From: Promethearchaeota archaeon
GTDB lineage: Archaea; Asgardarchaeota; Lokiarchaeia; Sigyniarchaeales; SOKP01
Direction: 5' to 3'
NCBI GenBank assembly: GCA_016839585.1
Contig: JAEOTZ010000048.1
Location: 1-11,084, forward strand
DNA: 11,084 bases
In this document: in pieces, positions 1 through 11,084 of the stretch
How positions within the stretch are numbered: position 1 is the first letter of the stretch
How the letters are laid out: each line of letters begins with the position of its first letter
The notes under the pieces: model-generated
The model's input: the letters and a program-made list of their open reading frames with translations, nothing else
What the model was told of the DNA's origin: nothing
Database searches by the model: none
Translations under genes and position numbers: made by a program

Positions 1-763
1 AGCCAGAAATATCAGGTAAAATTATATCTAATAGGATTAACCTTGGAGTGCTTGTCCTCAATTCCTCTATTCCCTTCGTTCCACTTACTACCCCTTTACA
101 GGTATAGCTTTTACTTTCAAAATAGCTGGTTAACAGCCTGATTGTGGCTAAATCATCTTCAATTAATAGGATATCATATTGAGTTTGAACTTCCTCTACC
201 TTAATTTTATCGAGAATGTTAATGATTTTATTTTCAAGAAGCATGCTTTGGTCAAATATATTTTTAATAGTTGATAAGACATCCTCTTCTAATTCGTCTT
301 TATAATTTTCAAGAAGTAGTTGACTAAATCCCTTAATACTGGTCAAAGGTTCCTTTAATGCATGTGAAATATTAGCAATTGTTTTTTCATCCATTTTATG
401 TATACCTGAGCTTATTAAGTTCGTTTTTTGCTCAATAAAATGATCAACACTATCTCTAATTAGCTTCGAAATAGTAGTATAATTATGATCTCTTATAAAT
501 TCTTGCCATTTCTCTTTTGTATCCTCAGCTACATATAAAGAAATTCTCTCCTTATCCCTATCGTAGATTTTTTCGCCTTTCAACCATTTTTTAAACCCTT
601 CAGTTATCTTTTCTTGCCAAATTGCGTATTTACCTGTCTCATCTTCATATTTTTTCATCAATTTATTAGCTTTTTCACTTTTCAAATCAAGTTTGGCAAT
701 TTCTTCATCGGACATTATCTGTTTGTTGTTATTTCCTTCCTCATTCTTTGAAATATGGCTCAT
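1..763 (-). CDS. Partial CDS (C-terminus runs off the window): signal-transduction protein with N-terminal 'ETGKYAIW' module + RHH-like domain + HisKA(DHp)-like bundle + receiver (REC) domain; paralogue of 988..1827
   Basis: Missing from the ORF track because it has no stop in the window. Manual translation from ATG at 763: MSHISKNEEGNNNKQIMSDEEIAKLDLKSEKANKLMKKYEDETGKYAIWQEKITEGFKKWLKGEKIYDRDKERISLYVAEDTKEKWQEFIRDHNYTTISKLIRDSVDHFIEQK...NISHALKEPLTSIKGFSQLLLENYK...YDILLIEDDLATIRLLTSYFESKSYTCKGVVSGTKGIEELRTSTPRLILLDIILPDISG. Open for 254 codons. H-box His at 362-364; REC acidic pocket EDD and phosphoacceptor LLD are visible. Confidence 0.9.
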   Translation of the reverse strand, partial: MSHISKNEEGNNNKQIMSDEEIAKLDLKSEKANKLMKKYEDETGKYAIWQEKITEGFKKWLKGEKIYDRDKERISLYVAEDTKEKWQEFIRDHNYTTISKLIRDSVDHFIEQKTNLISSGIHKMDEKTIANISHALKEPLTSIKGFSQLLLENYKDELEEDVLSTIKNIFDQSMLLENKIINILDKIKVEEVQTQYDILLIEDDLATIRLLTSYFESKSYTCKGVVSGTKGIEELRTSTPRLILLDIILPDISG

Positions 764-987
764 CTCTTAGTCGTATAATTTAATCCTTTCAGAATTACAG
801 GATTTAATTCATCAGTCTATGACTTATGTGGTAAATTATTCCAAATTTTTTTTATAAAAATTATATTTTACAGTATTTTCTTTATCATTTTTATTAATTT
901 TTTATCTCTTATTAAATCTTTTTGACTATAATGTTAATTTGACGTGATCAAACAATTTTAAAAAAGAAGGAATTCAATTTAGAAATT

Positions 988-1827
988 TCAATTTTTCACT
1001 TTCTTATCGTTTAAAAGAGTAAATATTGGTTCAAAATCTGAGAAATTAAACGGTTTTAAAATGTATCCATTAGCCTTTCCTAAATTTTTTTCTACTTCAG
1101 ATGCAGCTATCGCGGTTAGGAAATAAACAGGAATATCCTTATATTCATTATCAGATTTAATTGTTTCACAGATTTTATATCCATCCAAATCGGGTAAAAT
1201 TATGTCTAATAATATTAGTTTTGGAATTGCATTACCCAATTCTTCTAATCCTTTAGAACCACTCACAATCCCCTTGCATCTAAAACCTCTGCTTTCAAAG
1301 ATCTGCTTTATTAATCGAATTGTAGCAAGATCATCTTCAATTAATAAAACATCGTATTCTGTTTCTACTTTAATATTATCTAGAAAGCTAATAATCTTAT
1401 TTTCAAGAAGTATACTCTGGTCAAAAATATTTTTTACAGTATCTAATATATGATCGTTCAATTTATCCTTATAATTCTCAAGAAGCAATTGTGAATATCC
1501 TTTTATTGATGTTAGCGGCTCTTTTAAGGCGTGTGAAATGTTAAATACTTTAAGAGAACCAATTTTAAATAAATCACTTTCATACTGATCCTTTTTGGAT
1601 TCTATAAAGAATTCTACAGCTTTCCTTATTAATTTAGAAATTGTTGGAGTCTCATTATTTTTTATATACTTTAACCATTTTTCCTTTGTATCCTCTGATA
1701 CATATAACGATATTCGCTCCTTATCCCGTAGATAGATTTTATCTCCTTTTAACCACTTCTTGAATCCTTCTGTTACAAGTCCCCGCCAAACTGCATATTT
1801 TCCTGTGCCTTTTTCATATTGGCTCAT
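988..1827 (-). CDS. Response-regulator-like protein: 'GKYAVW' module + RHH-like domain + HisKA(DHp)-like bundle + C-terminal REC domain, no HATPase domain. True start is probably upstream, at ATT 1950
   Basis: H-box-like ISHALKEPLTSIKGYSQLL (His at 1531-1533). Complete REC signature: LLIEDD, LILLDIILPDLDG, IPVYFLTA, YILKPF. RHH-like pattern RISLYVSEDTKEKW...TISKLIRKAVEFFIE (1600-1716). Collinear with the 1..763 paralogue. Confidence 0.9.
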   Translation of the reverse strand: MSQYEKGTGKYAVWRGLVTEGFKKWLKGDKIYLRDKERISLYVSEDTKEKWLKYIKNNETPTISKLIRKAVEFFIESKKDQYESDLFKIGSLKVFNISHALKEPLTSIKGYSQLLLENYKDKLNDHILDTVKNIFDQSILLENKIISFLDNIKVETEYDVLLIEDDLATIRLIKQIFESRGFRCKGIVSGSKGLEELGNAIPKLILLDIILPDLDGYKICETIKSDNEYKDIPVYFLTAIAASEVEKNLGKANGYILKPFNFSDFEPIFTLLNDKKVKN

Positions 1828-1956
1828 TAATTCTTTGATTTTATCACTATTTAAATCTATGATTTCCTCATTTATCTTAATATTTTCATCTATATTACTA
1901 TTATTTGGCTTTTCCGTTGCTTTCCGTGTATCTTTCTCGTTATTATTAATTAAAAA

Positions 1957-1964
1957 CTCACCTT
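1957..1964 (-). promoter_or_regulatory. Shine-Dalgarno-like AAGGTGAG, 6 nt upstream of an in-frame ATT (1950-1948) of the REC gene
   Basis: The minus strand reads AAGGTGAG-TTTTTA-ATT AAT AAT AAC GAG. GGTGA is the typical archaeal SD core, and the frame is open from here to the stop at 988. Confidence 0.6.
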
Positions 1965-2013
1965 AAAAGAAGAGGTAGTTAGTTTTATTACCACAAGTGA
2001 TTTTTTTTTAAAC

Positions 2014-2030
2014 ACTTTTATAATAAAAGT
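2014..2030. promoter_or_regulatory. Perfect 8-bp inverted repeat ACTTTTAT-A-ATAAAAGT containing a TATA-like TTATAAAA (minus strand) upstream of the REC gene
   Basis: Read directly from the sequence, about 65 bp upstream of the proposed ATT start. The AT-rich context lowers its significance. Confidence 0.35.
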
Positions 2031-2164
2031 TGCCTTTTTTAAGTTTTTACACAAACAAAATAGTTAGAAACAATATTATAAAACAAGGTTTAGTTTATAT
2101 TAAAAAAAGCTATGAAATAAAGTTTAAAAAAACATGAAGTTAGAAACTAATTGCTATAACGGAC

Positions 2165-2533
2165 TTAATCGCCTTCTAATTTACTTCCACAATGAGAACA
2201 AAATTCAGAATCTAACGCAAATAATTTTTTCCCACATATTGGACAAAAGCTTGACACTGCTGAATCTTCTTGAGGTTGAATTTTTACCTCCTTTTGAGAC
2301 AATTCTTTCCTTTTTTTACGATAATACATAGAATCTTCGATTACTTCAACAAAAAAGGCAATTATACCACCTACTATTAAAAAAATAATTCCACCAACAA
2401 ATAAATAAACATTTTTCAATAGAAAAAAATTCCAGATAAGAACCAGTATAAAGAATATTATAAGTATACCAATAATTCCAGTAATTATATGCTTTGCTTT
2501 TACCTTTTCAGAATTTTTCATTTTTAAAACCAA
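2165..2533 (-). CDS. Small membrane protein (2 TM helices) with C-terminal zinc ribbon
   Basis: Two hydrophobic stretches (IITGIIGILIIFFILVLIWNFFLL; VYLFVGGIIFLIVGGIIAFFV), a basic linker, then CPICG...FCSHCGSKL. Start is TTG 2533 or ATG 2521. Confidence 0.8.
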   Translation of the reverse strand: MVLKMKNSEKVKAKHIITGIIGILIIFFILVLIWNFFLLKNVYLFVGGIIFLIVGGIIAFFVEVIEDSMYYRKKRKELSQKEVKIQPQEDSAVSSFCPICGKKLFALDSEFCSHCGSKLEGD

Positions 2534-2684
2534 TTATGATTTCTTCTCTAAAAATACAATAATATAAATATATATTTAAATGTAATAAATAAATTATAAA
2601 GATTCAATTACAGCTTAATTTACTTTTATTAAAAGAGAAAAACTAATAATATTAATTTTAATAGATAAGTTAGGGTTTAATAAT

Positions 2685-3332
2685 TTGAAATTTGAAGTTT
2701 TAAAGGAAAGTGATATTAATCGACTAGCACGTGATTCACATTGGGTAGGGCTAGGAACTAAGAAGGATCCTTATGTTATTGACTCAAAAGAGTTTTTGCC
2801 AGTTCGGTTTCGTATAAAAAATAGCAAATTACATATTCTTATAAGAAATTGTAAATTTGAGTTTATTTCTTTGTGGAGATCGCAAAACATAACGATACAG
2901 GATTGCTCATGTGATATTTACTTTCATTATTGCCATGAAATTCACATTGAAAATTGTAATATTCCTACGTTTAGTTTCGATTATTGCTATAATAATGTCC
3001 TTAAAAATTGTACAATAGATTATATTGATAACCAGTTTAGTAGAGGAAATCTTTTTGAAGGTATTCAAACTTCTGAGGATTACAAGAGGATTATAATTGA
3101 GGGCGGAACATTAGAAGGGGCCTATAAAATATTTTTTAGAATAATTCCAGTGATATTATTAATAGCCATAACTTACCTTATTACCCAAGATTTTATTAGA
3201 GAAAACCTTCTCTTGTTAATTTTATCATTTGTAGGGGTGCTAATGTTATTTATCACTTACTTATTTATTATTATTCACTATTACAAAAATAAAAGGCGCA
3301 TATCTAAATATCCTTTAAATTCAATTAAGTAA
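2685..3332 (+). CDS. Putative right-handed beta-helix (pectin-lyase-fold-like) repeat protein with two C-terminal TM helices
   Basis: GxGTxxDPYxI motif (GLGTKKDPYVI) followed by I-x-I-x-N/D-C-type repeats (ILIRNC, ITIQDC, IHIENC, NVLKNC) and two hydrophobic C-terminal segments. TTG start. Confidence 0.7.
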   Translation: MKFEVLKESDINRLARDSHWVGLGTKKDPYVIDSKEFLPVRFRIKNSKLHILIRNCKFEFISLWRSQNITIQDCSCDIYFHYCHEIHIENCNIPTFSFDYCYNNVLKNCTIDYIDNQFSRGNLFEGIQTSEDYKRIIIEGGTLEGAYKIFFRIIPVILLIAITYLITQDFIRENLLLLILSFVGVLMLFITYLFIIIHYYKNKRRISKYPLNSIK

Positions 3333-3565
3333 TCTACTATATTTGTTATCAAAAAATTATAATTTGCACATATCACATTTATTTTTATAAAAAATTGCTT
3401 AACGATCTATGATTTTATGTCGGGAATTGAAATATAGTTCTCGAAATTTTCATGAAAACTATGATGTAGGTAATATTCTATTTTTAAAATATCTGTAACT
3501 AAAATAAAATATAAATTTACACTTAAAAAAAAATTTTAAAGCATTATTGAAAAAAAAATTTGTTC

Positions 3566-3596
3566 TGTTGTAAAGCACAAAAAATTTTTTACAACA
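3566..3596. promoter_or_regulatory. Perfect 9-bp inverted repeat TGTTGTAAA-N13-TTTACAACA just upstream of the putative tfb TATA box; candidate operator
   Basis: Arms at 3566-3574 and 3588-3596, read directly from the sequence. The repeat ends 6 bp before TTTAAATA. Confidence 0.5.
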
Positions 3597-3602
3597 ATAA
3601 CA

Positions 3603-3610
3603 TTTAAATA
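3603..3610 (+). promoter_or_regulatory. Putative archaeal TATA box (TTTAAATA) for tfb
   Basis: Matches the TTTAWATA consensus and is preceded by an A-rich BRE-like stretch. It would imply a leader of about 145 nt. An SD-like AAGGT lies just upstream of the tfb ATG. Confidence 0.4.
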
Positions 3611-3635
3611 CTAGAAAGTTAAATTATATTATATA

Positions 3636-3670
3636 TTTGGACACAAAAAAATTTATGATTGTGTGCCAAA
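3636..3670 (+). repeat. Imperfect inverted repeat/hairpin TTTGGACACAA-N12-TTGTGT(G)CCAAA in the putative tfb 5' leader
   Basis: 11-bp stem with a single bulged G at 3665. Confidence 0.45.
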
Positions 3671-3778
3671 AATTTCAGTCAGTCTCTTGTGTGTGTAGGA
3701 AATATTAATCTCTTAATAAAAAATAACAACAAATATTTAATGTATTTGATCTAATAATTAGGGTTAAGGTAAGAGTTT

Positions 3779-4669
3779 ATGGTTGTAGAAATAAAACCTC
3801 AGGCGTCCTTTTGTCCAGAGTGTGGGGGTGGCACGATCTCAGTCCATCAGAGAGGGGAGATAGTATGTCGGCAATGCGGCTTGGTTATAGCAGAAAAAGA
3901 AGTAGATATTTCCCATAGCGGAATAAGGGCGTATTCTAAGCAAGAAAAAGACAAAAAAGAAAGAACTGGATGTCCAATTTCGATTTTGATGCCAGATATA
4001 GGCTTAAGTACGATTATCGATCGATCAAAAATTAAGAATCCAGATTTAAGGCGAGCAGCGAAGTGGAATACGCACTTATCATGGGAAAAGCGGAATATGC
4101 TTATTGCGATAACTGAGTTAAAAAGAATTGGTGGGAATTTAAATTTTCCAGAGCGTGTAAAAAAAGCAGCTGTTCGATTATATAAGGAAGTGTTTAAGAA
4201 GAATTTATTACGCGGAAGGTCTATTAATGGTATGATCGCGGCATGTGCATATTTTGTATGTAAGCAAGAAAGGGTTCCGATAACTCTTCAAGAAATTTTA
4301 GATGAGGCATCTATTAATGATAATATTGTAAAGAAATGCTATAAAATTTTAGTAAGAGAATTGAACTTAAAATCTCCTCATGTTGATCCAGTTTCGCTTA
4401 TTCCAAGGTTTTGTGCCGACTTAGGGTTAGACATCAATATAGAAAAGGAAGCAATTAAAATATTGAAGAACTTTATTGAGAGGACATCGATTTGCGGTAA
4501 AGATCCGAAAGGTTTATGCGCTGGAGCGATATATTTGGTTGCCAAACTTAAAAATCATAAGGTTAGTCAGAAGGATATTTCAAAAATTATCGGTGTTACA
4601 GAAGTAACATTACGTTCAAGGTATAAAGAGCTTTTAAAAAATATTAGTTTTACTTTTCAGGCATCCTAA
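3779..4669 (+). CDS. tfb: Transcription initiation factor IIB (TFB), probable paralogue with divergent B-reader
   Basis: N-terminal Zn ribbon CPECG...GEIVCRQCGLVI, ERTG motif, two cyclin repeats (LLRGRSI..., GKDPKGLCAGAIY) and C-terminal HTH VTEVTLRSRYKEL. Confidence 0.97.
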   Translation: MVVEIKPQASFCPECGGGTISVHQRGEIVCRQCGLVIAEKEVDISHSGIRAYSKQEKDKKERTGCPISILMPDIGLSTIIDRSKIKNPDLRRAAKWNTHLSWEKRNMLIAITELKRIGGNLNFPERVKKAAVRLYKEVFKKNLLRGRSINGMIAACAYFVCKQERVPITLQEILDEASINDNIVKKCYKILVRELNLKSPHVDPVSLIPRFCADLGLDINIEKEAIKILKNFIERTSICGKDPKGLCAGAIYLVAKLKNHKVSQKDISKIIGVTEVTLRSRYKELLKNISFTFQAS

Positions 4670-4682
4670 TTTATTTTTTCTT
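4670..4682 (+). terminator. T-rich tract immediately after the tfb stop; possible archaeal intrinsic terminator
   Basis: TTTATTTTTTCTT follows the TAA, in a 36-bp gap between convergent genes. Confidence 0.3.
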
Positions 4683-4705
4683 AAGTTAGATTTCTTCAGA
4701 ATGAT

Positions 4706-6037
4706 CTAAAAACCTTCTTCAGATGGGATGCTATACTTTCTACATATTTCTAAATATTGTTCTTTTGGGAGAGAATTTGGATACATATTGATTAAACTTA
4801 AATTCGGAGGGAATAAATTAAAATCTTTAATTTCAGAAATGGGATTATTATTTAGTTTCAACCATTCTAGATTAGATAATTTATTAAGACCTTTAAGTTC
4901 AGTTATGAGATTGTCATTCAGCTCTAAATGCATTAAATTTATGAGCTTTTCGAGCCCTTTTATTTCAATAATTTGATTTCCATTTAAATAAAGTTCTTTT
5001 AAATTTATTAAATTCTCAAATCCTTTTATCTCTGAAATGAGGTTGTTGTTTAAATCAAGTCTTCTTAAATTAGTTAGTTTTTCAAGTCCTTTTATTTCAG
5101 TTATCTGATTCCCATGTAAATAAAGTTCTTCCAATTTTGATAAATTTTCAAGGCTATTAATTTCTCTTATTTTATTCTTACTCAAATGTAAAATGCGCAC
5201 AGTTTTAAGTTTATTAAATCCTTCTATTTCATTGATATCTCCTATATCCTTGTTAATAATTGCTAAAACTGTATTATAAACTTTAAATGTTTGACCTTTG
5301 TACAAAACTCTCTCGATTATGAGAGGAGGATATATTTTAGTGAGATCAGGATATTTTTCTTTTATCCAAATTTTAAAATCATCAGTTATAATCCGATTTT
5401 GAATTGCAGGTTTGCGAGTTTCAGTCTCAAAACGTTTCATTTCTGGAGGTTTTTCAGGATAATACCAAATCTCTTTTTTGGGGCGAATTTCATCATATTC
5501 TAGATTATGTAAAATAATGAATCCAACACTATCTTTAATTAATTGAGTAAATGTAAAATAATCATATTCTCGCATAAATTTTTGCCATTTAGATTTCATT
5601 TCTTTGGAGATTATTGTATGAACATTTGGCTTGTCTCTATCGTAAATTTCCTCACCTAATAACCACTTTTTAAAACCTTCGGTTATTTTATCTTGCCAAA
5701 TAGCATATTTTCCTGTTTCATTTTCGAACATTTTAATTAATGACTTAACCTTTTCACTATTCAAATCAATATTGGCAATTTCTTTTTCAGTCATGATGTG
5801 AAATTTTTCTCTTTTGCTATTTAGAATTGAAGCTGATTTCTCTTTGATAAAATAATAAACAGAATTACTAATTAATTTAGAAATAGATGGGTAATTATGA
5901 GTTTTAATAAAATTTCGCCATTTTATATGTGTTTCATTTGTTATTTGAGCCGAAATCATCATATTATTAGAATCATAAAGGATATTATCACTTATCCAAA
6001 TTCTTGATCTATTAGATTTTTTTGGTTTTTCTTTCAT
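4706..6037 (-). CDS. Leucine-rich repeat (SDS22-like) protein with N-terminal tandem RHH-like domains and 'ETGKYAIW' modules
   Basis: C-terminal 22-aa LRRs (IKGLEKLTNLRRLDLNNNLISE etc.). The N-terminal half is homologous to the N-termini of the two REC proteins (ETGKYAIWQDKITEGFKKWLLGEEIYDRDK; KWRNFIKTHNYPSISKLISNSVYYFI). Confidence 0.9.
   Translation of the reverse strand: MKEKPKKSNRSRIWISDNILYDSNNMMISAQITNETHIKWRNFIKTHNYPSISKLISNSVYYFIKEKSASILNSKREKFHIMTEKEIANIDLNSEKVKSLIKMFENETGKYAIWQDKITEGFKKWLLGEEIYDRDKPNVHTIISKEMKSKWQKFMREYDYFTFTQLIKDSVGFIILHNLEYDEIRPKKEIWYYPEKPPEMKRFETETRKPAIQNRIITDDFKIWIKEKYPDLTKIYPPLIIERVLYKGQTFKVYNTVLAIINKDIGDINEIEGFNKLKTVRILHLSKNKIREINSLENLSKLEELYLHGNQITEIKGLEKLTNLRRLDLNNNLISEIKGFENLINLKELYLNGNQIIEIKGLEKLINLMHLELNDNLITELKGLNKLSNLEWLKLNNNPISEIKDFNLFPPNLSLINMYPNSLPKEQYLEICRKYSIPSEEGF
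4832..5227 (-). repeat. Six 66-bp coding repeats (22-aa LRR units)
   Basis: 396 bp = 6 x 66, with consensus IxGLxxLxxLxxLxLxxNxIxE. Confidence 0.85.
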
Positions 6038-6143
6038 TCTGGTTTCATCTTTAATTAAAATATCATATTACATATTTAAATTTTAACTCTTTTAAGTTTC
6101 TATAAGAGATCTGAATTAAAACTGTGAAATATAACATGGAAAT

Positions 6144-7238
6144 TTATTTATTCTTAGTTTGTTCTAAAAACCACTCATTTGAATGTTGATAAAATATTTT
6201 ATAAGCTTCACAAAAATAGGTTTTTTCAGGGTGAGGATTATCTGGAAAGATTCTATCCTTAATGCAACCTCCATAGCATAATTCCTGCCAGTTACAACTA
6301 AGGCATTCTTTGCCTAGTTTTACTTTAAGTTTTTTGAATGAGTTATCTCTCTTATTTTTTAGATTGCTTAAGTTCTCTTCGAGTATGTTTCCGAGTTTAT
6401 ATGTTTGTTGTACGAAGAAATCACAGGGATAAACATCTCCATTCCATTCAATTAATAGGTATTCCGCACATTCTTTTTCAATGGTACAGCACCCTTTAGG
6501 ATAGCCGTAATAATATGCGAGTATACCATTAAACGTTCTTATTGATGCTTGATTAAGATTTTTTTTCCATTCGTCAAAGAGTTGACATAGAAATTTCCCA
6601 TATTGAGTTGGATTTATTGAAAATGACGCCTTTTTTCCATCAACGTCTACTTCAAGAGTGGGAATAAATTGTAAGTAAGTAAAATCATTATCGAGAAAAA
6701 AATTATAAATTTCTTTTACCCGATTTACATTAGATTTATTAATTACACAGAGAATATTGAATTCGACTTTATTTCGTTTAAGACATTCAGCAGCGTTCAT
6801 TACTTTTTGCCAGACAGATTTACCACCAATACTCTTTCTATACCGATCATGAATATCTTTTGGACCATCAAGACTCAGCCCTATTAAAAAGCGAAAATTA
6901 TGGAAAAAATTTCCCCATTCATCATTAATAAGAATTCCATTAGTTTGAAATGCATTTCCAATAATCTGACCTGTTTTCCCATATTTTTGTTGGAGTGATA
7001 CTACTTTTTTAAAAAACTCAAGTCCTGCTAATGTTGGTTCACCACCTTGCCATCCAAATATTGATTCGTTAAAATTAAATTGTAAAAATTCAGCTATCAT
7101 ATGTTCTAATACTTCTTTGCTCATTCGAGGATGATTAATTTTAGGGTATTCATCTGCTACCCTTAAATAGAAGCAATAATTACATCTTAAATTACAATCA
7201 AAAGATACAGGTTTTATGAGTAATTGAAATGGCTTCAC
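6144..7238 (-). CDS. Anaerobic sulfatase-maturating enzyme family radical SAM/SPASM protein (AslB/ChuR/anSME-like)
   Basis: LLIKPVSFDCNLRCNYCFY (CxxxCxxC), WQGGEPTLAGLEFF, QTNG, GLSLDGP, and the SPASM cysteine set (CTIEKEC...GDVYPCDFF...CLSC...CYGGC...FC). GTG start. Confidence 0.9.
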   Translation of the reverse strand: MKPFQLLIKPVSFDCNLRCNYCFYLRVADEYPKINHPRMSKEVLEHMIAEFLQFNFNESIFGWQGGEPTLAGLEFFKKVVSLQQKYGKTGQIIGNAFQTNGILINDEWGNFFHNFRFLIGLSLDGPKDIHDRYRKSIGGKSVWQKVMNAAECLKRNKVEFNILCVINKSNVNRVKEIYNFFLDNDFTYLQFIPTLEVDVDGKKASFSINPTQYGKFLCQLFDEWKKNLNQASIRTFNGILAYYYGYPKGCCTIEKECAEYLLIEWNGDVYPCDFFVQQTYKLGNILEENLSNLKNKRDNSFKKLKVKLGKECLSCNWQELCYGGCIKDRIFPDNPHPEKTYFCEAYKIFYQHSNEWFLEQTKNK

Positions 7239-7271
7239 TTTGATATAATAAAATTAGGGGATAAAAATAAT

Positions 7272-7949
7272 TTAACTATTATTACATAAAAAAAGTCTGA
7301 TTCCACATTCATGACAAAATATTGAATCGGATTCTAATTCCATCCCACATCTTTCACAAGAATTATGGTGATGCTCACAAACAATGCTATTTTTTTCATT
7401 AATAGACTTCATTTTAATTAATTTTTTAAATGGAAAGGAACATATAGTTCCAATACTAGTAGTTATCCCTAAAATTCCGTATAAAATCCACATTAAATCA
7501 ATAGAAAACGGATCGCACTTAATAGTGTAACTTATAGTTCCTGCAGTAGTAGATCTAATAAGATGCAATCCAGAAGAATGAACGTGATATTTTCCTAAGT
7601 CATTAAGCTTTCCTCTTGAAACATAAAAAGTTTCAAGAAATTCTTCCATAAGCTGATTATAATCTAGTCCCCACTCTGATGACATCTCTGAAGCTATTCG
7701 TTGATAATATTCGAGTGTACTTTTTTTAATAATTAACAAACTAACGTCACTTGTAGATCTAAAGCTCCATTCAATCACATTTAATACTTTCCTTTCTAAT
7801 TCGAAATCTGGTTCATTTTCTCCAGAGTCTTCATGAAAAGCAAAATTCATTACAGTCTCTTGATTAGATAATACTGCTATACATCCAATTATTATTGTTG
7901 TTAATATTGGGAATACAAAAGTCTTTTTCTTAATTTTTTCTCCTAACAC
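7272..7949 (-). CDS. Membrane protein: N-terminal signal/TM, extracytoplasmic domain, TM, C-terminal zinc ribbon
   Basis: KKKTFVFPILTTIIIGCIAVL N-terminus, second hydrophobic segment LMWILYGILGITTSIGTICSF, and C-terminal CERCG...FCHECGIRL. Confidence 0.75.
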   Translation of the reverse strand: MLGEKIKKKTFVFPILTTIIIGCIAVLSNQETVMNFAFHEDSGENEPDFELERKVLNVIEWSFRSTSDVSLLIIKKSTLEYYQRIASEMSSEWGLDYNQLMEEFLETFYVSRGKLNDLGKYHVHSSGLHLIRSTTAGTISYTIKCDPFSIDLMWILYGILGITTSIGTICSFPFKKLIKMKSINEKNSIVCEHHHNSCERCGMELESDSIFCHECGIRLFLCNNS

Positions 7950-7971
7950 CTATATTATTATTCTTGATATA

Positions 7972-8571
7972 TTATTTTAGCATACTCCCACAATCGTGGC
8001 AAAATCTTGAAAACAAATCTACTTCAGTTTCACAGGAATGACAAACTAAAAAATTTTGTTTTACTTGTTGAGGTATTTGAATTGAATTATTTTCCAAATT
8101 TCGGGTATTGTTTTTATTATGTACATAAATTAAAGCTTCTGATTTTCTTGAAATTCTCTTAATATTACAGTTAGAAATTAATATCTGATCCCCAGAGAAT
8201 GCAAATAATTTCTTTATTTTTGAATTAGTGAATTTAATCTTATGTACTTGTTCTAACCTCAATTGCTTTAGTATATCAACATTATGGACCGAAATCATCG
8301 AGCATTTTCCTAAACCCAAGCATTAAATTCTAGCTTTCGAGATTCTCACATTTTTACACTGACGTAAATAAACAGCTTTTAAGGAGAATCCACTAAATTT
8401 AATATACTTACTTGAATCAGAAATTCTAACTTCATAAGATTCTGTAGAAAACTGGTCTTTAGTACTTAACAAATAGGGATCATCAATTGTTCCAGCTCCA
8501 GTTATTTCTATTTTAAATTCAAAATAACGGCTTGAATTCCATAAAGATCCACTAGAGATTTCGATATTCAA
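7972..8571 (-). pseudogene. Beta-helix-like + zinc-ribbon gene interrupted by one in-frame TAA (8325-8323); joins ORFs 8323..8571 and 7972..8319
   Basis: Both ORFs share one frame: ...AAA GCT AGA ATT TAA TGC TTG GGT TTA GGA AAA TGC..., and the repeat register continues across the stop. The N-part has GAGTIDDPYLL like the 2685..3332 paralogue; the C-part ends CHSC...FCHDCGSMLK. Confidence 0.75.
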
Positions 8572-8704
8572 CTTTTGCCCTTATATCTACAAATATATTT
8601 AATATAATTTTTATATCCAAATATATCTCAATATATAAATATAAATAAAATATAAAAATATTTCGAGAATTGTAAAAACTTTAAAAAGATAAGATGGCAA
8701 AAAT

Positions 8705-9433
8705 TTAATTCTGATGACCTGTTCTTCGAGCAGCTATTTGCCCGACCTTTCTTCCTGGAGGAGCATTTCTGCTCGTTGTTGTAGGTTTGTGAGGAGATTG
8801 CTTAGCTCCTCCGCCATAAGGATGAGACACCGCGTTCATGGCGACTCCTCGTACAACAGGCCATTTTTTTGCTTTTGATTTTTTATAGTGAAATTTATTC
8901 CCTGCTTTGAGGAAAGGTTTGTCTATACGACCTCCACCAGCAACTACACCAACGGTGGCTAAGCAGGACTCATTAATCCATTTGGTTTTCTTTGAACGAA
9001 AAAGCACTTCAACTTTATTACCAGATTTATTTCTTACTATTGCTGCAACACCAGAAGCTCTAGCGAATTTTCCACCATCTTGAGGTGTTGATTCGATATT
9101 AAATACAAGAGTGCCTAAAGGCATTTTTTTAAGAGGTAAGATATTTCCTACACTTACAGTTTGACCATATCCTTTTTTAGATTGAATAAATTCTTCTCCT
9201 TCATATACTCCTTCCGGAGGAAGCCACAGTCTTTTTTCAGCATCATCAAACTGGATTCGTGCTACTGGAGCTCCTCTTCCTGGAGAATGAATAAATTCTA
9301 TTATTTTAAATTTCAATAATTTCTCCTTTTGTTTGAATGGACGATATTTAACTTCTCCTGCATGTCTATGACTTGGAGATCTGAAACCAAGAACACCACG
9401 TCCTTTTCTTTGTGCTAAGATTCGTTTTCCCAT
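8705..9433 (-). CDS. rpl2: 50S ribosomal protein L2 (uL2), archaeal type
   Basis: MGKRILAQRKGRG start, HSPGRGAPVA, DGGKFARASG, GGGRIDKPFLKAG, WPVVRGVAMNAVSHPYGGG, PPGRKVGQIAARRTG. Confidence 0.98.
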   Translation of the reverse strand: MGKRILAQRKGRGVLGFRSPSHRHAGEVKYRPFKQKEKLLKFKIIEFIHSPGRGAPVARIQFDDAEKRLWLPPEGVYEGEEFIQSKKGYGQTVSVGNILPLKKMPLGTLVFNIESTPQDGGKFARASGVAAIVRNKSGNKVEVLFRSKKTKWINESCLATVGVVAGGGRIDKPFLKAGNKFHYKKSKAKKWPVVRGVAMNAVSHPYGGGAKQSPHKPTTTSRNAPPGRKVGQIAARRTGHQN

Positions 9434-9536
9434 TTAGTTCACGCAATTTTCTAGATACTTTTTTTAATTAATCAAACTATAAATTTTTTATTATTTTCCT
9501 TGGTATTTATTCAATCTTCCTAATAATTTTAGTATT

Positions 9537-10895
9537 TTATAATTTCTTATTTTTTAATAATTCATCTATGTTATAATTGAAAGCAATAGGTAATTCTCGT
9601 TCTATGAATTCGCCCGCGATATTTGTGTACAACAATTCTTTGATTTCTTCAGGGTTGTTTGTTTGTCCTAATACCCATCCGAGTTTAACATATCCAACTT
9701 CTGGTAATAAGTTTCTACCAGGGATAACACCTATATTTTGCAATTCTCTTCCAGTTGAATAGACATTCATTCCTACAAATCCATGTAGTGTCTGCGTTGT
9801 CATAAGAATGGTTATGCCTTCTTGGATCGCCCTTTTTATTGAATCATAAATAATTGTACCTACGTGGCCAAGTCCTGTTCCTGCGAGTACAATCCCTTTA
9901 TATCCTTTATCTATATAGAAGTCTATTTGTTCGTTTTCTATTCCAGGATAAGAATAGACTAAGGCAACTTTTTTCTCAAAATTAATAAGAGCTTTTGTTT
10001 CAGATTGACTTCTTTTTTTATAATTATCTTTAAACATTTTAATTTTCCTATTTTTAACCATTCCTAAAGGGATTTCATCTATTGTTCGAAAGGTATTTCT
10101 ATAAGAAGAATGCATTTTTCTAACAAGGGTTCCTCTATGGATCAATCCATAATCATGTGAAGTAGATCCTAACATTGTAACAACAACTTCCGCAATATCA
10201 GAAATTGCCACAGTTGCCGCATTTATAAGATTTAGAGCCGCATCTGAAGAAGGTCTATCTGAGCTTCTTTGGCTACCAACCAAAACTACGGGGATAGATA
10301 AATCTTTTAACATGAAAGATAGTGCTGCTGAAGTAAAACTCATTGTATCGGTTCCATGTCCGATTATAATTCCATCTATACCAGAATTAGCGGCATCTTT
10401 AACCTTTCCTGCTAATTTTTGCCAATATTCTGCTTTCATATTTTCTGATAAGATCTCGAACACTAATTCACATTCAAGGTTACATATTTCTGCCAATTCT
10501 GGAACAGCACTAAATAATTCACCAGGTGTAAAAGAAGGGATAACAGCTCCAGTCGTGTAATCTAAGCGTGAAGCAACAGTCCCTCCAGTTCCTAACAATT
10601 TTAAATTTGGTAAATTTTTATTTTTTGGAAAACTTTTTTCTGGGATTTTATACTTTGCTTCTCTTTTTCCAATTTTTTTGATATCTTGTATATCAGAGAT
10701 ATTAATCCCAACGTTATAATTATTCTCTAGCTTGATTTCAATATAATTAAGAGAAGCATATTCACTGCGAGGTAGTAAAATTCCTTCTAAAATTGTTTTA
10801 TCAGTTTTTACTTGAATAATATCCCATATTTCAATTTTGAAATTTATTAATAATTCTCTTGCTTTTTCTTTATAACCTTTTAACTTATCATCCAT
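9537..10895 (-). CDS. gatD: Glutamyl-tRNA(Gln) amidotransferase subunit D
   Basis: N-terminal KLENNYNVGI barrel plus asparaginase-type motifs TGGTVASRLDYTTGAV, HGTDTM, GSQRSSDRPSSD and RKMHSSYR. Adjacent to gatE. Confidence 0.97.
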   Translation of the reverse strand: MDDKLKGYKEKARELLINFKIEIWDIIQVKTDKTILEGILLPRSEYASLNYIEIKLENNYNVGINISDIQDIKKIGKREAKYKIPEKSFPKNKNLPNLKLLGTGGTVASRLDYTTGAVIPSFTPGELFSAVPELAEICNLECELVFEILSENMKAEYWQKLAGKVKDAANSGIDGIIIGHGTDTMSFTSAALSFMLKDLSIPVVLVGSQRSSDRPSSDAALNLINAATVAISDIAEVVVTMLGSTSHDYGLIHRGTLVRKMHSSYRNTFRTIDEIPLGMVKNRKIKMFKDNYKKRSQSETKALINFEKKVALVYSYPGIENEQIDFYIDKGYKGIVLAGTGLGHVGTIIYDSIKRAIQEGITILMTTQTLHGFVGMNVYSTGRELQNIGVIPGRNLLPEVGYVKLGWVLGQTNNPEEIKELLYTNIAGEFIERELPIAFNYNIDELLKNKKL

Positions 10896-10898
10896 TTA

Positions 10899-11084
10899 TT
10901 ACATCTCCTCTAATTTTTTTGTTATAGAGTTTTTTAATTCCTTAGAAACTATCGCTCCATCTATTTTACCTCTAACTTTTTTCATGACTTCTCCCATTAG
11001 AGGTCCTATTGCTCTCATTTCTCTTTTTTTTAATAAATCTATATTTTTATTTACAATCTCTTCAATGACTTTCTTCAAGTCATC
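10899..11084 (-). CDS. gatE: 3' end of glutamyl-tRNA(Gln) amidotransferase subunit E (C-terminal YqeY-like tail); partial
   Basis: Manual translation DDLKKVIEEIVNKNIDLLKKREMRAIGPLMGEVMKKVRGKIDGAIVSKELKNSITKKLEEM*. The LMGxVMxxxRGKxDG pattern is typical of the GatE/GatB tail. It ends TAA TAA directly before the gatD ATG. Confidence 0.88.
   Translation of the reverse strand, partial: DDLKKVIEEIVNKNIDLLKKREMRAIGPLMGEVMKKVRGKIDGAIVSKELKNSITKKLEEM

Follow-up and report, generated by a model that had tools for sequence, protein, structure and literature searches.

RHH-HisKA-REC proteins of one Lokiarchaeial family: an ancient tandem pair of receiver-bearing, probably DNA-binding regulators

In the prevailing view archaeal two-component systems work mainly by protein-protein contacts; few of their response regulators have a DNA-binding output. 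In HisKA kinases an acidic residue directly after the H-box histidine (H+1) is required for autophosphorylation and transfer, and position H+4 is a Thr or Asn that belongs to the phosphatase motif. Spo0B and ChpT keep a CA-like α/β domain and contain neither a receiver (REC) nor a DNA-binding domain, while in NikR the binding of nickel to a C-terminal ACT-like tetramerization domain controls the ribbon-helix-helix (RHH) domains. Among the archaeal regulators, FilR1 consists of wHTH, DUF1724 and REC, and LtrR of HTH and REC; a DNA-binding domain in first and a receiver in last position is thus not unique among archaea to the proteins described below. The order RHH-HisKA-REC itself was recorded in Lokiarchaeum GC14_75 by Galperin et al. 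(2018, J Bacteriol, PMC5847659), in one sentence that also names a marine sediment metagenome as a source of further copies. The architecture, which an earlier note on this DNA did not recognize as that of a described family, can therefore not be called undescribed, although that census comes without characterization or a curated family, and the surprise is limited since the architecture itself is no new discovery.

The DNA analysed here, referred to as the window, is the entire 11,084-nucleotide contig JAEOTZ010000048.1 (assembly GCA_016839585.1) of a Promethearchaeota archaeon. It carries two genes of this type, A and B, with the following layout.

988–1827, minus strand: gene A, complete regulator with N-terminal motif, RHH, DHp and REC, 279 residues from the ATG at 1827 (ORF list, Pfam)
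1729–1827, minus strand: unnamed N-terminal motif of A, a β-hairpin (GKYAVWRG) and then a basic helix (FKKWLKG), from the AF2 model
1588–1728, minus strand: RHH domain of A, residues 34–80, strand KERISLYV and two helices
1372–1566, minus strand: HisKA/DHp hairpin of A, with H99 in the atypical H-box S-H-A-L-K-E-P (Pfam)
991–1356, minus strand: receiver domain of A, with E164-D165-D166, D208, T238 and K258-P259 (Pfam)
2–763, minus strand: gene B, paralogue of 254 residues, cut inside REC by the contig end
557–709, minus strand: N-terminal motif of B
416–556, minus strand: RHH domain of B
200–403, minus strand: DHp hairpin of B
2–181, minus strand: receiver domain of B

Gene A adjoins a TFB gene and gene B is the other copy of the pair; its ORF runs off the 3′ end, where the contig, and with it the window, stops. 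The proteins are 66% identical and have in common a ~45-residue N-terminal motif, the RHH segment, the HisKA/DHp hairpin and REC, in this order, which agrees with the first description of the genes as tandem minus-strand paralogues. Homologues of A form more than 120 clusters with identities of at least 69% and carry the names Promethearchaeota or Lokiarchaeota in public databases; the LCGC14 proteins P0029 and P0040, from a marine sediment metagenome, are ~75% identical to A. The four-part protein recurs as 136 ORFs in ~70 related genomes, by which a chance origin of the architecture is dismissed. A and B are highly conserved and, being small and apparently soluble, should be easy subjects for biochemistry.

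The best NCBIfam matches are hybrid kinases, in two separate stretches that correspond to DHp and REC. A hybrid kinase that lost its catalytic ATP-binding (CA) domain by frameshift or misassembly was considered as the origin of the genes, and is ruled out by the repetition of the same compact architecture throughout these ORFs.

The receiver domain of A is matched by Pfam (Response_reg, PF00072) over residues 160–264 with an E-value of 2.6e-17 (63.4 bits, cut-off 30.2), and that of B, incomplete at the contig end, over residues 198–254 with an E-value of 1.4e-7. In the model of A the domain shows five strand/helix pairs at a pLDDT of 80–92. Foldseek relates it to CheY, DivK, RR468 and RpaA at E-values of 1e-10 to 1e-8, with TM-scores on the target of 0.8–0.9 for CheY, DivK and RR468; a search with the full-length model of A gave receiver matches only. 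The complete copy has the full set of phosphorylation residues, as had been read from its sequence, and the DD, D, T and K are kept in about 134–135 of the 136 orthologues. In the diverged clusters of the family the phospho-acceptor Asp is retained throughout (26/26).

For the RHH segment the RHH_1 profile of Pfam stays below its gathering cut-off in both proteins, with an E-value of 0.028 in A (14.8 bits, cut-off 20.5) and of 0.35 in B. Among 44 family members RHH_1 matches 25 (best E-value 6e-4) and RHH_3 matches 10 (best E-value 2e-4), and RelB, NikA-like and RHH_5 are likewise found among the Pfam matches; the best PDB profile match of the segment is the CopG regulator 7by2 (E-value 0.22). 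The segment models as strand-helix-helix (pLDDT of the N-terminal model 85.9), and in A the model has the dimensions of an RHH fold (CopG/Arc/MetJ superfamily), i.e. ~45 residues, a strand of alternating polar and hydrophobic residues and two helices. In VIA-align, residues 48–95 of the model align to NikR, ParD2, PutA-RHH, Arc, omega, CopA and MazE with Z-scores of 4–5.8 and rmsds of 1–2 Å. The values for NikR, ParD2, PutA RHH and PrpA are Z 5–5.8 and 1.0–1.6 Å over 40–46 residues, including NikR (1q5v_A), the best structural match, at Z 5.8 and 1.4 Å over 46 residues and the PutA RHH domain from its operator complex at Z 5.5 and 1.1 Å over 44 residues. The top 50 matches are nearly all RHH proteins. 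In a Foldseek search with the N-terminal model no E-value reached significance, and the sole matches of good geometry were ParD RHH antitoxins. The modelling check proposed for this segment thus came out in favour of RHH, with structural matches almost only to RHH proteins at a pLDDT of ~86; the assignment of all three domains holds, by structural alignment for RHH and by Pfam for HisKA and REC.

The predicted DNA-reading strand carries an R-x-S-x-Y motif that is invariant in A and B and mostly retained across the wider family. The outward-facing Arg, Ser and Tyr (R38, S40 and Y42 in A) and the flanking Lys/Arg residues are invariant, which is the pattern expected of base and backbone contacts. 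The predicted DNA-reading strands of A and B are identical, and for this reason A and B probably share operators, whether each forms a homodimer or the two combine as A:B.

The N-terminal motif is modelled with a pLDDT of 88–91 in A. It has no Pfam match, the matches of individual members being scattered and all above an E-value of 0.01; its profile finds nothing among PDB sequences at E-values up to 10, and the ESM Atlas yielded nothing usable (top score 0.82). In a set of 1.84 billion proteins the motif is limited to 105 clusters. It is also fused to Ras/Arf GTPases and LRRs. The 104 module-bearing clusters comprise 30 with REC, 21 with HisKA and none with HATPase_c. That the motif stands without RHH in the Ras/Arf GTPase fusions, and also beside REC alone, speaks for a reading in which this motif and the RHH-like segment mediate contacts between proteins, e.g. 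docking to small-GTPase signalling partners, instead of DNA binding. The LRR protein encoded in the window has RHH-like segments as well, with strands that lack basic residues; together with the sub-threshold Pfam scores and the prevailing view of archaeal two-component signalling through protein interactions, this would fit such a function. However, the close fit of the modelled fold to DNA-bound RHH domains, in PutA and NikR, and the invariance of the strand residues and their basic flanks make a role without DNA binding very improbable.

The HisKA/DHp hairpin is matched by Pfam (HisKA, PF00512) above the cut-off of 26.9 bits in both proteins (A, residues 96–145, E-value 8e-7, 29.5 bits; B, residues 127–183, E-value 1.5e-8, 35 bits). 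In A it is modelled as two long helices with low pLDDT as a monomer, and the RHH-DHp part of the full-chain monomer model has a pLDDT of 38–62. The linker between RHH and DHp is variable and modelled at low confidence, so that a rigid stalk relaying the state of REC to RHH is doubtful. Between the second DHp helix and strand 1 of REC lie only ~9 residues. HATPase_c has no Pfam match in A or B, and neither the 136 syntenic orthologues nor any of the 104 module-bearing clusters has a CA domain; the absence of a catalytic domain between DHp and REC, remarked on at the outset, is thereby confirmed.

The H-box of A and B is atypical and reads H-A/T-L-K-E, which does not match the canonical H-E/D-x-x-T/N. 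All 136 orthologues have its His, an invariance that a purely structural DHp would not require. Position H+1 is Ala, Thr or Ser, and not acidic, in 135 of the 136, and H+4 is Glu in every one. In the diverged clusters of the family the His is replaced by Tyr, Phe, Leu, Val, Arg, Lys, Glu or Asn in 10 of 26, and some diverged paralogue clusters retain H-D/E. In sequence the DHp/H-box region is close to the genome's own kinases. This genome encodes 11 HisKA+HATPase kinases, none of them hybrid, no Hpt domain and only ~6 REC proteins, three of which are of the RHH-DHp-REC type. The third of these lies tail-to-tail with a kinase gene and retains the H-box His. A/B-type proteins are probably the main transcriptional output of the 11 kinases.

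Two catalytic roles for the hairpin have to be weighed against a structural one. H99 could be a phosphorylation site, making the protein a phosphotransfer point in the manner of Spo0B or ChpT, with DNA binding in addition; the His would be charged either by a separate kinase, whose CA domain acts in trans, or by a receiver through back-transfer, and would hand the phosphoryl group on to D208 of its own protein or to further receivers. The well-kept H-box of the A/B orthologues, the His of the third paralogue, the excess of kinases over receivers in a genome without Hpt, and the likeness of the DHp to those of the resident kinases are in line with such a relay, and phosphotransfer or phosphatase roles have been raised for proteins with HisKA and no HATPase (Galperin 2018, PMC5847659). 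Against it, the His is lost in part of the diverged clusters while the Asp is kept in all, A and B lack the acidic H+1, and the lack of hybrid kinases leaves no upstream receiver as in a classical relay; an invariant residue, moreover, weighs little at 60–90% overall identity. A phosphorelay function is therefore considered rather unlikely. Alternatively, the hairpin could be a decoy that pairs or competes with kinase DHps, or a built-in phosphatase of its own receiver, in either case tuning the lifetime of the signal. The short gap between DHp and REC, the similarity to the DHps of the resident kinases and the phosphatase activity of HisKA domains towards receivers (cited in PMC5847659) would suit this, but the invariant Glu at H+4 is at odds with the Thr or Asn of the phosphatase motif, and for a decoy the RHH domain would be superfluous. 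This role appears highly unlikely. Judged by residue conservation, the evidence leans to dimerization as the role of the DHp hairpin, given the loss of the His in 10 of 26 diverged clusters against the retention of the Asp in all, and the missing acidic H+1.

A tree of 65 upstream and 65 downstream copies separates them into two clades, with gene A in the 'position 1' clade (65/65, support 1.0) and gene B in the 'position 2' clade. The duplication is ancient and both copies are always retained together. A recent tandem duplication was also considered; it is ruled out by the clean split of the tree by position.

A protein query detected the architecture in 62 of the 68 genomes sampled from one GTDB family, but in none of 233 from the rest of the phylum; with a profile, all 102 sampled genomes of that family were positive, and copies outside it were rare. 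The Asgard-wide range hinted at by the Thor, Hod, Hermod and Odin labels of some public records is ruled out by this sampling by GTDB rank. Of the regulator class put forward in the earlier note, a real, conserved, lineage-specific and, by its modelled fold, probably DNA-binding class stands; its novelty does not, the architecture having been recorded before, and the class is not Asgard-wide, with nearly all copies in one family.

In nearly all loci the A/B pair is divergent to a lineage-specific TFB paralogue, the orthologues of which are confined to the same GTDB family. The synteny sits within a generally conserved block of housekeeping genes, so that the TFB link may reflect gene order alone. 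No kinase gene is found within ~6 kb of the pair at any locus, the neighbours being housekeeping genes. The DNA upstream of the gene A start contains the following elements.

1828–1962, minus strand: open in-frame extension 5′ of the ATG of A, without ATG, GTG or TTG
1953–1951 and 1950–1948, minus strand: TTA and ATT, within the extension
1964–1957, minus strand: Shine-Dalgarno-like AAGGTGAG
1981–2060, minus strand: conserved promoter-like block upstream of A, with candidate core promoter and operator-like elements
2054–2048, minus strand: TTGTGTA, in the promoter-like block
2029–2016, minus strand: TATA-like CTTTTATTATAAAA, in the promoter-like block
1996–1983, minus strand: TTGTGGTAATAAAA, in the promoter-like block

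The frame of gene A stays open up to 1962, and the extension may be translated from a non-canonical start. In P0001 and P0002, relatives with 94% identity, the start is called at the position of the TTA, and both B and the LRR protein can be aligned to the helix encoded in the extension. A conserved Met is the start in 126 of the 136 family members. Metagenome contigs over the locus contain strain variants and show nothing decisive on the start codon of A. The promoter-like block is conserved in ~30 related loci. TTGTGTA is the top enriched 7-mer upstream of A, at 16 times background, a weak signal as the genomes are related; in the window TTGTGTR has 4 sites against 1.8 expected, which is not significant (a count reached in 23 of 200 shuffles). 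Scans for promoter and terminator consensus sequences are at chance level (24 sites, 26.9 expected), and repeats in the AT-rich spacers comprise only short, unconvincing pairs.

The reading preferred here, held with somewhat more belief than doubt, is that A and B are RHH transcription factors controlled by Asp phosphorylation, with the DHp as dimerization core, and fed by orphan kinases. The DHp four-helix bundle would hold two chains together and so bring their RHH strands into position to form a ribbon that reads DNA. One or more orphan histidine kinases of the genome would phosphorylate the receiver at D208, which may alter the packing of REC on DHp or drive REC-REC contacts between dimers, and this change would switch operator binding on or off. 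The likeliest targets would be the promoters of A and B themselves and the divergent lineage-specific TFB paralogue. A bolder and unlikely version holds that A and B are obligately paired as a heterodimer, or assemble into a dimer of dimers upon phosphorylation, and that this complex couples the orphan kinases to expression of the divergent TFB, the N-terminal motif being a docking module shared with Ras/Arf-type GTPases and LRR proteins; if true, this would be a switch from two-component signalling to a basal factor, invented in one Lokiarchaeial family.

On the preferred reading as Asp-controlled transcription factors, the RHH-DHp-REC family would, as modelled, provide a direct path from receiver phosphorylation to DNA in one Asgard lineage, with RHH in place of a helix-turn-helix and a kinase dimerization bundle reused as scaffold. 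The fixed place beside a lineage-specific TFB suggests that, in relatives of the eukaryotic ancestor, signalling is linked to which basal transcription factor is used.

Compared with known systems, A and B share the succession of HisKA hairpin and REC with hybrid histidine kinases and with archaeal proteins that have HisKA and no HATPase. Unlike hybrid kinases they lack CA and sensor domains, have a non-acidic H+1 (135/136) and carry an RHH domain instead. As in Spo0B and ChpT, a DHp-like bundle with a His occurs without ATP-dependent autophosphorylation and with a possible transfer role, but there is no CA-like domain and REC follows directly after DHp. FilR1 and LtrR are archaeal two-component transcription factors in which, as in A and B, the DNA-binding domain is N-terminal and the receiver C-terminal; they differ in having a (winged) HTH and no DHp, and their homology to A and B is confined to REC. 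By analogy, NikR resembles A and B in that a sensor domain at the C-terminus controls the N-terminal RHH domain of the same chain, whereas in A and B the sensor is a phospho-accepting REC and oligomerization would proceed via the DHp bundle; at 15% sequence identity this is a likeness of logic and not of family membership. The Lokiarchaeum RHH-HisKA-REC protein of PMC5847659 is like A and B in domain order and lineage. That paper says nothing of an additional N-terminal motif, an unusual H-box, a tandem pair of great age, synteny with TFB or a narrow distribution among lineages; these features, with the range limited to one family and the N-terminal motif recurring in other fusions, are new here.

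In the window, an entire contig of 11,084 bases from a genome with a G+C content of 28%, the first 1.9 kb are occupied by two minus-strand ORFs:

988-1827, minus strand: gene A, an ORF of 279 aa counted from the ATG
2-763, minus strand: gene B, an ORF running off the contig end

The A and B proteins share 66% identity. Both contain a HisKA hairpin (DHp) above the Pfam cut-off of 26.9 bits (A, residues 96-145, 29.5 bits; B, residues 127-183, 35 bits), directly followed by a receiver (REC) domain (Response_reg, residues 160-264 in A, E 2.6e-17), and neither has a Pfam match to HATPase_c. The best NCBIfam matches are hybrid kinases, which align in two separate stretches, DHp and REC; in the structure model only ~9 residues lie between DHp helix 2 and REC strand 1. 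The phosphorylation residues of A are D165-D166, D208, T238 and K258, and its H-box histidine is H99. The earlier note's description of a tandem pair of RHH-DHp-REC proteins without HATPase_c is confirmed, with HisKA and Response_reg above cut-off and the ribbon-helix-helix (RHH) domain assigned by modelling. Upstream of the ATG at 1827 the frame of A is open for 45 codons, among which there is no ATG, GTG or TTG. Ahead of a TTA (1953-1951) and an ATT (1950-1948) there is an SD-like AAGGTGAG (1964-1957), and in close relatives of A the start is called at the TTA position; in most members of the A/B family it is a conserved methionine.

Sequence comparisons point weakly but consistently to the RHH assignment. 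RHH_1 scores E 0.028 in A and 0.35 in B (Pfam). When 44 RHH segments of the family are scanned singly, 25 match RHH_1 (best E 6e-4) and 10 match RHH_3 (best E 2e-4), with further matches to RelB, NikA-like, RHH_5 and DUF6290. The top match of an RHH-segment profile among PDB sequences is the CopG-family regulator 7by2 (full length, E 0.22), and the homologue P0111 is already publicly annotated as CopG/Arc/MetJ. Structure prediction provides good evidence for the same fold. The N-terminal part is poorly modelled in the full-length monomer (pLDDT 38-62); modelled separately with 89 aligned sequences, the N-terminal 95 residues reach a pLDDT of 85.9 and comprise a helix, a β-hairpin, a short helix, an extended stretch over KERISLYV and two helices. 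In an all-against-all structural search, residues 48-95 match NikR (Z 5.8, 1.4 Å over 46 residues), ParD2 (Z 5.7) and the PutA RHH-operator complex (Z 5.5, 1.1 Å over 44 residues), followed by PrpA, TacA, CopA, MazE, AmrZ, ORF56, omega, Arc, RelB and SvtR. Such modest Z values are expected for a domain of only 46 residues, and the predicted RHH fold is therefore argued from the uniformity of the match list, in which nearly all of the top 50 are RHH proteins; the segment that the earlier note called RHH-like does model as one.

Ahead of the RHH domain lies a confidently modelled motif, consisting of a hairpin and a basic helix (GKYAIWRG...FKKWLKG), for which no sequence relative was found in Pfam or the PDB. 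With the N-terminal 95 residues as query, only 105 clusters were matched among 1.84 billion representatives, and 104 of them were scanned: 30 contain REC, 21 HisKA, five a Ras/Roc/Arf GTPase, one LRR and one NosD/β-helix domains. The motif is located C-terminal to small GTPase domains of the Ras/Arf/Roc type in P0168, P0187, P0215 and P0223, and P0168 has the order Arf-motif-REC, with neither RHH nor DHp; the site cited for the GTPase link of the motif, or for the neighbourhood of the third paralogue, is L004:1991-3223 (minus strand). The window itself encodes a further protein with the motif:

4706-6037, minus strand: LRR protein of 443 aa, in which the N-terminal hairpin motif occurs two or three times and an RHH-like segment twice

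About six leucine-rich repeats (LRR_4, E 6e-30) come after the motif and RHH-like part of this protein, and its RHH-like strands lack the basic residues present in A and B. A weak motif copy (E 1.9e-4) occurs at about 8810-9016 of contig 76 of genome G000 (locus L006), within a 1,720-aa open frame.

Canonical HisKA kinases have the H-box H-E/D-x-x-T/N, in which phosphoryl chemistry requires the acidic residue and phosphatase activity the T/N. In 136 syntenic copies of A and B the histidine is invariant, position H+1 is A, T or S except for one copy with D, and H+4 is invariably Glu. Of 26 representatives of diverged clusters that share this architecture, ten have another residue in place of the histidine (Y, Y, F, F, L, V, R, K, E, N), whereas the receiver Asp is retained in all 26; judged by this conservation, the receiver is indispensable across the whole family and the histidine is not. 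Several of the diverged representatives that keep the histidine retain H-D/E. In A and B the histidine may be important, but its invariance there is little proof of this, because overall identity is 60-90%. The linker between RHH and DHp is the least conserved stretch and is coil in the model, which argues against a rigid helical relay between the two domains. A 241-aa contig-end fragment, P0125, contains the N-terminal motif, RHH and H-box and continues past the conserved TSIKG as a canonical full HisKA with what seems to be the beginning of an ATP-binding domain (NLLDNG). This fragment represents either a rare type of relative with a CA domain or an assembly artefact in which two sequences were fused at the conserved H-box.

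The window's genome contains 11 ORFs with HisKA and HATPase_c, none of them a hybrid kinase, and no Hpt domain. Solid receiver proteins number about six: besides A and B there are a third RHH-DHp-REC paralogue on contig 87, two proteins resembling CheY and a REC protein whose C-terminus is unknown; only the three RHH-DHp-REC proteins have a recognisable DNA-binding domain. The third paralogue (281 aa, histidine retained) is tail-to-tail with a histidine kinase gene and adjoins an Arf-like GTPase gene.

Homologues of A form more than 120 clusters (69-94% identity, 277-344 aa), all with HisKA and REC, and a scan of species genomes for the A/B protein gives about 70 loci. Nearly every locus has the arrangement GatE-GatD-L2-(radical SAM)-TFB, the TFB being encoded on the opposite strand, and next to it a TFB-proximal copy (A type) and a distal copy (B type); downstream of the pair, in L008 and other loci, are a small unknown protein (164 aa), DUF2110, profilin(-like), proteasome alpha, SBDS and Rrp4. 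No kinase gene was found near the pair in the loci examined. In a tree of 136 copies the grouping follows position in the locus: one clade (support 1.0) unites the TFB-proximal copies, 65 of 65, and the other (support 0.86) all 65 distal copies together with six singletons. As judged from this tree, the A/B duplication preceded the diversification of the sampled genomes, and both copies persist. At E <= 1e-8 the N-terminal 95 residues have matches in 62 of the 68 genomes sampled from the window's own GTDB family, against 0 of 233 from 29 other families of the phylum. A profile search detects the protein in 102/102 genomes of this family, in 7/10 of a sister family (strongly in one only; a complete 4.4-Mb genome of that family has no match) and, strongly, once in the single sampled genome of a third family of the order. 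A whole archaeal TFB-A-B locus is also present in L064 (DATKTW010000106.1), labelled as a Nanopelagicaceae bacterium MAG; this contig is probably mis-binned.

Other features surrounding the pair in the window are:

3779-4669, plus strand: TFB, one of 8 TFB paralogues in the window's genome
2165-2533 (minus), 2685-3332 (plus), 7272-7949 (minus), 7972-8319 (minus) and 8323-8571 (minus): small zinc-ribbon membrane proteins and short β-helix-like proteins

The small proteins are scattered among the conserved genes and their presence differs between related loci; two are inserted between TFB and gene A in the window. Of 49 genomes sampled from the same GTDB family, 44 have an orthologue of this TFB with at least 75% identity (best match elsewhere 47-49%), and the gene is divergent from A in nearly all loci. 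The A/B pair and TFB thus have their range and the divergent spacer in common; since they lie within a larger conserved block of housekeeping genes, we only infer a functional link between them. Three elements upstream of A are common to about 30 loci: TTGTGTACAAA or TACACACAAA, a TATA-like AACATTAAATAATAGTTCTTTTATTA block, and ATTAGTGGTACAAAAAT. The top enriched 7-mer upstream of A is TTGTGTA (16 times background), and a related pattern lies at a fixed distance upstream of A and B alike in 18-19 of 65 loci. Because the genomes compared are related, these conserved elements are candidate operators only.

A and B are probably phosphorylation-controlled RHH regulators, as predicted, with a putative kinase-less DHp dimer as their core. 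The earlier interpretation is right in part: the architecture had been recorded by 2018, archaeal regulators with REC behind the DNA-binding domain were known, and the range is that of one Lokiarchaeial family, not of the Asgard archaea as a whole. New here are a tandem pair that is both ancient and fixed, an atypical H-box whose histidine is dispensable across the family, the N-terminal module common to other proteins and the association with TFB. Full-text literature searches found one paper on a receiver with RHH output, in which the RHH-HisKA-REC order is recorded in Lokiarchaeum sp. (Galperin et al. 2018, PMC5847659), and a 2023 survey entered one such Lokiarchaeum protein merely as 'HisKA; REC'. 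The architecture is recorded, though uncharacterised; the LCGC14 marine-sediment proteins P0029 and P0040 are among the homologues of A (~75% identity). Archaeal proteins with HisKA and no HATPase are described in the same paper (PMC5847659), as are FilR1 and LtrR, archaeal regulators that, like A and B, place the DNA-binding domain first.

Follow-up and report, generated by a model that had tools for sequence, protein, structure and literature searches.

Two RHH-DHp-REC response regulators beside a divergent tfb gene in a Lokiarchaeial genome and a mini-domain that they share with the RNA polymerase A' tail

What connects three genes that carry the same protein segment, two of them encoding response regulators and the third a leucine-rich-repeat (LRR) protein, with a tfb gene that lies within the same 6 kb? 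The window analyzed here (the whole stretch of DNA, 11,084 nt) contains these genes at 2..763 (gene 1), 988..1950 (gene 2) and 4706..6037 (the LRR gene), all on the minus strand, as listed in the first-pass annotation, which interpreted them as a combinatorial network of receiver-type (REC) and LRR-type proteins around the TFB. As a whole, the observation holds and the interpretation is only partly supported. A shared unit of about 95 residues is confirmed, fused to DHp-REC in two genes and to SDS22-type LRRs in one. BLASTP aligns gene 1 with gene 2 at 62% identity over 249 aa (E 1e-106), and with the LRR gene at 56% over 96 aa (E 4e-36), at 42% over 77 aa for a second RHH-like copy (E 1e-14) and at E 1e-4 for a degenerate second module; gene 2 and the LRR gene are 47% identical over 86 aa (E 2e-23). 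The unit is indeed shared, but it is not a single entity, as it consists of a ribbon-helix-helix (RHH) fold, recognized by fold search, and a separable mini-domain of approximately 32 residues, called the module below.

Gene 1, the tfb-distal paralogue, is an open reading frame of the module-RHH-DHp-REC type with Pfam HisKA and Response_reg matches. Its C-terminus is lost at the contig end, the full-length orthologue in the related genome G182 being 310 aa long and 94% identical. On the minus strand it comprises the module KANKLMKKYEDETGKYAIWQEKITEGFKKWLKGEKIY (563..673, seen in the translation; module HMM i-E 1.2e-20), the RHH-like segment KERISLYV...LIRDSVDHFIEQ (428..553, whose counterpart in gene 2 gives RHH fold matches), the DHp (HisKA) hairpin with the H-box ISHALKEPLTSIKG (215..385; PF00512, 35.0 bits) and the first half only of the receiver (2..172; PF00072, residues 198-254, 32.1 bits for the incomplete domain). 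Gene 2, the tfb-proximal paralogue, has the same architecture on the same strand (AF2 model, mean pLDDT 88.5): the module (1732..1845), a helix/beta-hairpin/helix with predicted helices at residues 11-24 and 36-42 and strands at 29-30 and 33-34; the RHH domain (1579..1722; VIA-align fold matches); the DHp hairpin with His115 in the numbering of window positions 988-1875 (1378..1557; HisKA 29.5 bits, predicted helices 107-134 and 141-166); and a receiver with an intact D/D/T/K set (994..1356; 63.4 bits, Foldseek matches). The Pfam cut-offs are 26.9 bits for HisKA and 30.2 bits for the receiver. The start of gene 2 at 1950 is putative, with the codon ATT preceded by GGTGAG and homology reaching only to about 1875. 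The first canonical start is an ATG at 1827, and no ATG, GTG or TTG occurs 5' of it, although N-terminal conservation extends beyond it to about 1875.

The fold search supports the RHH assignment. Residues 49-105 of the gene 2 model match ParD2, PrpA, MazE, NikR, the PutA RHH domain, Arc and omega in VIA-align with Z of about 4-6.2 (ParD2, Z 6.2, rmsd 1.9 over 49 of 49 residues; PutA, Z 5.1; Arc, Z 3.9), so that a strand and two helices can be superposed on solved RHH domains. RHH proteins form the majority of the top 45 matches, with modest Z-scores (at most 6.2). In the AF2 monomer predictions the strand region appears as coil. No Pfam or NCBIfam RHH family matches at E <= 0.1, and the PDB sequence search found no relative. 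Residues R54, Y58, S80 and R84 of the RHH segment are as conserved in 47 relatives as the receiver site.

The receiver is intact as well: none of 47 relatives deviates at D181, D224 or K274, position 180 is always Glu or Asp, and T254 is present in 42 of the 47 sequences (alignment A2), so that the acidic pair, the phospho-acceptor Asp and the Lys are all retained. Foldseek matches the gene 2 receiver with those of RpaA, RR468, PhoB and CheY. The hairpin carries the H-box motif SHALKEPLT, no HATPase_c match was obtained with Pfam in gene 1 or gene 2, and in the AF2 model of gene 2 the DHp passes directly into REC; these proteins are therefore not kinases. The hairpin could still suggest that they are mainly phosphorelay or phosphatase intermediates of the Spo0B/ChpT kind, passing phosphate between the DHp His and their own or a foreign receiver Asp, with RHH and module needed for localization only. 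Both window genes and 33 of the 47 relatives indeed have the H-box His, the HisKA scores lie above the Pfam cut-off, and proteins with HisKA only may retain a phospho-acceptor role (Galperin 2018, PMC5847659). Yet this His gives way to Tyr, Leu or other residues in the remaining 14 relatives, whereas the receiver residues are invariant; in the window genes the catalytically used acidic residue at H+1 is missing, its place being taken by Ala; and conservation of the four RHH residues to the level of the receiver site speaks for more than localization. We consider a predominantly relay function unlikely.

The regulator family is narrowly distributed. It was found in 133 of 134 genomes of its own family and in 5/14 and 4/4 genomes of two sister families; elsewhere in the class, one of two genomes of one family gave a weak match (E 1.5e-6), and it was absent from the remaining families searched. 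A database search retrieved only 180 matches among 1.8 billion representatives. In the tree, tfb-proximal copies separate from tfb-distal ones as two clades (support 98/97), both of which extend over four or more genera, and the RHH-DHp-REC pair is an ancient tandem duplication in fixed order. Candidate kinases are encoded by about 12 large HATPase_c open reading frames of the genome, one of which is convergent with a fourth regulator paralogue on contig C87.

Overlooked in the first-pass annotation was the independence of the N-terminal module, a mini-domain that the regulators have in common with RNA polymerase subunit A', where it stands at the tip of a Lys-rich C-terminal tail. HHalign aligns the regulator and RpoA' tail modules over 32 columns (98.6%, E 7.4e-16), and among 21,072 open reading frames hmmsearch retrieves RpoA' with the regulator-module HMM at E 4.8e-6 and, reciprocally, the regulators with the tail HMM at 5.6e-10 to 2.8e-6; the RpoA' assignment was verified with Pfam. 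This reciprocal profile similarity shows the regulator module to be a homologue of the tail-tip module of the same lineage. The tail module is present in 30 of 30 inspected genomes of the own family, and in a sister family there are one to three copies. The fold search with the module (residues 11-43) gave no fold match. Many unrelated proteins also carry the module (a membrane protein, a beta-helix protein, a GTPase-REC fusion and a nuclease-LRR-RT protein), which could be a general adaptor not specifically linked to transcription.

Another module-bearing protein is the product of the LRR gene (4706..6037, minus strand; delineated by Pfam, BLASTP, the module HMM and translation). It had been described as having one module+RHH unit, but in fact has two RHH-like segments (5840-5968 and 5504-5629) and two modules (5636-5749 and a degenerate one at 5360-5452). 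They are followed on the same strand by six SDS22-type LRRs (4799-5266; Pfam LRR_4, 6.2e-30 in 5 stretches), visible in the translation as 22-residue repeats LxxLxxLxLxxNxIxxIxxLxx. A conserved network around the TFB, built from mixed RHH dimers of the LRR-type and the two REC-type proteins, would be favored by the 56% identity between the module+RHH parts of this protein and gene 1, by the intactness of the LRR gene, whose protein is found on 4 contigs and one fragment, and by a module-LRR protein, devoid of RHH, near the regulator pair in genome G213. Against it, the LRR gene is absent from the orthologous loci of the closest relatives, G182 and G208, where tfb is 98% identical and is directly followed by a radical-SAM gene; there is no other protein of such architecture among 43 homologues, the 90% cluster of the LRR protein having two members; and both RHH copies lack the near-invariant R54 and Y58 of the beta-strand, one of them also lacking R84. 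Since the closest relatives lack it, the gene is a recent, strain-specific chimera reusing module and RHH pieces, and no conserved third partner of the pair. We therefore find a three-input network very improbable, and its claim of a conserved REC/REC/LRR system is not supported.

The connection with tfb fares better. The tfb gene of the window (3779..4669, plus strand), one of eight TFB paralogues of the genome, retains the zinc ribbon (PF08271, 30.6 bits) and two TFIIB repeats (PF00382, 1.4e-42, 2 stretches). It is indeed divergent, as annotated: its NCBIfam PRK00423 (NF001658) score is 256.6, under the cut-off of 384, compared to 457 and 438.5 for the paralogues on contigs C61 and C23. Its orthologues are 79-98% identical across the genera of one family, the best TFB match in the sister families being merely 42-47% identical. 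Co-localization of the regulators with tfb, expected from the first-pass annotation, was checked in related genomes and is kept in 18 of 20 loci spanning five genera: the pair adjoins the orthologous tfb in divergent orientation, directly in 17 loci and past a 12-kb insertion in one more. In those sister-family genomes that carry the regulator, no tfb lies within 9 kb of it. Two genes between gene 2 and tfb lie outside this conserved system: 2165..2533 (minus strand), a strain-variable small membrane protein with a C-terminal zinc ribbon (Pfam zinc-ribbon matches), for which the 20 related loci gave a partial match in G182 only, and 2685..3332 (plus strand), a strain-specific open reading frame with a weak DUF3737/beta-helix-like match and C-terminal transmembrane segments, which has no match in these loci.

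Adjacency alone could be inherited gene order, since it is part of a block of about 14 kb (Rrp4, SBDS, PsmA, profilin, DUF2110, u160, the pair, tfb, uL2-like, GatD) that is collinear across the whole family. Additional information comes from the upstream regions. A cluster of conserved cis-elements, identified by cross-locus conservation, lies 80-140 nt upstream of the tfb ATG (3639..3699, plus strand) and consists of GGACACAAAAAAA (3639-3651), ATTGTGTGCCAAAAA (3658-3672) and TTGTGTGTGTAGG (3687-3699). The rare element TTGTGTGTACAAAA is conserved upstream of tfb, a related one occurs upstream of the tfb-proximal regulator gene, and TGTGTGTA has only 37 occurrences in 3.45 Mb. In the promoter region of gene 2 the element is TTTGTGTAAAAA (2044..2055, minus strand), about 20 nt upstream of the TATA-like TTTTATTATAAAAG. 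The GTGTGT core is found at -63 to -118 of tfb in 15 of 17 loci, plus two variants, and an element of the TTGTGTA type upstream of the proximal gene in 11 of 16 loci. ACACACA precedes tfb in 8 of 10 representatives (p 2e-14 relative to the intergenic background) and ACACAAA the proximal gene in 7 of 11 (p 1e-7), both p-values being overstated because related loci are not independent samples. The candidate operator region contains several TGTGT/ACACA and TTGTTAT/ATAACAA sites in both orientations, and the spacing between element and TATA-like box varies among loci. The upstream region, annotated as palindrome-rich, contains a specific conserved element, but generic inverted repeats are no richer there than expected for AT-rich DNA.

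The related rare elements before tfb and the proximal regulator gene suggest common control and are a hint of co-regulation independent of gene order. The element could also be bound by another factor or by TFB itself. Along these lines, the regulators may be an ordinary lineage-specific pair with targets elsewhere, placed beside tfb by an unrearranged housekeeping block, with the element belonging to another regulator or to the TFB promoter itself, e.g. as an extended BRE read by TFB. Collinearity of the block in all genera agrees with this, as do the lack of a tfb neighbor of the regulator in families f3 and f4, the occurrence of the element's 12-mer at four unrelated intergenic sites, each time about 15 nt ahead of a TATA-like box, and its absence from the upstream region of the distal regulator gene. 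Still, although the genes of the related loci have gained insertions of 1-12 kb between them, they have never been separated or reoriented, and the element is specifically common to the tfb and proximal regulator promoters. Moreover, regulator genes of the GC-richer family f4 have TGTGT/ACACA motifs no more than 60 nt away, the 14-bp palindrome ACACATATATGTGT among them, though the hexamer is about as frequent there as expected by chance. We regard such a pair with unrelated targets as possible, though rather doubtful.

Instead we lean, with slightly better than even confidence, towards duplicated, phospho-controlled RHH regulators with a polymerase-tail module, one-chain and kinase-less and confined to the Lokiarchaeia (Promethearchaeia) lineage, that probably set the level of a specialized TFB. 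RHH and DHp would make the regulator an obligate dimer, and the products of genes 1 and 2 may also pair as a heterodimer, since both paralogues are always kept. An unlinked histidine kinase, possibly one of the dozen candidates, would phosphorylate the receiver, altering the seating of the dimer on arrays of TGTGT/ACACA-type sites, like the conserved ones that immediately precede the promoters of the divergent tfb and the tfb-proximal regulator gene. Judging from these positions, the pair probably controls its own expression as well as the level of this TFB. The N-terminal mini-domain would serve as a protein-contact module, either sharing a binding partner with the polymerase tail, by mimicry or competition, or pairing with the tail (recruitment), which would link two-component signaling directly to the basal machinery. 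A more general proposal is only tentative: that in Loki-type Asgard archaea a polymerase tail of one to three mini-domains has counterparts on phospho-controlled RHH factors and signaling proteins, and that module-bearing regulators talk to the polymerase or its partners by tail pairing or by competition for docking sites. If true, this recruitment or mimicry logic would be undescribed for archaeal transcription, and here it would be wired to a specialized TFB.

The Arc-type RHH-HisKA-REC architecture has been catalogued in four proteins of Lokiarchaeial GC14_75 (Galperin, Makarova, Wolf & Koonin 2018, PMC5847659), which resemble the regulators described here, as compared by domain order, in RHH, HisKA lacking HATPase, REC and lineage. 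That work devotes one sentence and no further analysis to GC14_75, and the N-terminal mini-domain, tandem pair, tfb neighborhood, cis-element and LRR chimera are not in it. Database relatives of the regulators carry the label 'response regulator [Promethearchaeota archaeon]'. Few HTH-REC regulators, FilR1 and LtrR, are described in archaea (PMC5847659). As in these and in the bacterial OmpR/PhoB and RpaA, a D/D/T/K receiver, superposable on those of RpaA, PhoB and RR468, is predicted to govern a DNA-binding domain; unlike them, the Lokiarchaeial proteins have an N-terminal RHH output instead of wHTH/HTH and, differing from the OmpR/PhoB type, a DHp hairpin between the output and the C-terminal receiver, plus the polymerase-tail-like module. 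The fold match of residues 49-105 and the repeated candidate sites recall RHH repressors acting on short-repeat arrays (omega, CopG, Arc, MetJ, ParD/antitoxin RHH), from which they differ in identity (10-17%), in having no Pfam RHH match and in the fusion of the predicted DNA-binding domain to DHp-REC. The TFB of the window, a TFIIB-family paralogue beside canonical copies like the alternative TFBs of haloarchaea and Sulfolobus TFB2 (bioRxiv 10.64898/2026.09.06.749720), could redirect the polymerase to a subset of genes; it is 79-98% conserved in one family.

What is new here is the connection between RHH-DHp-REC regulators and the polymerase tail module. In bacterial RNA polymerase, the alpha-CTD is a small folded domain on a flexible linker that contacts activators and DNA. 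The A' tail module, likewise a small domain on a flexible tether, would be a functional analogue only, with no homology claimed; unlike the alpha-CTD, it stands on a tail of subunit A' in one to three copies, and the same domain is present on regulators as well.

The locus made up of a pair of regulator genes and the adjacent tfb is a real, conserved feature. It lies in a genome of 3.45 Mb and 28% G+C (G000, where the window is contig C34), and since the database relatives of the window's proteins bear the labels of Promethearchaeota or Hodarchaeota MAGs, it comes from Loki-type Asgard archaea. The tfb gene (3779..4669, plus strand) is an intact ORF, its product having a TFIIB zinc ribbon and two TFIIB repeats (Pfam). 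The regulators, tfb-distal gene 1 (2..763, minus strand, C-terminus cut by the contig end; 310 aa in the full-length orthologue from genome G182) and tfb-proximal gene 2 (988..1827/1950, minus strand, intact), both match HisKA and Response_reg in Pfam, with HATPase_c absent. A further intact ORF, the LRR gene (4706..6037, minus strand), matches LRR_4 (6.2e-30). The sharing of a unit of about 95 residues, comprised of a roughly 32-residue helix-hairpin-helix module and an RHH domain, by these three genes is real, as pairwise BLASTP yields 62% identity over 249 aa for genes 1 and 2 (E 1e-106), 56% over 96 aa for gene 1 and the LRR gene (E 4e-36), and 47% over 86 aa for gene 2 and the LRR gene (E 2e-23).

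The first canonical start of gene 2 is the ATG at 1827. Conservation reaches about position 1875, and no ATG, GTG or TTG start is found in the conserved N-terminal extension (1828-1950, minus strand), where an SD-like GGTGAG is located 7 nt ahead of an ATT at 1950. The extension in G182 likewise has no such start, and an ATG is present in genome G208. The start at 1950 may be non-canonical. Three small proteins of the window (2165-2533, 7272-7949 and 7972-8319, all on the minus strand) have similar C-terminal CxxC...CxxC zinc ribbons and differ from strain to strain, the first additionally having TM segments.

For gene 2, an AF2 model based on 47 related sequences (mean pLDDT 88.5) has a helix (residues 11-24), a beta-hairpin (29-34) and a second helix (36-42). 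After an extended stretch come two helices (61-74, 79-99), a helical hairpin (107-134/141-166) and a receiver (176-294), the latter superposing on RpaA, RR468, PhoB and CheY. Foldseek with the full-length model finds receiver domains only, with no match for the other parts. Residues 1-105 were also modelled separately and aligned by VIA-align with 48,161 PDB representatives, and the best matches of residues 49-105 are mostly RHH proteins, ParD2 (Z 6.2, rmsd 1.9 over 49/49 residues) being followed by PrpA, MazE, NikR, the RHH of PutA, CopA, Arc, omega, AmrZ and SvtR. The list is consistent, though the Z-scores are modest, and it upholds the RHH domain proposed from the sequence. In the 47-sequence alignment, the receiver residues D181, D224 and K274 are invariant, with T254 retained in 42/47; the DHp His is kept in 33/47, followed by Ala or Asp at H+1, and R54, Y58, S80 and R84 of the RHH domain are at least 90% conserved. 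The domain assignments, fold matches and conserved residues thus define kinase-less RHH-DHp-REC response regulators with an intact receiver, and both genes probably encode DNA-binding ones.

This class is restricted to a narrow lineage. At E <= 1e-3, a search of 1.8 billion representatives with the module+RHH profile retrieves only 180 proteins. Among 400 genomes searched, the regulator is present in 133/134 genomes of the window's family, in 5/14 and 4/4 genomes of two sister families and, by a weak match (E 1.5e-6), in one of the two genomes of a family from another part of the class; it was found in none of the remaining families. A fourth module-RHH-DHp-REC paralogue in G000 (281 aa; C87:23566-26814, L004) is encoded convergently with a HisKA+HATPase kinase gene and downstream of a gene for a 410-aa Arf/RagA-like GTPase whose long tail is Lys/Pro-rich; in total, the genome contains about 12 large HATPase_c ORFs. 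In a maximum-likelihood tree of 40 regulators, the tfb-proximal and tfb-distal copies form separate groups (support 98/97), each covering the genera g1, g12, g5 and g13. As judged from this tree, the duplication is old, with both copies retained and their order fixed.

The genome encodes eight TFB paralogues, and the one in the window, suggested earlier to be divergent, indeed scores only 256.6 bits on NCBIfam PRK00423 (cut-off 384), vs 457 and 438.5 bits for the copies on contigs C61 and C23. Its closest in-genome relative, on C33, is 59% identical. The PRK00423 ranking of the eight paralogues rules it out as the housekeeping TFB. The pair divergently adjoins an orthologous tfb (79-98% identity) in 17 of the 20 neighbourhoods, which come from six genera, so the co-localization of module genes with tfb is conserved. 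Among the exceptions, a 12-kb insertion separates the pair from tfb in genome G204, one neighbourhood stops at the contig edge, and in G213 a module-LRR gene is located there, with no tfb before the contig end, about 6 kb from the pair. The adjacency alone is weak evidence of a functional link, because the whole block (Rrp4, SBDS, PsmA, profilin, DUF2110, u160, the pair, tfb, in some cases radical SAM, uL2-like, GatD) is collinear in the window's family. In the sister families, no tfb was found within 9 kb of the regulator and no clear orthologue of the window tfb was detected, the best match being 42-47% identical. The contigs carrying other TFB paralogues (C33, C23, C16, C78, C91, C89) contain no module match, and the sole match on C61, the RpoA' tail, is about 23 kb from the TFB there. 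Control of the window tfb by the pair is possible, at somewhat under even chances.

The 160-aa protein u160 (L046:6100-6582, minus strand, outside the window; 74-91% identity, no Pfam match) is encoded beside the distal regulator gene in 18/20 loci, directly adjacent in most, and could belong to the regulator unit. Located between tfb and the uL2-like gene, the radical SAM/SPASM gene (6144-7238, minus strand) occurs in part of the family only (genomes G182, G208, G264, G260).

The LRR gene had been taken for a third member of the network. In two genomes with a 98% identical tfb, G182 and G208, the radical SAM gene directly follows tfb and there is no LRR gene. Residues 1-262 of the LRR protein used as a query retrieve 43 proteins, all of them HisKA/REC regulators and none with LRRs, and its 90% cluster contains only itself and one 170-aa fragment. 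This absence, lone architecture and cluster rule out a conserved third member. Besides the shared unit, the protein has a further RHH-like copy at its N-terminus (E 1e-14) and a second module, which is degenerate (E 1e-4); the family's R54 and Y58 are replaced in both RHH copies. The gene is a recent chimera, not a conserved partner; module-LRR proteins occur likewise in G213 and G133, and the fusion shows free shuffling of the module in the Loki-type lineage.

A conserved element precedes tfb. A GTGTGT core (consensus TTGTGTGTACAAAA) is located 63-118 nt ahead of the tfb ATG in 15/17 loci and in variant form in the remaining two; the flanking sequence has diverged. Against the intergenic background, ACACACA (8/10 representative genomes, p 2e-14), GTGTGTA (6/10, p 4e-11) and ATAACAA (9/10, p 3e-8) are enriched upstream of tfb. 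Upstream of the tfb-proximal regulator gene, ACACAAA is present in 7/11 representatives (p 1e-7). All these p-values are overstated because the loci are related by descent. A TTGTGTA-type element precedes the proximal gene in 11/16 loci, and no enrichment of TGTGT-type k-mers was found upstream of the distal one. The pattern is that expected of a selected site common to two divergent promoters. Genome-wide, TGTGTGTA occurs 37 times and the strict motif 27 times. The 12-mer TTGTGTGTAAAA has four copies, all intergenic (C26:74416, C31:24099, C89:90864 and C90:104970 of G000; L135-L138), three of them having a TATA-like stretch no more than about 20 nt downstream. No known RNA or tRNA was found after the four sites; these, joined by the promoters of tfb and gene 2, may constitute a small regulon. 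In family f4, which is GC-richer, regulator genes have TGTGT/ACACA motifs less than 60 nt away, once in the form of the palindrome ACACATATATGTGT; the motifs are about as numerous as expected by chance. In a GC-richer sister-family genome (L078, upstream of 9319), this perfect 14-bp palindrome precedes the regulator gene by some 45-60 nt. The upstream region of tfb itself is not rich in generic palindromes, contrary to the earlier suggestion, the repeat search having returned only AT-rich, low-complexity pairs. With 2 mismatches allowed, the window has 5 matches to the loose pattern TGTGTGTWSAAA vs 3.7 expected, which is no enrichment.

The module is common to the regulators and RNA polymerase. 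In a genome-wide hmmsearch, the unit profile matched a C61 ORF of 982 aa (C61:27656-30601; L118:3660-6602) at its C-terminus. This ORF is RpoA', with Rpb1 domains 1-5 extending to residue 874 (Pfam) and RpoA'' following. Its tail consists of a K/P/E-rich linker of about 45 residues and the terminal ...LQKQYEEETGxxAIWRxKETKAYIEWKKQKIG. All 30 genomes of the window's family that were inspected have the tail module. In sister family f3, RpoA' has one module in five genomes (G131, G132, G139, G142, G143) and three, between low-complexity K/T-rich linkers, in G135, G136 and G137; the tail module is absent from the three further families of the class that were examined. Reciprocal searches of 21,072 ORFs give significant matches: RpoA' for the HMM of the regulator module (E 4.8e-6), and for the tail HMM the C87 paralogue (5.6e-10), gene 2 (1.8e-7), the LRR gene (3.8e-7) and gene 1 (2.8e-6). 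Profile-profile comparison aligns both modules over 32 columns (98.6% probability, E 7.4e-16). By these profile matches, the RpoA' tail module is homologous to the N-terminus of the regulators, which is newly shown here.

Other hosts of the module include a membrane protein (C26) and a GIFT/ABC_transp_aux-like protein (C82), both at the C-terminus, as well as an 870-aa Cap4-nuclease-LRR-reverse-transcriptase protein, an Arf-GTPase-module-REC fusion, a NosD beta-helix protein and plain LRR proteins without RHH (P0135, P0051, P0074; L053:12529-13365). Given such varied hosts, it is a promiscuous mini-domain, and the module+RHH unit is not the single entity originally assumed. A 421-aa protein (C8:48752-50014; L114:2753-4015), lacking a Pfam match, has an N-terminal domain followed by 6-7 alternating module repeats, and might act as a scaffold to a module-binding partner; protein P0052 is related to it. 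The N-terminal 50 residues of the regulators match nothing in Pfam or NCBIfam. A PDB sequence profile search gave chance matches only (S15 at E 0.14), Foldseek with the N-terminal model nothing at E <= 0.001, and the ESM Atlas no usable match; the VIA-align rows are restricted to residues 49-105, with no fold match for the module. That the module ties the regulators to the polymerase machinery is a tentative reading, slightly less probable than control of tfb.

The first-pass annotation viewed the three genes around the TFB as a combinatorial network; its unit, RHH domain, divergent TFB and conserved co-localization stand, and the LRR member and the unit as one entity are to be dropped. In the mechanism we propose, RHH dimers, possibly heterodimeric, would bind TGTGT-type sites, phosphorylation of the receiver by an unlinked kinase would gate the regulators, these would autoregulate and control the specialized tfb, and the module would contact the polymerase tail or its partner. 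As the regulators are linked to the polymerase tail module, the system is directly testable.

Archaea have few DNA-binding response regulators, and to our knowledge little has been established about how archaeal signalling acts on basal transcription, whose machinery is eukaryote-like. Here, a conserved kinase-less RHH pair, a conserved candidate operator before a specialized TFB gene and a domain common to the regulators and a tethered polymerase tail are found together. If the shared domain mediates contact, this would be a polymerase-tail-based regulatory interface in Asgard archaea, and a handle for finding the partner by peptide pull-downs and co-folding. Searching the literature for this module, the tail of the polymerase and RHH-LRR fusions, we found nothing beyond one sentence, which reports the RHH-HisKA-REC architecture in four proteins of Lokiarchaeum GC14_75 (Galperin et al. 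2018, PMC5847659). The regulator class is thus already catalogued yet unstudied, and the pair in the window is a variant of it.

Follow-up and report, generated by a model that had tools for sequence, protein, structure and literature searches.

The transcription machinery of Lokiarchaeia, a group that ranks with the nearest known prokaryotic relatives of eukaryotes, often serves as a stand-in for that of the eukaryotic ancestor. To our knowledge, the only DNA-binding-type response regulators of Asgard archaea are proteins with an RHH-HisKA-REC architecture. This architecture, with an RHH of the Arc/CopG type, is listed for Lokiarchaeum by Galperin, Makarova, Wolf and Koonin (2018, PMC5847659). 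Two regulators of the same architecture are encoded in the window analysed here (the whole stretch of 11,084 nucleotides, contig JAEOTZ010000048.1 of a Promethearchaeota archaeon), but both carry an additional N-terminal module, whereas the part of that survey in which the Lokiarchaeum proteins are listed gives RHH-HisKA-REC alone, with no mention of such a piece. No description of the module was found in the literature.

The module had been noticed in the initial annotation as a repeated 'ETGKYAIW…FKKW' stretch, and the coordinates, peptides and counts given there all proved right, the strand being the minus one: translation of the minus strand at 551-640, 1720-1809 and 5630-5719 yields exactly the three peptides quoted, the plus-strand frames are rich in stop codons, and all copies of the window lie on the minus strand (Table 1). 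A recount gives 27 of 30 identical residues between copies 1 and 3, with 14 synonymous and three non-synonymous codon differences, 22 of 30 between copies 1 and 2, and 20 of 30 between copies 2 and 3, the copy in the LRR protein being, as had been claimed, nearer to that of regulator 1 than the copies of the two regulators are to each other. All four copies fit the module profile, the full ones with in-genome domain E-values of 1e-13 to 1e-17, far above chance, and the suspected degenerate copy is genuine too (E 0.027 with the seed profile and 1e-10 after iteration). Only the extent of the proposed 30-aa unit had to be corrected: its core stands, while the last ~9 residues (GEKIYDRDK) are a connector of the regulator subfamily, outside the general module, and the stretch 551-640 corresponds to the core of copy 1 plus the connector to the RHH. 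The helix of the type 'DLxS(E/D)KxxxL', described as preceding the full copies, exists and is the domain's own first helix in the AlphaFold2 model; the DNA of regulator 2 encodes it as well, in frame and 5' of the first ATG. The homologues of this protein are 322-325 aa long, and its true start probably lies upstream of the annotated ATG.

Table 1. Features of the window (minus strand) and module-bearing proteins of the same genome.
Feature	Position	Strand	Remarks
Regulator 1: module - RHH-like - HisKA - REC	2..763	-	Window edge cuts gene
RHH-like segment of regulator 1, after module	428..547	-	Weak RHH_1 match, aa 73-112
Module copy 1	575..688	-	Helix, hairpin, helix; aa 26-63 of regulator 1; translation; profile E 3.8e-17
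Regulator 2: module - RHH-like - HisKA - REC	988..1827	-	Pfam Response_reg 2.6e-17, HisKA 8e-7
Module copy 2, regulator 2	1744..1863	-	Core from annotated ATG (1827); first helix (IDLNSDKIKEL) in frame upstream
Chimera: RHH-like - module - RHH-like - degenerate module - LRR	4706..6037	-	Pfam LRR_4 6e-30
Degenerate module copy 4, LRR protein	5345..5440	-	aa ~200-231; directly N-terminal to LRR region; E 0.027 seed, 1.1e-10 iterated
Module copy 3, LRR protein	5654..5767	-	aa 91-128; profile E 4.6e-17
Host in this genome: three RHH-HisKA-REC regulators
Host in this genome: RHH-LRR chimera of the window
Host in this genome: RNA polymerase A'			C-terminus
Host in this genome: giant TFIIB-repeat protein
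Host in this genome: second giant protein			No assigned function
Host in this genome: GIFT-domain protein
Host in this genome: 4-TM protein
Host in this genome: tandem protein			Six tandem copies

Regulator 1 is recognized by Pfam through HisKA (1.5e-8) and Response_reg (1.4e-7), with a weak RHH_1 match (0.35). When it is compared with the LRR protein by the Nei-Gojobori method, the module core shows a dN of 0.076 with dS saturated, and the adjacent RHH segment a dN of 0.51 and a dS of 0.99; these estimates and the codon differences bear out that the unit, small and built on an aromatic core, is under strong purifying selection. The local alignment of copy 3 with regulator 1 spans the first helix through the RHH, and the module-RHH cassette was transferred into the LRR protein as a single piece. 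The chimera is species-specific: among 71 genomes of the window's family its N-terminal 250 aa find a full match in this genome alone, with no orthologue in the other 70, where every match is to regulators. This joint transfer, together with the conserved 9-residue connector that links module and RHH strand in the regulators, might suggest that the module extends the RHH DNA-binding fold (CopG/Arc/MetJ) at its N-terminus and cannot be separated from it, an explanation of negligible likelihood, because most host families are devoid of any RHH, the module folds by itself in models, and the host architectures found refute it. Modules without RHH are carried by RNA polymerase A', GTPases, membrane proteins, eL13 and tandem arrays, and the module is thus not confined to the N-terminal part of this fold.

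Across 473 unique copies, the module shares the signature [YF]xx[EL]TGKxA[IYV][WY]xGxxTxx[FY]xx[WY], in which the Thr is 100% conserved, and has a length of about 38-40 aa. AlphaFold2 predicts the order helix, beta-hairpin, helix (pLDDT 85-93), with a two-stranded hairpin and a second helix that begins at the invariant Thr; in the model of copy 1 (aa 15-76), these elements occupy residues 30-43, 48-53 and 55-61, with a pLDDT of about 88-91. The same unit is modelled in two unrelated contexts, and according to these models the module is an autonomous, independently folding mini-domain, the core of which is probably formed by the four aromatic positions. Fold stability alone could account for most of the invariant positions. 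Net charge averages +3 to +3.7 in the 27-aa core (zero or below in just 6-12% of copies), although the first helix is often acidic and the whole domain is thus less basic than its core. The usual place of the module is the end of a protein, on a flexible low-complexity linker, where it occurs singly, in twos or threes, or in arrays of 4-10 copies; the linkers between modules are predicted to be disordered, and in tandem pairs neighbouring modules are joined by one long helix in the model. The module is cytoplasmic, as indicated by a type-I NosD membrane protein in which two modules lie C-terminal to the TM helix and a K/R stretch.

Profile searches of this and related genomes support the idea, already put forward in the initial annotation, that the module has been shuffled among unrelated proteins. 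In this genome, the iterated profile finds 16 copies in 10 proteins (Table 1), where Rpb1 domains, the TFIIB repeat and GIFT are host domains. Further partners include Ras/Roc, LRR, PD-(D/E)XK, Cap4 nuclease, reverse transcriptase, NosD, a Na/Pi transporter and a beta-propeller, and other hosts are Ras-like GTPases, receptor cytoplasmic tails, 7-TM proteins, nucleases, eL13 and aIF2-gamma. Two viral contigs, searched with a degenerate DNA pattern, also carry the module, in small proteins encoded between PCNA-like and PolB-like genes. Two sister families, both from a single order of Lokiarchaeia, have the module in every genome sampled (68/68 and 7/7), and about 226 further Asgard genomes yielded no copy. 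No host is shared more widely than RNA polymerase subunit A', where the module sits in the C-terminal tail. In the A' of this genome (C61), Rpb1 domains 1-5 are followed by a linker and by the module at aa 952-980, and in the window's family the polymerase-tail module is carried by frames of ~975-996 aa (for example, P0099). The sister family has one to three copies in the A' tail, on acidic, not basic, linkers, and an A' of this family shows a 290-aa tail with three copies, followed by the rpoA'' gene. In five of five sister-family genomes, A'-sized frames were the sole match (family-tuned profile, E<=0.1), A' identity being established by Pfam for G210 and G162 and by length for the remaining frames. 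Since the sister family usually has no other carrier, the A' tail is likely the ancestral host, and in the window's family the module has been copied onto many other proteins, including the RHH-HisKA-REC regulators and the RHH-LRR chimera.

The statement that the module belongs to no named family also holds. Pfam and NCBIfam, run on the three window proteins, 65-aa pieces, the tandem protein and 50 module pieces, left the module uncovered, with no confident match to a characterised Pfam domain, and for the 50 pieces Pfam gave no family at E<=10. PDB sequences gave chance matches only, whether the query was the module profile or the eL13 tail, the ESM Atlas returned nothing usable, VIA-align did not match the module, and a word-index search with the polymerase tail recovered its own cluster only. 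Foldseek found nothing under E 0.02 with the whole model of the tandem protein and nothing under E 5 with a 62-aa model, which is too small to call the fold new. None of these searches provided a relative, in structure or in sequence, whose ligand is known. A C2H2-type beta-beta-alpha zinc finger was discarded because none of the 24 profile columns listed shows a conserved Cys or His, and SHOCT (PF09851) because the module pieces had no Pfam match at E<=10. One further candidate, that the module is a shortened, remote homologue of the hybrid-binding domain at the N-terminus of RNase H1 (Cauli_VI, PF01693) and would bind duplex RNA or RNA/DNA hybrids, is very improbable. It stems from the module of the G162 eL13 fusion, which scores 20.5 bits (E 5.6e-4), just below the gathering cut-off of 21 bits, and from the spacing A-x3-G-x5-[FY]-x2-W, which we take to be common to both families. 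However, none of 50 other modules matches at E<=10, neither this genome nor 201 Asgard genomes contain a match, no PDB sequence match to the solved hybrid-binding domains was obtained, and no such chain was among the fold matches of a query model that is very small. Moreover, the module is half the length of that domain, lacks its second half, and has F and W placed in a helix in the model. The full domain of ~44 aa is a three-stranded sheet with two helices; the models of the module show two short strands and no third one.

Regarding function, a putative fixed binding partner was proposed in the initial annotation, and the reading that we tentatively prefer is that of a tethered unit for binding, which would bring each host to one shared ligand, most likely a polyanion, i.e., the nucleic-acid backbone. 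This ligand would be DNA near the polymerase and RHH operators, or RNA, and the contribution of the module would be avidity or local concentration, not sequence specificity. In the regulators it would sit beside operator DNA, because it lies ~9 residues ahead of the RHH DNA-reading strand, and the conserved TGK turn and G-x-x-T helix cap may, judging from the sequence, form the contact patch. A polyanionic ligand is suggested by the basic core and the Lys/Pro-rich linkers that recur beside the module in unrelated hosts (the A' tail, eL13, aIF2-gamma and the tandem protein), by the many hosts that handle nucleic acids (RNA polymerase, RHH regulators, the TFIIB-like protein, nucleases, reverse transcriptase, eL13 and aIF2-gamma), by the location of the viral module proteins amid PCNA-like and PolB-like genes, and by a multivalency that suits a polymeric ligand. 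It is at odds with the acidic linkers of the sister-family polymerase tails, the often acidic first helix, the moderate conservation (30-59%) of the exposed lysines of the second helix, and hosts with no evident need of nucleic acids (Ras-like GTPase, GIFT, 4-TM/7-TM, Na/Pi transporter and beta-propeller proteins), and the sole hint of a known nucleic-acid-binding family, PF01693, was not reproducible. The invariant Thr and the conserved Gly and Lys at the N-terminus of the second helix have also been considered as the site of a small phosphate ligand (a nucleotide second messenger, polyphosphate or inositol phosphate), held by the G-K-x-T cap and the TGK turn, and several hosts (RNA polymerase, aIF2-gamma, GTPases, the Na/Pi transporter and response regulators) recall the target lists of global nucleotide alarmones; nevertheless, such a sensor seems quite improbable, since so small a domain offers little room for a specific pocket, a sensor would not usually be arrayed in up to ten copies, and Pfam, PDB sequence and fold searches revealed no similarity to known nucleotide-binding motifs.

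The main rival to polyanion binding, which we consider rather unlikely, is a protein-docking tag: the module would bind one conserved module-less protein (for instance, a factor from chromatin, transcription or translation, a ubiquitin-like protein or a filament of the cytoskeleton), and fusion would recruit the host to this hub. The high promiscuity of partners (GTPases, LRR, receptor tails, transporters and REC) and the terminal placement on flexible linkers fit this explanation, virus-encoded small module proteins would suit mimicry of a host docking code, and genomes in which only the polymerase carries the module imply that the ligand need not be another module. Yet no candidate hub was found, the tandem-repeat gene has no conserved neighbours across 33 loci, and a docking tag does not predict a consistently basic core with Lys-rich linkers. 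The tandem-repeat protein itself was rejected as a universal hub, its N-terminal domain (single-protein query) being present in 21 of 68 window-family and none of 7 sister-family genomes. This distribution equally weakens the proposal of a homotypic adaptor. Here, modules would pair with one another, as Death, PB1 or SAM domains do, and the polymerase tail would thereby be wired to regulators, GTPases, receptors, the ribosome and aIF2, the tandem-repeat protein serving as scaffold. The partner spectrum is adaptor-like (LRR, small GTPases, nucleases and receptors), a dedicated multi-copy protein exists, and obligate-dimer regulators would present two modules, but this proposal is improbable, because in five sister-family genomes the polymerase is the only carrier found, which implies an ancestral role without other carriers, and the long helix joining tandem modules disfavours their folding back on each other. 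Also unlikely is a docking code with RNA polymerase at its centre, in which the tail and the module-bearing proteins (regulators, GTPases and receptor tails, as well as eL13 and aIF2-gamma in some lineages) would all meet at a single partner or bind one another. If true, it would represent a CTD-like recruitment platform in close relatives of eukaryotes and a possible physical link between transcription, translation and signalling, copied by viruses.

In any case, the largest polymerase subunit in this order has a flexible tail with one to three folded modules that databases do not name. The identity of their ligand would reveal what the polymerase recruits, or what recruits the polymerase, and would explain the extra N-terminal piece of Asgard DNA-binding-type response regulators; the module, with only 40 aa, lends itself to direct NMR, to peptide synthesis and to binding screens. 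Among described systems, SHOCT (short C-terminal domain) is a bacterial domain of ~30 residues, frequently found at protein ends, in many unrelated hosts and in tandem. This and similar promiscuous mini-domains resemble the module in small size, terminal position, varied hosts and tandem occurrence, although SHOCT is described as helical and, by family description, differs from the hairpin and aromatic core of the module. In bacteria, the alpha-CTD of RNA polymerase contacts both DNA and regulators. It belongs to another subunit, has no sequence similarity to the module, and does not occur, as the module does, on dozens of unrelated proteins; its absence from the fold matches says little, given the very small query model. 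In layout it offers an analogy, possibly extending to its role, since both are small folded units leashed to RNA polymerase by a flexible linker.

The peptides quoted in the initial annotation for three copies of the module, a helix-hairpin-helix mini-domain of about 38-40 residues, are identical letter for letter to minus-strand translations, and the plus-strand frames at these positions contain stops when translated. The recount agreed on 27/30 identical residues and 14 synonymous codon differences between copies 1 and 3, and on 22/30 identical residues between copies 1 and 2. Comparing regulator 1 with the leucine-rich repeat (LRR) protein, the module core gives a dN of 0.076 with saturated dS (Nei-Gojobori), versus a dN of 0.51 for the adjoining ribbon-helix-helix (RHH)-like segment; therefore, the module is conserved at the protein level, as had been claimed, and more strongly than its RHH-like neighbour, and it is under strong purifying selection. 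A local alignment pairs residues 81-175 of the LRR protein with residues 16-110 of regulator 1, a stretch that spans helix, module, connector and RHH. The gene of the LRR protein is a partial duplication of this stretch fused to an LRR domain. This chimera (RHH-module-RHH-module-LRR) is seemingly confined to the window's genome; its first 250 residues, compared with 70 other genomes of the family, found matches only via the module-RHH cassette that the regulators carry.

The called start of regulator 2 is the ATG at 1827 (279 aa), with a frame that stays open for 45 codons further upstream, where the conserved first helix (IDLNSDKIKEL) is encoded. Its homologues (322-325 aa) start with 'MGEVLIN…', and the ancestral ATG has apparently been replaced by a stop, because this position reads TAA-GGT-GAG ('*GEFLIN') in the window. 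The open frame has no ATG, GTG or TTG upstream; the start may be non-canonical, the protein truncated or the assembly in error. Elsewhere in the window, two ORFs have in common an N-terminal 'G-x-G-T-x-x-DPY-x-I/L' motif, which we take to be typical of beta-helix caps.

Features of the window and of the other loci mentioned in the text
Feature	Coordinates	Strand	Content
Regulator 1 ORF	window 2..763	-	HisKA and receiver domains, module copy 1
Regulator 2 ORF	window 988..1827	-	HisKA and receiver domains, module copy 2
Regulator 2, upstream open frame	window 1828-1965	-	first helix
Chimera (LRR protein) ORF	window 4706..6037	-	leucine-rich repeats, module copy 3
Small protein	window 2165-2533	-	one zinc-ribbon type at ends (weak Zn_ribbon/DZR matches)
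Small protein	window 7272-7949	-	same zinc-ribbon type
Small protein	window 7972-8319	-	same zinc-ribbon type
ORF with DPY motif	window 2685-3332	+	
ORF with DPY motif	window 8323-8571	-	
TFB gene, complete	window 3779-4669	+	Zn ribbon and two TFIIB repeats; between regulator pair and chimera
Radical SAM protein	window 6144-7238	-	SPASM domain; no relation to module
Tandem protein, N-terminal domain	L007:352-801 (contig 8)	+	alpha/beta, about 135 aa
1720-aa protein	L017:2439-7598 (contig 76)	-	acidic repeat N-terminus, one module, long C-terminal region
G162 eL13 (PF01294)	L053:1483-2436	-	Lys/Pro/Ala/Glu-rich repeat tail, two modules
G162 aIF2-gamma	L066:1459-3048	+	N-terminal module and Lys-rich linker in frame ahead
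Viral protein, 82 aa	L077:8600-8848	-	ends in module
Viral protein, 94 aa	L078:4751-5035	+	ends in module

A profile built from the copies of the window's genome and searched across that genome retrieved 16 copies in 10 proteins, with no match above noise beyond these. The hosts are three RHH-HisKA-REC regulators, of which two lie in the window and the third on contig 87; the chimera; RNA polymerase subunit A', where a Lys-rich linker of ~70 aa follows Rpb1 domains 1-5 and the module occupies the extreme C-terminus; the 1720-aa protein; an uncharacterised 1318-aa protein; a GIFT/ABC_transp_aux protein and a 4-TM protein (both with a C-terminal module); and a 421-aa tandem protein with six copies arranged as three A/B pairs. 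The 1720-aa protein resembles a giant TFB-like protein, its C-terminal region containing several weak HTH matches besides a TFIIB repeat (PF00382, 2.5e-19). No Pfam family covers the N-terminal domain of the tandem protein, and its fold has no clear match, with Mediator Med18/20 and MP1-p14 roadblock-type chains among the weak Foldseek rows.

Alignment of 473 unique database copies yields the signature [YF]-x-x-[EL]-T-G-K-x-A-[IYV]-[WY]-x-G-x-x-T-x-x-[FY]-x-x-[WY]-[KL], with an invariant Thr and four positions that are aromatic in every copy. In the AlphaFold2 model of the tandem protein (38-sequence alignment) every module folds as helix, hairpin and helix (pLDDT 85-93), joined by disordered linkers, and residues 15-76 of regulator 1 (50-sequence alignment) give a helix at 30-43, a hairpin at 48-53 and a helix at 55-61 (pLDDT about 88-91). 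Because these models include it, the helix previously noted ahead of each copy corresponds to the first helix of the predicted domain. The 'GEKIYDRDK' tail is a connector peculiar to the regulators.

A word-index search found 471 proteins with the module, whose named carriers are all MAGs of Promethearchaeota/Lokiarchaeia, apart from a few that bear Hod- or Hermodarchaeota labels (taxon labels as deposited). Searching 1.84 billion cluster representatives exhaustively gave 449 at E<=0.001. In a sample of 300 genomes of the phylum, it is present in 68/68 genomes of the window's family and in 6/7 of the sister family (the seventh is also positive with a profile tuned to that family), and was found in neither of 2 genomes from other orders of the class nor in any of about 224 other genomes, short-profile searches being liable to overlook divergent copies. 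Candidatus Harpocratesius repetitus belongs to the sister-family genomes (exact protein match). The sister-family A' (1166 aa), followed by rpoA'' as the next gene, carries a 290-aa tail with three modules separated by acidic linkers. In five of these genomes the tuned profile matched only A'-sized frames, with three copies in three genomes and one in two, A' being identified by Pfam in G210 and G162 and by length in the remaining frames. Most sister-family genomes thus have the polymerase as the only carrier found, so the main ligand should be something other than a second module, which lowers the standing of a homotypic adaptor, in which modules bind each other. A sixth genome, G162, has three module proteins besides A': eL13, aIF2-gamma and a protein outside the Pfam families that has the module at its N-terminus. 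The aIF2-gamma ORF has 529 aa versus 462 aa in the NCBI call and an uncertain start codon; the deposited annotation begins 67 codons further downstream, so the fusion requires TTG as start. A' is the core host of the module and likely its ancestral one, with later spread in one family.

In other genomes, the partner domains include REC/HisKA, LRR, Rpb1, PD-(D/E)XK and Cap4 nucleases, a Na/Pi transporter and NUMOD3, and carriers also comprise Ras/Roc/Arf GTPases (two modules at the C-terminus), a Cap4-LRR-reverse transcriptase protein and a BBS7-like beta-propeller. Among proteins of at least 150 aa, the module is N-terminal in 68, internal in 45 and C-terminal in 31. A NosD carrier has a signal/TM helix, an external beta-helix and a second TM helix, and the module is placed in the cytoplasm because the two copies of this protein follow the second TM helix, on a K/R-rich tail. 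The module is thus an autonomous unit in the predicted structure, cytoplasmic, tethered and often multivalent. The module also ends two small proteins of IMG/VR viral contigs, whose flanking genes, read by eye, look like sliding-clamp-like and family B DNA polymerase genes, one apparently with an intein-like insert.

The module may bind one ligand common to its hosts. We rank first, tentatively, a polyanion, with a nucleic-acid backbone as the most likely form, because of the consistently basic core (a mean charge of +3 to +3.7), the Lys/Pro-rich linkers that accompany the module in unrelated hosts, the many hosts that work on nucleic acid and, in the regulators, a position ~9 residues ahead of the DNA-reading strand. 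The main rival, which we consider rather unlikely, is that the module docks to a conserved protein, since nucleic acid has no obvious role in GTPases, transporters and GIFT proteins. As a minority reading, the ligand would be a small phosphate compound bound at the helix cap (G-K-x-T plus TGK). The tandem protein was discarded as a universal hub, its N-terminal domain being found with a single-protein query in 21/68 genomes of the window's family and 0/7 of the sister family; its gene has no conserved neighbour.

The absence of a named family, already remarked in the initial annotation, holds against the Pfam and NCBIfam models, none of which match. A PDB sequence search gave no relative, and fold searches with the module models (including Foldseek), a weak test for models so small, gave no match. 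A relationship with the RNase H1 hybrid-binding domain is very unlikely: it came from a single sub-threshold match of one copy that no other search supported. The literature search returned no account of either the module or the polymerase tail. The Arc-type RHH-HisKA-REC architecture was reported in Lokiarchaeum (Galperin et al. 2018, PMC5847659); the part of that paper considered here does not mention the N-terminal module, whereas the window's regulators contain it. The module represents a domain family not described before. Its kind is a familiar one, that of small, mobile, tethered binding modules, and its setting, the polymerase tail of Lokiarchaeia, is unusual.
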